Of a DNA stretch of 64,000 nt, positions 1-64,000 are shown piece by piece. The first letter of the stretch is position 1. Every line of letters starts with the position of its first letter. Made by a program: the position numbers and the translations under genes. Source of the stretch: Nitrososphaeria archaeon (GTDB lineage: Archaea > Thermoproteota > Nitrososphaeria > JACIWG01); assembly GCA_050011875.1 (NCBI GenBank), contig JBEKIG010000010.1:1-64000 (forward strand), given 5' to 3'. The notes under the pieces were generated by a model. The model was given only the letters and a program-made list of their open reading frames with translations, ran no database searches and had not been told where the DNA came from.

Positions 1-1
1 T

Positions 2-64
2 ACACATAGAAAATGGTATGAAACTAAAGTTCTGGGAATAATTCCAACTCAAGGAGTAAAATAA
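2..64 (+). pseudogene. 3' end of an ORF entering the window; possibly a degenerate tyrosine-recombinase fragment
   Basis: Reads THRKWYETKVLGIIPTQGVK*; RKWYET loosely resembles the HxxRKxFxT box of archaeal integrases. Too short to be sure. Confidence 0.2.
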
Positions 65-208
65 GAGAAATCCGTCTTTTTTTGAATATTAGTAAGTATC
101 TATAACATATAGAGAATATATCTTGTTAAACTAACTCCAAGATCAGGCAGACAAGTGGTTTAAACCCTCTTTAAACCCTTAACCTGCACTATTTATCAGT
201 TAACACCC

Positions 209-221
209 TGGTGCCGAGGCC
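209..221 (-). repeat. Possible att-site remnant resembling a tRNA 3' end
   Basis: Minus strand reads GGCCTCGGCACCA, an acceptor-stem 3' half plus discriminator and CCA as in archaeal tRNA-Phe; only 13 bp. Confidence 0.3.
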
Positions 222-479
222 TTAAACTCGTTCAGGCAATACCAACAATCAAGCTGGCTCAGTTATTCAGATCTGCTATTCCTTCCAAATTTCTTTAGAT
301 AATGAAAAGCTCCTTGTCATTGGCAAATCATAACGCCAAAAAGTGCGTATCTGGATATTATAATTAATAATAAATTAAGCGTGATTTTAGCTTATAACGC
401 CAAAGCCAATGCGGCGTCCGGGATTTATATCCGAACGGATATGCAACCCAAATGAATAAGCTATATCGAATTCGCTACC

Positions 480-1946
480 TCAAGTTTCTACACTCCTGAT
501 ATCTTCTGGCTTTATGCCATATTTCCACAAAACAAAGGGCAACCCCTTTTCCGTGAAAGGCCACTTTTCGACCAAGAAGTTGGTTACATCCGTCTTTTTT
601 ATCTTCTCAATAATTTCTCGAATTGCTAATCCAGCAGTGAGCCCTATAATCGGATATTCCTTTAGTAGCCAGTTTAGGTAATCCCATCCTGCAGTAGCCC
701 CAGCTAACGCTGTCAAACCAACACCTAAATAGGCCGTGCTCTTGGCGATTTTCTCACGTTTGAACCAATCCTCAAGCTCCCTGTTATATCTCTCAGTTAT
801 TATTTCGCTCAGCTTCCCATAGGACTCCTTTACTTCGCTGAATTCATATCGATTGACAGCATTCTTTGATCGTATGATGTTTTCACTCAATTCCGGATCT
901 GGTTTTTCAATGAATCTATCTACTTTCCCTGGATCTGGATTGGATACGATGTTTGCTTCAAATGGAGCTGTGACAAGAGAAAGCGAGACTTTAGAAGTTG
1001 CCAAAACATCCATATTATCTTCCCAAAGTGAAGTGACTCTATCATCAGACACACGGAGATACTTCATTATCGTAACATCTTCCATGTCATAACTTGATAA
1101 TCCAAGTAGCCCAAAATTGCAGGGGTATATCAGATAACTGTAATAACCACTTAGCACCCCATAACCATGAAGATCATCCTTTCTCATGATTCTCTCTGCG
1201 ATCGTTGCCAATTTCTCGAAGCCAAATGAGTTAAGGTCAGTCAGTTGAGTTGCAGCGTTGTTTATTGTATTCTTTCTGTCAAATAATATGTTTGCTCTGA
1301 TTAGTTTCTCTACTGTCTCATTTGATATCATCTTCGCAATTCTGTCTCTATTCTCACGGAAATCGAGTTCAGAGTGTTTTCGGAAGATAAGTTCTTCCCA
1401 TCCATTTTCAAACGAAATCCCTTCTTTGGAAGCTAAATCATACAGTCTTGATCTTAGAATAAAACTCGACACGTTGAAACCTGCCATAGGTGGAGAATAC
1501 CCTTGCTTTTCACAAGCATGGAAGATTTCCTCATAAAATTCCGGTTTGAAATAGGAGGGAAGTTGACTTAAAGTCAAGATTATGGTTCCGTTAGATACCA
1601 GTTCAATGAACTTCCCGTATGTTATTCCAAGTTCTTCTGATAGCCCATGCACATACTGAAAGGTGGCTTTATCAGGGAAAGCATCTAGCATCATAAGAGT
1701 TGGTTGCGGTCTGATAGGTGACAACAGAAAGCTTGCTAGGTTTCTATATGGGTTAGCCTTTGCTCTATTGATGTCTCCTGGAGGATTCCATAACCCATAA
1801 CCTTTGCCTTCCAATTTAGGATACAACTCATCACCAACAAACGAAAGAATGGAGATTTCTTGGCCCACAGAAAGTTTTTCCAAATTCTTACGATTAATTT
1901 CTTCTTCAAGTTGAAGGACTTGCTTATCCAATTCCTTTAGATCCAT
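480..1946 (-). CDS. Hypothetical protein (~488 aa) with C-terminal hydrophobic helices
   Basis: Long ORF; start reassigned to ATG at 1946 because the upstream segment is a TATA-containing leader shared with 6932-6978; hydrophobic segments AYLGVGLTALAGATAG and PIIGLTAGLAI. Confidence 0.75.
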   Translation of the reverse strand: MDLKELDKQVLQLEEEINRKNLEKLSVGQEISILSFVGDELYPKLEGKGYGLWNPPGDINRAKANPYRNLASFLLSPIRPQPTLMMLDAFPDKATFQYVHGLSEELGITYGKFIELVSNGTIILTLSQLPSYFKPEFYEEIFHACEKQGYSPPMAGFNVSSFILRSRLYDLASKEGISFENGWEELIFRKHSELDFRENRDRIAKMISNETVEKLIRANILFDRKNTINNAATQLTDLNSFGFEKLATIAERIMRKDDLHGYGVLSGYYSYLIYPCNFGLLGLSSYDMEDVTIMKYLRVSDDRVTSLWEDNMDVLATSKVSLSLVTAPFEANIVSNPDPGKVDRFIEKPDPELSENIIRSKNAVNRYEFSEVKESYGKLSEIITERYNRELEDWFKREKIAKSTAYLGVGLTALAGATAGWDYLNWLLKEYPIIGLTAGLAIREIIEKIKKTDVTNFLVEKWPFTEKGLPFVLWKYGIKPEDIRSVET

Positions 1947-1990
1947 AGGAAAAGTCGCAAAACAGATAATGGGAGAAGTTAGATTTAAAA
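1944..1990 (-). promoter_or_regulatory. Duplicated promoter/leader, copy 1
   Basis: TTTTAAATCTAACTTCT...ACTTTTCCT-ATG; 41/47 nt identical to 6932-6978 by manual alignment. Confidence 0.7.
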
Positions 1991-2071
1991 CTTGTGAGTA
2001 AAATAGAGTCACAGATTATTTATTCTTTAAGAGATTACAACTTTCACATTGTGGAAATTAGCTTGGTTTAA

Positions 2072-2272
2072 TCACTTATATATCTTAATTGTCCATCTAC
2101 CTTCTTCATTTTCGTATTGCCATTTTCCTTCTTGGATTTCCACTTTGTGACCGTAAGGCTTTTCTCTTGAAACAAAGTCTAGCAATTCTTCTATGGTCTT
2201 AAATTCTTCGATGTATTTACCTCTTTCAATTCCTTTGACAATCATAAACTTCATATCTTTTACAAATATCAA
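2072..2272 (-). CDS. Small hypothetical protein
   Basis: 66-aa ORF with protein-like composition and a TTTATA TATA-like box upstream. Confidence 0.5.
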   Translation of the reverse strand: MIFVKDMKFMIVKGIERGKYIEEFKTIEELLDFVSREKPYGHKVEIQEGKWQYENEEGRWTIKIYK

Positions 2273-2336
2273 GAAATATCGTATATGTTATAAACTTTGG
2301 GATGATCTAAATTTACAAAAATCTATGAGAAAATGA

Positions 2337-2789
2337 TTATTCAAAGCATGGTCGAAGGTCTGGATTGTTCTCGACAATCTTATGCTTGACCTTTTCGATA
2401 TAGTTTTCTGGGATTTCATGTTCTTCAAGACCATCGATAATATATTTAGTATATTCATATGAAGTTTTTAATCCTTTGCATTTGTTGATTACTACATATG
2501 TCTGAGCTTTTATGATTTCTCCATCTTCCTTTTCAAGTTCAATCGGTTTACGTTCATACTTTGAACCTTCAATTTCGTCCAATGATTTTCTTCCTTGTTT
2601 TCTTGCACTCTCCCGTTCAATAAGATAGTCTGGAATTTCGTACACTACTCCCCAGACCTTGCTACCTTTTTTGCAGACCATATCCGCAGCCGCACAATTA
2701 TTACCTCCACTCCATACAGTAAAATCTAACTCGTAGTCACATATCGTCTTTGCAGTATACAAGAATCTTGCATCGACATTGCACAGGCA
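2337..2789 (-). pseudogene. Gamma-glutamylcyclotransferase (GGCT/AIG2-like), 5'-truncated
   Basis: VWGVVYEI, LDxxEG and AQTYV motifs; the frame extends upstream as CLCNVDARF then hits a stop; the N-terminal YFxYGSN motif is missing. Confidence 0.7.
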
Positions 2790-2958
2790 ATTTTTTTAAT
2801 TCCAATACGCAACTTAATATTAAAAAGGAAAAAAATAAAAAATAAAAAATATTTTTATAAAAAACGTTTATGTTTTACTTAAAAACCGTCTTATATGTCA
2901 TTTTGTGACATTCTCGGTCAAAAAAAGTTTAAGTAACGAGAATGTGTAACGCAAGGGT

Positions 2959-3369
2959 ATGTCAAGCCTTAGGGTTGATGCTGTTGAACTAGTAGACACT
3001 GATAAGCTCCTTTTACTCACACGTGCTTCCCATGAAACAAATGCTCCATTGTACATAGAAACTATAAACTACTATGTTTATCTCCTTGCTCATGAAGTCG
3101 GCTTTAACTATGCCTTTCGCTTTATGCCAAAACCTATCAGCTATGATCTGTCTGAAGATCTGAGAGACCTAAAAGATGCGCAATATATATCATGGGGTTC
3201 CCGGATAGAAATAACCGACAAGGGTTTATCTTCAACAGAGAATTATCTGCAGGACCAAGAAGTCAAGAAGATGTTTCAGGAAATGAAAAACTACTTGAAG
3301 GCCAACAGCCAGTACAACGAATTAGAGTTGTTCCAACGTGCGTATAACATAGCTACAAAAGGCATATAG
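2959..3369 (+). CDS. YwgA / Panacea (SocA)-like winged-helix protein
   Basis: YYVYLL..GFNYAF....PISYDLSEDLRDL....YI.....EITDKG fits the KLxYL..Y.F....GPYS..L..DL..L...G....Y.LT..G pattern; 3 nt upstream of the HD gene. Confidence 0.6.
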   Translation: MSSLRVDAVELVDTDKLLLLTRASHETNAPLYIETINYYVYLLAHEVGFNYAFRFMPKPISYDLSEDLRDLKDAQYISWGSRIEITDKGLSSTENYLQDQEVKKMFQEMKNYLKANSQYNELELFQRAYNIATKGI

Positions 3370-3372
3370 GAA

Positions 3373-5094
3373 TTGAGCTTTGACGACTTACTTCCATACC
3401 TTGAAAGGGAAAGAGTACAAGGCCCTGGATATTATTATGACCCAGTTTTCGAAAATATATATTTACCTCCTCTAATGCGCCAAGCACTTGATCTGCCAGA
3501 AATGCAGCGGTTACGCAGACTTAGGCAGCTTGGTCCATTGTACTTAGTTTTTCCAGGGGCTAATCATACCAGATTCGAACATTCTGTAGGAGTATACCAA
3601 CTTGTAGGCTTTATCTGGCAGACTCTTCAAAGAATGAACGAAGATATGAATTTGAATATGGATTTGAGCCATAATTTGTTCACAGCTGTCCAGTTGGCTG
3701 CAATATTTCATGATGTTGGCCATGGGCCATTTTCTCATGTTTTTGAAATGTTTTGCAGAAGATATCAAAAATATAAAGAATATGGACATGAGCAAATTAC
3801 CCATGAACTGATAAGTCAAGGTAGAGGAACTTATTGCAATATTCCAGTTTTCCTAAGGAGATTAGCGAAATCAAAAGAGAAAAATGGTGAAAGCAAATAT
3901 TCAGCACTTTTTGATCCTCTTAATATTGCAAACCTTGCGACTAGCAAGCCTCCTACTGCCCCTGGTTTCACTGACTACAATTTCCTTTCTGAAATCATCA
4001 GTTATGTTGCAGGAGCTGATAGGATGGATTATCTCCTCAGAGACTCTTTACACACAGGGGTTAGAATAGGTAGCACTGACATTTGGGAAATAATACATAA
4101 TTTTACACTCTGCAAAGACAACGGTGTATGGAGTCTGAAAGTTAGAAAAAACGCTGCTTCTGCAGTTGAAGCATTTTTAATGGCTAGAGATATAGCTTAT
4201 CGGAAGGTCTACTACAACGAAGTTCATAGAATGAATCAAGAATTAATTATTAGATCCATATATGGCCTAGTAGAAAAAGAATATTCTGAAGGAGAATTAG
4301 TCTTATTGGACGACGATGAGCTATTACATGCTTTCGAAAGCGAAAGAGGCACGGCTTTTACACACGATGTGGCAAGAAGAATCAAGACTAGGAAATTGTA
4401 TGAACCCCTTCCCTTCAGTTTGAATGCAGACTTGGATTTGACGGAAGAATCGAGGAATAATAGAAAAGAACTAATGAAAATCAAATATAAAGAACTAATG
4501 GAACTCGAAAGGCACCTTGCAAGCTTAGCATCATTACCTACTAGTCAGACTATAATTTTCGATCTGGAAATGGCTCCTTTATCCAAAGATGAGGATTTTA
4601 CGATAGCAACAATTTACGACCCAGATTCTCAAAAACTATATAGTCTCTTGCAGTGTTGTCCGCACCTTGAACTACTGTATGGCGAATACAAAGGTCCTTT
4701 TGGTTCTTTTCATCTTGGAGAGATATATATAAATAGACTTTCTAACTTCTACATTTATGTTCCTCTCGAGCTCATCGTTAGTATTCGAGATCGCGTTGAA
4801 GGAAGGTTAAAAGACAAAGCTCTTTCTGATAAAGAAGACAAAGCTCTTTCTGATAAAGAAGACAAAGCTCTTTCTGATAAAGAAGACAAAGCTCTTTCTG
4901 ATAAAGAATTAACAGACTATATTGCAAATAAATGTGATAATGAGTACAAAGATTTAACTGATATTGTAATATCATTTATAGATCTCCTTGGAATCACAGG
5001 AGTAAAGAAAGATGAGCTGAAAGAGAGATTTAAGCACAGCGTCTGTCTGCATCTTGGGCGGCTCACAAAGGATTCAAAAGCGCATAAGCCTTAA
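3373..5094 (+). CDS. HD-domain phosphohydrolase, SAMHD1/YwfO-like dNTP triphosphohydrolase family
   Basis: QRLRRLRQLG, HTRFEHSVGV, HDVGHGPFSH and ADRMDYLLRD motifs. Confidence 0.9.
   Translation: MSFDDLLPYLERERVQGPGYYYDPVFENIYLPPLMRQALDLPEMQRLRRLRQLGPLYLVFPGANHTRFEHSVGVYQLVGFIWQTLQRMNEDMNLNMDLSHNLFTAVQLAAIFHDVGHGPFSHVFEMFCRRYQKYKEYGHEQITHELISQGRGTYCNIPVFLRRLAKSKEKNGESKYSALFDPLNIANLATSKPPTAPGFTDYNFLSEIISYVAGADRMDYLLRDSLHTGVRIGSTDIWEIIHNFTLCKDNGVWSLKVRKNAASAVEAFLMARDIAYRKVYYNEVHRMNQELIIRSIYGLVEKEYSEGELVLLDDDELLHAFESERGTAFTHDVARRIKTRKLYEPLPFSLNADLDLTEESRNNRKELMKIKYKELMELERHLASLASLPTSQTIIFDLEMAPLSKDEDFTIATIYDPDSQKLYSLLQCCPHLELLYGEYKGPFGSFHLGEIYINRLSNFYIYVPLELIVSIRDRVEGRLKDKALSDKEDKALSDKEDKALSDKEDKALSDKELTDYIANKCDNEYKDLTDIVISFIDLLGITGVKKDELKERFKHSVCLHLGRLTKDSKAHKP
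4813..4908 (+). repeat. Perfect 24-bp tandem repeat x4, in frame (DKALSDKE)4
   Basis: GACAAAGCTCTTTCTGATAAAGAA repeated four times. Confidence 0.98.
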
Positions 5095-5275
5095 CCAATT
5101 CCTACTAGTTTATATGTTGAGAAACATAAGTTACGTCCAGAAAGCCCAAAAATAACGAAGGTCGCAAGAGAACTTGAAGAATTATTCAGACCTATCATAA
5201 CTGTTCTTATACTGGTCATAGGTTTGGAAGACTAATTACACAAAAATATCCAAATGAAAGTCTATTGAAGCTGCC

Positions 5276-6271
5276 TTAATAAAGTGTATTTGAATAAAGT
5301 CCCTCTAAGATTTTAATCTGTTTTTCTGCCCATTCAATTGATGCATAAACACTGTCTTCAAGGGTGGGATAAACTTCTTCACATAATTTGTCTATCACTT
5401 TCTGACTTTGTTCAGTTTTATAGCAAAAAGTATGTATTAATCTATGAATATTTGGAAAATGTGAAACCATCTTTGTCGAGCCAAATCCAACTTCCCTTAC
5501 TACAGCTGTTACATATTCAATATTTACACAAACTTCTAGTTCGAGTATAGCTCCAGACGGCCTTGAGTCTTCAGCCACCATAAACCTGCAAAGCGCTCCT
5601 ATTCTTATCATTTTTCCTCTTACACTTATCCAATCTATATCCTCGTAGTCCCTTAAAAATCGAGGTTCATAACCTCTACTCTTTAGAACTTCTTTAATTC
5701 GCTGCATTCTGCCTAAGATTTTCACATCGCTATCTTTCCCAAGCACAAGCACATTCTTCCCTAGTGTCTTCTTTAAATCCGAGAAAGACCTATTCTCTTC
5801 CTCCCTTAAGGTGACATATTCTTCGGTTAGTAAACTTTTTGAAATAGAATTTAACGCTGAAATAATTCCTTTACGAAGTTCGTCTTCATTCTTGTAGAAA
5901 ATAATTTGTTGTTCAAATAGTCTATTAATTTGTTGTTCAAATAGTCTATTAATGGAAGAAGAGGTGTCGAATGGAACCTGTCTGTATGGTATGCATACAA
6001 CAAGAGGCTTACTTTGCTTCCGTACAAGATTTGTCTCAAAACATAAAAGGTTGCTCGGAACGTAATCACCAACCACCGTAACAACAATATCTGCAGATAA
6101 TATCAGACTATTCACTTGTTGTATGGGAGATTCACCCTTTTTCAATTCCTTTGTTATAATCATAGAAGAGAATCCTTGGTTTAGAGCATCCTGCAAGAGA
6201 CCTTCTCCAAGCAATTTGTCAAATCCTAAATCAGTAAGAAAAAGGACTTTTAAATCAACATTCTGTTTCAT
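5276..6271 (-). CDS. Protein with two TIR / nucleoside-deoxyribosyltransferase-like domains
   Basis: N-half ILSADIVVTVV...SNLLCFETNL....KPLVV; C-half VLVLGKD...LKSRGY...CRFMVAEDSRPSGAILELEV; both carry a Glu in the helix after strand 3. Confidence 0.55.
   Translation of the reverse strand: MKQNVDLKVLFLTDLGFDKLLGEGLLQDALNQGFSSMIITKELKKGESPIQQVNSLILSADIVVTVVGDYVPSNLLCFETNLVRKQSKPLVVCIPYRQVPFDTSSSINRLFEQQINRLFEQQIIFYKNEDELRKGIISALNSISKSLLTEEYVTLREEENRSFSDLKKTLGKNVLVLGKDSDVKILGRMQRIKEVLKSRGYEPRFLRDYEDIDWISVRGKMIRIGALCRFMVAEDSRPSGAILELEVCVNIEYVTAVVREVGFGSTKMVSHFPNIHRLIHTFCYKTEQSQKVIDKLCEEVYPTLEDSVYASIEWAEKQIKILEGLYSNTLY
5902..5953. repeat. Perfect 24-bp tandem duplication, in frame (INRLFEQQ)2
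   Basis: TAATTTGTTGTTCAAATAGTCTAT x2 plus TAAT. Confidence 0.95.
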
Positions 6272-6934
6272 CTACCCTGTTCTTACTACAGAGTTCATAT
6301 TTATCTTTATTTATCAGTTCTGTCCCTAAAATAAGTGTCGATACGTCTTTTATTACTTGTTCAATATTAGAAAAATTCTTATGCATGTTATTTCTTTGTT
6401 GATGGAGTTTTAGGAGATTAACTAATTGCACTTTATGATCTGCGGATAACCGGTGCCTGTCCGTCTTGTTTACCAACATTAAATTTTACAGTATTTGATC
6501 CTCATCTATTGTCTCAGAACATGGTTGCATAGAATGGATTGACTCTCTCGGAATAAATGTTTCAGCAACTGTAATATGCTGTCCTTCTGGCCTATTTTCT
6601 ACTGTAGATTTTATGGCCGCTGATATTTGATGTCTGCTTGGCTCTGAGCATATTCGATTGTTGATAGAGTCGTCTCCCTCAGGGCAAAATTGCAGGCATC
6701 GATAACATCGCCTATAAACAGTTCAACACTATGCTGTCCAAAGGAAGATACACCTAATGACGATGGATCGGTAACGGTCAAAAAATATTTGGTCTGTAAA
6801 CCTTCTCCTACCTTAACCAGCCTTACACATCCCTTTGAATTAGTAAGAGTCAGATCTATATTGATATGCCCTTGTAATGAGGGAGGATCAGCTATTTCAT
6901 GGGCAAACAAAGGATGTTCAATTTCTGAGATCAT
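6255..6934 (-). pseudogene. Disrupted hypothetical gene (frameshift near 6615, nonsense codon near 6487)
   Basis: ORF from ATG 6934 stops at 6611; a shifted frame continues KSTVENRPEGQHITVAETF...DQIL*NLMLVNKTDRH into ORF 6255-6479. Confidence 0.55.
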
Positions 6935-6978
6935 AGGAAAAGTTACAAAAAAGGTAATGAAAGAAGTTAGATTTAAAA
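6932..6978 (-). promoter_or_regulatory. Duplicated promoter/leader, copy 2
   Basis: Near-identical to 1944-1990 and ends exactly at the ATG. Confidence 0.7.
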
Positions 6979-7319
6979 TTTGAGTACGATAATGCAATTT
7001 CTTGCACATACAGCCTTCCAATCGCATAACCTCCGGGGGTGTTGTTTTATTTATGGGTTTCAATTCAATCAACCCCCATCGGTAGCATTTGTTTTTGGAT
7101 TACATTGCCTTTTGGCTGTGCAGATGTTTGATTTCACAATTTATAAACTTTTTTTAATTTATTTCAACATTACTTAGCATGGCTTTTTTAACGTCAAAAA
7201 GGTCTCTCTGACCGCATTACAGACACTTTTTAGACATCATTAGGTAAATGTAAGTTGTTTCATTTAAGACTTACCGAGTTAGTAGCTTTAAATATTTCCA
7301 TTATTCTTAATTAAGAATT

Positions 7320-8252
7320 GTGTTGATTTCACCGCAGAATGATGAGGAACTAGGGAAAATGCTCCATCTAACAAATTCTATGGTTCCTCTACTTCTGAAA
7401 GCACGGCGAGGAGAGTCCTTGACAGATAAGGAAGATACGGATCTTCGCAATGGTTTCATGCAATTTTCAGACATGATTAATCTCAAGAAGTTGCTCATTT
7501 TTGATGGCGCTATTGTCGCAGAGTTTGCAAAACACCCAGGTCCAATTAGAAAGATGTTGCACGTCAATGAGTCTGTGGACAAAGTCCTTGGATCCTTTGA
7601 ATTAATTGTTCAAAAAGCTGATGACAGATTCAAAGATGAGACCATACGCGAAATGGAGTCAGGGAATAAAGAACGTATCAGGAAACTCATGGAAACGTTT
7701 AGAGGAGATGCGTTCGAAATCATTGGGCGAGCTTTCCTTCGTGAAATCGTCAAAGGAAAATGGTCGAATACAGTATATACGATCAAGCCATATTCAGACT
7801 TCGATGCATATGCATATACAGAGATCCCAAATGAAGACTATACAGAGATCCATATTGGGGAAGTTAAGGCAAATTTTGAGGAACGCGACATCCAGAAATT
7901 CTCAAATGGCATCTCAGGGCTTGTGAGAGAGATCAGTAAAGGAGAAGGAATCAAAAGCTCAACTATTAAGACGGCAGCAGTAGTAAGCTTTAGAACGTTA
8001 CAACATCGTGAGAAAATCATGGAGGAGGCCAAAGCTGAATGGGAGAGCGATACTGGTACCAAGCTGAATTTAGAGTTCTATGATGGCCAAGACATACTCC
8101 CTCGCCTTAAGAAAGCAGGCAACATTGGACAAAAATACTTGAATAGTATAAGATTCGCTATCCAAACTTTAGGCGATAATGAAAGAAAAGACTATAGTAT
8201 CTGGTTCAAAAAAAAGAAGACAAGTCAGAAAATGGAAAACATAATGCATTAA
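7320..8252 (+). CDS. PD-(D/E)xK nuclease, Mrr/restriction-endonuclease-like C-terminal domain
   Basis: FEIIG...DFDAYA...IGEVKA catalytic pattern; LEFYDGQDI resembles the Mrr-type C-terminal strand. Confidence 0.7.
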   Translation: MLISPQNDEELGKMLHLTNSMVPLLLKARRGESLTDKEDTDLRNGFMQFSDMINLKKLLIFDGAIVAEFAKHPGPIRKMLHVNESVDKVLGSFELIVQKADDRFKDETIREMESGNKERIRKLMETFRGDAFEIIGRAFLREIVKGKWSNTVYTIKPYSDFDAYAYTEIPNEDYTEIHIGEVKANFEERDIQKFSNGISGLVREISKGEGIKSSTIKTAAVVSFRTLQHREKIMEEAKAEWESDTGTKLNLEFYDGQDILPRLKKAGNIGQKYLNSIRFAIQTLGDNERKDYSIWFKKKKTSQKMENIMH

Positions 8253-8321
8253 AGCTATCATTAATCAAATGTCATCAAGAGTTTCTATTTTATCAATGTC
8301 AATGCTCTTTTTTTCCATTAG

Positions 8322-8522
8322 TCATTCTCTATCTTTAGCAAATAGCCATAGAATATGCAGAACTGCTCCCAATCCGATCAGCAAGAAGCCAATGTCAGAT
8401 GCTGATTGTGATATGCCAACATCCATTAATTCTGAGCAAAGAGACGTAAAGAGGAATAGCACGCCAGCTGCTATTAGTATTGTTGCTGGATTAGATGCTA
8501 TGAATTCAAATATTTCTTCCAT
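8322..8522 (-). CDS. Small two-TM membrane protein
   Basis: 66 aa with two hydrophobic helices; directly downstream of the R-M gene. Confidence 0.6.
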   Translation of the reverse strand: MEEIFEFIASNPATILIAAGVLFLFTSLCSELMDVGISQSASDIGFLLIGLGAVLHILWLFAKDRE

Positions 8523-8543
8523 TCTTTTGGGTATGGTTTAAAA

Positions 8544-11500
8544 TCAATTTTCTATTTCGCTTTCTTCTTCAATTTCTCCTCTTTGCAGAATATTTAAGGT
8601 ATCCTTTATTTCTTTTAATTCTTCACTTGATATTTCAAAGAGTTTTGTCACATCCTCGTCAATTCTATCTTCAATTATCTCTAATTCTTCTTTGGCTTTT
8701 TCATCATTTTCATCATATAACCTTTTAGCATATTCATGAGCCTTCTTTGAAAGAAGTACAAGATTTGAATGCAGCGTGTTATTAGGATCGAATTTACTTA
8801 TCTTAATATGCTTTACAACATGAGTATCCATTCCTGTTTCTATTGTATAGCCAGCAACGATAAGCCGAGTTAATGATGAATTGAGAATCGAAGCAATATA
8901 ATGTGCTTCATCTTCGTCCTTTAATGGAATTAACATTAATTTGTGGTCAGGAATAACAACTTTGTATCCTTGCATTTCATCTTTGATTGGTGATACTACA
9001 GCAACAGAAAATTGACCTTTACCAGAAATTTTTCCTGATATTTCCTTCCACATCACCTTATATGGCATAAGGGATGGTTCAACATTGAATAGCCAATAAA
9101 ATGGTGGAGAATTTTTTTCGGCTTCAACTATAGTCTCCTTTCTATATTTTTCCAATTTAGATGTATACGGCTCACCACCTCTATTTATAAGATCACTTGA
9201 AAAGTTCAGAAAGTATTGATAAGTTCTGGGAAAGTTACTCTTTAATTTTGAGTGCGATATAGTGTTACCTTCATTGTCAGTAGGTATAATGATGTTACTT
9301 AATGATTTAGTATACCATTTTTTGTGATCTTGTCCCCTTAAAAGAGGATATATTAAATCTGGTTCTATGATAATTTTTATACGCCTAACTTTCTTCTTTC
9401 CAATATCTTGTAAATTTTCTATCATTAAGCCATTAGGTTGTTTAGAAATTACTTTAATAAAATATACGCCATTCAATGCAGTAACGACTCCCGCATGAGC
9501 TTCGTATGCAGATTCACCAGCAACTCTTTGAATAACTTCATATGTTCTCTGACCGGTTATCATCCAAGAGGTTTCTGCTTTTCCTTTTTCTATAGGAGCT
9601 ACAATCATGTCAAATCTTTTTGTTATCCGTTTTACTTCGTCTATTTCAACTTCTTGCTCAATTCCTTTGGATCTGGGATTACTCCACATGGTACATGGAA
9701 TGGGAAATTCAGTCTTACCACTTTTCTCGATTATGATCAGGGATGTCCTGTTAATTGCACCTTCAAATGGATAAAGTGTGACTAAGTCATGGATTTTTAA
9801 AACGCTGCACGGGATTTTTCTTTCTTTTTCGTCAATACCATTTGCTAAAAATCTTCTGAACCCAGCCCCAGCTTGAGTTTTATACAATGTAAAAGGTATA
9901 AGAAAAGCGAACTTACCATGATCTTTAACGTATCTGTCTATACATCTTGCGGTAAAGAGCATTGACATATCTCTCTTGGTTTTGCCTAATCCCATTCCTT
10001 TCGTTTTTGCCAATAAACCATAACTGTCCCATAGTCTTTTAGTATCTTCTCTATATTTTTCTGGCAAGCTTTCCCAGTTTATCCAAGGAGGATTTCCAAC
10101 AACGTAATCAAATTTCTCTATTAAAAGGGGGGCGAAGGAGTTCTTCAACAATCTCGTCCAAATCTTGTTTTTCCCTTCTTTCTCTAACTTCCTCATAAAC
10201 ATGTAAAGTCTTATCAGAGAGTCTATCGTTTCCCCTTTGAGATTCTTTAAGGAGTTTTCCAAAAGTCCGCTAAATTGATCTTTAGTGTAGTCACCTTTGA
10301 AACCTGTCTCAATAAACGCTAACACGGTCGGGAGCAACTTTTTGTCAAGAACTTCAGAGGGGAACCAAAACTCGCCTACAGCAGTCCTTAGATATACCTC
10401 CCATTCACCAGAGAATGTAGGCTTCCTACTAACTAATATTGAGTCAGCCAAATATACTGGAACATCAATATTCTGTCCAAACAAAAGCCTGTTCAATTCA
10501 CCTAAAGCTAAGACATAGTTCGCTCTGGCAGCTAACACAGCTAAAGGATTAAGATCTATACCAATCACATTATGCGTAATTTTGTTAAGTAATTCTCTTT
10601 TATCAGAATAGAACTCTTTTTCAGCCCAGTCTTTGATTCTGTTTATTGCTAATACTAAGAAGGTTCCTGAACCACATGCAGGATCCAAAATCCTTCTTTC
10701 TGGATTTCCATCATAACCGACTTCATTCAATAACAGTTCTCCTAACCAATCAGGTGTAAAGTATTCACCTAAGTCATGCCTAACTTTTTTTGGTAGGAGA
10801 TTTTGATATAATTGTTTGAAAAGATCTTTAACCTTTTCTGGATAAAGTTCGGAAGTCCCTGGATCGTACTCCTTTAGTTTCTCTATGATGAGGATAAATG
10901 CGTCCGCAATTTCTTTACTCCATTCATCTAAATACCATGAGAAATAATCCGCTTCAAATAGGTTTCTTATGCCAAGTTGGGCTATTATTCCCCCTTCTTC
11001 AAGATCCTCTAACTCTTTCTTCATTTCATCTAAATTTGTTTGATATGCCATCTCTATCCTGTCAAGGAAAGAGCCGAACATAGGGTTAAAGTAAGAAATC
11101 ACTTCAGATGTGATCAACTTCATGATAAAAGTATAATATGTATGGGTAGCGAACATCAGTTTCTCAGGATCCATTACCTTAACGTCTTTCAGACCATAGT
11201 ATTCCAAAAGGGCTGATAGTTTTTCCGGGGAGTAAGCGCAAACTTGAGAGAAAACCCTTCTCCAATCTTCAAAAAGCACGCTCGTCCTTGTAGATTTGCA
11301 GTTTGCGAGGCTGGAATATATTTGAGTTACAACCTTCCTGCTCAGCTCCCCCGGCCCAAAGTCCATAACCAAAGCTTCAGGTTCGATCACTCGAAGCTTA
11401 AGCCCTCTTATCGCCTTCAAAAGGACGTTAAGAGTTTCACTATTCACAGTAAGAGGCTTTTCTTGTTCTTCCCACTTGTTTTTTCTGAATCTTATAGTGG

Positions 11501-11867
11501 CAAAATTGTAACCGTCTATTATGACACCAAACCATCTACCGAGAAGTTTAGGATCAACAGTTTCTTCCCTGATATATTTCTTCACCTGCTCCTTTGTTCT
11601 CTCAAATTCGTTTTGGTCATCAAGTTTCCTTGGTGCCTTAAATTCTATTATCACCTGCCCATATAGTGCATCTTTTCTCGCTCCAGAGATTATCGTGCGC
11701 TGTTCATATTTTGCTGGAGGGATATTCCATTTTTTTATTATTGGATCGAGCAACTTAACAATTTCGATCTTTAGTTCTTCTTCGTTTTCTGCTACCGAAG
11801 CAGCTCTATTTATATCATTAGCCAATTCCTGTGTGTCAACAGTTTCTATGTTAAGTTCAACTCCCAC
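8544..11867 (-). CDS. Type IIG restriction-modification fusion (nuclease + N6-adenine MTase + target recognition domain)
   Basis: D...IIEFK nuclease motif; GEYFTP, DPACGSGTFL and VGNPPW methyltransferase motifs; C-terminal YIASILNS TRD-like region; 1107 aa. Confidence 0.92.
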   Translation of the reverse strand: MGVELNIETVDTQELANDINRAASVAENEEELKIEIVKLLDPIIKKWNIPPAKYEQRTIISGARKDALYGQVIIEFKAPRKLDDQNEFERTKEQVKKYIREETVDPKLLGRWFGVIIDGYNFATIRFRKNKWEEQEKPLTVNSETLNVLLKAIRGLKLRVIEPEALVMDFGPGELSRKVVTQIYSSLANCKSTRTSVLFEDWRRVFSQVCAYSPEKLSALLEYYGLKDVKVMDPEKLMFATHTYYTFIMKLITSEVISYFNPMFGSFLDRIEMAYQTNLDEMKKELEDLEEGGIIAQLGIRNLFEADYFSWYLDEWSKEIADAFILIIEKLKEYDPGTSELYPEKVKDLFKQLYQNLLPKKVRHDLGEYFTPDWLGELLLNEVGYDGNPERRILDPACGSGTFLVLAINRIKDWAEKEFYSDKRELLNKITHNVIGIDLNPLAVLAARANYVLALGELNRLLFGQNIDVPVYLADSILVSRKPTFSGEWEVYLRTAVGEFWFPSEVLDKKLLPTVLAFIETGFKGDYTKDQFSGLLENSLKNLKGETIDSLIRLYMFMRKLEKEGKNKIWTRLLKNSFAPLLIEKFDYVVGNPPWINWESLPEKYREDTKRLWDSYGLLAKTKGMGLGKTKRDMSMLFTARCIDRYVKDHGKFAFLIPFTLYKTQAGAGFRRFLANGIDEKERKIPCSVLKIHDLVTLYPFEGAINRTSLIIIEKSGKTEFPIPCTMWSNPRSKGIEQEVEIDEVKRITKRFDMIVAPIEKGKAETSWMITGQRTYEVIQRVAGESAYEAHAGVVTALNGVYFIKVISKQPNGLMIENLQDIGKKKVRRIKIIIEPDLIYPLLRGQDHKKWYTKSLSNIIIPTDNEGNTISHSKLKSNFPRTYQYFLNFSSDLINRGGEPYTSKLEKYRKETIVEAEKNSPPFYWLFNVEPSLMPYKVMWKEISGKISGKGQFSVAVVSPIKDEMQGYKVVIPDHKLMLIPLKDEDEAHYIASILNSSLTRLIVAGYTIETGMDTHVVKHIKISKFDPNNTLHSNLVLLSKKAHEYAKRLYDENDEKAKEELEIIEDRIDEDVTKLFEISSEELKEIKDTLNILQRGEIEEESEIEN

Positions 11868-12174
11868 ATTAAATCAAAGAATTAATATTATTCGATATTT
11901 ATAAATTTGATATCGACATGATGTTCCTCAAGCTACTTCTAAAAGCTGGATGGAGCGTTCGACATATTTTCTACTTAATATAATTTAGATAATAAGCCTA
12001 TATAGAGTTTGCAGCCTCCCTAAAATGTAGACTCCTACCAGTTCACATCGCAGCGATAGGTCTTTACAAAATCGGTAAATACTAAAAATTTCCCCTAACA
12101 TCAGGCCGGGAACTTAATCCACCTAACATTCAACAATCTTTACCGAATTGGTTAATTTGATAGCTGAACAAAAT

Positions 12175-12417
12175 AACGTGTTGAGCCACAGCGTTTTAAG
12201 ATTTTTAATTCCGGCTCAATCAAAAAAAATCGTAAATGCTATCGATAAACATTCTGCATACTAGCTCGGACAGATCCCTCGGTACAATATTGAACCTCAA
12301 CACGCTCTCATGCAAAATGATATTAAGTTGAGCCGACAGGAAATAGTCATCGATAGCATTTTGTTTTAAAACGTGTTGAGCCGAACCAAATTTATAATTA
12401 TTTTTTCGGCTCAATCA
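12175..12417. repeat. Two copies of AACGTG-TTGAGCC-N25-GGCTCAA-TCA plus internal half-sites
   Basis: Copies at 12175-12222 and 12370-12417, both with exactly 25-bp AT-rich spacers; extra half-sites near 12297 and 12327. Confidence 0.9.
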
Positions 12418-12496
12418 GTTTTAATTTTTTATTAATCAAATTGCGCCAACAGTTGCAGGCAAGATAAACGACCTTTACTCGACGTACAAGGGCAGG

Positions 12497-12715
12497 GTGA
12501 TTGCTAAGGGAAAGCTGACAGATAAGGAGACACAGCTTCTGATTTTAGCTGCGTTAAATGAGCAAAAGTCCGCGCTTACAGCTTTAGTGGAAAGCCAGGA
12601 TAGAAGGTTTAAGGAAGTGTGCAACAACCAGGCGTTAATACAGAAAAACATAGCTGCGGCATTGGACGAAATAAAAAACCTAAGATTAGACCTGATCAGA
12701 AAAAACATGATCTAA
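12497..12715 (+). CDS. Small coiled-coil hypothetical protein
   Basis: 72 aa with heptad-like Leu/Ile pattern, located between two repeat clusters. Confidence 0.55.
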   Translation: MIAKGKLTDKETQLLILAALNEQKSALTALVESQDRRFKEVCNNQALIQKNIAAALDEIKNLRLDLIRKNMI

Positions 12716-12723
12716 ATGAGAGT

Positions 12724-12896
12724 GTTTACCAAACTGGTGCATGCTTATAAAATGAAGTAGTTTACCAAACTGGTACATGGCACCATGTCGTGGTGCCGGA
12801 TTACTTCATCATAAAAAAACATGCGTTTTTTGACTATTTTTTTTAGGTGATTTTGGCCTTGAAACGACCTAAAAAAGCATTTACCAGTTTGGGAAA
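12724..12896. repeat. Direct/inverted repeat cluster with GC hairpin
   Basis: GTTTACCAAACTGGT(G/A)CATG at 12724 and 12760; inverted ACCAGTTTGGGAAA at 12883; hairpin GGCACCA-TGTCG-TGGTGCC at 12779-12797 flanked by ATGAAGTA/TACTTCAT. Confidence 0.85.
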
Positions 12897-13010
12897 TTAT
12901 TCAAATCGTTGATAGATAAATATCACTGCTCGGTTACCGAGCTCACCGCACTGATAATAAGAAGTATATTATTTCAGCGATAAGTACGATTACGCAACCA
13001 ACTCCGAAGA

Positions 13011-13457
13011 TCAGGATGAATAATGTGATAGGAGAGTTTTAGCGACTTCTTCAGGATCCTCTCTCATCAACTTCCAGATCTTCTGTGATCCGCTGTCCAC
13101 GCTCTCCTCTTGCTTCACGATCTTCTCGATTGTGTCAACGCAGGCGTCTATCTTCTCATTATCCTGTGTTTCATAGCTCATGCAGACCGCATAGGCCCAC
13201 GTTTCGAGCTTGTCCCGGTCCGCTGCGAGAATTCTCCAGTCAGGTTCCTCGACCAGCTTTATGTCCTGCCCCGTGAAATCACTCAACTGTTCTTCAGTCT
13301 CCTTTGTCGAGATCTCCAAAGTTTTTTGATTATGAAGTTTTTCAGATCGAAGTTCCGGAATAATATACTTTATCATATCAAATCTGCAGAGAAACACAGG
13401 GCACAATAAATCAACGAAATATGAAAATATGACGATGAGAAACACATTTGAATACAT
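13011..13457 (-). CDS. Hypothetical protein or fragment (start uncertain)
   Basis: The GC-richer part 13011-13320 is protein-like; the 5' part is AT-rich and probably non-coding. Confidence 0.4.
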   Translation of the reverse strand: MYSNVFLIVIFSYFVDLLCPVFLCRFDMIKYIIPELRSEKLHNQKTLEISTKETEEQLSDFTGQDIKLVEEPDWRILAADRDKLETWAYAVCMSYETQDNEKIDACVDTIEKIVKQEESVDSGSQKIWKLMREDPEEVAKTLLSHYSS

Positions 13458-13547
13458 TATTATATATATCTGGTCTTTATCATCTACAAATAAACAGTCC
13501 TCTGAAAGAAACCCCTATAAATGCTTAGGACAGATATTTTATTCGCT

Positions 13548-14124
13548 ATGTCAGATGTTATAAGTTATATGAGCATCGCGTTGGATACTATTCTTGCAGC
13601 CGTAGCAATTTACAGCGCATACGTTGCAAGGCAGAGCACCACAAGAATGATTGAAGAAGAACGCACACCAGTCTTAGACTTAATATTAGATCTTGAGGGG
13701 AAGACAGATGATGTGTTCTTTACTAGTATGAACCCATCCGAAGATGGGTATGCTTACTGGCCTATCTATATATGTGGTTAATCTCGGCAGAGGAGTTGCG
13801 ACGGACATCATTGCAGAAAGTTCTGGTAAGTATATGGATGGGCATGAATTGGGGCCGATGGGGAAGCCATTTTAACTTCCGTATCACATCACCCACAATA
13901 GTCGTGAGTTCTCATTTGCAACCGTCAGGTGCCCCGTTTCTAAAGAGGGCTTCGAACCTGGCAACTTAAAGTTGACTTATTCCGATATCACTAGGAAAAA
14001 AAACTGGCAGTTCACTGCCAAAATCGAGCTTAGCAAGTTTGGAGCACCTGTCGTTGCAAAGGGAGAAACGAAGCCCATCAAAGATCGCCCAAATTTTTCG
14101 TCACTTATGAAAAGGAAGGATTAA
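13548..14124 (+). pseudogene. Single-TM hypothetical protein, disrupted
   Basis: Frameshift in a TATATA run near 13770 (continues YVVNLGRGVATDI), in-frame TAA near 13873, then LPYHITH...LKLTYSDI...MKRKD*. Confidence 0.65.
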
Positions 14125-14174
14125 AAAAACAAAACTACTTGCGAATTGTATGATGTGCTAGTCAATTAAGAAAA

Positions 14175-14306
14175 TTAGTATAAAAGAGGTTTAAGAAGTA
14201 TATTTTTAGGAGGGTTTCTACCTGCAACTTCAACTATGTACGCTATAACCCTGCAGTAGGCCGCATGTTCCTTCAGATTATCAAGATCGTCTACTAGCTC
14301 TACCAT
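14175..14306 (-). CDS. Small protein (43 aa) absent from the ORF track
   Basis: ATG overlaps the upstream stop (TAATG coupling): MVELVDDLDNLKEHAAYCRVIAYIVEVAGRNPPKNILLKPLLY. Confidence 0.5.
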   Translation of the reverse strand: MVELVDDLDNLKEHAAYCRVIAYIVEVAGRNPPKNILLKPLLY

Positions 14307-15259
14307 TACACTGTCACCTTTATGACTTCTGCGAGGACGTCTGAATACTTTTCAGCACACTCCTTGGGAACCCATACTAAGGGAATGCCTCGTTTCTGGA
14401 AGAATTTGAGACGGGCTTCTTCATCTCTAGACGCAGAACTTCCTTCAACATCCAAACCGATAGCATGTCCTCCTTTTTCGATGTATATTGGTATAACGTA
14501 CACATCACCGTCTTTAGATTTAAAGACCGCCGATGGTATGTACTTGATTCCAAGATATACAAGCTTAGACACTATTATATTCTCGGTTTCCGTTGGAGTT
14601 GTTTCTTCTATGGATACCCTTGCATCAGAAGGTATTCTGTACCGGACAAATTGCCCTTTGGCCTCCTTCTCCGCTCTCTTTCTCTCTCTCTCCTCCTTCT
14701 TTTTTGCCTTATCAGCTTTCTTCTTCTCTTTGTCTTTATCGAAAGCTGCTGCCTTCCTCTCTATTACTCCTTGTTTTGCTCTCTCTGATTGATTCGCATC
14801 CTTGAGCTCGTCTGGAAGTAACTGTCTTAATTTGCTTCCGCTAATAGGAAAATCCTTCTCTAACCTTTTAGTTATTTCCCCTGGTTTAAGGCCCCGCTTC
14901 ATAAGCTCATAACCTGACAGTATTACGACCGCTTTCCACCATTCTTCTGTCTTATCTTCACGTTGATTATCGCCCGCCATTAACCGGTAATAATTGTAAG
15001 GGTTTTTTACTGGAACGTCCACTACCGGCCAGTTGGGATCAGCTTCAAGCCGTGAACTACCCGCAGCTATGCCAAATTGCGTCCTAAGAACCGGGTGTAT
15101 GTGCCCAAGAAGGTCCGCAGATTTACGCAATTCATCAAGAAACTGCTGATGTTCCTCAGGACTTCTTCCTGATGGTAACTTTCCTTCTTTCAGAAGACGC
15201 TCTAGCTCCAACGCTATGTCTTCTAGCTTCGGTTTACTATTGTCCTGTTCTTCCGGCAT
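14306..15259 (-). CDS. ParB/Srx-like N-terminal domain + HTH + charged linker + Vsr/DUF559-like nuclease domain
   Basis: L..SA...GHIHPVL....IAAGSSRLEA (ParB-like); C-terminal IGLDVEGS...RDEEARLKFFQKRGIPLVWV (DUF559-like); start probably ATG 15259. Confidence 0.6.
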   Translation of the reverse strand: MPEEQDNSKPKLEDIALELERLLKEGKLPSGRSPEEHQQFLDELRKSADLLGHIHPVLRTQFGIAAGSSRLEADPNWPVVDVPVKNPYNYYRLMAGDNQREDKTEEWWKAVVILSGYELMKRGLKPGEITKRLEKDFPISGSKLRQLLPDELKDANQSERAKQGVIERKAAAFDKDKEKKKADKAKKKEERERKRAEKEAKGQFVRYRIPSDARVSIEETTPTETENIIVSKLVYLGIKYIPSAVFKSKDGDVYVIPIYIEKGGHAIGLDVEGSSASRDEEARLKFFQKRGIPLVWVPKECAEKYSDVLAEVIKVTV

Positions 15260-15830
15260 TTTCAAACAATCTCTTAACTTTTTCCTTCTCCTTCCCTTGA
15301 GGGACATCAACGTGGACGTTGGTGCCTTGTCTTCCAACATTAGATGCTGTTACTTGTACTTTAGTTTCTACTGTATCGGGAGCTGCAGCATCAAGAGGTG
15401 AAGGGGTGCTCGGCGATGCCTCATCTTTGGGTAAATTCTTTTCATGGAAAGGCATATTGTCCCATGAAGCGTGCAATCTTGCTATCTTAGCCGCTATGCT
15501 TTCTGGAGCCGCATCTACGCATTGTTCTTCATTCATCCTGTCGATCATCCAGGTTGTATGATCAAATTTGTCGATAAGGACTTCGATACGATCCCCAGTC
15601 TGCACCTGAAGCGCTCTCAGATGAACGGTCTGGGCATTTGCAGTTACTCTAGTTCCATCCTGAGACTCCAACATTATGGTGCTCCAACCCATAACAGCGG
15701 TATCCTGCTCCCCGATGAACTTCATGTTTATTAGATGATCTACACGGTCCTTTTCTATACCTAATATGCCAATCGCATAGAACATTTTTTTGTTCCTCTC
15801 ATACGTTCTAAATGAGCTTATGTATGCCAT
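15237..15830 (-). CDS. Hypothetical protein (beta-rich N-terminus, low-complexity tail)
   Basis: 197-aa ORF in a tight operon with both neighbours. Confidence 0.7.
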   Translation of the reverse strand: MAYISSFRTYERNKKMFYAIGILGIEKDRVDHLINMKFIGEQDTAVMGWSTIMLESQDGTRVTANAQTVHLRALQVQTGDRIEVLIDKFDHTTWMIDRMNEEQCVDAAPESIAAKIARLHASWDNMPFHEKNLPKDEASPSTPSPLDAAAPDTVETKVQVTASNVGRQGTNVHVDVPQGKEKEKVKRLFENAGRTGQ

Positions 15831-15836
15831 TACATT

Positions 15837-16541
15837 CTACCTCCATCTTTTGACGTCTAACTGTTCACAGCTTGATTTTCTTTGACCTTCTTTGGGATAT
15901 TTGGCTTCCAACTCGTTCAGGCCTAGATTAATGTCTTTTGGATCTCTAAAATCTACATATAAGAGACCAGTACAGTAATCATTCTTTTCAACAAAAGGTC
16001 CGTTAGGAGCAAATAGGCGTTCCATGTACGAGTACGCCGTTTGTAGGCTGCATCCCACATAGTTCCTTGCCAAGATCCTAAGATCTGTCCTACTCACCGT
16101 TGGACCGTTAAGCTTGGCCTCCTTCGCCTTAGCAAAGCAGAACCTGCGAAAGACTGGCTCATATTCCATGTTTAAAACCACCTCGGGAGAAGTTGGTTGA
16201 TATTCAGGTGAGGGTGCCAGCACCCCTATCTCTCTCTTAGGCTGGCAGGATACCTGCTGTCTGTTTTGGAACATCTTATTCCACTGCATAGTATTGCACC
16301 TTTGGTGGGCAAGCTGGAGATTTGAGGCCAGATGGTTTCCCGCGTTTCCGTCTTTGTGGTCGATTTGCAGGTTGTTCCATGCATCCTTTTCTTCCCTGCC
16401 GCAGATCATGCATCTGGATCCGTCCCTCTTGATGCAAAAGTCTTTGATCCTCCTCTTTTGAGCAGGAGTCAACCGCGTGCCTCTACCTCCCAACCATAGT
16501 CCCCCCTCTCTCTCCGAGGTGTGCAGGCACATCGTCTGCAC
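15837..16541 (-). CDS. HNH endonuclease with probable C-terminal HTH
   Basis: RDGSRCMICG...LQIDHKDGNAGNHLASNLQLAHQRCN; later GCSLQTAYSYMERL is HTH-like. Confidence 0.85.
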   Translation of the reverse strand: MQTMCLHTSEREGGLWLGGRGTRLTPAQKRRIKDFCIKRDGSRCMICGREEKDAWNNLQIDHKDGNAGNHLASNLQLAHQRCNTMQWNKMFQNRQQVSCQPKREIGVLAPSPEYQPTSPEVVLNMEYEPVFRRFCFAKAKEAKLNGPTVSRTDLRILARNYVGCSLQTAYSYMERLFAPNGPFVEKNDYCTGLLYVDFRDPKDINLGLNELEAKYPKEGQRKSSCEQLDVKRWR

Positions 16542-16572
16542 CTATAGTCCCTAGATTTTCGTCTGCGATCAT

Positions 16573-16767
16573 TTACTTCAATCCTCTTACTTCCTCGTAG
16601 AGAAGTTTAGCGAAAACTTCCACCTTAGCCCTTGCCTCAGCTCTGGGCAGATAATCCTCCTCGGACAAGATTAAAATTCGCAAAAGGCTGTTTCTTGGTA
16701 GCATCCTCTGGGCCAAATTTTTTAACTCTATAAGACTAACCTCGTCCGAAGGCCTGATCATTTCCAA
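16573..16767 (-). CDS. Small hypothetical protein, first gene of the leftward operon
   Basis: 64 aa; strong GGAGGAGG Shine-Dalgarno upstream. Confidence 0.7.
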   Translation of the reverse strand: MEMIRPSDEVSLIELKNLAQRMLPRNSLLRILILSEEDYLPRAEARAKVEVFAKLLYEEVRGLK

Positions 16768-16987
16768 GTTAGACTTCCTCCTCCTTAATTGTCCGCAACC
16801 TTACTTTTCGGTAGCAATTGGGACAGTTAGTCAAAATGGTGTGCCTTCCTCTGTATTCCCAAATCCAACCACACCTTGGACATGTTTAGTTTGATCTCAC
16901 CTTTGTTTTTTATCCTTAGGTTACTTGAATTATTCAACTAATCCACTCACAACAACAATAAATCTTACTCCAATTATCTATAGTGTT

Positions 16988-18142
16988 ATGAACACTGTTA
17001 CGAACGCTGTTCAGTTTACTGATGAAGATATTCTTAAAATAATAGGAGAAGGGAAGAGAATTGATAATAAGGTTTTTTTTCTTGAGACGCACGAAATCGT
17101 GATCCTTCTCATAAAGGACAAGTTGAGTGAAGGGGATTACAACTGCCTGTATCAGATAGGGAACTTATCTGTTCCGAAAGAAATAGATGAGAGGAGAAAT
17201 GAGAGAATAAGGCTTGAAGGAAATGTTAGGAGTAAAGTGTACAGGGGACTAAAGAGGTTAGAAAATCAAAATCTAATCTGTAAGATGGAAGCAGATGTGA
17301 TCAGAGAAAGCAAAACAGGCCAAATGCATACTAAAGCGGACGTATGGATTCTTAAAGAGCAGGAGGAACCCGCCACAATCAAATCTACAGGGGAAGGAAA
17401 GGAAACTATTGAAGTTATTAAACCCACAATCTCTCCAACACACGAACTTTATATCGCATCCGGTCTGCTTGAATTAATAGAACGCAAAAATTGTAGTGAT
17501 AACGGAAAATCTTCTTTCCGTCCGATTAGTGTTAAGATGGCTCTTGAGCATTTAAGGAACGGATACGCTGAAATCTTCAGTCTCTGGAGTAGTGTAAATG
17601 AAAGAAAGAGGGAGAAGAGTGCTCTAATTGAAGTATTTAGTGAAAGGATAGAAGATGAAATGAGAAAGGAAAAAATAGAAATTCAATACCCTGAAAATAT
17701 TCTTTTTCTTGCAAAATTCACTTATTGGGGAGTCGAAGTAAAGGATTTATGGCAAATTAAATATGGCTCTACGGAAGATGTTGCCGAATCAAAGTTTCGA
17801 TATTATATAGTTGAATATCCCTTAGGATCTGCTGATACAAAGGAAAAAGCCGAAAAGGTATTAGGACAAATCAGTGACCTGATAGAAGAAGCAATTCGCG
17901 ATGATTTTAAAAAGCAGTGTGAAAAATACCATAAATTGGATGAAGAAGGATGGGAAATATATACAAAATTCAAGGAGACTACAGGAATCTTGATCGAAAA
18001 ATTAAAACAGCATACAGAAGAACTTAAAGAAAAATGTGAGATGTGTGGATGGCAACCATTAGACAACGAGAAGAAAGAAATAGAACAATCTCTTAAACTG
18101 TACGAGTCCTGTTTCGATGATAACCCCTTTCGGGTATATTAA
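16988..18142 (+). CDS. Hypothetical protein with N-terminal wHTH-like region and C-terminal CxxC
   Basis: VRSKVYRGLKRLENQNLICK is a wHTH-like recognition helix and wing; CEMC near the end; divergent from the HNH operon; start probably ATG 16988. Confidence 0.65.
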   Translation: MNTVTNAVQFTDEDILKIIGEGKRIDNKVFFLETHEIVILLIKDKLSEGDYNCLYQIGNLSVPKEIDERRNERIRLEGNVRSKVYRGLKRLENQNLICKMEADVIRESKTGQMHTKADVWILKEQEEPATIKSTGEGKETIEVIKPTISPTHELYIASGLLELIERKNCSDNGKSSFRPISVKMALEHLRNGYAEIFSLWSSVNERKREKSALIEVFSERIEDEMRKEKIEIQYPENILFLAKFTYWGVEVKDLWQIKYGSTEDVAESKFRYYIVEYPLGSADTKEKAEKVLGQISDLIEEAIRDDFKKQCEKYHKLDEEGWEIYTKFKETTGILIEKLKQHTEELKEKCEMCGWQPLDNEKKEIEQSLKLYESCFDDNPFRVY

Positions 18143-18433
18143 GTTGAAAAAGATTTGCACAAAATAATGAAAGTACTCAACTGAATGTCTGAAAAGGAAC
18201 CAAAAAGTAAAAATGTCAACTAAGTTTGCAGATAGAGTAGACTAACTAAGAAAATATAGATCTGAAGAAATGCAAAAGCAAGGAAACACTATAAGAGGAA
18301 AATCTTTATTTCTTTTCTGATGACTGTACTAATGCGAGCACTGATTACTTGAAAAAATGCTTGGTATACACATTTTTTAAACGATGGTCTTTTTACTTTA
18401 ACAGCTAATCTTACTAAAGAATAGAGTGATGCA

Positions 18434-18679
18434 TTGAATATCTTAATCGAAAAAGGCTTAATCGACGAAATTGAGGCTGCAAGCTTAATTATGAATATAG
18501 GGTGGTCTTTTCTTCGTGATGTTTCAAAAAACATTGGCGATCAAGAATTAAACGATAGATTCCTTGTTTCGTTCTTTGGCTGCAAAATTGAAGAAGGTAA
18601 AATTCGTTTTACAGGAAAGGATGAGAAGAAAGAAATGGTTAAAAGAATTAAAGAAAAGTTAGCTAATTATGAGGTTTAA
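18434..18679 (+). CDS. Hypothetical protein, probably a fragment
   Basis: 81-aa ORF in an AT-rich degraded region. Confidence 0.35.
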   Translation: MNILIEKGLIDEIEAASLIMNIGWSFLRDVSKNIGDQELNDRFLVSFFGCKIEEGKIRFTGKDEKKEMVKRIKEKLANYEV

Positions 18680-19711
18680 TAGAATGCCAACTAAAAAACT
18701 TACTATAGATGAAGTACTTGTAATAGCCGAAAATAATCACAAGAAATTCGATGCTATTCGTGATTTTTTTTCTGATTCATGGTTCCAAAGTCAAATTACA
18801 AATTCAAAAAACACAGGTGTTATTTCTCATGATTTAATTTATCTTTTGGAAAAATCACAATTCGATGAGAAGCTAGTTAAAAAACTTGAAGACGAAATAA
18901 CCAAAGGCTTGGCAGACATTAAGACTCTAATAACTTAGAAAAGGAAGCAGAGTTAGCTGATCAAATCAGTTCCAAATTTTTGTATTATGATTTTCTATGT
19001 AAACCTACACTCGTTTCTCATAATTTAGAAGAAAATTTAAAAATTTTATCGTCAAAAGACAACGTTAAAAGCCTTATTAAGAAAGCAAAAAATTCGCCAC
19101 AATTTTGGGACACTCTTTCTGAAATCGAAATTTTGGCACTTTTTGAAAGAAATAAAATATTAGAAGAAATTGAACCTGAAATAGATGGGAAAACACCTGA
19201 CGGCACTATTAACCTTAATGGGAATATATTTTCTCTTGAAATATTCACTCCAACTATTTCCTCCAAATTGGATGGTCTCCTGGGTTTGGATAAAGTTGTT
19301 CATTTAAATAATCGGTTAAAAGGAGCAACTGGCAAGTTAGCTGAAAAAATTGAACAGATACCATCTTCAATTCCCACAATATTTGTTATTAATGGATCTT
19401 ATTCGGAACTTGATTTTTTTGACTTAGATGAAGCCGTTGATGGCACGATTCTTTTACAGCTTAGCTTTAATACGGAAACGGGTAAAGTAGTAAATGAAAA
19501 TAATATCCATAAGGATGACGGTTTGATATCGATACCAGATAGTAATTTAATTAGTAGTGTTATTATGTATAAGAGGACTATCGAAATTGGTTTGAAACTT
19601 ATCACACAATTCATAATAAATAACTTTAATGCAGCATCTGTTTCATTAAATGGAATAGATAATAAGTTATTAAATGAAATCTTTAATGGATTTTATTTTT
19701 CACTACATTAG
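18669..19711 (+). pseudogene. PD-(D/E)xK-fold protein split by a frameshift near 18920
   Basis: The second frame is open from ~18922 and contains SEIEI...EPEIDGKTPDG......FSLEIFTP; the first ORF ends at 18938. Confidence 0.6.
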
Positions 19712-20305
19712 ATCTTCCTTTGTAAAATTGACTGAATGGCACGGTTATGGCTTGAGGTCAGATGAGTATTACAGTCTCCGAAATACTTTTTCATGTCTTA
19801 CGGAAGGTGTTCAAGAAAATTTTCATTGGTTCTTCTAATGTGTTGGCAGCCTTATTATGGCCTCGTCCGTTGGCAGTTCTCTTACATATTCCCATCCCTG
19901 CAGTATCCAGTTCCTAACTTCACTGACGGGAACAATTCTCTGGCGTGAATTACCATTCAGTCCAAGGGTGATATCGTTGGGAATCTTATACTTAAGAAAA
20001 GATTTGGATGTGATTCAGAATAAGACCTAAGACTTTTTTTCTGTCATTATCTATATATTTTTTTCAGATCTACTAATGATGATATTAAATGTCTCAACGC
20101 TAATCCAAATTCTTTTTTCAGACAACGTATGCAGTTCTGTGTGAAGGTCTTTTGATTAAGTACATGATTCTCTGATGGACTTATAAACTAACCAGATGTC
20201 TAAACGAGTTAGAGAACAGAAAAATAATCACACAACGTTTAGAATTCGATGTCTCATATACTACCCAGCATTGTTTATATCCCTCCTAAGAACTCCTAGT
20301 ATTAG

Positions 20306-21088
20306 GTGTTACTGATGGTCATTATTGGAATAGTTGGAAGCCCTAGAAAGAAAATGAGGACTGATATATTAGTCGACGCTGCATTAGATGGAGCTAAATC
20401 AAGGGACGTTAAAACAGAGAAGATATACCTCGTGGACTACAAGATAAGAACATTCACCGGCCAAGGAGATTCAGAAGAGGCTTTCAAGTACTCTCCAGAG
20501 GATTTGAATAAGCTCTGCGAGGAGGCAGATGCAATAGTCCTTGGCGCCCCAGTCTACTGGGGAGACATAAACGGTTTGACGAAAGATTTCATGGACACGG
20601 TCAGACTTAGAATTCCTAACGCAAACGGGAAGCCTGCTCTAGGAATATCTATCGCCGGAGGAACTGGTAAAGGCCTACTCTCCGGAATTCAGTCAATATA
20701 CCACTTCTTCTTTCATAAGCAAATGCGGGGAATCGACCCGACACCCGTCTCACGATTCAACCTACAGGAGGCGCAGAAGGAATTAAGGAAGAGTGGAGCC
20801 AGACTAGCTGACCTCTCAAAGGAGAAGAAACCCTTCACAGGGGAGACGGCTGATGACCGCTGGCCTGAGGTCTTAGCCTACTATTCTTCTCTGCCATATC
20901 TTAACTGTGACCCCCTCGACGAATTCATCATGCTTGCTGGTCAGCTTATCAAGATTTCTAAGGCAGACAAAGTTGAAAAGGCGAAGGCGGAGTTTGAAAA
21001 GGCAACCACCTTAATAGATGAGGGCAAGAGGGCTGAGGCAGCAAGACATGCGGTGAAATCCTATCAAATCCTTTACTTCCCTCCCTAA
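20306..21088 (+). CDS. Flavodoxin-fold NADPH-dependent FMN reductase family protein
   Basis: IIGIVGSPRK..T, ADAIVLGAPVYWG..GLTKDFMD, GKPA motifs. Confidence 0.88.
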   Translation: MLLMVIIGIVGSPRKKMRTDILVDAALDGAKSRDVKTEKIYLVDYKIRTFTGQGDSEEAFKYSPEDLNKLCEEADAIVLGAPVYWGDINGLTKDFMDTVRLRIPNANGKPALGISIAGGTGKGLLSGIQSIYHFFFHKQMRGIDPTPVSRFNLQEAQKELRKSGARLADLSKEKKPFTGETADDRWPEVLAYYSSLPYLNCDPLDEFIMLAGQLIKISKADKVEKAKAEFEKATTLIDEGKRAEAARHAVKSYQILYFPP

Positions 21089-21442
21089 CAGAGACTAATA
21101 CAGCATCACCTTCTATCATAGAAACGGTCAATACTATGTAGAATCCGAAATAGCCAGATAAGAAACCTACAACTATATGAACTCACCGAAATAAAAAAGA
21201 TATAAAATCAATCCAAAGATCCAAGATAAACTATTCAAATCTTTGAGATCTAAAATCTGTATCAGATTTGCTAGGTAAGGGTCTTAATCTTAGACTTGCC
21301 CTGTCCTTGGCTACCGACTTTCGAATGACATCACACGCGGTCTATGTTAGTGGACTAGCTTAAGTGTGGGCTTGTGTGAATGTTGGGTTCGAATATGGAA
21401 TTTCATCAGGTCGCCTCCACGCGATTTAAATTGCAGGCTTCT

Positions 21443-21910
21443 CTATGGAGGTAGCTCTTTTCCACAGTAGGCGCAATATTTTGTGTTAGGGGCTACTACA
21501 GCTCTGCCGCAGTTGACGCAGAATCTCTGAGGTAAAGGTTGGACTGCCATCGGCGGTGTCATCGATTCACCTAGGTTTGAGTAGGCAAGAAGGAAGAAGA
21601 TGCCGCCGATTATGGCGCCGAAGAATAGACCTATTATTCCGAGTATTAGGCTGTAGGTGCGCGCCTGGGCATATTTCCCCACTTCAATATTTTTCACCGT
21701 CATCCATGCAAAAATCGTCAGTATTATTCCTGGGATGAACAGCAGCAAGAAGACTATAGCTATCAAGATGGAGGGCAAGGCGATGCTAGGTACATAGACA
21801 AATAAGCCTATGACGAATAAGCCTATGAAACCAGCTGCGGTAGCTAGCAGGTAAAATATGAACCCGATGAAAGCATAAGTTCTGGCACTCCTTAATGTTT
21901 GATTGTTCAA
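21443..21910 (-). CDS. Membrane protein with C-terminal zinc ribbon
   Basis: Three hydrophobic segments; FCVNCG...KYCAYCG. Confidence 0.85.
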   Translation of the reverse strand: MNNQTLRSARTYAFIGFIFYLLATAAGFIGLFVIGLFVYVPSIALPSILIAIVFLLLFIPGIILTIFAWMTVKNIEVGKYAQARTYSLILGIIGLFFGAIIGGIFFLLAYSNLGESMTPPMAVQPLPQRFCVNCGRAVVAPNTKYCAYCGKELPP

Positions 21911-22429
21911 TTAAACCTTATTAAATATGGGTAGAAAGTTATTAAGCTTTCTTGTTCTGTTAACATAACCAATATTCAAAAACTCAGATATATTGTCATT
22001 AATATCGACCTTTTAGATGTTGAATAAATTATTAAAAGAAATGTTTTAATAATAATAATAATTATCCATCTTATGAATAAATGCATTTGGCTTAATTCTA
22101 AATCTTTTTTATTGTCTTGACAATTTCCAGGATTAGTAGCATGATAACATGTATTATTTTTGGCATATTCCTGGAAAAAAGAAGTCAGATTAGTTTTTAA
22201 TTGTAAACCTTTCGTCCCTATTCATGTCGCATCTTTAGAAGGGTGTAAAAATGGAGGCAGAAAGAAGTACCTTTTGCTATCGTTTATCTTTGATTACATT
22301 CATCCATCCATCTCTATTCTATCAGCACATACCAGTATTGTATTCGAAGACACCATACTAAGTAATTATTATAGGAAGCTGTAGCTCTATCTGTTCACTC
22401 TTGTCAAGGTCGATGTTGTAGTATAGGCC

Positions 22430-23104
22430 CTAGGCTACTAAGGTATAGTTGCCTGGTGCTGGTTTAGCAGGGGGAGAACCTGGACCCAGCTGGTTCGGAA
22501 GGTTTGTTCCAGTGTCCCACCAGTAACTTTCGGTCCAGTTAAAACCCTGAACGAAGTTCGGTGGCGGAGGGCCTACAGGGCCTGTAGCGTAAGGACCCCA
22601 CTCCCACCATACTGCGGAACCCTTCGAGTTGAAAATCGTCAAGTTAAACTCGCCTTGCATTTCTAATAGAGAAAGGTGTGAGGTGTTGTTGACATTCTTC
22701 ATCGTGATAAAGTAGACGAAGGTGTCGCCGACCTTAAAGGAGGGGACACATGTCAGGTTAAGTAGGATACCGTTTTCTTCAACCCACACCGAAACCAGCA
22801 CACTTCCAGCTCTTGCGGAGAAATCGCCATCGTATGGGAAACTTGTAGTGAACGGTGTTGTAAGAGGGGTGGTTCGAAAGAACTGGTTCGTAATGTAACG
22901 TGTAACAGTTTCGTTTTCCGTAACGGTTGTTGTCACGTTCGAAAAAGTGGTTGCAGTAGTTGTAAAGGTGGTTGAACTTGTTAAAGTAGTCGAAGTTGGA
23001 CCTCTTACCGATTCAAAAAAGAATAGGGAACCGAAGATTATGGTAAGTACTATAAACGTCACCAACAACACGTTCTTTGCCTTTATAGACGACATCATGA
23101 TCAC
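22430..23104 (-). CDS. Membrane-anchored Thr-rich protein with Ig-like (BsuPI-like) ectodomain; possibly truncated by TAG
   Basis: N-terminal TM, Thr-rich stalk, F.L.I.NSKG..VW.W...W....PGNYTLVA; the frame stays open for 23 more codons to 22358. Confidence 0.7.
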   Translation of the reverse strand: MIMMSSIKAKNVLLVTFIVLTIIFGSLFFFESVRGPTSTTLTSSTTFTTTATTFSNVTTTVTENETVTRYITNQFFRTTPLTTPFTTSFPYDGDFSARAGSVLVSVWVEENGILLNLTCVPSFKVGDTFVYFITMKNVNNTSHLSLLEMQGEFNLTIFNSKGSAVWWEWGPYATGPVGPPPPNFVQGFNWTESYWWDTGTNLPNQLGPGSPPAKPAPGNYTLVA

Positions 23105-23111
23105 ATTTATA

Positions 23112-23654
23112 CTAACCGTACGGCCCTTCTGAGTACGCTATTGTGGCGTTAACGGCGTTTACCCAGAAGTCGTAATTTATACCTGCCTCTGGAAATTTGC
23201 CTGGTGCAACTGTTTTCACATCTGCGTTAATGTCTACGTGCCAATAGTACCCACGTAGTTTTACTGTGGGGTCAGGGATCTTAAGAGATTCGCTCGATTC
23301 CAAATTTAGTATCCTACCCGTACTGGGGTCGACCGTGTATGTGTTAAGCCATCCCCCACTTACGTTGAGGAAATCAAGTTCTGTATAAACTGCATAGGAT
23401 GCCATTTGGGTAGCGTTCCATCCCTTGAAATTCATCACCGCCTTTAACGCTTCATTAGACGAGATTAAGCTGGACACATTCAGCACTGTGGACGGTGTTA
23501 AGGTCACCGTAACAGTGGAGGTAGGTGCGCTTTGGCTCTTTAGCTGCTGAATTTGGTAGAACTCTGAGAATGATAGGGAGCCGAATATTATCGTCAACAC
23601 TGCAAAGGTCACCAACAGTGTGCGTCTTAAATTGGAAGAGGACATCGCAAACAT
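23112..23654 (-). CDS. Membrane-anchored protein with PepSY-like ectodomain
   Basis: Shared N-terminal anchor; ISSNEALKAV...YYWHV...FWVNAVNATI. Confidence 0.65.
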   Translation of the reverse strand: MFAMSSSNLRRTLLVTFAVLTIIFGSLSFSEFYQIQQLKSQSAPTSTVTVTLTPSTVLNVSSLISSNEALKAVMNFKGWNATQMASYAVYTELDFLNVSGGWLNTYTVDPSTGRILNLESSESLKIPDPTVKLRGYYWHVDINADVKTVAPGKFPEAGINYDFWVNAVNATIAYSEGPYG

Positions 23655-23713
23655 TTAGGTGTCAGTTAAGGATGGATATATTGCTACTTTTAGAAAAATA
23701 AGCAGACATGGTG

Positions 23714-23727
23714 TTCTAATTTTAGAA
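23714..23727. promoter_or_regulatory. Single palindromic operator TTCTAA-NN-TTAGAA
   Basis: Exact reverse complement of the unit repeated at 24913-24989; lies upstream of the TATA region of gene 23112-23654. Confidence 0.8.
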
Positions 23728-23820
23728 TTGGGTAAGGCGTCCGGATCTTGTGATTCGCCATAGGACGATACATCCCTTAATTCACTTTTCTCAAATTTAT
23801 TTGAATAAGTTTACATAAAA

Positions 23821-24438
23821 TTATGAGGCTCTCGGCAGAACCGTGACCACCAACGGCTGAACCCAATCAGTTCCTGCCGAATTACCACTTATAGTAACCG
23901 TGTACGTCCCAGGCACAGCATTGGTGAAGTTCCCTATCACAGTTGAGTACCCACCGACAAATATCGGGTTGGTTCCGAAGCTGACTGTGAACCCAGAGCC
24001 AGACGGAACAATAGAAGCCTGCTGAAGCGTTATCGGATCATTCCACGTTGTAGTAACAGTCCCCATGCTGGAAACGTTGTACTTGTATGCAGCGGCAGAA
24101 ACCAAACACAGGATTTTGTTCTCTCCCTGAACTACCTGAACCGAACTTTGTGAAAGGAAAATTGCGAAGTATGATGCAGGTATTATTGTACCAGGAACGG
24201 TGAATTGAGTAGTGTTTGTTGTCAATTCGGTGATGGTGGTAGTAGTAAACAGAGTTTCCGTAGTTACAGTAGTGGAAGTGTTAGTAAGTGTTGCGGTCAC
24301 CGTAGAGGTGGAAGTAGTTATGCTTGAACTCTTCACACGCTGAACTTGAACAAACTCGTAAGCAGAGAGGAAACCAAAGATCAGAGTAAGCACTACAAAC
24401 GTCGCCAACAACATATTTCTTGTCTTCGGAGATGGCAT
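23821..24438 (-). CDS. Membrane-anchored Thr-rich protein with Ig-like ectodomain
   Basis: Shared N-terminal anchor; PGTYTVTISG motif; 4 nt downstream of the regulator gene. Confidence 0.8.
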   Translation of the reverse strand: MPSPKTRNMLLATFVVLTLIFGFLSAYEFVQVQRVKSSSITTSTSTVTATLTNTSTTVTTETLFTTTTITELTTNTTQFTVPGTIIPASYFAIFLSQSSVQVVQGENKILCLVSAAAYKYNVSSMGTVTTTWNDPITLQQASIVPSGSGFTVSFGTNPIFVGGYSTVIGNFTNAVPGTYTVTISGNSAGTDWVQPLVVTVLPRAS

Positions 24439-24442
24439 TATC

Positions 24443-24865
24443 TTACACCTTCTTCAACGCTCTAATCACTTCATACAGTGATGTTGCAACCCCTACCAAG
24501 CACACCACTAAAGCGAAACCATAGGTGGACGTTATCTGAGGCGGCCTCAGATATGTTAACAGAATCAGGAACGCTACAACGAAAAACGCCATGTAAGCAG
24601 TCTGGAAGGGTATGAGCGTCCTCCTCACTCTGACCATGTTCTCGAAGACAACTCTGTCCATGACGTAGCCTTTATCCTGCTCTTTGACGAGCCCAGCTTG
24701 GAGAAGCTTGTTGACGTGGTATGATGCAACGGACGAGGAGCTGAAGCCAAGGCCCTCCTGCACGTCGCTAATACCTACGGGCTTTCCCACCTTGAATATG
24801 AAACGGTAAACTCTGAGAGTTGTACCCCTTAAAATCTTTGCTTCATCTTCTACCCTCTCACTCAA
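24443..24865 (-). CDS. Membrane-anchored winged-helix transcription regulator (wHTH + 2 TM)
   Basis: LRGTTLRVYRFI...VGISDVQEGLGFSSSSVASYHVNKLLQAGLV followed by two hydrophobic helices. Confidence 0.88.
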   Translation of the reverse strand: MSERVEDEAKILRGTTLRVYRFIFKVGKPVGISDVQEGLGFSSSSVASYHVNKLLQAGLVKEQDKGYVMDRVVFENMVRVRRTLIPFQTAYMAFFVVAFLILLTYLRPPQITSTYGFALVVCLVGVATSLYEVIRALKKV

Positions 24866-24912
24866 CGGTTTTCAACCTTACGATAAGCGATAACGTATTA
24901 AGCCTTACTAAA

Positions 24913-24989
24913 TTCTAAAATTAGAAAAACACTTTCTAAAATTAGAAAAACACTTTCTAAAATTAGAAAAACACTTTCTAAAATTAGAA
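24913..24989. repeat. Four palindromic operators TTCTAAAATTAGAA at a 21-bp period
   Basis: Starts at 24913, 24934, 24955 and 24976 with identical AAACACT linkers; lies between divergent genes. Confidence 0.95.
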
Positions 24990-25048
24990 AACTGCGCTTT
25001 CCAGTCTTTCTATTAATAGCAATATATCCAGTTCATAGGTACTGGCTG

Positions 25049-25774
25049 ATGAGCACAATGTCGGAATATAAAAGACAAATAGTTATAGGAGTTTTCGCAG
25101 CTGCTGTAATAGCGTTGGTTCTGGCAGGTGGAGCAATCTACCTTCTTCCACTGCAGCCAGCGCAGACGACTTCCACAACACCCAGTTCTACAAACTCAGT
25201 TGTGGCTTCGCTCACTACAGCTACAAGCACGATTACGTTCTCTCCTACGACTACGTTCACTTCACAGTCAACTTCGTCTGGTACGACGTCTACAACAGCT
25301 ATTACAACTATAACCTCAATACATACTGGACCTACTGTAACTACTGGTTCTACGACTATACAGACCGGACCTACTGTAACTACGACTATACAGACCGGAC
25401 CTACTGTAACTGTTACTGTGACAGAACAAGTTGGTACTGCGACTGCGACCGTAACAACAACGGAGACACAAGGTCAAACGACAACTGTGACAACATTCGC
25501 CACGGTAACCAGTATAGAAAGGCTTGAAATAACGAACGTGACGGACGTTAGCCCAACTCAGGTGGTTGTAAGCGTCATGAACACCGGGAGCACAGACCAG
25601 ATCATTACAGGTATACTAGTAAACGGAGAGTCTTTATCAAGCGTGAACGGAGGCACATCAAACCCAAGCCTACCTATCAAGGTGGCAGCGAATGCATCGC
25701 TAACCATCTATCTAACCTTCAGCTCTCCACTATCATCAAACACAATATATTTTGTAACAATCCAAACCAGTTGA
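25049..25774 (+). CDS. Thr-rich surface protein with C-terminal Ig/pilin-like beta domain
   Basis: N-terminal TM, long Thr stalk, ERLEITNV...VMNTGS....ITGILVNG. Confidence 0.8.
   Translation: MSTMSEYKRQIVIGVFAAAVIALVLAGGAIYLLPLQPAQTTSTTPSSTNSVVASLTTATSTITFSPTTTFTSQSTSSGTTSTTAITTITSIHTGPTVTTGSTTIQTGPTVTTTIQTGPTVTVTVTEQVGTATATVTTTETQGQTTTVTTFATVTSIERLEITNVTDVSPTQVVVSVMNTGSTDQIITGILVNGESLSSVNGGTSNPSLPIKVAANASLTIYLTFSSPLSSNTIYFVTIQTS
25351..25410 (+). repeat. Perfect 30-bp tandem duplication in the Thr-rich stalk
   Basis: TACGACTATACAGACCGGACCTACTGTAAC x2. Confidence 0.95.
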
Positions 25775-25779
25775 TCTAA

Positions 25780-26355
25780 AAGAGTAGTGATAAGATCAAA
25801 CAATCGGTCGATAAAAGCTCCTATAAGATAGCTTTTGTCGCCCTTATAGTTACAGCTGCAGTTGTTGGAAGCCTCATCTACTCCAACGCAACATTATTCA
25901 GAAGTTCAGCGAGCACTTCAACTGTTTCCACAAGCTCGTCAAACACTACATCTACTACTACGACGACTTCATTTATATCAACAACTACAATGATCCGCAC
26001 AGTTACAGCAACGACCACAGTTACAGCAATGATCACATGTTCTCCCGCAGCCACTCAGGAAAATCCACTTATGACCTTCAGAATAAACGTTGAGTACAAT
26101 GGTCCATGGAATGCAACCGCAATCGGCTATTCGAACACCACTGCCAATCAAGCATTTCAAAGGTGCTACTACGGTAATGGAGACGGCTGGATTCTGATCT
26201 CGGACTGGAATCCCTCTGGTGGAGCTATACTCAGCTTGACCGTCCAGAAAGGGGACGCTAGCAGCGGTAACCTTACAGCTATCGGGAATGGTCAGGTAAA
26301 GAGCACTGTTGCCCCCTATGGTGCCGTGACGATCTCGATAACGGCAGTTCCATGA
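25780..26355 (+). CDS. Thr-rich membrane-anchored protein; canonical start codon missing
   Basis: The frame of ORF 25990-26355 is open from 25780 and includes a TM anchor (KIAFVALIVTAAVVGSLIY), but begins AAG AGT AGT. Confidence 0.65.
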   Translation, partial: KSSDKIKQSVDKSSYKIAFVALIVTAAVVGSLIYSNATLFRSSASTSTVSTSSSNTTSTTTTTSFISTTTMIRTVTATTTVTAMITCSPAATQENPLMTFRINVEYNGPWNATAIGYSNTTANQAFQRCYYGNGDGWILISDWNPSGGAILSLTVQKGDASSGNLTAIGNGQVKSTVAPYGAVTISITAVP

Positions 26356-26474
26356 AGCATTAGTGGCTAACCGTGATTTCAATCTTATCAGCAGGTCGCC
26401 ATGGGAATAAAGAAAAGGAATGCAAAGATTATCAGCAAATCTTTAATGTGTATCTATCAGATGGGGTGTTGACT

Positions 26475-26663
26475 ATGCCAGTAGTAATAATTGAGATGTG
26501 GGAAGGAAGAACCGAAGAACAGAAGGAAAAGCTAATGAAAGCGGTCACAAATGCTTTCGAGACAATCGGGATAAAGAAAGGGAGAGTTACCGTCATAATA
26601 CATGACATGCCAAAAAGCAACTGGAGCGTTCAAGGAGAACAAGCGTCAAAGATGAACCTCTAA
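26475..26663 (+). CDS. 4-oxalocrotonate tautomerase family protein
   Basis: M-PVVIIEMWEGRTEEQK...VTVIIHDMPKSNW, with catalytic Pro1. Confidence 0.93.
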   Translation: MPVVIIEMWEGRTEEQKEKLMKAVTNAFETIGIKKGRVTVIIHDMPKSNWSVQGEQASKMNL

Positions 26664-26813
26664 AAATTAAAGTTAACCAAACTATTCAATACGTATGGGA
26701 ATTACTTGTCAGTATAAAATCTGTTAAGACGCATATCTATCTAATATTGATACATATTTAGTGCTTAATTAAGGTCAGAAACCACTGGTCCAGTTTCTAT
26801 TTCAATCCGAGTC

Positions 26814-28259
26814 CTACTTTTTCCCTTGGTCGTACTGCACATACACTACATGGGTCGCCATGAACTCTTCCAACCCATGTTTCCCATCAGCCCCACCAAT
26901 CCCAGACTTACGCCAGCCTGCGTGAAAGCCCTGCATGGCCTCACCGTTTTCACGGTTGACATACGTCTCCCCGAACTTAATTTCCTTGCACGCCCTCATT
27001 GCAACGTCGAGATTCTGGGTGTAGATGGACGAGGTCAAACCATACTCACAATCGTTGGCGAATTCGATCGCTTCATCAAGATCCCGGAATGTGGTGATGG
27101 GTAGGACAGGCCCGAAGATCTCCTTCTGCATTATTGCACTCTTATGGTTGCAGTGCGTCAACACAGTTGGTGGGTAGAAGTAACCCCTACGGTCGACCCG
27201 ATGTCCGCCCGTGATGAGTTTGGCTCCATCTTTCACTGCCTGATGCACCGCACCGTCTACTGACTCAAGCTGCTGTTTGCTGACCAGTGGCCCCATATCC
27301 ACATCGACCCCAGCCAGTGGATCGCCAAACTTGGTCTCCTCCATCGCCTCGGTGACTTTCGATATGAAGGCGTCAGCGACGGACTCTTGCACGTAGACTC
27401 GTTCCGCGCAATTGCAGACTTGCCCCGTGTTAATGATACGCGAATCTCGGATAGCTTTCGCAGCCAAATCTAAATCCGCGTCAGACATTACGATCGCCGG
27501 AGCTTTACCCCCAAGCTCAAGCGAAACCTTAGTGACATTGTTCGCCGCGGCTCGCATCACCTCTATTCCGCCCTCGACGCTGCCAGTCATACTCACCATC
27601 CCGACTTTTGGGTGCCCAGCCAGTGCATTACCGACAATCGCGCCGCGCCCGGACACCAGATTGAATACACCTTCAGGAAGGGACGATTCCGCAACGATTC
27701 GCGCGAACTCGAACGCGTTGTTAGGAGTATTACAGCTCGGCTTGATTACGATGGTATTCCCGGTTACCAACGCAGGAGCCATCTTGCGGGCGATGAGGAA
27801 AAATGGGAAGTTCCAAGGTAGAATCCCAGCTACCACACCGATCGGCAGCTTGAAAAGGAAGATGTTTTCGTTTGAGCGGTCGCTCTGAATAATTTCACCC
27901 TCGTACCTGCGGGCGAACTCGGCCGTATAGTCAATGTAATCTGCCATGGAATTCACTTCGAACCTGGCAAGCGGTAAGATCTTGCCTTGCTCCTCCGAAA
28001 TGGTCCGCGCAAATTCTTCACTGCGTTTCCTGATAACCTGAGCAAGCTCGTGCAAATACTTGGCTCGCTCAATGGCCGGCTTTTTGGCCCATGTCTTTTG
28101 CGCTCTTTCAGCCGCCGTGACGGCTAGGTCGACATCGGCGGCAGCGCCGTCTGGAATCTCAGAAATCACCTTCTCCGTTGAGGGGTTCGTCACCGAGATC
28201 ATTTTACCAGTGGAGTGAGACACGAACTTTCCATCAATAAACATCTGATACCGATTCAT
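26814..28259 (-). CDS. aldA: NAD-dependent aldehyde dehydrogenase, lactaldehyde/glycolaldehyde dehydrogenase type
   Basis: ILPWNFP, LELGGKAP, GQVCNC and EIFGPV motifs; ARRYEGEIIQSDR and QGFHAGWRKSGIGGADGKHG recognised as AldA-like. Confidence 0.9.
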   Translation of the reverse strand: MNRYQMFIDGKFVSHSTGKMISVTNPSTEKVISEIPDGAAADVDLAVTAAERAQKTWAKKPAIERAKYLHELAQVIRKRSEEFARTISEEQGKILPLARFEVNSMADYIDYTAEFARRYEGEIIQSDRSNENIFLFKLPIGVVAGILPWNFPFFLIARKMAPALVTGNTIVIKPSCNTPNNAFEFARIVAESSLPEGVFNLVSGRGAIVGNALAGHPKVGMVSMTGSVEGGIEVMRAAANNVTKVSLELGGKAPAIVMSDADLDLAAKAIRDSRIINTGQVCNCAERVYVQESVADAFISKVTEAMEETKFGDPLAGVDVDMGPLVSKQQLESVDGAVHQAVKDGAKLITGGHRVDRRGYFYPPTVLTHCNHKSAIMQKEIFGPVLPITTFRDLDEAIEFANDCEYGLTSSIYTQNLDVAMRACKEIKFGETYVNRENGEAMQGFHAGWRKSGIGGADGKHGLEEFMATHVVYVQYDQGKK

Positions 28260-28542
28260 TAACTTCTCTTTGGCTCACTTTTATTTATGAGTTTCCATAA
28301 GATAGCTGCGCAGTTGGCTCTTTGAGGTTTCACTCTTTGGATGATGTTATTCTATCCGTAAGACCCATCCTCCTGCTGCATCAATTACGCGTCCATGAAC
28401 CCTCCAAGATTTGACATCTCGTCCAAGTCCTGTGAATATTGCGTTTTGATTTTGCCTTTATAACCGGATTAATTAAAGCTGATCCTATTTTCAATTTCGT
28501 ATTGGAGAAAGGTTTTTATTTTATTTCGGATGTATTCACGTC

Positions 28543-29325
28543 ATGAGACTGAAAAATAGGGTTTGCTTGGTTACCGGGGCTTCACGTGGTATCGGGCGGG
28601 CGATTGCACTAACCTTTGCTAGGGAAGGAGCGGATTTGATTGTAAACTACTCGAAGAGTGAAGAAAAAGCTAAAGAGGTCGCCAAAGAGATCGTCAAATT
28701 AGGAAGAAAGGCCCTTTTAGTCAAAGCCGATGTTTCAAATAAAGACGAAGTCAAAGCCATGGTCGATAAAGCCATAAAGGAATTTGGAAGGATAGACGTG
28801 CTGGTTAACAACGCAGGAATTACATGGAAACCCACCAAATTATTGGAGGGGACTACGGAAGAGTGGGAGAGAGTGCTGGGAGTTAATCTAATTGGGACGT
28901 ACTATTGTGTGCAGGCGGTAGCACCTTATATGATCAAGAACAGGTATGGAAAGATAATCAACATATCTTCTCTTGCAAGTATCGCTACGACGTTTTCGGA
29001 GAATGTGGCGTACGCGCCTTCGAAGGCAGCGGTCAACGTATTAACGAAAAGGCTTGCATACGAATTAGGACCCCATAATATAAATGTAAACGCTATCGCA
29101 CCAGGACTGATTAAAACAGAGATGCTCAGTGTAGGAAAGACACAGAAGGAAGTAGACAAAACACTAAATGAAATCGCAAATGTGGCTGATCTCAGAAGGA
29201 CGGGCGAACCGCAGGACATCGCAAATGCGGCTCTGTTCTTAGCGTCGGATGAATCGAACTTTATGACGGGGCAGTTAATGGTCGTAGACGGGGGGAGGTT
29301 TAACTTCCTGTCACATAGTGTATGA
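28543..29325 (+). CDS. Short-chain dehydrogenase/reductase (FabG-like)
   Basis: TGASRGIG, NNAG, YAPSK, VDGG motifs. Confidence 0.95.
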   Translation: MRLKNRVCLVTGASRGIGRAIALTFAREGADLIVNYSKSEEKAKEVAKEIVKLGRKALLVKADVSNKDEVKAMVDKAIKEFGRIDVLVNNAGITWKPTKLLEGTTEEWERVLGVNLIGTYYCVQAVAPYMIKNRYGKIINISSLASIATTFSENVAYAPSKAAVNVLTKRLAYELGPHNINVNAIAPGLIKTEMLSVGKTQKEVDKTLNEIANVADLRRTGEPQDIANAALFLASDESNFMTGQLMVVDGGRFNFLSHSV

Positions 29326-29436
29326 TAAGGAAAGTTTTACCCGTCGCAGCTGGTGTAAAGGTATTCCAACCTCATAGAAGGCAACACCAAGGGAAATATT
29401 AAATTTAATATACTGTAGTTCTCTCCTTTCTGGCGT

Positions 29437-29528
29437 GGCCTCCGTGGTGTAGTGGTAGCATAATGGCCTGTGGAGCCGTGGGCTCGGGTTCGACAAATTA
29501 AACGTTCGAAAATCCCGACGGAGGCCCC
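29437..29528 (+). tRNA. tRNA-His(GUG) with encoded G-1 and an 18-nt non-canonical intron at 59/60
   Basis: Acceptor GCCTCCG/CGGAGGC, G-1:C73, anticodon loop CT-GTG-GA, T-arm TCGGG-TTCGAC[intron]T-CCCGA. Confidence 0.95.
29495..29512 (+). other. BHB tRNA intron in the T-loop (59/60)
   Basis: Central helix TTCG/CGAA with 3-nt bulges ACA and AAT; cuts after the second bulge base give a 7-nt T-loop TTCGACT. Confidence 0.9.
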
Positions 29529-29541
29529 TTCCAGATCTAAG

Positions 29542-29973
29542 CTAGGTTATCCACTTTGAAGAGCCGTCGACATAGTTTTCCTTCTTGAAGATGGGTGGTT
29601 CTTGCTTATACCTCTCCACTGCTTCCTGTACAGCTTTAAATGCTGGTCCTCTTGATTTTGAGGCTACGATCACCGCGACTATTGGTTCAGTTGGGTCGAA
29701 GTCTCCTTCTAGATGTATGATTGATATAAAGATCAGGGAAAACGCTTGCTTTATTTCGTCACAAATTCTTAGTATGGTTTTATCGGCTTCTTCCTTGTAA
29801 GTTTCTATGGTCACACTCTTCACTTTTTTTTCCGAGACGGTACTCGACTCCTTTGAAATGCCTATGAAGGTGACAATGGCTCCGACATTCTTATTAGATA
29901 TGTCCTTTTGAATATCGGTTACAGTGTCAAATAAATTTAATGAATTTTTTAAGTATATCCCCGGGGACAGCAT
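29542..29973 (-). CDS. moaE: Molybdopterin synthase catalytic subunit
   Basis: GAIVTFIG, IIH..G, PIFKKE......W motifs. Confidence 0.9.
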   Translation of the reverse strand: MLSPGIYLKNSLNLFDTVTDIQKDISNKNVGAIVTFIGISKESSTVSEKKVKSVTIETYKEEADKTILRICDEIKQAFSLIFISIIHLEGDFDPTEPIVAVIVASKSRGPAFKAVQEAVERYKQEPPIFKKENYVDGSSKWIT

Positions 29974-30012
29974 TTTAAACTAAAAGTCTTTTGATGATTA
30001 TTAAACGTTCTC

Positions 30013-30543
30013 TTAATAAGAGATAGACTCTTTTTCTACGGCTTTCCTTCTCAGCTCATGCCCACATATAGGGCAAATCGACGTCTTTGAGTCTTTGAAG
30101 ACTTTTCCACATGCGGGACAATAGATCATCCACTTTATCTGCTTAGTGATTCCTTTCACTGCCATTGATTTAAACTTGATTCCTAAAGTATACGCTATAT
30201 TTTGCAAGGAGTAATCATCGGTGATTAAAGTTAGTTCCTCATTCATATTCTCCTTCAAGTAGAGGGCTGAGGCAATTATCGACAAGTCGGTCTTTGACAG
30301 CGCTTTTAGGTCAGAAGAATCTGCTGTTGCTAAGGATATCTTAGAAAGATACTCGGAGGGTGGGCTAATGATCTTTAATGACCCTTGCAAGACGTATATA
30401 TCTATCTTTGTTCGAAGAAATCTGTTTCTACCAACTTCATGGATAACTTCTTCAGTCGTATATGCAACAGCAGAGGAAGAAAAAGAAAAGCCGAACATAA
30501 AAGCAGATGAATCTAGAATGTATATCATACGATTTCTATCCAA
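30013..30543 (-). CDS. nob1: PIN-domain rRNA maturation endonuclease Nob1
   Basis: ILDSSAF, LSKTD, TDDYSLQN and a C-terminal CxxC...CxxC zinc ribbon. Confidence 0.92.
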   Translation of the reverse strand: MDRNRMIYILDSSAFMFGFSFSSSAVAYTTEEVIHEVGRNRFLRTKIDIYVLQGSLKIISPPSEYLSKISLATADSSDLKALSKTDLSIIASALYLKENMNEELTLITDDYSLQNIAYTLGIKFKSMAVKGITKQIKWMIYCPACGKVFKDSKTSICPICGHELRRKAVEKESISY

Positions 30544-31372
30544 TTATATCAAAGCCTAGTTTCTGAATTTGTGATAGGCGACCTGTAAAAACCTTTAGAA
30601 ATTTAGCTTTTTCTTCGTTTCTCTCTATTTGGATTACTTTGTTTCTTTCCAAACTTTGTTTTATCTGCCCATCAATAACCAGATTTGCTTTGTTAGAACA
30701 TGATACACTTAACGGTAATGGTTGGACAATAATAGGTGGCAGTCTTTGAACAGATCCAATTGAGTTTAGCAAAAAAGCATCAAGTGTTTCATCTAATACA
30801 GGACCATCTAAAGAGAATGAGTGTCCTGTAGACCCTGTTGGTGTAGAAATGATTAAACCATCCATTCTTTTTTTTATGAGAAGTTCCTTCTGCGCTATAG
30901 TGAACAGGGGCAGTTCTGTCAACGATCCCCTGTATAAAAGTACCTCATTAAGGGCGGTTAATTTTTTAACAGGATCACCGACGTCAAGTTTAAGCATCAT
31001 ATGCTCTTGAACGTGAAACCTATCCCTTTTTATTGAATCGATTGCCAAATCTATTTCATCAGGAAATATTTCCGTAAGGACGCCCTTTGAGCCGACGTTT
31101 ATTCCTAGAATTGGGACCTGTTTTGATAAACTTCTAATCACACCTATTATCGTGCCGTCTCCACCTAAAATGCATAGAAGATCTGTATTAGATTGATCCA
31201 CATCTTCTATATTTAGACTATTTGTTGACTGATATTTTACTGGTGTTATCGTATTTACGTGAAAATTATTCTTCTTAAAAGACTCGATGATGAATTTTGT
31301 CACCCTGTGTTGGTTTATCTTTTTGATATTTCCTGCGATCGCGATCCTGTTTATTGTGGTCAAATTTGCCAA
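30536..31372 (-). CDS. ppnK: NAD(+) kinase
   Basis: GGDGT, ALNE, DGLIISTPTGSTGHS motifs. Confidence 0.92.
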   Translation of the reverse strand: MANLTTINRIAIAGNIKKINQHRVTKFIIESFKKNNFHVNTITPVKYQSTNSLNIEDVDQSNTDLLCILGGDGTIIGVIRSLSKQVPILGINVGSKGVLTEIFPDEIDLAIDSIKRDRFHVQEHMMLKLDVGDPVKKLTALNEVLLYRGSLTELPLFTIAQKELLIKKRMDGLIISTPTGSTGHSFSLDGPVLDETLDAFLLNSIGSVQRLPPIIVQPLPLSVSCSNKANLVIDGQIKQSLERNKVIQIERNEEKAKFLKVFTGRLSQIQKLGFDIIG

Positions 31373-31522
31373 CCATATTTGTTCTTTGGTGGTGATATTA
31401 AATATTGTCGGGAAAAACCTATTTTTACCGGCATTAACAATTATATGGTGCCCGATGAATTACAGGAAGAGCCGTCTGAGCATTATATGTTATGAAGATG
31501 ATTATGAGTTACGAGGGCACCT

Positions 31523-31924
31523 TTAGGATTTACCTTTTACTCGCATAATCTTGCTTTTACCTAAGACGTTCCAATACTCTACTTCCGTTCCTTGACTTAT
31601 TAACTTGGCTACCTCGTCTTCTTTTGGAAATGGCAATTCAAACGTTTCAAACGTTTCCAAGTCCATAATCTGTAGAATGTTTCCTGTGATAGAAATTACC
31701 TGACCACTCTTTTTTTCAATAAGAGGAACTTCGACCATAGAAGCGACTGGACTTAAAAGACTCTTCTTTGAACTGTCAAATACACCTATGGCAACAATAC
31801 GTGCTTTTGCAGAACCGTGCTTGCCAGTTTTACTTTTATCATATTCCACAATTTTGCAAGGCTCTCCATCAATAATAATGTATGAGCCTATTTTAAGACT
31901 TGAAAGATCAGCTGGTCGACTCAA
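31523..31924 (-). CDS. eif5a: Translation factor aIF-5A
   Basis: KSKTGKHGSAK hypusine motif. Confidence 0.98.
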   Translation of the reverse strand: MSRPADLSSLKIGSYIIIDGEPCKIVEYDKSKTGKHGSAKARIVAIGVFDSSKKSLLSPVASMVEVPLIEKKSGQVISITGNILQIMDLETFETFELPFPKEDEVAKLISQGTEVEYWNVLGKSKIMRVKGKS

Positions 31925-32303
31925 AAACTATCACCTTTATTATCATCAAAGAAGAAGAAACATATATCTATATAAAATTAATGAATAAAAGGTAGCCTTG
32001 TGAGAAGCGTTTTAAAAAAAAGAACATTATAGTCTGATCGTTAAGATGTGGTGAAGGTGTGATGGCGATCTTTTGTCCTAATATTGAACCTCTTTCTGCA
32101 ATAATTAAATCTCTCTTGGTCAAACACTTTATGGTAGAGAAGGATTTGACCTGTTTAAGATTTCGAATACATAATCCCTTTATCGTATGTTCTACATCTT
32201 TTGGAAACTTGGAAGGTAAATGGTTATTAGACTCTTCAAATGCAAGGAAAGGGCTGAATTTGAATAATATGATTAAGGGTACATTTATAATTCTAGTCTG
32301 AGT

Positions 32304-33620
32304 GTGAAAAGTTTGTTAGATCAATTAAAAGAAAGCCTAAGGAATGCGATAAAGAAGCTGATCTATAGTGATGTAGTAGACGAGCAGGCGATAAAGGAGT
32401 TTGTAAGGGATATACAAAGAAGTCTACTACAAGCTGATGTCAACGTTAAGATCGTTTTAGATATAACATCAAAGATAGAAAAGGAGGCGTTAAAAAGTGA
32501 CATCCCTGCTGGATTATCAAAGCGTGATTATATTATTAATCTGCTTTATGGAGAGCTTACAAAAATTCTTGGCACAGAAAGTAAAGTTGAGTTCCCTAGA
32601 AATAAATGTAACGTAATTTTATTAGTCGGAATTCAAGGCTCTGGTAAGACAACTTTTGCAGCAAAATTAGGAAAATATTTCTTAAGGGAAGGATACCAAG
32701 TCGGAATAGTTTGTGCCGATACATTTAGGCCTGGAGCCTTAGAGCAATTGAAGACTACATGCGAAAGAGGAAAGATAGACCTTTTTGGAAAACAGGGTGA
32801 AAGAAACGCTATAAAGATTTGTGTGGAAGGAAAAAAAATTTTTGAACAAAATAAGAATATCTTAATAATAGATACTGCCGGAAGACACAAAGAAGAAAAG
32901 GAGCTAATTCTAGAAATGAAAGAAATAAATGATGTACTAAAACCTCAAATGGTACTACTAGTTATTGATGGAACAATAGGGCAGCAGAGTTTTGCTCAGG
33001 CAAAAGCTTTCCATGAAGCCACCTCTATAGGCGGAATAGTTCTAACAAAACTGGATGGAGCAGCAAAGGGAGGTGGAGCAATAGCTGCTGCTGCGTCAAC
33101 CCAAGCAAGTATCCTTTTTATAAGCACAGGGGAAGGAATAGATGACATCGAAAGGTTTGTTCCAGAAAGATTTGTGAACAGATTACTCGGATTAGGCGAC
33201 ATTAAGGCAATATTAGAGAGAGTAAAGCAAGCAGAAATAGAGCCGGATGAGTCAAGAGCAAGAAGGATAATGTCAGGAAAGATGTCGATAGACGATCTTT
33301 ATGATCAATTGATGCAGTTAAAGAAATTTGGTTCTTTGAAGAAACTTTTGGAACTCATACCTGGAATGCCAGAAGTTGATCGCTCTATAAACATGGACGA
33401 ACTAGAAGGTAGGTTAGAGAAATGGCGCTTTGTAATACAATCGATGACAAAGGAAGAAAAACGAGATCCAGATATACTTAATGCATCAAGAATGAGAAGA
33501 ATAGCTAGAGGATCCGGAGTGGACGAAAAAGAAGTTAAAGAAATGGTTAAGCAGTACAATAATATGAAAATTGTAATGAAAAAAAACAAAGGCAAATTTC
33601 TACGTGGATTTATGAGGTGA
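32304..33620 (+). CDS. srp54: Signal recognition particle protein SRP54
   Basis: GIQGSGKTT, DTAGRH, TKLDG motifs and M-domain SRMRRIARGSG. Confidence 0.98.
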   Translation: MKSLLDQLKESLRNAIKKLIYSDVVDEQAIKEFVRDIQRSLLQADVNVKIVLDITSKIEKEALKSDIPAGLSKRDYIINLLYGELTKILGTESKVEFPRNKCNVILLVGIQGSGKTTFAAKLGKYFLREGYQVGIVCADTFRPGALEQLKTTCERGKIDLFGKQGERNAIKICVEGKKIFEQNKNILIIDTAGRHKEEKELILEMKEINDVLKPQMVLLVIDGTIGQQSFAQAKAFHEATSIGGIVLTKLDGAAKGGGAIAAAASTQASILFISTGEGIDDIERFVPERFVNRLLGLGDIKAILERVKQAEIEPDESRARRIMSGKMSIDDLYDQLMQLKKFGSLKKLLELIPGMPEVDRSINMDELEGRLEKWRFVIQSMTKEEKRDPDILNASRMRRIARGSGVDEKEVKEMVKQYNNMKIVMKKNKGKFLRGFMR

Positions 33621-34426
33621 TTCAAATGAGACCTCCAAAAGAGGTGGTCTTAACTGAAAGGATACTGAAGGAAAAACGGCTCTGTAACAATTGCTTGGGA
33701 AGACAATTTCCCAAGTTTCGACCGGAACTTACAATCAAAGAAAAAGGAATACTGTTAAGGTTCTTAGCTGAAACTAAGACTAAAGGTTGGAATTCAGAAG
33801 GTTACACTTGGGAAGAACTTTACAATCTCTTTGAGAAGCAGCCATGTGAATTATGCAGAGGTATTTTTGATAAGATCGACGATATTGCAGACAGATTAGT
33901 CGATGAAATGAGGGAATACGAATTTAAGAATTTTTTGTGCGGAGCAAATGTGCCCTTCCAGATAACAGAGAAAGAAGATAAAATAAGATCCAAATACAAA
34001 CTTAAAGGTGAAAGTTTAAGGAAAGAGATCGTACGTGAAGTGGGATTAAAGTTAAATGAATTGTTAAAGAGGGATACCAGCTTTTCGGACCCGGATATCA
34101 AGATCATATTACAACCTTTTGAGGATCAATTAAATGTCAAAATCACTACCAAACCTATCTTTATGCATGGACAATATGAAACAGAAAATGAACTGGACAT
34201 TAAAGAAAGGCTAAAAGAGTTTTTTCTAGGAGAGTTTCAAGCAGAATCTGTAAAAGTGAAAATCAGTCCTTCCTATGACCCTCTTGTTAAAAGAAACTTG
34301 TTTACAATAAGAATTATCCATCCAAAAAAGAGAACGATTCATGTCGAAAAAACTATGATTTCAGGCGGCATAGAAGTCACTGAAATTAAAGAAATGGTAG
34401 GAGGAGGTCGTAGGCGGTCAAAATGA
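33617..34426 (+). CDS. Pus10-like protein, N-terminal Zn/THUMP region only
   Basis: LCNNCLGRQF, CELCRG, ESLRKEI...G...PD; catalytic C-terminal domain absent; usual position between srp54 and rpl21e. Confidence 0.75.
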   Translation: MIQMRPPKEVVLTERILKEKRLCNNCLGRQFPKFRPELTIKEKGILLRFLAETKTKGWNSEGYTWEELYNLFEKQPCELCRGIFDKIDDIADRLVDEMREYEFKNFLCGANVPFQITEKEDKIRSKYKLKGESLRKEIVREVGLKLNELLKRDTSFSDPDIKIILQPFEDQLNVKITTKPIFMHGQYETENELDIKERLKEFFLGEFQAESVKVKISPSYDPLVKRNLFTIRIIHPKKRTIHVEKTMISGGIEVTEIKEMVGGGRRRSK

Positions 34427-34557
34427 AAGTTATTGTTTAATATAACTAGAGATCCGAAATGTAATAGAACGGTGAGGAGTAGTAGGAGTAAGGTACAGAG
34501 GAAGACTTTAAAATAAAACTATATTACATAAGAAAAGGAAATGGTTGGCGAGCGAAT

Positions 34558-34845
34558 ATGACAAGGTCGCATGGGTATAGAAGGAGAACGAGAAGCTTGT
34601 TCACGAAGGATTTGACGAGTGAGCAAGGTTTATCTTACATTATGAGAGAGTATAATGTTAATGATAAAGTTATTATTAAAATTAACCCATCAATAGTAAA
34701 AGGCATGCCTCACCGTAGATATCATGGGAAAGTAGGAGTAGTGGAAAAGGTAATGAGAAGATCCCTCTTAATCGATGTTAAGGTGGGAGATAAAACCAAG
34801 AAAGTAATTGCCCGACTTGAGCATGTTAAGCCTCTGACTGCGTAA
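34558..34845 (+). CDS. rpl21e: 50S ribosomal protein L21e
   Basis: SHGYRRRTR, KGMPHRRYHGKVG, EHVKP. Confidence 0.98.
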   Translation: MTRSHGYRRRTRSLFTKDLTSEQGLSYIMREYNVNDKVIIKINPSIVKGMPHRRYHGKVGVVEKVMRRSLLIDVKVGDKTKKVIARLEHVKPLTA

Positions 34846-34849
34846 GGGT

Positions 34850-35200
34850 GTGGATTTCATGGAGAAGAAGGAGGCCGTTAAAAAGCCAATAACAATGGCA
34901 GAAGCAAAAGATATCCTAGAGAAGATAAACGTAGAGGAAGCAGATCAGATTCAGAAAAGAACTATTGATTATCTGACAAAGTTCACTAAGGTAAGTTCAA
35001 AAGTTGCCATTATGATAAAGGGAAGGCTCATTAAAGAATTAGGGTTAACAGAAGAAGAAGCCATAGAGGTGACTAATATATTACCCTCCTCATTAGGAGA
35101 ATTGAATACAATTATCGCTGGTTGGAGGAAGATTTTTTCCACAGAAAAGAAAAATTTAATTCTGAATATTATTAATGAAGAAAGGAAGAAGGGTGAGTAA
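34850..35200 (+). CDS. rpoF: RNA polymerase subunit Rpo4 (RpoF)
   Basis: ITMAEAKDIL, QKRTIDYL.KF, NILP; conserved synteny after rpl21e. Confidence 0.92.
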   Translation: MDFMEKKEAVKKPITMAEAKDILEKINVEEADQIQKRTIDYLTKFTKVSSKVAIMIKGRLIKELGLTEEEAIEVTNILPSSLGELNTIIAGWRKIFSTEKKNLILNIINEERKKGE

Positions 35201-35202
35201 AC

Positions 35203-35760
35203 ATTTCCTTTCGTGAGCGAAAATTTGAAGAGTACGCTTATCTTTTGGATTTCATTCCTAATGGCAGATCTTCTGTGATAAGGGGGCGGGAAGGATCAAT
35301 TGTACAGGCAATAGGAGAGGAAAACCTTGTGCTATTGGAGATTCTATCAACAAATAACGTCACATTTGAGGAAGGAGAAAGGATTTACATTGGGAAAGAG
35401 GGTAGGAAGAAGATAATAAGTGTACTCGGTAGACTCAATTATGGAGACCTTTCACCCAATTCAAAAAATGAAATACCTTACGTATTGGAAAAAATAGTTT
35501 TAGCAAATGAGCAGAGATTTGTAAAATATTTTAACGAATCCATGCCCGTGACGCCTAGACTACATAGTTTAGAACTAATACCTGGCATAGGAAAAACCTA
35601 CATGATGCAAATATTGAACGAGAGGGAAAAACGTCCTTTTGTTTCATTCGAAGATGTTAATAAAAGGAGTGGATTAAGGGACATTGCGAAACTTATAACC
35701 AAAAGGATACTCGAGGAACTTCAAGGTAATACAAGAATATTTCTCTTCGTAAAAAAGTAG
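35203..35760 (+). CDS. DUF655 family RNA-binding protein
   Basis: EEYAYLLDF, QAIGE..LLE, RLHSLELIPGIG; the conserved N-terminus lies upstream of the TTG 35245 call; candidate ATT start at 35203. Confidence 0.9.
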   Translation: MSFRERKFEEYAYLLDFIPNGRSSVIRGREGSIVQAIGEENLVLLEILSTNNVTFEEGERIYIGKEGRKKIISVLGRLNYGDLSPNSKNEIPYVLEKIVLANEQRFVKYFNESMPVTPRLHSLELIPGIGKTYMMQILNEREKRPFVSFEDVNKRSGLRDIAKLITKRILEELQGNTRIFLFVKK

Positions 35761-35762
35761 CG

Positions 35763-36104
35763 CTATTTTGAAGACAGTTTAAGAATTGCTCGAGCTAAGT
35801 CTCCGTCACATTCCTTTAAGGCTTCTTCGGCGACTACCTTCGTAACACCAGCCTGCTGAGCCACAAGAAGAACATCTTCTTCGCTGTACTTTTTAGCTAC
35901 ACCCTGCTCTTCTATTGAACCGCCCATTATTTGATATATCTGCATTCCTTGAGCGCTAACTTGGGATACGGATGGTTTTTTTATCAAGATGTCTTTACCC
36001 TCCGTTCTTATGATAACTTCTTTTACGTTAGGAACTTCTTTCATATCTAAACCCAGCTTATCCATCATTCGTTTTGCGTCTCTCTGATTTAATCTGAATC
36101 CCAA
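35763..36104 (-). CDS. nac: Nascent polypeptide-associated complex protein
   Basis: MM.KLG...V.EVII, EEDVLLVAQQAGV, GDLARAIL. Confidence 0.95.
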   Translation of the reverse strand: MGFRLNQRDAKRMMDKLGLDMKEVPNVKEVIIRTEGKDILIKKPSVSQVSAQGMQIYQIMGGSIEEQGVAKKYSEEDVLLVAQQAGVTKVVAEEALKECDGDLARAILKLSSK

Positions 36105-36556
36105 TCTTTTACCACCCTATTTTTAACACATAGACCGGATTTAAAACGTTCGATTTGTTCAAAGGAAATTGTGGATCTGCCAACACCGATTAATGTTTCA
36201 TTTGGTTCTAGTATGAAAACGTCTGACCCTACAAAAACGTTCTTCCCCATCTTTTTAACATTCTTGACGAAAACGGATGAACCATCCTTGATATGAGCTA
36301 CAGCGTCTTCTTTGACAACCACAGTATTTTGTTTAAAATCTTTGGCCTTGTACAATAGATAGTAAGCGTAAGGCGTAGGAGCAAAACTTCCATTTGAACG
36401 GAATGTGCCTAATAATTTATTTTTGTAAAATAACTGTTTTATTTTACCTGTTCTCTTTGAAACTATAGCCCTGATCTTTTCAATGTCTACTACTTCATGA
36501 ACCGAACGTCCATAGAAATAATCTAATATATAGGGGAGATCTTTTAGTTTACGCAT
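36089..36556 (-). CDS. PUA-domain protein (archaeosine TGT C-terminal-like)
   Basis: DYFYG, SKRTGKIKQ, GSSVFVKNV, LIGVG. Confidence 0.85.
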   Translation of the reverse strand: MRKLKDLPYILDYFYGRSVHEVVDIEKIRAIVSKRTGKIKQLFYKNKLLGTFRSNGSFAPTPYAYYLLYKAKDFKQNTVVVKEDAVAHIKDGSSVFVKNVKKMGKNVFVGSDVFILEPNETLIGVGRSTISFEQIERFKSGLCVKNRVVKDWDSD

Positions 36557-36610
36557 GCTGACATCGTCTTATAACATGGTGAACAACTTAAATTTTGGGG
36601 TAGGAAAACA

Positions 36611-37006
36611 TTGAACTGTGAAATCTGTGGAAAACGAGTGGACGGAAAACCTAATAAAATAATGGTTGACGGCTCAATACTTGAAGTCTGTAATTCGTGT
36701 GCTAACCTAGGAGAAGAAGTTAAAGAAATCCCCAGAAACAAATTAAAGCCTAGGCCAAGGATGATGACGCATACCCAAAAAATTGATCTTGAAGAAATGG
36801 AAATCGTACCAGATTATGCTCTAACAATAAAAAGAGCTAGAGAAAAAATGGGATTATCCCAAGACGACCTCGCAAGAAGGGTCAACGAAAAAGCATCTGT
36901 AATTAGCCTTATTGAATCAAGCAAAATGAAACCTAGTATATTTATAGGCCAGAAGTTAGAACGCGCACTAAAAATAGATCTATTCGCAATGATCGAGGAA
37001 AAATAA
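36611..37006 (+). CDS. mbf1: Multiprotein bridging factor aMBF1
   Basis: CEICG...VCNSC zinc ribbon plus HTH IKRAREKMGLSQDDLA. Confidence 0.95.
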   Translation: MNCEICGKRVDGKPNKIMVDGSILEVCNSCANLGEEVKEIPRNKLKPRPRMMTHTQKIDLEEMEIVPDYALTIKRAREKMGLSQDDLARRVNEKASVISLIESSKMKPSIFIGQKLERALKIDLFAMIEEK

Positions 37007-38266
37007 ATGTTAAGCAATAGAGAAAATGTTATACTTATCACTTATCCTGAACAATACGTCATAAAGGAGGCTATCGCATTAGCAAGCACAGCAGGCTATA
37101 ACGTGACAAACGTCATCACACAAAAATATTTGAACAGATCTAGTTTTGGTATAGGGAAAGGTAAGTTGAAGGACTTAGAAGAAATGGTAAAGAATACGGA
37201 AGTTGACAAGATACTCTTTGATGAGACATTAAGACCGACTCAAGCATATAATCTCGCAAAGATTCTGAAGAAAGAGGTAATTGACAGGGAAAAGCTAATA
37301 TTACAAATTTTCACAAAACATGCAGTAACTTCAGAAGCGAAACTGCAAATAAAGCTCGCTGAACAAAGATATGAACTAATCAGAGCAAGGAACAAAGTTA
37401 ACCTAGAAAAGAAAGGTGAACAGCCAGGATTCTTCGGTTTAGGAGAATATGAAGTTGAGGTTTATGTTAACCAAATTAAGAGACAGATCGAGTATTTGAA
37501 CATCAAATTAGCAGATATTCGCAAGCAAAGGGAAACCCAGAGGGCGCAAAGAGAAGAAAATGACATCCCATTAGTTTCATTAGCAGGATATACTGGTGTC
37601 GGGAAGACATCCATATTTAATCTGCTTACCGGAGAAAAACTACAAGTGTCTGATCAGATCTTTACTACCCTAAGGACTACAACAAGAAAAATCCTTAATG
37701 AGAGAAACATCCTTATTTCAGATACGGTTGGATTCATCCGAAATATACCACCTTATATGATTGAAGCTTTCAAGTCCACCTTAGAGGAGTTAAAGTTTGC
37801 TGATGTTATTCTATTAGTAGTAGATGTGAGCGAGCCGATATCAGAAATCCGGAAAAAATTTTCCACATCTTTGAATATCTTGTACGAGTTAGGAGTCATT
37901 ATCAGTGATATAGTTGTAGTTTTGAATAAACAGGATCTTGTATCAGAAGAAAAAATCAAGGAAGTCGAAAACCAATTTAAAAACGATGAGCTTGAGTACA
38001 TAATCATCTCTGCCAAAACTAATTATGGAGGCAACGAACTCTTAGAGAAGATCAGGATTAAGCTCGATGAGGTAACAAAAGAGTTTTTTGTTGATTATCA
38101 GAGCGTTGCTTTAATCTCTAACTTTTTAGACTGGTTGAAGCAATCCTCGCGTGTAGAAACTAGAAAAGACCAAAATTGTCTATATATCAAAGTTACTGGA
38201 AGAAAAACAATTTTAAGTCAATTTGAAAACCAGCTTAAGCGTGTCAGAGCAGATATACGTACTTAG
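37007..38266 (+). CDS. hflX: GTPase HflX
   Basis: IGKGK, EAKLQ, AGYTGVGKTS, DTVGFI, AFKSTLEE, NKQD. Confidence 0.96.
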   Translation: MLSNRENVILITYPEQYVIKEAIALASTAGYNVTNVITQKYLNRSSFGIGKGKLKDLEEMVKNTEVDKILFDETLRPTQAYNLAKILKKEVIDREKLILQIFTKHAVTSEAKLQIKLAEQRYELIRARNKVNLEKKGEQPGFFGLGEYEVEVYVNQIKRQIEYLNIKLADIRKQRETQRAQREENDIPLVSLAGYTGVGKTSIFNLLTGEKLQVSDQIFTTLRTTTRKILNERNILISDTVGFIRNIPPYMIEAFKSTLEELKFADVILLVVDVSEPISEIRKKFSTSLNILYELGVIISDIVVVLNKQDLVSEEKIKEVENQFKNDELEYIIISAKTNYGGNELLEKIRIKLDEVTKEFFVDYQSVALISNFLDWLKQSSRVETRKDQNCLYIKVTGRKTILSQFENQLKRVRADIRT

Positions 38267-38774
38267 AATAGGGCATAGAATAGAAAGGGACAAAAGAGTT
38301 ACAACGCATGTTGGTCTAGTGGCAAGAGCCTTGGGAGCAAAGGGAATCTTCTTTGTCAACACAGAGAAGGAAATAAAGGAAAAGATCGATGAGGTAACAA
38401 ACTTTTGGGGGGGTCCATTTAAGACGGAGATCATCGAAGAGAATTGGCTAAAATTTATAATTGACTGGAAAAAGGAAAATGGGATAGTTATTCACTTGAC
38501 GATGTACGGTTTACCTATTAATAATATAATTGAAGAGATAAGGAAAAAAGAGGAAAAGAAATTAGTCGTTGTAGGAGCAGAAAAAGTTCCAAGAGAGCTT
38601 TATGAAATAAGTGATTATAATGTATCGATAACCAGTCAACCACACTCCGAAATCGCCGCATTGGCAATCTTTTTAGACCAATTTTACATGGGAAAAGAGA
38701 TAAGTTTAAAATTTAGTGGCGCAAAAGTGAATATCATACCTACAAAAAGAGGCAAGAAAATAATTGAAAGTTGA
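38241..38774 (+). CDS. trm56: tRNA (cytidine(56)-2'-O)-methyltransferase
   Basis: LRIGHRIERDKRVTTHVGLVARA, HLTMYG, QPHSE; start probably GTG 38241. Confidence 0.96.
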   Translation: MSEQIYVLRIGHRIERDKRVTTHVGLVARALGAKGIFFVNTEKEIKEKIDEVTNFWGGPFKTEIIEENWLKFIIDWKKENGIVIHLTMYGLPINNIIEEIRKKEEKKLVVVGAEKVPRELYEISDYNVSITSQPHSEIAALAIFLDQFYMGKEISLKFSGAKVNIIPTKRGKKIIES

Positions 38775-39282
38775 ATATGAAGATTCATTCGTAAAAGCGG
38801 CTAGCCTTTTAGGCGGAGAAGAGCATATAAGAGTAGCTAGAGCACTATTAAACAATGAAAATGCAACCGATGAGGAAATAGCAAGTGCCACGGGATTGAA
38901 GATAAACATCGTTAGACGAGTTCTGTACGATCTCTTTGGTCATTCATTAATTTCAGGAATAAGAGTAAGGGATCCGAAGAAAGGGTGGTTTGTCTATAGG
39001 TGGCAAGCACGGAGAGATCAAACTGAAAGCTTCATAGAGAGCCAGAAAAGAAAAATTCTTGGAAGACTTAAACATAGACTTGAATATGAGGAAGCCAATG
39101 AATTTTATTACTGTGGAACTCCAGGCTGCAGGAAGCTGCCATTTGTGGAGGCAATGGAGAACTTGTTTAAATGCCCCAAATGCGGCAAAGCTGTAAACAT
39201 TATAAAAGATGAAGAATTTAAAGAGGCACTTAAATGGAAAATAAAACAGATAGAAGAAGAACTAGAGGAAAGGACACACTAA
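38764..39282 (+). CDS. tfe: Transcription factor E alpha
   Basis: TDEEIA..TG...N.VRR.LY.L, GWFVYRW, FKCPKCG. Confidence 0.95.
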   Translation: MKVEYEDSFVKAASLLGGEEHIRVARALLNNENATDEEIASATGLKINIVRRVLYDLFGHSLISGIRVRDPKKGWFVYRWQARRDQTESFIESQKRKILGRLKHRLEYEEANEFYYCGTPGCRKLPFVEAMENLFKCPKCGKAVNIIKDEEFKEALKWKIKQIEEELEERTH

Positions 39283-39812
39283 TAAAAAAAGAAGTGGAAG
39301 AGCTAATAAAATATGGATGCGATGACTACATTATCCAACATGGCCTACTTGTAATGAATGTTTCAGATACGATAGTCAAGGAACTGAAGCGCGTGGGAGT
39401 TGACATAGATGAAAAATCCATTTTAAGGGGGGCAATACTTCATGATATCGGTCGCTCAAAGGAGCATTCTGTCAGGCATGGATTCCTAGGAGGAGAAATA
39501 CTAAAAAAAGACGGATATGATAGAAAAGTTATCAAAATTGTAGAAAATCACGTTGGTGGAGGAATAGACAAGCAAGAATGTGCGAAACTTGGAATGCCTG
39601 AAAGAGATTTTATACCCACATCGTTGGAAGAAAAGATTGTTTGCTTAGCAGACAAATATGTTGAAGACAATCAGATCAAACCTCTCCAAGAGACACTTAG
39701 TAAATTTGATGAAATTCTAGGTGAGGGAAACAAAGCTAACAAAAGAATATTAAAGATAAAAAAAGAAATCGAATTACTAGCTAAGAAAGGGATGGAATCA
39801 ATAATCAATTAA
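39234..39812 (+). CDS. HDIG-type HD-domain protein (start uncertain)
   Basis: LHDIGRS, H...G, HVGGGI, EEKIVCLAD; typical position after tfe. Confidence 0.88.
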   Translation: MENKTDRRRTRGKDTLIKKEVEELIKYGCDDYIIQHGLLVMNVSDTIVKELKRVGVDIDEKSILRGAILHDIGRSKEHSVRHGFLGGEILKKDGYDRKVIKIVENHVGGGIDKQECAKLGMPERDFIPTSLEEKIVCLADKYVEDNQIKPLQETLSKFDEILGEGNKANKRILKIKKEIELLAKKGMESIIN

Positions 39813-39859
39813 GGTTAAAAAAAATATAGCGTACTATAATAATTGGATGTTAATTATTA

Positions 39860-39937
39860 TGGTAGCGAGGGGTGGATTTGAACCACTGATCTGCGGGTTA
39901 TGAGCCCGCCGGGATAACCTAGCTTCCCCACCTCGCT
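39860..39937 (-). tRNA. Initiator tRNA-Met(CAU)
   Basis: A1:U72, three G:C pairs in the anticodon stem (GCGGG-CTCATAA-CCCGC), encoded CCA. Confidence 0.96.
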
Positions 39938-39986
39938 GTTGTTTTCTTGAGGTTATAATCTGCTTTTTAAAGCTTTTGAAAAAGCT

Positions 39987-41324
39987 TTAACTGAAGATTT
40001 TCAAAAACATGTTATTAAAAGGTGCGTTGATTGTTAAGTCAGTGGAATAATATTGCAAAGGCTTAGTAAGATGGCGATGTGCTGAAGGGGGAGGAATGTA
40101 TAGACCTAGTTTAATATCACGAGAAATAATTTTTTTTACTTTCGAAGCTTTTACCAATTTGACTTTACATTTGTCACATTCAAAACCTTGGCTTTTACCC
40201 AACGATTTCATATGCCTACTACATATTGGGCATAAAGGGTTCTCATAAACGAAGTCGTCCGATAAATTTAAGATTTTCAGGTACTCAATATTTAGTGCCA
40301 TAGAATCTTTTTTGTTTGGAGCACGAACTCCACCTCCTATCTCAACTTCGTCTCCAGGCCTTAGTTTTAATACAGAAAATCTAAAGATTTTAGTTGGCTC
40401 ATATGCTGCACATTTAACAGAAGAGGTATCGTCTTCTAGTAAAAAGAATACGTGACCACCTATTTCTGTTTTTGGAACCGTTTTCACTTTTCCTTGAACC
40501 TTGACCGAATAATATGGTTTAATATCCTTTATTTTAAAGAAATTTACGAAGTGTGAATTTGTTCCCTGATTTGTTTTGAAGATCACATAATGTGACGCTT
40601 CTTCGTCAATCTCCAGCATTTTGAAAGCAGTCAATAGTTTTTCTGGAGTTAATCCTCTGATCCCAAATAGTATCGGGTCATGACCATGAGGAGTTATTAT
40701 AACACGATCTGTTATTGGATCATAATTATTATATGTAAAAGGATAAGTTTTAGCTGACATTTTTATTACAGATTTTTTGTACACCTTTCTCGGCTTATCG
40801 AAATTCTTTCCTTTACGGTAACATATCAGTTCGTAAGTATGTTCTACTAGCGGGTTGCATAACCCCGCTAATGCACCTACAAGCCCTATTTCACCACCAT
40901 AAGTTGAATATATGAAATTGTACTTATCAAGCAGCTGCTTAGCCCTCTTAACACTCAAAACTCTGTATAAGGCTTCTTTTGAGAATTCTAACAGTTCATT
41001 ATTGAAACTGTTACCGTTAAACAGCACTATTGCTGGTGTTGACTTCTTACCAGCCTTAACGTAATTTATATACGCTATCCTTTTGGCGACCTTGAAGATA
41101 TGTTCTGGGTCCTCATGCTCTAAAATAATGGAAACTGCCCCATTACCTCGAGTCTTCCATGGTATGTTGGGGTTAAGACGGACAAGATGAGGGTAATCTA
41201 GGAATTTTGTCCGTGCAGCCTTTAACTCTTTTATAATCAAAGATAAAGCGTAAGTTGTACAACCATAGTTCGGCGTGTCTACATCGTCCAGGGAGACGTG
41301 TATGATTTTATTCTTCGACAACAA
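39987..41324 (-). CDS. tiaS: tRNA(Ile2) agmatinylcytidine synthetase
   Basis: DDVD...GCTT, LVRLNPNIPWKTRGNG, PHG.DP.LFGIRG, TNQGT, HLTKP. Confidence 0.96.
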   Translation of the reverse strand: MLSKNKIIHVSLDDVDTPNYGCTTYALSLIIKELKAARTKFLDYPHLVRLNPNIPWKTRGNGAVSIILEHEDPEHIFKVAKRIAYINYVKAGKKSTPAIVLFNGNSFNNELLEFSKEALYRVLSVKRAKQLLDKYNFIYSTYGGEIGLVGALAGLCNPLVEHTYELICYRKGKNFDKPRKVYKKSVIKMSAKTYPFTYNNYDPITDRVIITPHGHDPILFGIRGLTPEKLLTAFKMLEIDEEASHYVIFKTNQGTNSHFVNFFKIKDIKPYYSVKVQGKVKTVPKTEIGGHVFFLLEDDTSSVKCAAYEPTKIFRFSVLKLRPGDEVEIGGGVRAPNKKDSMALNIEYLKILNLSDDFVYENPLCPICSRHMKSLGKSQGFECDKCKVKLVKASKVKKIISRDIKLGLYIPPPSAHRHLTKPLQYYSTDLTINAPFNNMFLKIFS

Positions 41325-41541
41325 TCATCGTTAGAGTTGAACGAACTTTTTCTAGACGGCGAATCTTCCAAGTTATGGTATCCTTTACCTTGTCCATAGT
41401 ATCTGCTTGAATCTTGGCTATTATATCATAAACACCATAGACGACATAGACTTCCTTTACCTCTTCGATTTTCCTAAGTTCCTTAATTAAGTCCTCTTCT
41501 GTGCCTAAATCTGCATTTATTAAAACAAAAGCAAGTGGCAT
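41308..41541 (-). CDS. Stand-alone Lrp/AsnC ligand-binding (RAM) domain protein
   Basis: AFVLIN, VYGVYDIIAKI, IRR...V.STLT. Confidence 0.92.
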   Translation of the reverse strand: MPLAFVLINADLGTEEDLIKELRKIEEVKEVYVVYGVYDIIAKIQADTMDKVKDTITWKIRRLEKVRSTLTMIVVEE

Positions 41542-41606
41542 TTTTACCCATATATTATAAAAAGAAAAGAATATTAAACTTTTCTTTTAGTATAAGAAAG
41601 CGTAAC

Positions 41607-42143
41607 ATGCATCAAATTAGGATTTACATATTACACCTAGGTGAATGTGATGTTCGAAGGTGCACAGCAATAAAACTGAGAAAATTTGATCTAGTTGATT
41701 TCATAGGTAGAAGGGATAGCAGGGCAAAAGGAGCCATCTTCCTAAATCCATTTGCAGAAAGAACGATATCAAAAGGAGATAGAACAACGATAGAAAGCAG
41801 GGGGCTAATCGCTTTGGATGGAAGCTGGAATAAAATCAGCAAGGAAAAGTTTATGATATATAATAGAAAATATGAATTTCGTGCTTTACCATACTTGGTG
41901 GCTGGAAATCCTACACACTATGGCTTGCCAACGAAATTAAGTACAGTCGAAGCGCTATCCTTTGCTTTATATATCACGGGGTTTAGGGAAGAGGCTCTAA
42001 AATTGCTTAAGATTTTCTCTTGGGGAATCAACGCGTTTAAACTAAATCAGTATCTACTACAGATGTATTCGGAAGCAAACACATCAAAAGAGCTCATAGA
42101 ATTACAGAACAAATTTCTAGACGAACAAACAAGAAAGAGTTAA
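41607..42143 (+). CDS. tsr3: 16S rRNA aminocarboxypropyltransferase Tsr3
   Basis: CD...CTA.KL, D.SW, RALPYLVAGNP..YG...KLSTVEA. Confidence 0.95.
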   Translation: MHQIRIYILHLGECDVRRCTAIKLRKFDLVDFIGRRDSRAKGAIFLNPFAERTISKGDRTTIESRGLIALDGSWNKISKEKFMIYNRKYEFRALPYLVAGNPTHYGLPTKLSTVEALSFALYITGFREEALKLLKIFSWGINAFKLNQYLLQMYSEANTSKELIELQNKFLDEQTRKS

Positions 42144-42165
42144 TAAGAACAATCCGAAATCTTTG

Positions 42166-42460
42166 ATGAACATACGCCGGTGGACAGGTTACGGAAGAAA
42201 TCCTGTGGAAACTCCTTCCTCCGAGTAAAAGCGTGGCGCTGAGAAGCGCAGCGGTAGACCGTTGGCAACGGAACAGAAACGACACCAACCTAGACGCATG
42301 ACGATGATAAATATTTGAGAAGGTCTAGCAATTGGGTTAAACGGCCGACCCACGCGGAGCAAGACCAAATAGGGCGATGTGCATTTACTCAAAGTCCAGG
42401 TAGGTCGCATAGTCTAATACTGTCAAAACAGAAGAAGGGTTACAGCCGGCTTATGTTCAT
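42166..42460 (+). ncRNA. rnpB: RNase P RNA
   Basis: Terminal helix ATGAACATA-CGCCGG / CCGGC-TTATGTTCAT; conserved GGAAACTCC, ACAGAAAC, GGAGCAAG and AAACAGAAG..GGGTTA regions. Confidence 0.92.
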
Positions 42461-42471
42461 TAAAAGTAACA

Positions 42472-42882
42472 TTATTTTTTTAGTGAATCGAGATAAGTAA
42501 GATACTCCCCACTTTTCATTAATTTTTTGAAGTCAGCCTCTAAGTTGATTGGTTTCAATTTGAATATCCATCCTTCACTATAGGGTGATGTGTTAATCTT
42601 CTCTGGACTCATGTCAAGAGCTTTGTTCACTTCAACCACTACACCTCCAACAGGACTATACACTTCAGATACAGCCTTTATCGATTCGACCGTAGCAGCA
42701 ACACTGCCTTGATCTATCTTTAACCCAACCTCAGGTAAAGAAACGTAAACGACGTCATGTAGTGATTTCACAGCGTAGTCGGTAATGCCTATTATTGCAG
42801 CATCGTCTTCGATCTTGACCCATTCATGCTCTTTGTTGTATCGTAAGTCTTCTGGAATATTATAACCGGACATGCCCATCAA
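42472..42882 (-). CDS. gcvH: Glycine cleavage system H protein
   Basis: HEW, IGITDYA, ESIKAVSE lipoyl-Lys, PY..GW. Confidence 0.96.
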   Translation of the reverse strand: MMGMSGYNIPEDLRYNKEHEWVKIEDDAAIIGITDYAVKSLHDVVYVSLPEVGLKIDQGSVAATVESIKAVSEVYSPVGGVVVEVNKALDMSPEKINTSPYSEGWIFKLKPINLEADFKKLMKSGEYLTYLDSLKK

Positions 42883-43168
42883 TCGAAGATTATGGAACTG
42901 GGAAATAAATTTTCCAGAAATGGCAGATAAAAAGTTATGATTCCTTGTTCTTAGAGACCGTCATTTGATAGTCCCTTGAAAATTTTGAACCGCATGATGG
43001 ACATTGAAAATTGTAAAGTTTAAGAATAGAATATACTGACTTAAGGTTCTCATCAGAATACATTTTATATTTGCAGGTCCCACAAACGATTTCTATCAAC
43101 TTAGGTAGGTTAAGTAGGACGCAGATAAAAACTCTTTATAAATGCTATTTTAATGGAAGCGTAGTAGT

Positions 43169-45244
43169 TTGGATAGAATACCAAATATTTCAGGCTATAC
43201 ATTAGTCATTTGCGAAAAAGCAGATGCGTCAAAGAGGATAGCATCTGCTTTAAGTGATAAATTTAAGACGTACACATCCAATGGGACACAGATTTATGTG
43301 GTTGAAAAGGACAAAAAAAAGTACATCATTTGTTCTGCATTAGGTCATCTCTATGGTCTAGGAACATCAAGAAAAAAAAGGGATGTTTTTCCTATTTTCG
43401 ATTTAATGTGGTTTCCCTTAAGTCAAATCGACAAAGATAAGAAAATCGTATGGAATCGCATACAAACAATATCATCACTTTCAAACCGAGCAAGTGCTTT
43501 TGTGAATGCATGCGATTATGATACTGAAGGGAGTATAATAGGACGTAATATAATAAAATACTCATGCAATGCGGACATTTCAAAGGTGTTACGTGCAAGA
43601 TTTTCAACCTTAACTAAAGAAGAACTTTCTGAAGCATTTGAGAATCTTAAAGTTGGAATAGATGATGGGTTCGCTAGAGCAGGAATCACACGACATATTA
43701 TTGATTACATGTGGGGAATCAACCTATCGAGAATTTTAATTTCAGCTTTACAACATTCAGCAAGCAGTGGAGGTTCCATAAGTACTGGAAGAGTGCAAGG
43801 ACCCACACTAAAGTTCATAGTGGACCGTGAAATCGAAATAAGATCTTTTGTTACAAGACCTTATTGGACAGCGAAAGCATTAGTCGATTCAAGCAAAGAA
43901 ACTTTCTATGCGGAGTACTCTATAGACAGAATAACCAAGGGTAAAGAAGGCCATCGTATAAAAAATGAAAATGAGGGACGTGAAGGGATAGTTGAACAGT
44001 TAAAAAAGACGGAAGTCAAACTCATTCCACCAACGCCATTTAACACAGGTGATCTTCAGAAAGAAGCTTTTAGACTCTTCGGCTTTTCACCTAGCTTGAC
44101 GTTAAGTATAGCAGAGAGACTCTACTTAAACGCCCTAATATCATATCCTAGAACTAACAGCCAAAAACTTCCTCCATCGATAAACTACTTAAAGATAATG
44201 AATGGGTTAGGTCGATTAGAAGAATATAAGAAAGAAGTAAAAGCCCTACTGAGTACAAGACTTAAACCCAGAGAAGGAGACAAAGATGATTCAGCACACC
44301 CAAGCATATACCCTACAGGAGAGATTCCAGTAGGAGGTTTTGATGCGAGACAAATAAAATTGTATGACCTGATAGTTAGAAGGTTCTTTTCAGTCTTCGG
44401 TGAGAAAGCAATAAAAGAGAGAATGCAACTTTCAATTAATGTCCAAAACAAACATCATTGGGAGGTTAACGGCCTAAGAACGATATATGCGGGTTGGACA
44501 TTTTTCTATGGAAAATACGTGAATATGGAGGAACATGATCTGCCGCTGTTGCAGGAGGGGGAAAGGGTTTTGATAAAATCTGTTGAAATTGCTGAGAAAT
44601 TTGATAAACGTCCTCCACGGTTCAACCGAGGAAGCCTATTAGAGAAGATGGAGGAAGAGAACCTTGGCACAAAAGCTACCAGAGCAGAAATAATTGAGAC
44701 CTTGTACAAAAGAGGATATATAGTGGGAGATAGCATAGCTCCAACAAATCTTGGTTTCCAGATAACATTAACGCTTTCAAAATACTCTAAGGAAATTGTT
44801 TCAGTAGATTTGACTAAAGAGATGGAGCGCAAGCTGGAACAAATAGAGGTGGGAAAGGAAACGCCAGAAAATGTATTAGAGGACACATTCTATCTTACGT
44901 TACATTCAATAAGTGAGCTTGTTGACAACATGGAGAAGGTTGGAGAGGAGTTAAAGATAGCTCTCAAAGAAACTTTTTTTGAGAAGAACATTTTGGGAAA
45001 ATGTCCCAAATGTAAAGTGGGAAATCTCATAATAATAAGAAGTAAAAGGACAGGAAAACGTTTTGTGGGATGTACTAATTATAAAAATGGTTGCCGAGCA
45101 TCGTCACCTCTACCTCAAAGAGGAATAATACAAAACATAGGAAAGGCCTGTGTGATGTGTGGATGGCCAATTATAATTGTACGAGGAGGAAGGATTCCCT
45201 GGAAGTTGTGCATAAACGTGGATTGCCCATCAAAGAAGGGATAA
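43169..45244 (+). CDS. topA: Type IA DNA topoisomerase
   Basis: ICEK, GHL, ACDYDTEG, GRVQGPTL, ISYPRT, GTKATR and C-terminal zinc ribbons. Confidence 0.96.
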   Translation: MDRIPNISGYTLVICEKADASKRIASALSDKFKTYTSNGTQIYVVEKDKKKYIICSALGHLYGLGTSRKKRDVFPIFDLMWFPLSQIDKDKKIVWNRIQTISSLSNRASAFVNACDYDTEGSIIGRNIIKYSCNADISKVLRARFSTLTKEELSEAFENLKVGIDDGFARAGITRHIIDYMWGINLSRILISALQHSASSGGSISTGRVQGPTLKFIVDREIEIRSFVTRPYWTAKALVDSSKETFYAEYSIDRITKGKEGHRIKNENEGREGIVEQLKKTEVKLIPPTPFNTGDLQKEAFRLFGFSPSLTLSIAERLYLNALISYPRTNSQKLPPSINYLKIMNGLGRLEEYKKEVKALLSTRLKPREGDKDDSAHPSIYPTGEIPVGGFDARQIKLYDLIVRRFFSVFGEKAIKERMQLSINVQNKHHWEVNGLRTIYAGWTFFYGKYVNMEEHDLPLLQEGERVLIKSVEIAEKFDKRPPRFNRGSLLEKMEEENLGTKATRAEIIETLYKRGYIVGDSIAPTNLGFQITLTLSKYSKEIVSVDLTKEMERKLEQIEVGKETPENVLEDTFYLTLHSISELVDNMEKVGEELKIALKETFFEKNILGKCPKCKVGNLIIIRSKRTGKRFVGCTNYKNGCRASSPLPQRGIIQNIGKACVMCGWPIIIVRGGRIPWKLCINVDCPSKKG

Positions 45245-45247
45245 AAG

Positions 45248-45496
45248 ATGAGCATTGAAAATAATACTTGCGCAATCTGCAGTAAAGAGAAAGTGTTGAA
45301 TGGACAATTTTGTGAGCACCATAACATCGCATACCATAAAATTGAAGGAAACTATGGGTATTGGAAGGAAGCTTATGAAGAGCTTTCATGGGAGGCGTAC
45401 TTAAAGTTAACCATAGACAACCCTGAAAACGGAGTGTGGGTAAAAGAAGTAGCTAAATACTTAATAACTAAAAAATCGGAGGATCTGAATGTATGA
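45248..45496 (+). CDS. Small Cys/His-containing hypothetical protein
   Basis: CxxC...CxxH; operonic with topA. Confidence 0.75.
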   Translation: MSIENNTCAICSKEKVLNGQFCEHHNIAYHKIEGNYGYWKEAYEELSWEAYLKLTIDNPENGVWVKEVAKYLITKKSEDLNV

Positions 45497-45900
45497 GTTT
45501 AAGGAAATGGATAGACTCGATATCCAACAGGGTTGGAAGGATTGAAACAAATTTAGGCAGATCATTTAGGTTTGATCTAATCAAACAGAACTTTCTGTTC
45601 ATAATAATCATCCTATATTTTGCGGTCTATTTAGGAGGAATAATAAATGCAATTGAATCTGCTCCATCGTTACCCGCTGGAACAATTTTTGTACCGGACA
45701 GATCATATGAAACAGGAATGGAGTTCATCATCGCTTTGATGAACTTTGTTATAGGTTTTGGAGGCGTATATTTAATATACAGAGGAGCGAACAGTATAAA
45801 CCAACGGGATTCCCGTAATAACTTTGTAGCTGGAACGATTTTACTGATCTTGGCAACTATAATTATGATTCTGTTCCTATATTCAAAAGGGATGCTTTAG
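45493..45900 (+). CDS. Three-TM membrane protein, possibly OST3/OST6-like
   Basis: GGIIN, ETGME and a terminal K; three hydrophobic helices. Confidence 0.55.
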   Translation: MSLRKWIDSISNRVGRIETNLGRSFRFDLIKQNFLFIIIILYFAVYLGGIINAIESAPSLPAGTIFVPDRSYETGMEFIIALMNFVIGFGGVYLIYRGANSINQRDSRNNFVAGTILLILATIIMILFLYSKGML

Positions 45901-46393
45901 CATTTCTATTTATAATAAACTTGTCATAGAACCTTTTCTCAAAAATTGGAAAAGAAGGAATTCCCTTTTCTGAGTCAAAATATACAAAAACAACTATATG
46001 TAAAAAATGCTTGGTTTTAGCTAGAAGATACATGAAAAAACGGTCTGCTTTTTCCTCTTCCTCAAAAAAGGCATTTATGATAAAGGGATAGGAATCTATC
46101 ACGATTACTGAACCTCTAGGACAACATAAAAGTGTAGAAAAGAACTGTTGTAACGACATATCAAAGGGAGAAATCACTATTAGATTCTCTGGCTTTTCCC
46201 AAAGCTGTATAAAATTTGAGAAAGTGTCAACGTAGATGACCTGCTTTCTCAGCATAAAAGAAGTATCAATTATATCATTTAGGAAGTATGTCTTTTGAGC
46301 ATTAGTTTTGTATCCAAAAAGGACGCTAAAAGGGGGTCCTTTTAAAAAAGTATTAATAGCAAGCGTTTGAGGATTTTTTATCATATAGGACAA
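45863..46393 (-). CDS. Degenerate RecA/RadB-like fold protein
   Basis: VIYVDT and VIVIDS strands; Walker A is degenerate. Confidence 0.55.
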   Translation of the reverse strand: MSYMIKNPQTLAINTFLKGPPFSVLFGYKTNAQKTYFLNDIIDTSFMLRKQVIYVDTFSNFIQLWEKPENLIVISPFDMSLQQFFSTLLCCPRGSVIVIDSYPFIINAFFEEEEKADRFFMYLLAKTKHFLHIVVFVYFDSEKGIPSFPIFEKRFYDKFIINRNAKASLLNIGTES

Positions 46394-46403
46394 ACGGAAT
46401 CAA

Positions 46404-47027
46404 ATGACTAAAATAAATAAAGTTTTAGCGCCGTACATCAATATACATTTTGATACCACGAATGCTAGGATCATATATTACATTCTAGGAATTCTTAAAA
46501 AGAAAAATATCCGTTATATTGTTGTAGATAAAGATAATTTAAATGATGCAGATATAATTGTATCTGATAGCAGAAGGGCCGATGGAACGGTTCTAGAGAC
46601 AAAAGAAATAACTTATGATCCAATAGTCGATTTTAAGAAGATCGCTTTGAAACTATTTGGAGGAAGAAAGGAGGAGTTATGCATAGGAGTTGATCCCGGA
46701 AAAAGAACCGGCGTAGCCGTTTTTTATGGAAAAAAATTGATCTTGAATGAAGTGGTTTCTCCTTGGGAAGATGCAATACTTTATGTTGTTGAAATACTTA
46801 AGGAGATAGGGTTCGACAAAAAAGTAGTCAAGATAGGTCAGGGAAATCCGCATGTTGCTGAGGAGCTCAGAAAAGTCCTTCAATACAGGTTTAACCATTT
46901 GGAAGTGTACTTCATAGACGAAAAGAGAACCACAAAGACTGCGAAAGCTAAAGCTAACCAAGGGAAAGAAAGGGACAAAATTTCAGCTGTTGCAATTGTT
47001 CATAAAAATGGGAAAAGAGTTGTATAG
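46404..47027 (+). CDS. RNase H-fold (YqgF-like) domain protein
   Basis: IGVDPGKRTGVAV, IDEKRTT, D..SA..I. Confidence 0.75.
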   Translation: MTKINKVLAPYINIHFDTTNARIIYYILGILKKKNIRYIVVDKDNLNDADIIVSDSRRADGTVLETKEITYDPIVDFKKIALKLFGGRKEELCIGVDPGKRTGVAVFYGKKLILNEVVSPWEDAILYVVEILKEIGFDKKVVKIGQGNPHVAEELRKVLQYRFNHLEVYFIDEKRTTKTAKAKANQGKERDKISAVAIVHKNGKRVV

Positions 47028-47180
47028 AATCCTTTGTTGTCCTATCTTCTTTGCTAAATCAATTAAACCTAGCCGAATTTCTTCACTTATGTTATTTTCG
47101 ATGCCTTTTTCTGTTATCTCGAACGAATGAAGCTTAGATATGATATCAGATAGATTATAAGCTTCATCTAATATTATCAT
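46983..47180 (-). pseudogene. Fragment of an XPD/DinG-like helicase
   Basis: IILDEAYNL resembles motif II (DEAHNL); only about 65 codons remain. Confidence 0.5.
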
Positions 47181-47361
47181 TGTTCTTGAAGGATTTCTTA
47201 TTAATGATTCAGTAGATGCAGAAAAAACATCTCATAAATCGTAATTCGACTTGCCCTTCACGATAATGATCGTGTGGAAAATATGACATTAAAAGACTAA
47301 TTTAGAATGATATTTATTCACCAGCAAAGTTTTGTAAGATATAAAGCTGATTTATATTTTA

Positions 47362-48675
47362 ATGGGGATGCCCTATAGCGGGAAACAAATGGCGAGCACC
47401 TATAGAGAATATTTAGCAGAACTTGACAAGCTAGGCAAAATTAGACGGATAGAAGAAGAAGTAGATACAAATTTTGGTGTTTCAAAAATCATTAGCCAGA
47501 GCCAAGAAGTTCCAATTCTCTTTAAGAAGATCAAAGGGTTAGAGAACTCTCAAGTTATAGGAAATATTTGTCCTACTCGACAAGATTTAAGTTTTTCATT
47601 GAATACTGAAGAAAAAGATTTATCAGAAACTGTGATCAAAGCCTTTTTAAATCTGAAGAAGCCTGAGAATATTTCAATAGATAATTCTTGGATTACTGAA
47701 AAAGCGGATTTAGAAAGATTACCGGTGCCCAAATACTATGAGAAAGATGGAGGAAAATATTTTACATCTTCAATAATTGTTAGTAAATTTCCAAACAGCA
47801 ACAGAGAAAATCTATCTATACATAGAATCATGGTTCTAGATAAAAGAAAAGGGGTCATCCGAATTCTTCCCAGACATCTTAACAAAATATTAGAAGAAAG
47901 GGGTGGTAAAGCAGATGTAGCCATGTTAATAGGGGTTCATCCAGCCATATTCCTGGCAGCCGCACTTTCTGTCAATTATGGAATATCTGAATATGACATA
48001 GCAAATGCACTCCTATGCGGAAAAATGGAATTGGTTGAAATGGAAAATGGAATCATGGTACCTAAAGGAGCGGAAATTGTTCTTTTAGGAACAATTAACA
48101 CCGACCATAGAAGGAAGGAAGGACCTTTCACTGATGTAACAGGAACCTACGACGCAATAAGGGAAGAGCCAGTTATATCCTTTGAGAAGATGTTCACACC
48201 TTCGAACGGCGTTATTTTCCAAGCACTGTTACCTGCAGGAAGTGAGCATAAATTGTTCATGGGAATACCTCAAGAAATCAAGATAATATTAAATCTACGG
48301 AGCATTGGTATAGAAGTTAATCAAATCAATTTGACAGACAGTGGATGTGCCTATTTCCATTGTATAATAAGCATAAAGAAAAAAGGTGACAACGACGGTT
48401 TGAGGGTTATAAAAGAAGTCTTTAACACGTCGCATCCAATTAAACTAATTGCAGTTGTTGACGACGACATAAACCCGTTCGATTACAGAATGGTTGAATG
48501 GGCTCTGGCAACACGCTTTCAAGCAAATCGAGGTTTAGAAGTCATCCATAATCAACATGGATCGAGTTTAGACCCCTCCTCCTTTAAGACATCCATAACC
48601 TCTAAGGTAGGCATAGACGCTACACTTCCGCTTCATGTTGACAAAAACAGTTTTAAAAAAGCGAAAATCCCGTGA
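47362..48675 (+). CDS. UbiD-family decarboxylase, likely trans-anhydromevalonate phosphate decarboxylase
   Basis: DGGKY, EGPFTD.TG.Y, VVDDDI, WALATRFQ, SSLDPS, K.GIDAT; adjacent to AcnX genes. Confidence 0.9.
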   Translation: MGMPYSGKQMASTYREYLAELDKLGKIRRIEEEVDTNFGVSKIISQSQEVPILFKKIKGLENSQVIGNICPTRQDLSFSLNTEEKDLSETVIKAFLNLKKPENISIDNSWITEKADLERLPVPKYYEKDGGKYFTSSIIVSKFPNSNRENLSIHRIMVLDKRKGVIRILPRHLNKILEERGGKADVAMLIGVHPAIFLAAALSVNYGISEYDIANALLCGKMELVEMENGIMVPKGAEIVLLGTINTDHRRKEGPFTDVTGTYDAIREEPVISFEKMFTPSNGVIFQALLPAGSEHKLFMGIPQEIKIILNLRSIGIEVNQINLTDSGCAYFHCIISIKKKGDNDGLRVIKEVFNTSHPIKLIAVVDDDINPFDYRMVEWALATRFQANRGLEVIHNQHGSSLDPSSFKTSITSKVGIDATLPLHVDKNSFKKAKIP

Positions 48676-48681
48676 AATAAT

Positions 48682-49785
48682 GTGTCATACACTAAGGATA
48701 CCTCTGAAAGGATCTTAACGTCACTTGCAAAATATTACGGAGAAGCTAGTAGGATCAAGATTTTCAGTGCACACCTCTCTGGAGTTTCTTATGAAAACAT
48801 CGGAGATGAAGGATTATACTTTTTAAGGCAAATATCAAATAATGGCAAATTTTCAGTCTTTACAACAGCCAATCCCATGGGAGCCGATATTTATGACAAC
48901 ACCTTTGGCATTCATGATAAGTTCATCGAAAAACAGAAAGAAATTGCGCAAACACTCATTAAATTAGGTGCAGTAGAATCGTTTACGTGCACTCCCTTTG
49001 ACTATTTTCCAACTCCAAAACCGTTTTCTCATGTATCCTGGGCAGAGTCTTCAGCAGTAGTCTACGGAAATACTTTTCTTAATCTTCTTACAAACAAAGA
49101 GAGTTCATTAAGTGCGTTGGCAAGCGCAATACTAGGAGAAACCATCAATTCTGGATTACACCACCAGAAAAACCGTATACCACAAATTGGGTTCAAAATT
49201 GAACGTATTAAAAACGAAGTTGAGGCAGGCTTATATGCTTACCATATAGCCAAGTTGATTGATGTACCTTTTTCAATTAATTCTTATAAACCCATGACAT
49301 CCTTAATGAAAAAAGCCTTTTCCGGAGCCCTAGGAGCAGTAAGTAATGTTTCAGTTTTTAGATTAAACCAAGTAACGCTTCATAATCAAGAAATTAAGCC
49401 TAGTGATTTAAAAGGAGAGAAGATGGAATTGTCCACAGACGAGCCAGGAGAAATGATTATCCTTGGTTGCCCCCATTGGAACCATTATGAAATTGGGGAG
49501 TTCTTGTCAAAGCTTGGAAACAAACGTCTAAAAAAAGACTGTTTAATCGCCTGCTATAAAGGTGCATGTCAGAGATTTATAGAAAAAAATAGTACCTACA
49601 AATTTACAAAAAAACACATATTATTCTTTAAAGGAGCTTGCCCGGTCTTCTCACCGCTACTTAAGGAGTTGGGAGTTAAAAAGATAGTAACTGATTCTGT
49701 TAAGGCAGCACACTACTATAAACTAAGGGGGATCCAAGTAAACCTGAAAACCATAAATCAAATAATTAATCAGGAGGCGCAATAA
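48682..49785 (+). CDS. Aconitase X catalytic subunit, likely phosphomevalonate dehydratase large subunit
   Basis: AHLSGVSY.NIG, TCTP, WAESSAV.Y.N, GCPH. Confidence 0.9.
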   Translation: MSYTKDTSERILTSLAKYYGEASRIKIFSAHLSGVSYENIGDEGLYFLRQISNNGKFSVFTTANPMGADIYDNTFGIHDKFIEKQKEIAQTLIKLGAVESFTCTPFDYFPTPKPFSHVSWAESSAVVYGNTFLNLLTNKESSLSALASAILGETINSGLHHQKNRIPQIGFKIERIKNEVEAGLYAYHIAKLIDVPFSINSYKPMTSLMKKAFSGALGAVSNVSVFRLNQVTLHNQEIKPSDLKGEKMELSTDEPGEMIILGCPHWNHYEIGEFLSKLGNKRLKKDCLIACYKGACQRFIEKNSTYKFTKKHILFFKGACPVFSPLLKELGVKKIVTDSVKAAHYYKLRGIQVNLKTINQIINQEAQ

Positions 49786-49787
49786 TC

Positions 49788-50237
49788 ATGATAGTAGCTT
49801 CGATTAAAGGAAGAGGATTAGTTGAAGGGATCGTGCGTGGAGAAATCATTGCCACTAGACAAGCTTTATCATTTTTAGGTGGAGTAGATAGGCTAACAGG
49901 AAAGATAGTTGATCAAAAGAATGATCTCTATCAAGAAAAAGTCGGAGGTAAAGTTCTCTATATTCCCAAATCAGTTGGAAGTACCGTTGGCGCTTATGTA
50001 ATCTATGCAATGAGCAAAAGGAAGCTTGGACCCAAGGCTATCATATGCAAGGATGCAGATTCCATGCTTGTTACAGGCTGTGCAATTTCTGGAATACCAC
50101 TAATTGATGGAATAAGTTTTAGTAAACTCTTTAATTCAAAGTTATACGCTATTGTAAATGGAAATAAAGGTACATTAGATTTACTTGACGAAATGAATAA
50201 TTCTGATCAAACAGAAAGTTTGGAAATAAAGTCTTGA
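49788..50237 (+). CDS. Aconitase X swivel subunit (DUF126), likely phosphomevalonate dehydratase small subunit
   Basis: SFLGGVD..TG, GSTVG.Y, PKAI. Confidence 0.9.
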   Translation: MIVASIKGRGLVEGIVRGEIIATRQALSFLGGVDRLTGKIVDQKNDLYQEKVGGKVLYIPKSVGSTVGAYVIYAMSKRKLGPKAIICKDADSMLVTGCAISGIPLIDGISFSKLFNSKLYAIVNGNKGTLDLLDEMNNSDQTESLEIKS

Positions 50238-51496
50238 TCAATTCTAAAGAGTTCGTCGGTTACTTTTTCCACAATTCCTCTATTTTCTACAGTCGTGTAC
50301 ACCCTGAGCATGTCAACATAACCTCTGATTGCGTTCAGGACTACGTTTTCTTGAAATGGCATCATCCATACACTTTTACCTTTGGAAGATTTACTGAAAA
50401 CACAAAGTTCGTCTAGCGCTTCACGTTTTGATGATACAGGGATGGAAGGAGCTGTTGTAACATCGATGTACAGTGCTTTTTCTGAGATTTTGGCCCGATT
50501 ACTTATGGTTTTGATAAGAGTTTCACGAAAATCTTTTTGAGTTAATATCTGATATATTAGGGGGTCTTTTCTATGAATTACCTTTTCATAAACACATTTG
50601 ACTAACTTCCGATCTTGAACATCTTTGATTAATTCTTGAGATTCCTTAAGTCTTAAATCATCAGAGCCTAATATCTTGTATAAAATGGATTCATCATCCA
50701 GATTTGTTAGACCTTTAATATCTTCAAAGTTAGAGAAGTCAAGAATATCATCAGCTAGTGAAAGGGCACGAATCATCATTATTTCAGCTGCTCGAACTGT
50801 CTTATGAAAATAAACCGCTTTGAACATTTCATACCGTGAAATCATCATTGCTTCCAAAGAATAAACAGCACTGTGATCGAGCGCAAGATGACCATCTTTT
50901 TCACAAATATCAAAAGAATTTAATAACCTACTTACATCTATCTTTCCATACTCAACGCCAGTGAAGTAAGCGTCTCTTAGAACGTAATCCATAATGTCAA
51001 CGCTTAATCCACCGCTGACTATCTCATTCATAAATATAGGATCCTTCTTTGAACGACCAACGGCGAGGTCAGCTATATTTTTCGGAGAAAAACCGTACTT
51101 TTGAAGAATATCTTTTATTCCTGTTTCCTTGATCATCCTTTTTGTCAGATCTTCATGCGTTAGATTCCTTTTTGAAAATATAACTTCTTCAAACAAATGT
51201 GAAAAAGGACCATGTCCAACGTCATGCAAAAGAGCAGCTACCCTAAGCTTTTGCAGATTATCTGCGGTTATAATCTTTTTAGCAAGAAAAAGGTCACCAA
51301 TATACCCAGCGAGGTATAGGGCACCAAGAGAATGGCTGAACCTAGTATGCACTGCACAAGGGTATGCTAAATGGGCGCCTGAAAGTTGTTTTATCCGTCG
51401 TAACCTTTGAAATTCCTTTGTATCAATTAAATCGTACTCCAACTCTGTTAGTTTTATGTATCCATGCACGGGATCTTTAATCTCTAAAACTTCCAT
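50207..51496 (-). CDS. HD-domain phosphohydrolase (SAMHD1-like), core copy
   Basis: IKDPVHG, FQRLRRIKQL, HTRFSHSLG, HDVGHGPFSH, DIMDYVLRD, VYFH; follows tmk. Confidence 0.93.
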   Translation of the reverse strand: MEVLEIKDPVHGYIKLTELEYDLIDTKEFQRLRRIKQLSGAHLAYPCAVHTRFSHSLGALYLAGYIGDLFLAKKIITADNLQKLRVAALLHDVGHGPFSHLFEEVIFSKRNLTHEDLTKRMIKETGIKDILQKYGFSPKNIADLAVGRSKKDPIFMNEIVSGGLSVDIMDYVLRDAYFTGVEYGKIDVSRLLNSFDICEKDGHLALDHSAVYSLEAMMISRYEMFKAVYFHKTVRAAEIMMIRALSLADDILDFSNFEDIKGLTNLDDESILYKILGSDDLRLKESQELIKDVQDRKLVKCVYEKVIHRKDPLIYQILTQKDFRETLIKTISNRAKISEKALYIDVTTAPSIPVSSKREALDELCVFSKSSKGKSVWMMPFQENVVLNAIRGYVDMLRVYTTVENRGIVEKVTDELFRIDQDFISKLSV

Positions 51497-51509
51497 TATG
51501 AACCGATCA

Positions 51510-52106
51510 TTAGATGTGACGTTTTAACCTTTCGGAAACAGCTTTCCAAATTAAATTATGAACAGACTCTATCGACAGATTTCCGTCTACAATGACCCAC
51601 TTATTTTCACTTGCTAATTTAATAAAACACCTTCTTACACGTTCCAAATATTCAAGATCTTTCTCATGAATGTCACGATCATGCTCCTTCCTTCTGAAGG
51701 AAACATTAGGTTGAAGATCCAAAACTATCGTTAAATTTGTACGAGGCAAATGCGAATCTAAACTTTTTAACCATTGGATAGGAAGATTGTTGGCTAATCC
51801 ATAAGCCCAATTTGATTGATAATACCTATCGAACACAATTGTATATCTTTGTTCACTTAATTCTTCGATCTTAGGTTTTAACTCCCACCTGTTAGCTGAC
51901 AATAACATATGTTTCACTTCTAAAGGTACTTGAATTTCGTTTGATAATATTTTCTTAATTAGTTTGCCAACAGGTGTCTTGTAATCTGGAAAGGACATTT
52001 TAGTTGCACTAACACCATTTTCCTTTAGCTTTTCAACTAGTAATTCTGTCTGAGTCTTTTTCCCAGATTGGTCTATTCCTTCTATTGCAATTAGCGACGG
52101 CATCAT
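51510..52106 (-). CDS. tmk: Thymidylate kinase
   Basis: IEGIDQSGKKTQ, FP.Y, ANRWE, DRY..S..AYG. Confidence 0.96.
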   Translation of the reverse strand: MMPSLIAIEGIDQSGKKTQTELLVEKLKENGVSATKMSFPDYKTPVGKLIKKILSNEIQVPLEVKHMLLSANRWELKPKIEELSEQRYTIVFDRYYQSNWAYGLANNLPIQWLKSLDSHLPRTNLTIVLDLQPNVSFRRKEHDRDIHEKDLEYLERVRRCFIKLASENKWVIVDGNLSIESVHNLIWKAVSERLKRHI

Positions 52107-52161
52107 ACATTAATACATCAAAGATAGACTTAAAAAATGATGCCATTATGGGTATAAACAT

Positions 52162-53294
52162 ATGAAAAGGATAGGTTTCATCGTGAATCCCATAGCCGGG
52201 CTAGACTGAAATAGGGGCCAGGCGGCGTTTTGGGATTAAAAGGAACCGATGATCGTGTAATAGTAGAGTTAGCGATGGTAGAAAAGGTTCCGCCGACAGC
52301 CCAAAAAAAAGCCTTCGAATTCGCCGAGAAGATTGCGAAACTTATAAAAAATGATTTCTGTTTCTATACTTCTAACTCTAAAATGGGTGAAGATTATTTA
52401 CGAAAAAAAGGAATTAATTTTGAAGTAGCCTATGAATATAAAGGTAAGTTTAGCACGAGTAGAGATACTGAGAAGCTTTGTGAAAAGCTTATGACAGTTC
52501 GTGTTGAAGCAATATTTTTTGTAGGAGGAGATGGCACTGCTTGTGACATCTTCCGTGTAATAGGAAATAAAGTGCCTCTTATAGGAATACCTGCCGGAGT
52601 TAAGATGTACAGCGGCATATTTTGTACTACAGTCGATACTTCAGTCAAAGCTCTTTCCAATTTTTTGGAAGGATCTTACGAATTATGCGAAGAAGAAATA
52701 ATCGATATAAATGAAGAAAATTATAGAAAGGATGAATTTAATCTTAAAGTATATGGTTATGCTTCGACTTTAAAGGAATTGGAGAATATCCAAGGATCGA
52801 AATCGGATTATTATGGACAGGACAAGGATAATCAAGAAAGGATTGCAAAGTACTTTACAGAAAATATGGAGAAAGAAACTTATTACATATTGGGACCCGG
52901 AACTACAGTCAAGGCAATACCAAAAATGCTGAATCAACCATATACGCTCTTAGGTGTCGATATACTTCTCGAAGGAAAGGTGATTGCACGAGATGTTGAT
53001 GAAAAACACATCTTGAACATTACTAAAGGAAGGAATGTGAAACTTGTTCTGAGCCCCTTAGGTGGACAGGGGATAATACTAGGCCGAGGCAACCAGCAAA
53101 TCTCCTCTAAAGTGTTGCGAAGAATTAAAAGGCATGACTTGATATTACTAGCAACAGAAAAAAAACTAAAAGGTTTACGGAGGAATTACCTAATTGCTGA
53201 TATTGATGATAGTTTTGTTCGCAAAATATTGGGAGGATATGTACGGGTATTGGTAGATTATAACATAGAAAGGGTTCTGAAATTAACCTATTAA
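52162..53294 (+). CDS. ATP-NAD kinase family protein, intron-containing: join(52162..52204,52222..53294), 371 aa
   Basis: The spliced N-terminus [24 protein letters not shown] matches the family motif NPIAGxGGxxGLKGTD; also GGDGTA, GIPAGVKMYSG, GPGTT, LGRGNQQIS. Confidence 0.9.
52205..52221 (+). other. 17-nt BHB intron in a protein-coding gene
   Basis: GCCG-GGCT-AG^A-CTGAAATAGG-GGCC-AG^G-CGGC: outer helix GCCG/CGGC, 4-bp central helix GGCU/GGCC, two 3-nt bulges; removal restores both frame and motif. Confidence 0.88.
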
Positions 53295-53335
53295 AAAGAT
53301 TTAACCTACAATTATTTAAAGGTAGGAGCAGGAGC

Positions 53336-55432
53336 ATGAACCTAAAAAGTCTTTTTCCTAAGAGAGATTTGACTAAAAGGCTAACCATAAAAAGGGAAAA
53401 GATGTTAATTATCTACTCTATCGCAGCGATATTTACATTAAGTGTAGGAACAAGACTACTTTCTGCTCAGTACGGCTACTACTTGAACGAGTTTGACACT
53501 TATTGGCACTATCTTCAAACTCTTAACATAGTCCAAAGCATTGACCAGAAAGGTTTTTCAGGTCTATTTAATTATTTCCATTTAACAGATACGATGTCAT
53601 GGTATCCCGAAGGAAGAAACGTTGCTGCAACTTCTTTCGGTGGACTATATTATATTGGAGCTTTATCATATATTACGCTGCGAAATATATTCGGCATGAA
53701 CATAAGCTTGTATGACTATTTGGTCTTATTGCCAGTAGTAGTTGGAGGATTTATTTCAATAGCAGTTTACCTCCTAGGAAGAAAGATAGACGGTGAGGCG
53801 GTAGGTATTTTTGCAGGAATTATTACTGCTATTTCACCACCTCTAATTTCTAGAGATTCCTTTGGATGGTGGAAAACCGAACCATTTGCTTACCTTTTTG
53901 GAGTACTTGCTCTTCTTCTATTTATTTCACTGGCGGAAGAAGACCGTGTGAACCTTAAAAGCATCGCAAGTTCGTCTATTGCAGGAATCCTGCTTGGCCT
54001 TGGAACGACAATCTGGGGTGGCACAGATTACTTTATTGGTACAGTAGGACTTGCTATTTTTGTTGCCCTATTCTTCATTAAATCCTACAAAGCTCTCTTT
54101 GAAAACGTAACGGTCTTGGTGGTTTGGAGCCTAGTAATTAGCATGATGTTCCAAAAGCCAGGGTTTACCGTATTAATCAGCCCAGCAAATTTTGTAATCT
54201 ACGGTGGGTTACTGAGTTGTTTAATTCTCATTGTGAGGCAGAAGTTTACTCCTTTAGTCACAATCAGGGATAAAATATATTCAATTTTACTTTCAGCGTT
54301 ATTCGGTGTGGCACTAGCTGCATTGGGAGCCGTAGGTGGACTTAGTCAAAGATATCTTACGGTTATTTTTCCTACGTTAACTACATCAACGTCTTCTGTA
54401 GGTGAGCTCGTGTCATCCGTCGCTGAACAGACATCATCCACTGTTGTAGAATATTTTGCATATTTCTCTATAATACTGTTCATTTCAGGATTTAGTGTCT
54501 ACTACATCCTAAAGAAAGGTGAATTCAAAAAAATAGCTGCATTAATGTTCGCTGCCACAGCGATATATTTTGCTGCGTCATTTGGAAGGCTTGAAATTTA
54601 TATGAGCTTTGCGTTTCCTATTTTAGGTGGGATTGGCATTTTAGCAATTCTCAGAGCATTACTTGTCCAACCGACACAACTTTCAACCAAGAAGAGAGCT
54701 AGTAAAGGGCCTTCTAACACTAGCTTGGAGATAGTTTTCGTAATCTTCATAATAACCGTATTGCTCTGGAGTGGCATCATATGGGTTAGCTATGCGAATC
54801 AGCCGGTTTCCATAGCCACGGGATCAGTTGCAACTACAACAACGAGCTCATCCTGGCTGAACACTCTCACATACATCAGAGAAAACACGCCGCAAGACGC
54901 AGTGATCATATCTTGGTGGGATTACGGCTATTGGATAAGGGTAGTAGGTAACAGAACTACATTAATCGATAATGCAACTCTTAACGCAACTAAAATTGCG
55001 CTAGTTGGACAGATGTATATGTCAAATGAAACTGAAGCTATCAAATTAATAAAGGAGCTTGTGCCAAATAGAACGAGTATATATGTGGTAGTTTACGCCG
55101 TCACCTATCAAGAGCTTGAACAAGGCCTATATTTAATAGGTGGTGGAGGGGATGAGAGTAAATACGTTTGGATGGCAAAAATAGCACTTCTTAATTCCTC
55201 TCTCTATTTAGACCCTACAACTGGCGATCCGACAAATTATTTCTGGGCTAATACTACGCTAGGATATTTGTATCCTTTTACCCCTGAACAGGTTCAATAT
55301 GGCACACAAGTAATAACAGCCTTTGCTTACGGCCAAAAGGTAAATAAAGATCCTTACTTCACACTAGTTTATAATTCAACATTCACCTCATACGACCAAG
55401 TATTACTTTACAAAGTTAATTTACAAGGTTAA
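53336..55432 (+). CDS. aglB: Oligosaccharyltransferase AglB (STT3)
   Basis: EFD.Y, WYPEGR, SVAE and WWDYG motifs; multiple TM helices. Confidence 0.96.
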   Translation: MNLKSLFPKRDLTKRLTIKREKMLIIYSIAAIFTLSVGTRLLSAQYGYYLNEFDTYWHYLQTLNIVQSIDQKGFSGLFNYFHLTDTMSWYPEGRNVAATSFGGLYYIGALSYITLRNIFGMNISLYDYLVLLPVVVGGFISIAVYLLGRKIDGEAVGIFAGIITAISPPLISRDSFGWWKTEPFAYLFGVLALLLFISLAEEDRVNLKSIASSSIAGILLGLGTTIWGGTDYFIGTVGLAIFVALFFIKSYKALFENVTVLVVWSLVISMMFQKPGFTVLISPANFVIYGGLLSCLILIVRQKFTPLVTIRDKIYSILLSALFGVALAALGAVGGLSQRYLTVIFPTLTTSTSSVGELVSSVAEQTSSTVVEYFAYFSIILFISGFSVYYILKKGEFKKIAALMFAATAIYFAASFGRLEIYMSFAFPILGGIGILAILRALLVQPTQLSTKKRASKGPSNTSLEIVFVIFIITVLLWSGIIWVSYANQPVSIATGSVATTTTSSSWLNTLTYIRENTPQDAVIISWWDYGYWIRVVGNRTTLIDNATLNATKIALVGQMYMSNETEAIKLIKELVPNRTSIYVVVYAVTYQELEQGLYLIGGGGDESKYVWMAKIALLNSSLYLDPTTGDPTNYFWANTTLGYLYPFTPEQVQYGTQVITAFAYGQKVNKDPYFTLVYNSTFTSYDQVLLYKVNLQG

Positions 55433-55590
55433 GGTTTAGAATGCTTCAGTTTAGTTCTTAGGTAAGAATATTTATCATCAGGCGAGAATTTAGGGGGATG
55501 TGGGACTATCGTTAGGCTTCCGCATTTTGGACAGTGTTCACTTAAAGTATAAACAGCACATTTTTCGCATATTCTTAATAAGGACTTCAT
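55429..55590 (-). CDS. nop10: H/ACA RNP protein Nop10 (53 aa; absent from the ORF track)
   Basis: MKSLLRICEKCAVYTLSEHCPKCGSLTIVPHPPKFSPDDKY; follows aIF-2 alpha. Confidence 0.95.
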   Translation of the reverse strand: MKSLLRICEKCAVYTLSEHCPKCGSLTIVPHPPKFSPDDKYSYLRTKLKHSKP

Positions 55591-55603
55591 GTCTATCTGC
55601 TCT

Positions 55604-56389
55604 TTATATCCTTTTCAGGGACACCGTACACTTGTAACGTTTAGCTTCCTTTTGGACTATTTCGTTCGATTGTCTTAGGAGCTGTTCAGCAATTTTATAA
55701 TTCGGAGCCGTTATTGAAAGACGGTAATTTGGTGCGCTCACATATTTTATTGACGCCTTAACATCTTCTCGCTCCATTTTTGTTGTGGAACTCAAAATTT
55801 GCTTTATTATATCTAAGCCGTTAGAAGCTGAAGAGGAGAGTTGTATTATCTCGTTGACTACAACTGGAGGGGGAGCTAACTTTTCTTTTGCAACGTCGTA
55901 CACCTTTTGCGCAAATTCTTCTGGTAAAGATAATTTTGTTAGAATTGAAGTACCTTTTTCCAGCAACGAATCTATCATTGTATACAAAGATGGATATTCT
56001 TCGAGAATTTTTTCCTCAAAACTAGCTACTTGGCTATCAGAGAGTTTTAGATCTAATGCAACCTTCTTTATCACGCTTTTACTTTTTTCCTCTTTCTTAA
56101 GCAAAATCAACTTATCTCTTCTTTCTTCGTCTGTCAGACGTCGGAGGGAAAGGTCTACTTCTTTCCTAGCCTTGTTTATTCTAATTACTTTAAGAATTGT
56201 TTTTTGCTTCTCTTGTATAAAACGATCAATATGCTTTACCCACCCAGAGGCAATTTCGGAGATGTGTAGAAATCCCCTCACATTCTTATATTCATCAAGT
56301 GTAACATAAGCACCATAGGGCGTTATCTCCGTTACTGTCGCAAGGACAACTTCTCCTTCATCAGGGAGCAAAAGGTCTTTTCCAGACAT
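55604..56389 (-). CDS. eif2a: Translation initiation factor aIF-2 alpha
   Basis: P.EGE.V, GAYV.LDEY, HISE, DLSLRR, AP.Y. Confidence 0.96.
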   Translation of the reverse strand: MSGKDLLLPDEGEVVLATVTEITPYGAYVTLDEYKNVRGFLHISEIASGWVKHIDRFIQEKQKTILKVIRINKARKEVDLSLRRLTDEERRDKLILLKKEEKSKSVIKKVALDLKLSDSQVASFEEKILEEYPSLYTMIDSLLEKGTSILTKLSLPEEFAQKVYDVAKEKLAPPPVVVNEIIQLSSSASNGLDIIKQILSSTTKMEREDVKASIKYVSAPNYRLSITAPNYKIAEQLLRQSNEIVQKEAKRYKCTVSLKRI

Positions 56390-56435
56390 CTAATTCAAAG
56401 TAGGTAAATAATTAGGATATTATAACCTTTGAATT

Positions 56436-57191
56436 TTATTCGATTCTTGGGGCTAGATAGTAGCAAAGGTCAATTCCATATGCTCCAATCTTGAATAATA
56501 GCTTTATAGGCATCTTGGTTGAGAATTCCAATGAAACGTTTTCTGATACGGAAGATAATGAACCTATTATATCAAGTAAATGCGGTAGACTGTAGGTTGA
56601 AGTACTTTCTTCTTTTACGTCAACAGAAATTATATCTTCATTTGTTTTATCAAGAAGTATTTTGGCGTTTCCTGTATCACCTTGGCCCTCTAGTATTATT
56701 TGATCTTTCTTTGCAGAAATATTTACAGTTTCTGAGACGACTTGAACGTCGTCCAGAAGGTTCCCTAATGCTTTAGTCCTTATGACAGCCTTTGAATTAA
56801 GTGAAATCTTGGGTAACGGTGTCGATGAACTATAGGGCTCAATTAAATGAACTAAGTATTCCTTTTTATATGAGTTGACAAATTTAATCATAAGGCTGTT
56901 GTCCTTTGTTTCTAGCTCAACTTTATCGTTTGATGAAGCACGCTTTATTAATTTGACGAAATCTTCGATCTTTAATCCTATTTTTAGAGGCTGTGAACAT
57001 TCATATTTTTCAAATGCAGAATTAGGCCAGTTTAAATCTATCAGTGCAATATGCGAGGGATCCATTCCTCTAAAGTTCAGTCCTTGAGAGGTTGCTTCAA
57101 ACGTTGCTTCTTCGACGATTTTGGAGATAGCGACAGCGATTGCTTTCCATTCTTCTGGGGTTTCACTTCTTGCGACGAACATTTGGCTCAC
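56436..57191 (-). CDS. pcn: DNA sliding clamp PCNA
   Basis: EATF, MDPSH.AL, YYLAPRIE. Confidence 0.97.
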   Translation of the reverse strand: MSQMFVARSETPEEWKAIAVAISKIVEEATFEATSQGLNFRGMDPSHIALIDLNWPNSAFEKYECSQPLKIGLKIEDFVKLIKRASSNDKVELETKDNSLMIKFVNSYKKEYLVHLIEPYSSSTPLPKISLNSKAVIRTKALGNLLDDVQVVSETVNISAKKDQIILEGQGDTGNAKILLDKTNEDIISVDVKEESTSTYSLPHLLDIIGSLSSVSENVSLEFSTKMPIKLLFKIGAYGIDLCYYLAPRIE

Positions 57192-57233
57192 AATATCATA
57201 AAAATCTATGTTAATAAAAGTAACTGTAATTCC

Positions 57234-57458
57234 TTAAACAGAATCAAGTCTCTTAGTTACGCTGCCGTTGATTTTTGCCTTACCACCTGTATTCTCACAT
57301 AAAATTTCATTACAAGAAGGACATTTGATTGTTTCAGTTGATGCGGAGAATATTACCTTCTGAGCCTTACAATTGTTGCATTCCACGACATAGAAAGCAC
57401 TGTTCGGCTTTGGAACAAGAATTTTCTCCTTTTTATTCATATAAAGATCACTTTTCAA
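57234..57458 (-). CDS. rps27e: 30S ribosomal protein S27e
   Basis: P.P.S.F..V.C..C, C..C, TGGKA. Confidence 0.96.
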   Translation of the reverse strand: MKSDLYMNKKEKILVPKPNSAFYVVECNNCKAQKVIFSASTETIKCPSCNEILCENTGGKAKINGSVTKRLDSV

Positions 57459-57729
57459 CGATTTCAGCTTTCCTGAGTCTTATGCCTGGTTTCTGCAGAG
57501 TTTTACTACATTGTTTGCATTTGAGTTTTAGTGAAACTTTTTTCGTTGTCTTAGCAGTCCTAATAAGCTCAGGAAACTTTTGCCCACCATAACCTTTTCT
57601 ATCTTGCTCGTGGTGACGTGCACCAGCGGCAGAACGTCTCTCTTTTCCCTTTTTATAAATAGAAACAGTGTGCACAGTATGTGTATTACATTTTGGACAA
57701 TATGTTTTTATTTCTTTAGGTATCTTCAA
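57448..57729 (-). CDS. rpl44e: 50S ribosomal protein L44e
   Basis: TYCPKC..HT.H, GYGGQ, KTTKK. Confidence 0.97.
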   Translation of the reverse strand: MKIPKEIKTYCPKCNTHTVHTVSIYKKGKERRSAAGARHHEQDRKGYGGQKFPELIRTAKTTKKVSLKLKCKQCSKTLQKPGIRLRKAEIVEK

Positions 57730-58289
57730 GAGAGCTCCACCCAGCCTTCGCTCAACGATAACTTGTTTAAAAAGGGTTCGATATTACTATAGGGAAGAAC
57801 TGTGACATCTTCTAGTTCCAACGGACCATATTTCTGAAGATCAACGCCCATAAACGGTGGAATATCTGCCTGGACCTTAACTAGTACAGCTCTTTTAGTC
57901 ACTTTTCTCTTCATTTCATTTAAGACGCTTACGTTTCCTATTTCCATATTTTTAAGCAATTGATCAGTGGAAATCCTAAGTCGTTTATAAATTTCATACA
58001 AAAATCTTTCTTCCGGTGTCAAGTTTGAAAGCGTCAATTTTCCACTAGAATTTAGAAAAATTTTTTTAAATCTTGTTTCCAAAAGCCTTTTAATTAAAGA
58101 CATAATAAGAGATCTCTCTTCTGAAGACAAGATATTACTTATGGATTTTGAGTTATTTCCATTTTTACGACTTTGCTTAAAATAAATCGCTACATTTTCA
58201 TAAAGAGAATCATCTATTTTAGTCAAATCCGAATTTAAAACCTCTTTGATAAGGTAATCGTAAATAATATCCATATTCAATGATGACAT
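57726..58289 (-). CDS. GINS subunit (Gins15/Gins51 type)
   Basis: R..KI, LTPEE, P.F.GVD...YGP....DV..LP; located between priS and rpl44e. Confidence 0.88.
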   Translation of the reverse strand: MSSLNMDIIYDYLIKEVLNSDLTKIDDSLYENVAIYFKQSRKNGNNSKSISNILSSEERSLIMSLIKRLLETRFKKIFLNSSGKLTLSNLTPEERFLYEIYKRLRISTDQLLKNMEIGNVSVLNEMKRKVTKRAVLVKVQADIPPFMGVDLQKYGPLELEDVTVLPYSNIEPFLNKLSLSEGWVELS

Positions 58290-58324
58290 CCAGCTTTATC
58301 GTATGTCCTATAGTAGAGATGTTT

Positions 58325-59527
58325 TTATTTGTTTAGGTGATTCTGATCATTCTCCAATGGTTCAGCAAGATTCATTGCAACTAAAAATACAGCAGCCATT
58401 TCAGGTAGAATCACTTCTTGGTTATTGTATGGCCCAAACTGTTGTTCCTTTAATTCGAATTTTGGAGAGTAGAAGACATGCACTTTGGTCGGTTCATCTG
58501 ATAACACTGCTGAGTCTACCAGAGGTGAAAAGGTGCTTATATCTACGATTTTTTTCTTTATAAGACCGGTTCCACCATGTAGTGTATCAGGCATTCTGAA
58601 GATTCTATGTATATCTGTCGTAACGGCAACATCAATTTTTATGCCCAAGTTTTGTTTAATTGACTCGAGTACAGTTAAAAGATCTTTGTATGAATTCTTT
58701 GAAATATATTCAGAAATTGTTTTCCTAAAGAAGTCTTCGTCTAGGTCTTTAATTTGTAAAAGAAGTATTTTTTCAAAAAAATCTTTTGAAAAACGTCCTG
58801 GCCAACCTTTCTCCCAAGGTGTAGGAAAAAGATAGGTTTGTTGCTCTGAAGATGAGCGTTCACCTATGATACTTTTAAGTCTAAATCCATTTAATGTAAG
58901 GTAGTCGGAGAGCTCCAGTCTAAAGGTTTGATCAGCCTTCTCATATGGAGAATTTTCTACTGTAAGATGATATCCTCTTTTTCCTGAAAAGTATATTTTT
59001 AAATCGTTCTTTGATAGTCCAAAATCTCTGATAAGAACATCAGAGAGTTTAACAATTTCTTGTTTGCAATATTCTAAACCATTCTTTGTAGCAATCTTTA
59101 TTTCTTCTATCTTATGCGAACCACAATTTGTACAATTCTTCTTGGCACTAGAAAAGAAAGTTCTACAATCGTTACAAAAAAATAAAATCTCCATTAACCC
59201 TTCTACTTTAGGCAAATGATCTAAATCTATATCAAATATCAGATCTGCACCTTTCCAAACTCTTGAATTAATTGGATCGGAGGGGTCATCGTAATACGCT
59301 GAGGAATAATAAAGGGCTTTAGGGGCTTCATGCAATATTAACGCACTTAGTTCGCCTTCGTTTTTTATCTTTAAATTACGAATCATCCTTTCAGGAGAAA
59401 AAGTAAGGTATCCAATTTCCCTTTCAGACAACCTGGCTGGAACATTTATTTTTGTTACATTGTTATAATAATACTTCTTAAAAATCTTCTTTAGAAAAAC
59501 TTCTTTTTCTGTCAAAATTTTTTTCAC
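58325..59527 (-). CDS. priS: DNA primase small subunit
   Basis: RE.G, Y.S.AYY, LIFDID, FSGKRGYH, ID..VT.DIHR.FR.P..LH. Confidence 0.96.
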   Translation of the reverse strand: MKKILTEKEVFLKKIFKKYYYNNVTKINVPARLSEREIGYLTFSPERMIRNLKIKNEGELSALILHEAPKALYYSSAYYDDPSDPINSRVWKGADLIFDIDLDHLPKVEGLMEILFFCNDCRTFFSSAKKNCTNCGSHKIEEIKIATKNGLEYCKQEIVKLSDVLIRDFGLSKNDLKIYFSGKRGYHLTVENSPYEKADQTFRLELSDYLTLNGFRLKSIIGERSSSEQQTYLFPTPWEKGWPGRFSKDFFEKILLLQIKDLDEDFFRKTISEYISKNSYKDLLTVLESIKQNLGIKIDVAVTTDIHRIFRMPDTLHGGTGLIKKKIVDISTFSPLVDSAVLSDEPTKVHVFYSPKFELKEQQFGPYNNQEVILPEMAAVFLVAMNLAEPLENDQNHLNK

Positions 59528-60540
59528 CAGATTTTACTAAACGCCTTCCGTATTGAAGGGGATGCGAAACATTATAGCATGTTTGATTCTTAAAACATAA
59601 GGATTGGGAGAAAAGGGTTTTACAGTCTGGTACGTTGTATGTTTTCCTTCCTCCCCTTAGACCAGCAATATGTTCAACTTGATACCTTGCTACCTTTTCA
59701 TTGAAATCAGGAGAATTAGAGAAGAATTTTATTAAATCGTCAACGCTTTTTCCGGTTTTAAGTAAAAAGGCTGTTAAGAAGAAACGTTCAAAATGCGCTA
59801 GGTTTTCATTTGCTTGAGACCTAACTATAGCATGAGTTACACAAGGAGGGTACTCCGTTATCCTAGTTTCTTCAAATGCAGTCCTAGGTAGAGGATGATT
59901 TTTTATTATATCAACAAGATATTGTAATTGTTGAGGTATAGCAGGTGTAGTAGATTCTTTTATTCTTTTATATATTTCATGACGGATTTCGTCACGCGCA
60001 AGCCTTATTATTTCATTTCTTTTTGCATAAACTAATCCACAGTCAATAAGCCTATTAACAATTCTCCAATAATCACTTTTTAGCGGAGAAGATAGCGTCA
60101 CATAGTCCGTAATACCTACCAAATATTCATAGAAGGAATTTCCTATTGAATATTCGGTTTCGTATACTGGAATCTTTAAGATTTGTTGAATAATATATGT
60201 TATTGTTTTCTTATTTTCAGTTTTTAGAAAAACTTCAGCACGACCTGCCTCATTTAGAGAAAATCTAGAAATAGCGTCTTCTCTTTGACTTGCTTTGATG
60301 ACCGCGACTGTTAGAATAAAGGATAAAAGATCGGAATCGATATCCAAGACATAAAGTTCTGGAGGATATCTTGAAGATTTTAGCCTAGACTCACATCTTT
60401 TAATTACTCTTTCAAATTCTTCGGAAGAAAGATCATCTAGGGTTAATCCTAGCTGAGATACCCGCGTTCTAGCTTCTTCTAAAAATGGGTACTTTGCTAA
60501 GTCTTCTTCGCCTAAAATGACCTTTTCCGTAGTTTTCCAT
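59478..60540 (-). CDS. priL: DNA primase large subunit (true start unclear; ATG 60540 is one base out of frame)
   Basis: LAKYPF lies upstream of the called TTG 60347; PPC, H..R, PDF....YQ..HI, Y..P.C, HPL.Y. Confidence 0.92.
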
Positions 60541-60633
60541 CTCCTCTTTTATTTTTAGAGGAACCTATTTAATAAGTTTCGTGGAAAAGTTTTAATTGTT
60601 AATAACATTGACGGAAGTAGTAATATAGCAGGC

Positions 60634-62805
60634 ATGAGTTTTATAAATTTAGAGTTCATAAAAGAAAATAAGGTGGAAAAGAGAGACTATCAGGATAGAC
60701 TTTCTGACATCTGCCTTAGACAAAACTGTCTAATCATAGCACCTACTGGTTTGGGAAAAACGATCATAGCAGCTTTATTTATAGCTAAAAGTTTAATAGA
60801 AGATCAAAATCGAAGATTTTTATTGATCGCACCAACTAGAGTCTTAGTAGGCCAACACACAACGACTTTAAGAGATGTACTTAGTTTAGATCCAGAAACA
60901 ATCACAGAAATAACCGGTGAAGATACTATAGAAAAGAGGATAGATAGATGGAAAAAGAAAATAGTTGTAGCAACTTCTGAAATCACTATAAGTGATCTGG
61001 ATAAAGGTATTTTTAAGCCAGAAGAATTCTATTCAATAATATTCGATGAAGCCCATCACACAATTGGTAACCATCCTTATACTTTACTTAGTAGCAGTAT
61101 TCACATCAGAAAACCCGACATCCGTGTCATCGGATTTACTGCATCTCCACCGTCAGAAAAAGAGAAACAAGAGGAGGTGCAAAACAAACTTAACATAAAG
61201 CACGTAGAGGTTATCACAGAAAATAGCCCAGAAGTGAAAAAATACTTTCTTGGATCTGAAATAGAGATCATCAAAATAAAACCCACGCCAGCACTATTAA
61301 AAATCAGACAAGACTTATTAATAATAATTCAAAGAATTAGGGAGAATCTGGGGAAAAAAGGCATTTTAGGGAATGTTGAAACATCGTCAATTAAAAAATT
61401 AATTGAAATTTCAAAAAAAGATCTCGGAATTGAGGAAAGAAGTCAGATAACATCCCTGATAAGATTGTATCATTGTCTAGATATAGCAGAATCTTATGGA
61501 ATAGAACCGTTTATTATCTTCTGTGAAAAGATATCTTTGAAAAGAGGAAAAAGCGCAGCGAATTTAAGGGAGGACGCGAACTTTAAAGCAGCTTATGAAA
61601 CAGCAAAAAGTATGTTGATTGTAAGAGAAGAGCATCCTAAAGTCTTAGAATTAAAGAAAATTCTAAAAAACAAGAATGAAGGAGATAGAGTAATTATCTT
61701 TTCTAATTATAAAGACACTATTAAAATGCTTTATGAAAAGGCCTTGTTATGGGGACTTGATGCTGATTATTTAATAGGAAAAAGAGGAGAATTTAGTCAA
61801 AGCCAAAAAAAGCAGTTAGAAACTTTAAACAAAATGAACAAGGGTGAAAAAAATATACTCTTCGCAACTAGAGTGGGGGAAGAAGGTCTTGACATAATAG
61901 AATGTAACTTAGTGATATTCTATGACAGTATATCTGATGCTGTTAGATTTATTCAAAGAAAAGGTAGAACAGGGAGAAAGAAAAAAGGTAGGGTCGTTGT
62001 TCTAGTCATGGAAGGTACGAAGGAAGAAGTATTATTTTGGATAGGCAAAAAAAGAATTGAAAAAGGAAGGGAAATTATAAAAAGAAGTGGAGTAGCGCAG
62101 AATACAGTTCCTTTGGAACGATTTATCAATGGGAAAAATCAAGAAGTAAAAGTAATAGTTGATACACGTGAGAACATAATCATTAAGACTAAATTGAAGA
62201 ATAATCCTAATATTGACGTTGAAGAACAAATGTTGGATGTAGGGGATTTTGTTCTTTCTGAAGATGTCTGTGTGGAAAGGAAAACGTTAAAGGATTTTGA
62301 GTCTTCAATAATTGATGGCAGGTTATTTCCTCAACTAATTCAATTAAAACAAAAATACAATAAACCTATTCTAATATTAGAAAAAGGTTCACAATCAGAT
62401 AGAATTAGCCAGAATGCATTTTTTGGAGCTTTAGCAAGCGTTATTACAGACTTTAACATAGCTCTAATTATAACCGAATCTACAGAAGAGAGTGCAGCTC
62501 TAATGTATGTAATAGCAAAAAGGGAGCAAGTAGAGAAGAAAAAGGGTATAAAAATTCGTGAAGGTGAAAAACCTATTAGCATAAAGGAAATTCAAAAGTA
62601 TATTTTGGCTGGAATGCCAGGTGTAAGTAACATCTTAGCAACCCGTTTACTTGAAAAGTTTGGAACTTTACAAAATGTGTTTAATGCATCAGAAAATGAG
62701 TTATTTGATGTAAAAGGTATAGGAGACGTTATGGCAAAAAGAATAAAAGAAATAACTATAGCTGATTTTAATAAAAATCAAATAAATGCAATAAATAACT
62801 TATAG
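60634..62805 (+). CDS. hef: Hef: SF2 helicase + ERCC4/XPF nuclease
   Basis: PTGLGKT, DEAH, TASP, QRKGRTGR, VDTRE, GDF, VERK and a C-terminal HhH. Confidence 0.95.
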   Translation: MSFINLEFIKENKVEKRDYQDRLSDICLRQNCLIIAPTGLGKTIIAALFIAKSLIEDQNRRFLLIAPTRVLVGQHTTTLRDVLSLDPETITEITGEDTIEKRIDRWKKKIVVATSEITISDLDKGIFKPEEFYSIIFDEAHHTIGNHPYTLLSSSIHIRKPDIRVIGFTASPPSEKEKQEEVQNKLNIKHVEVITENSPEVKKYFLGSEIEIIKIKPTPALLKIRQDLLIIIQRIRENLGKKGILGNVETSSIKKLIEISKKDLGIEERSQITSLIRLYHCLDIAESYGIEPFIIFCEKISLKRGKSAANLREDANFKAAYETAKSMLIVREEHPKVLELKKILKNKNEGDRVIIFSNYKDTIKMLYEKALLWGLDADYLIGKRGEFSQSQKKQLETLNKMNKGEKNILFATRVGEEGLDIIECNLVIFYDSISDAVRFIQRKGRTGRKKKGRVVVLVMEGTKEEVLFWIGKKRIEKGREIIKRSGVAQNTVPLERFINGKNQEVKVIVDTRENIIIKTKLKNNPNIDVEEQMLDVGDFVLSEDVCVERKTLKDFESSIIDGRLFPQLIQLKQKYNKPILILEKGSQSDRISQNAFFGALASVITDFNIALIITESTEESAALMYVIAKREQVEKKKGIKIREGEKPISIKEIQKYILAGMPGVSNILATRLLEKFGTLQNVFNASENELFDVKGIGDVMAKRIKEITIADFNKNQINAINNL

Positions 62806-62865
62806 TACATAACAGAAAGCTTTATGGTTATATTAAAACCAGAGTAGATAAGGGAGGGATGTAAA

Positions 62866-63138
62866 TTGTTAACTACAAATAAAGAGAATCAAGAAAGAGT
62901 AACTAAAACATTATCTGTACTACAAGGAATATCGGAAACAGTTACAGTCCCAAGAAATATACGTAAAACAATAAAAGAAATAATGACAGATTTACAAAAA
63001 GGAGCAGGTAAACTAGGTGTAAGAGCGGCAAACGCAGTATCAACATTAACGGAAATAAGTGAAGACCCCAATTTGCCAATTTTTGCCAGAGTAAAAATTT
63101 ATGATGCAATCAGTTGTTTGGAAAATATCCGTGATTAA
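62866..63138 (+). CDS. UPF0147 family protein
   Basis: TVPRNIR, RAA.A.S.L, DPN.P...R. Confidence 0.92.
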   Translation: MLTTNKENQERVTKTLSVLQGISETVTVPRNIRKTIKEIMTDLQKGAGKLGVRAANAVSTLTEISEDPNLPIFARVKIYDAISCLENIRD

Positions 63139-63299
63139 TAGTAAAATGGTAAATATATTAAATTATTCGGGATCATTATTATATATGTAGGTTCCTCATT
63201 ATATATAATTAATGCAGATAATTAAAGGATTTCCAAAACAGCAAATAAGAAAAAAATATTTTATGTTCTGATAAGCATAACGACCTTCAAAGAAGACAG

Positions 63300-63384
63300 T
63301 GCGGGGGGTGGGATTTGAACCCACGAACCCCTTCGAGACGAGGTTCTGAGCCTCGCGCCTTTGACCTATCTTGGCAACCCCCGC
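63300..63384 (-). tRNA. tRNA-Leu(CAG)
   Basis: GCGGGGG/CCCCCGC-A acceptor, CGAGG-CTCAGAA-CCTCG anticodon arm, long variable arm. Confidence 0.95.
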
Positions 63385-63438
63385 TCGTTAATAGACTTCT
63401 ATCCTTTTTTATATGAACTTTTCATAAAAAAAAGAAAA

Positions 63439-63537
63439 CGCCGGGGAAGGGACTTGAACCCTTGAAACGGTAGAGCCGTTACCGGCTATCTTGTTGGATC
63501 TCGAGGCCGGCCCTTTCGACCACTCAGGCACCCCGGC
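63439..63537 (-). tRNA. tRNA-Ser(CGA) with a 12-nt canonical 37/38 intron (63488-63499)
   Basis: GCCGGGG/CCCCGGC-G acceptor; CCGGC-CTCGAG[ATCCAACAAGAT]A-GCCGG; long variable arm. Confidence 0.92.
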
Positions 63538-63578
63538 TTAAATGATACTTTAAGAACATGATTTAAAAAGTTTAATAT

Positions 63579-63998
63579 TTATAATTCGTAATCGAATAAT
63601 TTATTGAATTCTTCTTCAGCGGATTTGATCCTTACCTGTCTTTTAGCGAATATATCTAAAGCAGTTAGTATGTCGTTAGGCTCTTCACCCTCCTTCATTT
63701 CATCTTGATAAATAGTTTTGGCCTTCCGCAGTATGTCACCATTCAACTTAGAGTCAATATAGTCGGCAAGGTGAACGATCATGGCTTCTAAGGTTTCTGG
63801 CCTTACAGGCCCTGAATCACCATGATGAGCTGCCACAGCGTGCACGACTTTAAATGGAAACTTATTCTGAGTCAACTTTATAACAATCATAACGAGATGA
63901 TCCATATAATTGCCCAAAGGTGAATTTGAAGTAGGATCATCCTTATCATATGTGTAAGGCTTGAAAAGATCGTGGAGTAGACATGCGGCGATAACAGT
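63579..63998 (-). CDS. HD-domain phosphodiesterase (MptB-like), 5'-partial
   Basis: Frame is open to the window edge: AACLLHDLFK...DH...HAVAAHHG...P.TLEA.IVH.AD..DS. Confidence 0.8.
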   Translation of the reverse strand, partial: TVIAACLLHDLFKPYTYDKDDPTSNSPLGNYMDHLVMIVIKLTQNKFPFKVVHAVAAHHGDSGPVRPETLEAMIVHLADYIDSKLNGDILRKAKTIYQDEMKEGEEPNDILTALDIFAKRQVRIKSAEEEFNKLFDYEL

Positions 63999-64000
63999 GT

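Follow-up and report, generated by a model that had tools for sequence, protein, structure and literature searches.

A probable 17-nt bulge-helix-bulge intron in an ATP-NAD kinase family gene of a Nitrososphaeria archaeon

How can a protein of the ATP-NAD kinase family be made from a gene whose reading frame closes after 15 codons? The question is raised by positions 52162-53294 of the DNA analysed here (the window, a single stretch of 64,000 nt), which comes from a soil archaeon of the class Nitrososphaeria whose genome is a draft in 119 contigs. The first-pass annotation had read an ATG at 52162, a TGA at 52207-09 and a change of frame between the two parts of the gene, and sequence and translation bear out these coordinates and letters: the unspliced frame yields a 15-residue peptide, and the downstream frame, closed by a stop within the insert, is then open for 356 codons up to the stop that ends at 53294. 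From the comparison of homologues we consider it highly likely that this is a functional gene of the family, carrying a 17-nt bulge-helix-bulge (BHB) intron between the first and second bases of codon 15 (Table 1).

The interrupted gene and its predicted fold

The second exon matches PF01513 (4.7e-19; 69.4 bits, with the gathering score at 25.5; positions 9-130 of the 130 in the profile) and PF20143 (2.9e-08; 33.9 bits, gathering score 23.7), and its VGGDGT is the GGDG motif of the ATP-NAD kinase family, to which these matches assign the protein. For NF002984 and NF002521, the equivalogs of bona fide NAD(+) kinases, the protein scores 25.2 and 24.3 bits where the curated cut-offs demand 326 and 309, and a sequence search of the PDB with the protein found no relative of solved structure; judged by its profile matches, the protein should be named kinase-family only and not NAD(+) kinase. 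The first exon matches the N-termini of 13 uninterrupted homologues (M..GF.VNPIAGM...). Cutting behind the second base of each bulge, the rule applied by the first-pass annotation, removes precisely 52205-52221, and this deletion fuses both frames and restores the N-terminal glycine-rich motif of the family, as in the uninterrupted homologues, with a predicted spliced junction GGGCTAG/GCGGCGTT.

The BHB drawn in that annotation is reproduced by RNAfold, and RNAalifold, run on 13 sequences, independently gives H1, H2 and both bulges. The minimum free energy (MFE) structure of 52185-52240, at -20.3 kcal/mol, contains the BHB. How the core folds depends on the flanks supplied: 0-6 nt favour a shifted register, and 10-15 nt make the BHB the structure of lowest free energy. 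Taken as a single sequence the fold is only mildly unusual (z = -2.24, with 5 of 200 shuffles folding equally well). In the model the core has flanking helices on both sides, as in an hBHBh' motif, the inner side being weak: the inner helix is 87.5% paired, is unpaired in three of the 12 distinct sequences and is absent from the RNAalifold prediction. On the exonic side the pairing extends by 7 bp that had not been described previously, with 95.2% of cells paired and no covariation. Because the uninterrupted homologue L007 has the same complementarity (AATCCTA ... TAGGATT), this extension may simply follow from the coding sequence.

Table 1. Features of the kinase-family locus and of a tRNA gene in the window; intron and exon limits are predicted
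Feature	Position	Strand	Basis or remark
A/T-rich TATA-like block CTTAAAAAA	52129..52137	.	Inside the 55-nt spacer of a divergent gene pair
Exon 1	52162..52204	+	ATG, 13 more codons, then base 1 of codon 15
BHB intron, 17 nt, ACUGAAAUAGGGGCCAG	52205..52221	+	TGA 52207-09 ends translation if retained
Exon 2	52222..53294	+	Last two bases of codon 15, 356 codons, stop; ATP-NAD kinase N- and C-terminal domains
BHB core	52195..52226	+	RNAfold; RNAalifold
Outer helix H1	GCCG 52195-98 / CGGC 52223-26	+	RNAfold
Central 4-bp helix H2	GGCU 52199-202 / GGCC 52216-19	+	RNAfold
3-nt bulges	AGA 52203-05, AGG 52220-22	+	RNAfold
Inner helix, 2 bp	52206-07/52214-15	+	RNAfold
Extended exonic helix	AAUCCCA 52186-92 / UGGGAUU 52230-36	+	Clamps the BHB
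tRNA-Ser(CGA) with 12-nt intron	63439..63537	-	BHB substrate GGC CUCG aga ... CAAG aua GCC; ARAGORN ends fit the cut rule

The gene is divergent from a thymidylate kinase gene (minus strand, start at 52106), and the TATA-like block in the spacer is at distances of 22 and 24 nt from their start codons. Together with the preceding AAAGATAGA, this block is kept in 14 upstream regions, with one to three letters differing in G004, G003 and L043. From the general geometry of archaeal promoters we infer that it could be a shared promoter of two leaderless or near-leaderless transcripts, and transcription of the kinase-family gene would probably start at, or a few bases from, the ATG. Three neighbouring genes were scanned (thymidylate kinase, an HD-domain protein and an STT3/AglB-type transferase); neither a homing endonuclease nor a duplicated gene-start cassette was found among them.

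Conservation of the insert and alternatives to splicing

An alignment of orthologues had been suggested as a check on the intron, and in it the insert occupies the same codon in 14 of the 14 subfamily sequences that include the region, from three genera and from metagenomes (the window, G001, G003, G004 and ten metagenome loci, of which L034 is identical to the window; an eleventh, L041, ends inside the insert and stands outside the 14). Among the 17 loci of the genome set, the insert is absent from the 13 outside the subfamily, and in a tree of 25 rows the intron-bearing sequences form one clade with support of 100/100. The length of the insert is 17 nt in six sequences, 16 in three, 18 in three and 15 in two, and each version breaks the frame or has a stop, TAA or TAG being present in all five in-frame inserts. 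The second kinase-family copy of G003 (L022) also gives a split match, which proved to be a plain 1-nt frame change with no BHB-sized insert. The draft state of the genome could raise the suspicion of an assembly or sequencing artefact, an explanation that is refuted by independent assemblies, from four species genomes and ten metagenome contigs, in which the inserts differ in sequence and length.

Across the 12 distinct sequences all cells of H1 and H2 (100%) are paired, and one H2 pair (19-36) is CG in eight and UA in four with no exception, a synonymous C/U in an exonic Leu codon being matched by an intronic G/A. Over all cells the paired share is 96.6%; displacing the partner by one to three columns lowers it to 31-57%. 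This is the one pair of the BHB core with a full compensatory change, and two of five covariation measures do not rise above shuffles (both-side changes 289/500, further pair types 473/500). Both strands of H1 and the 5' strand of H2 are coding, and the conservation of these helices is partly explained by protein constraint on those strands. The comparative support is about as strong as sequence alone allows.

Both exons bear marks of selection. In the first, the variable sites of the 12 distinct sequences fall 3/2/9 on the three codon positions, and Gly5, Val8, Asn9, Pro10, Ile11 and Leu14 vary only synonymously; the second, of 356 codons, is intact in 14 of 14 sequences, at protein identities of 55-100%, and has dN/dS of 0.07-0.41 in nine pairs. 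Although a frame broken at codon 15 is what a pseudogene disabled by a small insertion would present, the intact second exon, its dN/dS and an insert that has stayed in one place in three genera, its length varying, make this very unlikely.

A further alternative is that the insert is retained and that a shorter protein, lacking the first strand and half the glycine-rich loop, is started at TTG 52230 or further downstream; the frame of 15 codons would then be untranslated or an upstream mini-ORF. The TTG opens a frame of 354 aa, it is found in all aligned sequences, and gene callers would probably pick it; yet its conservation would be expected in any case, since the TTG encodes Leu in the conserved motif G(V/S)LGLKG. 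The 3/2/9 pattern of exon 1 is that of a translated frame, homologous moreover to the N-termini of uninterrupted proteins, and a leader would need neither a BHB kept through compensatory change nor an insert whose length ranges freely from 15 to 18 nt. We regard a truncated start as improbable. Likewise, the ribosome could cross the insert by programmed frameshifting or by translational bypass (hopping), with no splicing of the RNA: there is a stable hairpin at the site, and the 16- and 17-nt versions require a net change of frame. The 15- and 18-nt versions are nevertheless in frame and carry stops, so that one frameshift cannot serve all of them; no matched take-off and landing codons were seen beside the insert, and what is conserved is specifically a pair of 3-nt bulges 4 bp apart. 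The chances of such a recoding event are slim.

Splicing machinery and a second interrupted gene

If the insert is a BHB intron, it would be removed by the enzymes that process pre-tRNA. The genome encodes two EndA-family proteins (PF01974, 98.8 and 80.7 bits, ORFs of 182 and 178 aa) and one RtcB (565 bits). By our own reading of the residues the 182-aa protein, in which Tyr, His and Lys are present, would be the catalytic and the 178-aa protein the structural subunit; Thaumarchaeota are said to have an EndA of the alpha2beta2 type (PMC4090602). The tRNA introns of the genome measure 12-56 nt, and cutting after the second bulge base reproduces the intron ends given by ARAGORN (shift 0) in five of eight intron-containing tRNAs, including those with introns of 12 and 16 nt. 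The introns of tRNA-Ser(CGA), tRNA-Pro(GGG) and tRNA-Tyr resemble the kinase intron in geometry, cut rule and length, and its 5' bulge AGA recurs in three tRNA introns of the genome. In the pre-tRNAs the exonic arms are bound by the anticodon stem, whereas the kinase intron has an mRNA as host and its arms are bound by codons. In the mechanism that we propose, the RNA of 52186-52236 would fold into helix, 3-nt bulge, 4-bp helix, 3-nt bulge and helix, a heteromeric EndA of both subunits would cut behind the second base of each bulge, and RtcB would ligate the exons into an mRNA encoding the glycine-rich N-terminal motif of the family. A search for sequencing runs over 51500-53300 listed none of RNA. 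Several lines speak for the BHB intron proposed by the first-pass annotation: it is conserved, its pairing covaries, both exons are under selection, and the genome has the machinery.

The same annotation had anticipated that other genes of the genome would be broken alike, and a second case was indeed found in the single-copy gene of aEF-2, where removal of a 31-nt BHB insert restores ...DQIR-N-LGVVAHVDHGKT. Nine of ten genomes of the family, and all four genera with data, have this intron; it measures 26-32 nt, its inner helix shows a compensatory change, and a pattern search found it in 0 of 391 other Nitrososphaeria. It lies at codon 22, just 5' of the glycine-rich nucleotide-binding loop, and always breaks the frame or bears a stop. 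In G008 the aEF-2 gene also has an intein, 35 nt downstream of the intron. The two introns share their genomes, the machinery, nearness to the 5' end and a glycine-rich loop that follows, and differ in that the aEF-2 intron is longer, has a strong inner helix of 7-8 bp and sits in an essential single-copy host. EF-2 is an essential gene. As such it cannot be a pseudogene, from which it follows that splicing of mRNA must work in this lineage, and the machinery that would splice the kinase-family transcript would have to act on EF-2 transcripts as well.

A genome-wide scan for BHB motifs, which had been proposed as well, led to the aEF-2 intron, but the motif counts did not exceed those of decoys. 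Frame-fusing BHB-like motifs numbered 5363 in a loose scan against 4750-6482 for decoy pairing rules, and 55 in a strict scan against 53-69. What lifts the kinase site above chance is therefore not the motif in a single sequence, which is no more frequent than decoys, but the comparative data, and motif and frame-fusion scans served to generate candidates only. A filter that required the BHB to be the MFE structure of a short window missed both true sites and returned 39 candidates, all inspected and none convincing (among them the start of uL14 and the N-terminus of a PfkB-family protein, which is coding sequence). A census of the window genome against G004 found 78 junction pairs that are conserved and have inserts no longer than 70 nt, and 35 pairs that scored 15 or more for the helix in each genome; on inspection of all 35 only the kinase-family and EF-2 introns stood. 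The census called for strict 3-nt bulges, seven contiguous pairs and, in both genomes, an insert that breaks the frame, so relaxed or in-frame introns can escape it. Candidates in uS4, eL42, SUI1, EF-1alpha, TiaS and a PHP-domain gene were ordinary gene starts or boundaries. The 31-nt candidate C5:75965 was rejected, as it lies in a methyltransferase gene whose homologue in G001 is read without interruption across the stretch; C2:129512, C12:66766 and C7:106291 gave no match to an Rfam family (E up to 0.1), and the frames downstream of them begin with ordinary Met codons.

Related systems and implications

The intron of crenarchaeal cbf5, which is credited to Watanabe 2002 and Yoshinari 2006 among others, is the system to which the kinase intron invites comparison. 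The first-pass annotation had held that archaeal mRNA introns are established mainly for this gene, and the accounts consulted agree: endonuclease-dependent splicing of archaeal protein-coding sequence is described as established for cbf5 of Crenarchaeota only (PMC7714728), and the BHB intron of its pre-mRNA is reported from Desulfurococcales and Sulfolobales (Yokobori 2009, PMC2738675). Like the kinase intron, it occurs in hosts with a hetero-oligomeric EndA, is restricted to a clade and fits a single gain (PMC2738675). The hosts differ, cbf5 being a pseudouridine synthase gene in Crenarchaeota and the present gene a member of the ATP-NAD kinase family in the class Nitrososphaeria. The cbf5 homologue of the window genome is uninterrupted, with TruB_N within one 346-aa frame, and is thus without the cbf5-type intron; for Cenarchaeum and Nitrosopumilus no such intron is tabulated in PMC2738675. 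In Haloferax volcanii the HVO_1309 mRNA has a BHB intron in its 5' UTR, verified in vivo and in vitro (PMC7714728). Here too an mRNA, besides tRNA and rRNA, is a substrate of the endonuclease, and removal of the intron appears to matter for expression; it lies, however, in the untranslated leader of a euryarchaeon, whereas the kinase intron is inside the reading frame. The HAC1/XBP1 mRNA undergoes unconventional cytoplasmic splicing by IRE1 and a tRNA ligase, RtcB in metazoa (PMC4090602, PMC13149111), and likewise combines a short, frame-changing mRNA intron, independent of the spliceosome, with an endonuclease and a tRNA ligase, although its endonuclease and recognition motif are others. Splicing of cbf5 was shown experimentally and that of HAC1/XBP1 is a regulated stress switch; removal of the kinase intron is predicted from sequence. 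In the literature searched, mostly listings and abstracts, no BHB intron is reported in a gene of the NAD-kinase family or in aEF-2.

A single gain would have brought the intron into the ancestor of the subfamily, which today occurs in three genera of one Nitrososphaeria family, and the length of the intron would have drifted since, between 15 and 18 nt, with the BHB kept. Constitutive splicing of a tolerated insertion is the most economical reading of these data. One could also imagine that, with EF-2 and an enzyme of the kinase family both in need of EndA and RtcB, such mini-introns are not passively tolerated insertions but a checkpoint, an archaeal counterpart of the HAC1/XBP1 type through which the condition of the RNA splicing and repair machinery would govern translation capacity and an activity linked to nucleotides or NAD; this we offer as a speculation, and a doubtful one.

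If our reading is correct, these would be the second and third host genes of endonuclease-dependent splicing of coding sequence, in another phylum-level lineage, and one of them, aEF-2, is essential. For the tRNA-splicing machinery of these organisms, messenger RNA would then be one of the regular substrates. Such genes will be truncated by standard gene callers: with translation table 11 one would obtain a kinase-family gene without its N-terminal motif and an EF-2 without the start of its GTP-binding domain. Introns of 15-32 nt would also provide short, defined substrates with which to study how BHB introns enter coding sequence and persist there, and a regulatory role of such introns would become directly testable.

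Reading frames and RNA fold of the kinase-family gene

The frame opened by the ATG at 52162 encodes a peptide of 15 residues and ends at the TGA at 52207-09, and a second frame, which meets a stop within 52205-52221, is then open for 356 codons up to a stop ending at 53294. This downstream frame encodes the two domains that define the ATP-NAD kinase family, PF01513 (4.7e-19, matching from profile position 9) and PF20143 (2.9e-08). Because the product scores far under threshold in the NCBI NAD-kinase equivalog models (25 bits vs a cut-off of 326), and a search of solved structures by sequence returned no relative, on these searches we call it kinase-family only and do not assign it as an NAD kinase. 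Its neighbours in contig C10 of the draft genome (G000; 2.64 Mb, 119 contigs) are, by domain search, a divergent thymidylate kinase, an HD-domain protein and an STT3/AglB-type transferase. The conserved A/T-rich block in the spacer between the divergent genes (see the table) is about equally far from both start codons, which suggests a single TATA element common to two leaderless or near-leaderless transcripts. In such transcripts translation would begin at the 5'-terminal AUG (52162) and, without splicing, would yield no more than the 15-residue peptide.

The minimum free energy structure of 52185-52240 (RNAfold, -20.3 kcal/mol) reproduces the bulge-helix-bulge (BHB) that the first-pass annotation had drawn for 52195-52226, and extends it by an exonic helix. 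Each bulge, on the 5' and the 3' strand alike, sits 3' of the central helix, which is the pre-tRNA arrangement and is borne out by the tRNA introns of this genome. Cuts after the second base of each bulge excise 52205-52221 and fuse both frames, as had been proposed. Taken as a single sequence, the evidence for the BHB exceeds chance only weakly: the fold energy has a z of -2.24, with 5 of 200 shuffles equally good, and a shifted register is preferred over the BHB if the flanks measure 0-6 nt. Both strands of the genome were scanned for BHB-like motifs whose excision joins a long frame to a start-bearing one upstream of it. Counts under the true pairing rule showed no excess over three decoy rules, either in a loose scan (5363 matches vs 5482, 6482 and 4750) or in a strict one (55 vs 57, 69 and 53). 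A frame-repairing BHB-like shape is therefore not rare in an A+T-rich genome, and the case for the intron rests on comparison.

Features of the window and of the aEF-2 loci (window positions unless a contig is named)
Feature	Position	Strand	Detail
A/T-rich block, conserved	middle of 55-nt spacer 52107-52161		24 nt to ATG 52162; 22 nt to divergent thymidylate kinase start
Exonic helix, 7 bp	52186-92 / 52230-36	+	RNAfold; beyond the structure first drawn
Outer helix GCCG/CGGC	52195-98 / 52223-26	+	RNAfold
Central helix GGCU/GGCC	52199-202 / 52216-19	+	RNAfold
Bulge AGA	52203-05	+	RNAfold
Bulge AGG	52220-22	+	RNAfold
Inner helix, short (2 bp)	inside insert	+	RNAfold
tRNA gene	39863-39937	-	
RNase P RNA, archaeal	42172-42454	+	199 bits
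tRNA gene	63300-63384	-	
tRNA-Ser(CGA), intron-bearing	63439-63537	-	missed by ARAGORN without intron mode
aEF-2 gene	G000:C12:27885-30105 (outside window)		intron 27949-27979, 31 nt, at codon 22
aEF-2 intein loci	L058/L177 (G008:C2), L061/L178 (G010:C1), L064/L179 (G035:C9), L180 (G036:C6)		

Conservation of the insert among relatives

Some match to the kinase-family protein occurs in 21 of 41 genomes of the class, and the upstream region was inspected at 17 loci. At four of them an insert sits at exactly the same codon (G000, its congener G001, and G004 and G003, which belong to two further genera of the family); the remaining 13, from genus g2 of that family and from families f3 and f6, and including a second copy in G003, are uninterrupted and read through NP[IV]AGMGG.VGLKGTD. 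A metagenome scan added 11 relatives, and all ten with the full region have the insert (L034 among them has the same sequence as the window); the eleventh ends inside the insert. Among the 14 complete sequences the insert measures 17 nt (6), 16 nt (3), 18 nt (3) or 15 nt (2); lengths not divisible by three shift the frame, and all five in-frame inserts hold TAA or TAG. A pattern derived from insert-bearing loci, which detects near-identical arms only, matched 4 of 401 Nitrososphaeria genomes, all in the same family, and its reversed control matched none. In a tree of 25 rows, from which L006, L013 and L018 (partial), L022 (frame-shifted) and L034 (same as the window) were omitted, all 14 proteins whose genes have the intron group in a single clade (100/100) at the end of a long branch, which is compatible with a single intron gain.

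The orthologue alignment that had been called for (13 sequences, 12 distinct) has the four outer and four central pairs formed in every sequence. At one central pair the third base of an exonic Leu codon alternates synonymously between C and U against intronic G or A (CG in 8, UA in 4, no exception), and at two more pairs G-U takes the place of G-C or U-A in some sequences. Across the 204 cells, 96.6% are paired, vs 31-57% with partners slid by 1-3 columns. RNAalifold, with no structure supplied, predicted the outer and central helices, both bulges and the exonic helix on the aligned sequences but not the 2-bp inner helix, which is unpaired in 3 of the 12 distinct sequences. Full compensatory change is confined to one core pair, coding sequence makes up three of the four core strands, and two of five summary measures fail to exceed shuffles (289/500 and 473/500).

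Substitutions in both exons point to a functioning gene. Exon 2 has a dN/dS of 0.07-0.41 (nine pairs). In the 14 codons of exon 1, the 12 distinct sequences vary at 3 first, 2 second and 9 third codon positions, with all four codons used for Gly5 and for Val8 and three for Ile11, a pattern that reads as the signature of a translated frame. This signature argues against a pseudogene, and also against a protein beginning at TTG 52230.

Two observations concern uninterrupted copies. The exonic helix (AAUCC.A / U.GGAUU) derives from Asn-Pro and Gly-Leu codons, and because its arms are likewise complementary in the uninterrupted homologue L007 (AATCCTA ... TAGGATT), the insertion site could have formed a hairpin already before the intron arrived. 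The second, more distant copy in G003 (L022, G003:C5:33149-34206, minus strand), without intron, changes frame by 1 nt near residue 250, where there is no BHB; this may be either an assembly error or decay.

Splicing machinery and an intron in elongation factor 2

G000 encodes the ligase RtcB and two EndA-family proteins (ORFs of 182 and 178 aa), one retaining the Tyr/His/Lys set and the other lacking the His, which we read as the putative catalytic and structural subunits, respectively, of a hetero-oligomeric EndA, the type that a review (PMC4090602) ascribes to Thaumarchaeota. ARAGORN reported nine intron-bearing tRNAs, one of which was set aside for an implausible 2637-nt intron. The proposed cut rule matches the intron ends at zero shift in 5 of the other 8 (Tyr, Pro and Met with 7/7 pairs, Ser-CGA and Ala with 6/7); the remaining three fit best at a shift of 1-2 nt, with fewer pairs. 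As tRNA introns of 12 and 16 nt occur here, one of 17 nt is in the normal range of the enzyme. Elsewhere in the window, 20001-28000 has a G+C of 0.42-0.46 vs about 0.36 outside it, and no Rfam family reached gathering score there.

The suspicion that other genes of this genome are broken likewise was borne out by the genome-wide scan, in which elongation factor 2 (aEF-2) stood out among the 55 strict candidates, most of the others having weak A+U-rich helices. The same scan was run on G004 (1.74 Mb, tiled), and junction peptides conserved in register were required; 35 candidate pairs had good helices in both genomes, and only the kinase-family and aEF-2 genes were convincing, a lower bound given the strict criteria. 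Other inspected pairs were gene starts or boundaries. In a methyltransferase gene (G000:C5:75932-76752), a GTG start preceded by a strong GGAGG is not in frame with the gene body, and a BHB-like 31-nt stretch connects the two frames; this candidate was rejected as an intron since the G001 homologue reads through the stretch, starting from a TTG whose G000 counterpart is CTG.

The aEF-2 ATG (27885 of contig C12) opens MPRYKSTTEALKIIGNKDQIR, and the insert, which contains TAG, lies just upstream of the AHVDHGKT loop, with arms CAGA/UCUG and UUCG/CGAA, bulges AAA and UUA and a strong inner hairpin. Beyond the insert, the frame starts LGVVAHVDHGKT and runs for 708 codons, with GTP_EFTU from profile position 7 and four EF-G domains. 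Excision gives ...DQIR-N-LGVVAHVDHGKT, in agreement with ...DQIRNFG[IV]IAHVDHGKT in relatives. Among 30 loci inspected, 7 have the insert, all in the family of G000, 19 are uninterrupted (families f4-f7), 3 have their N-terminal part beyond an intein and one is truncated. Retrieval of the missing ends revealed intron and intein in G008, of the same family, and intein only in G010, G035 and G036. The intein (about 630 aa, in open frames of 1324-1372 aa) follows the GK of the P-loop. In G008 a distance of 35 nt separates it from the BHB intron upstream, so that in this gene RNA and protein must both be spliced. The eight inserts measure 26-32 nt; in the canonical register 96.6% of cells are paired, the central helix is invariant and one inner pair alternates between UA (5) and CG (3), whereas RNAalifold favours another register with a 3-bp central helix. 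The intron pattern was found in 9 of 401 Nitrososphaeria genomes, all among the ten of this family, and in none of the 391 others; the tenth (76% complete) yielded no EF-2 at all. Because aEF-2, single-copy in G000, is essential and cannot be a pseudogene in nine species, we infer that mRNA splicing at BHB motifs must operate in this lineage. No other indirect evidence supports the kinase-family intron as strongly.

Place among archaeal mRNA introns

The first-pass view that archaeal mRNA introns are established mainly for cbf5 agrees with two papers: according to PMC7714728, cbf5 of Crenarchaeota is the sole further mRNA BHB intron reported besides its own Haloferax 5'-UTR case, and in PMC2738675 Cenarchaeum and Nitrosopumilus are tabulated without a cbf5 intron, while introns predicted in other protein genes are called unconfirmed. 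The cbf5 of G000 is uninterrupted, and the literature searched contained no report of a BHB intron in an ATP-NAD kinase family gene or in aEF-2. On the comparative evidence, the kinase-family insert is a genuine BHB intron, conserved among relatives, and EndA and RtcB very probably splice it out constitutively. BHB introns in mRNA are a known but very sparsely populated kind, to which it adds a member in a new host gene and a new lineage.
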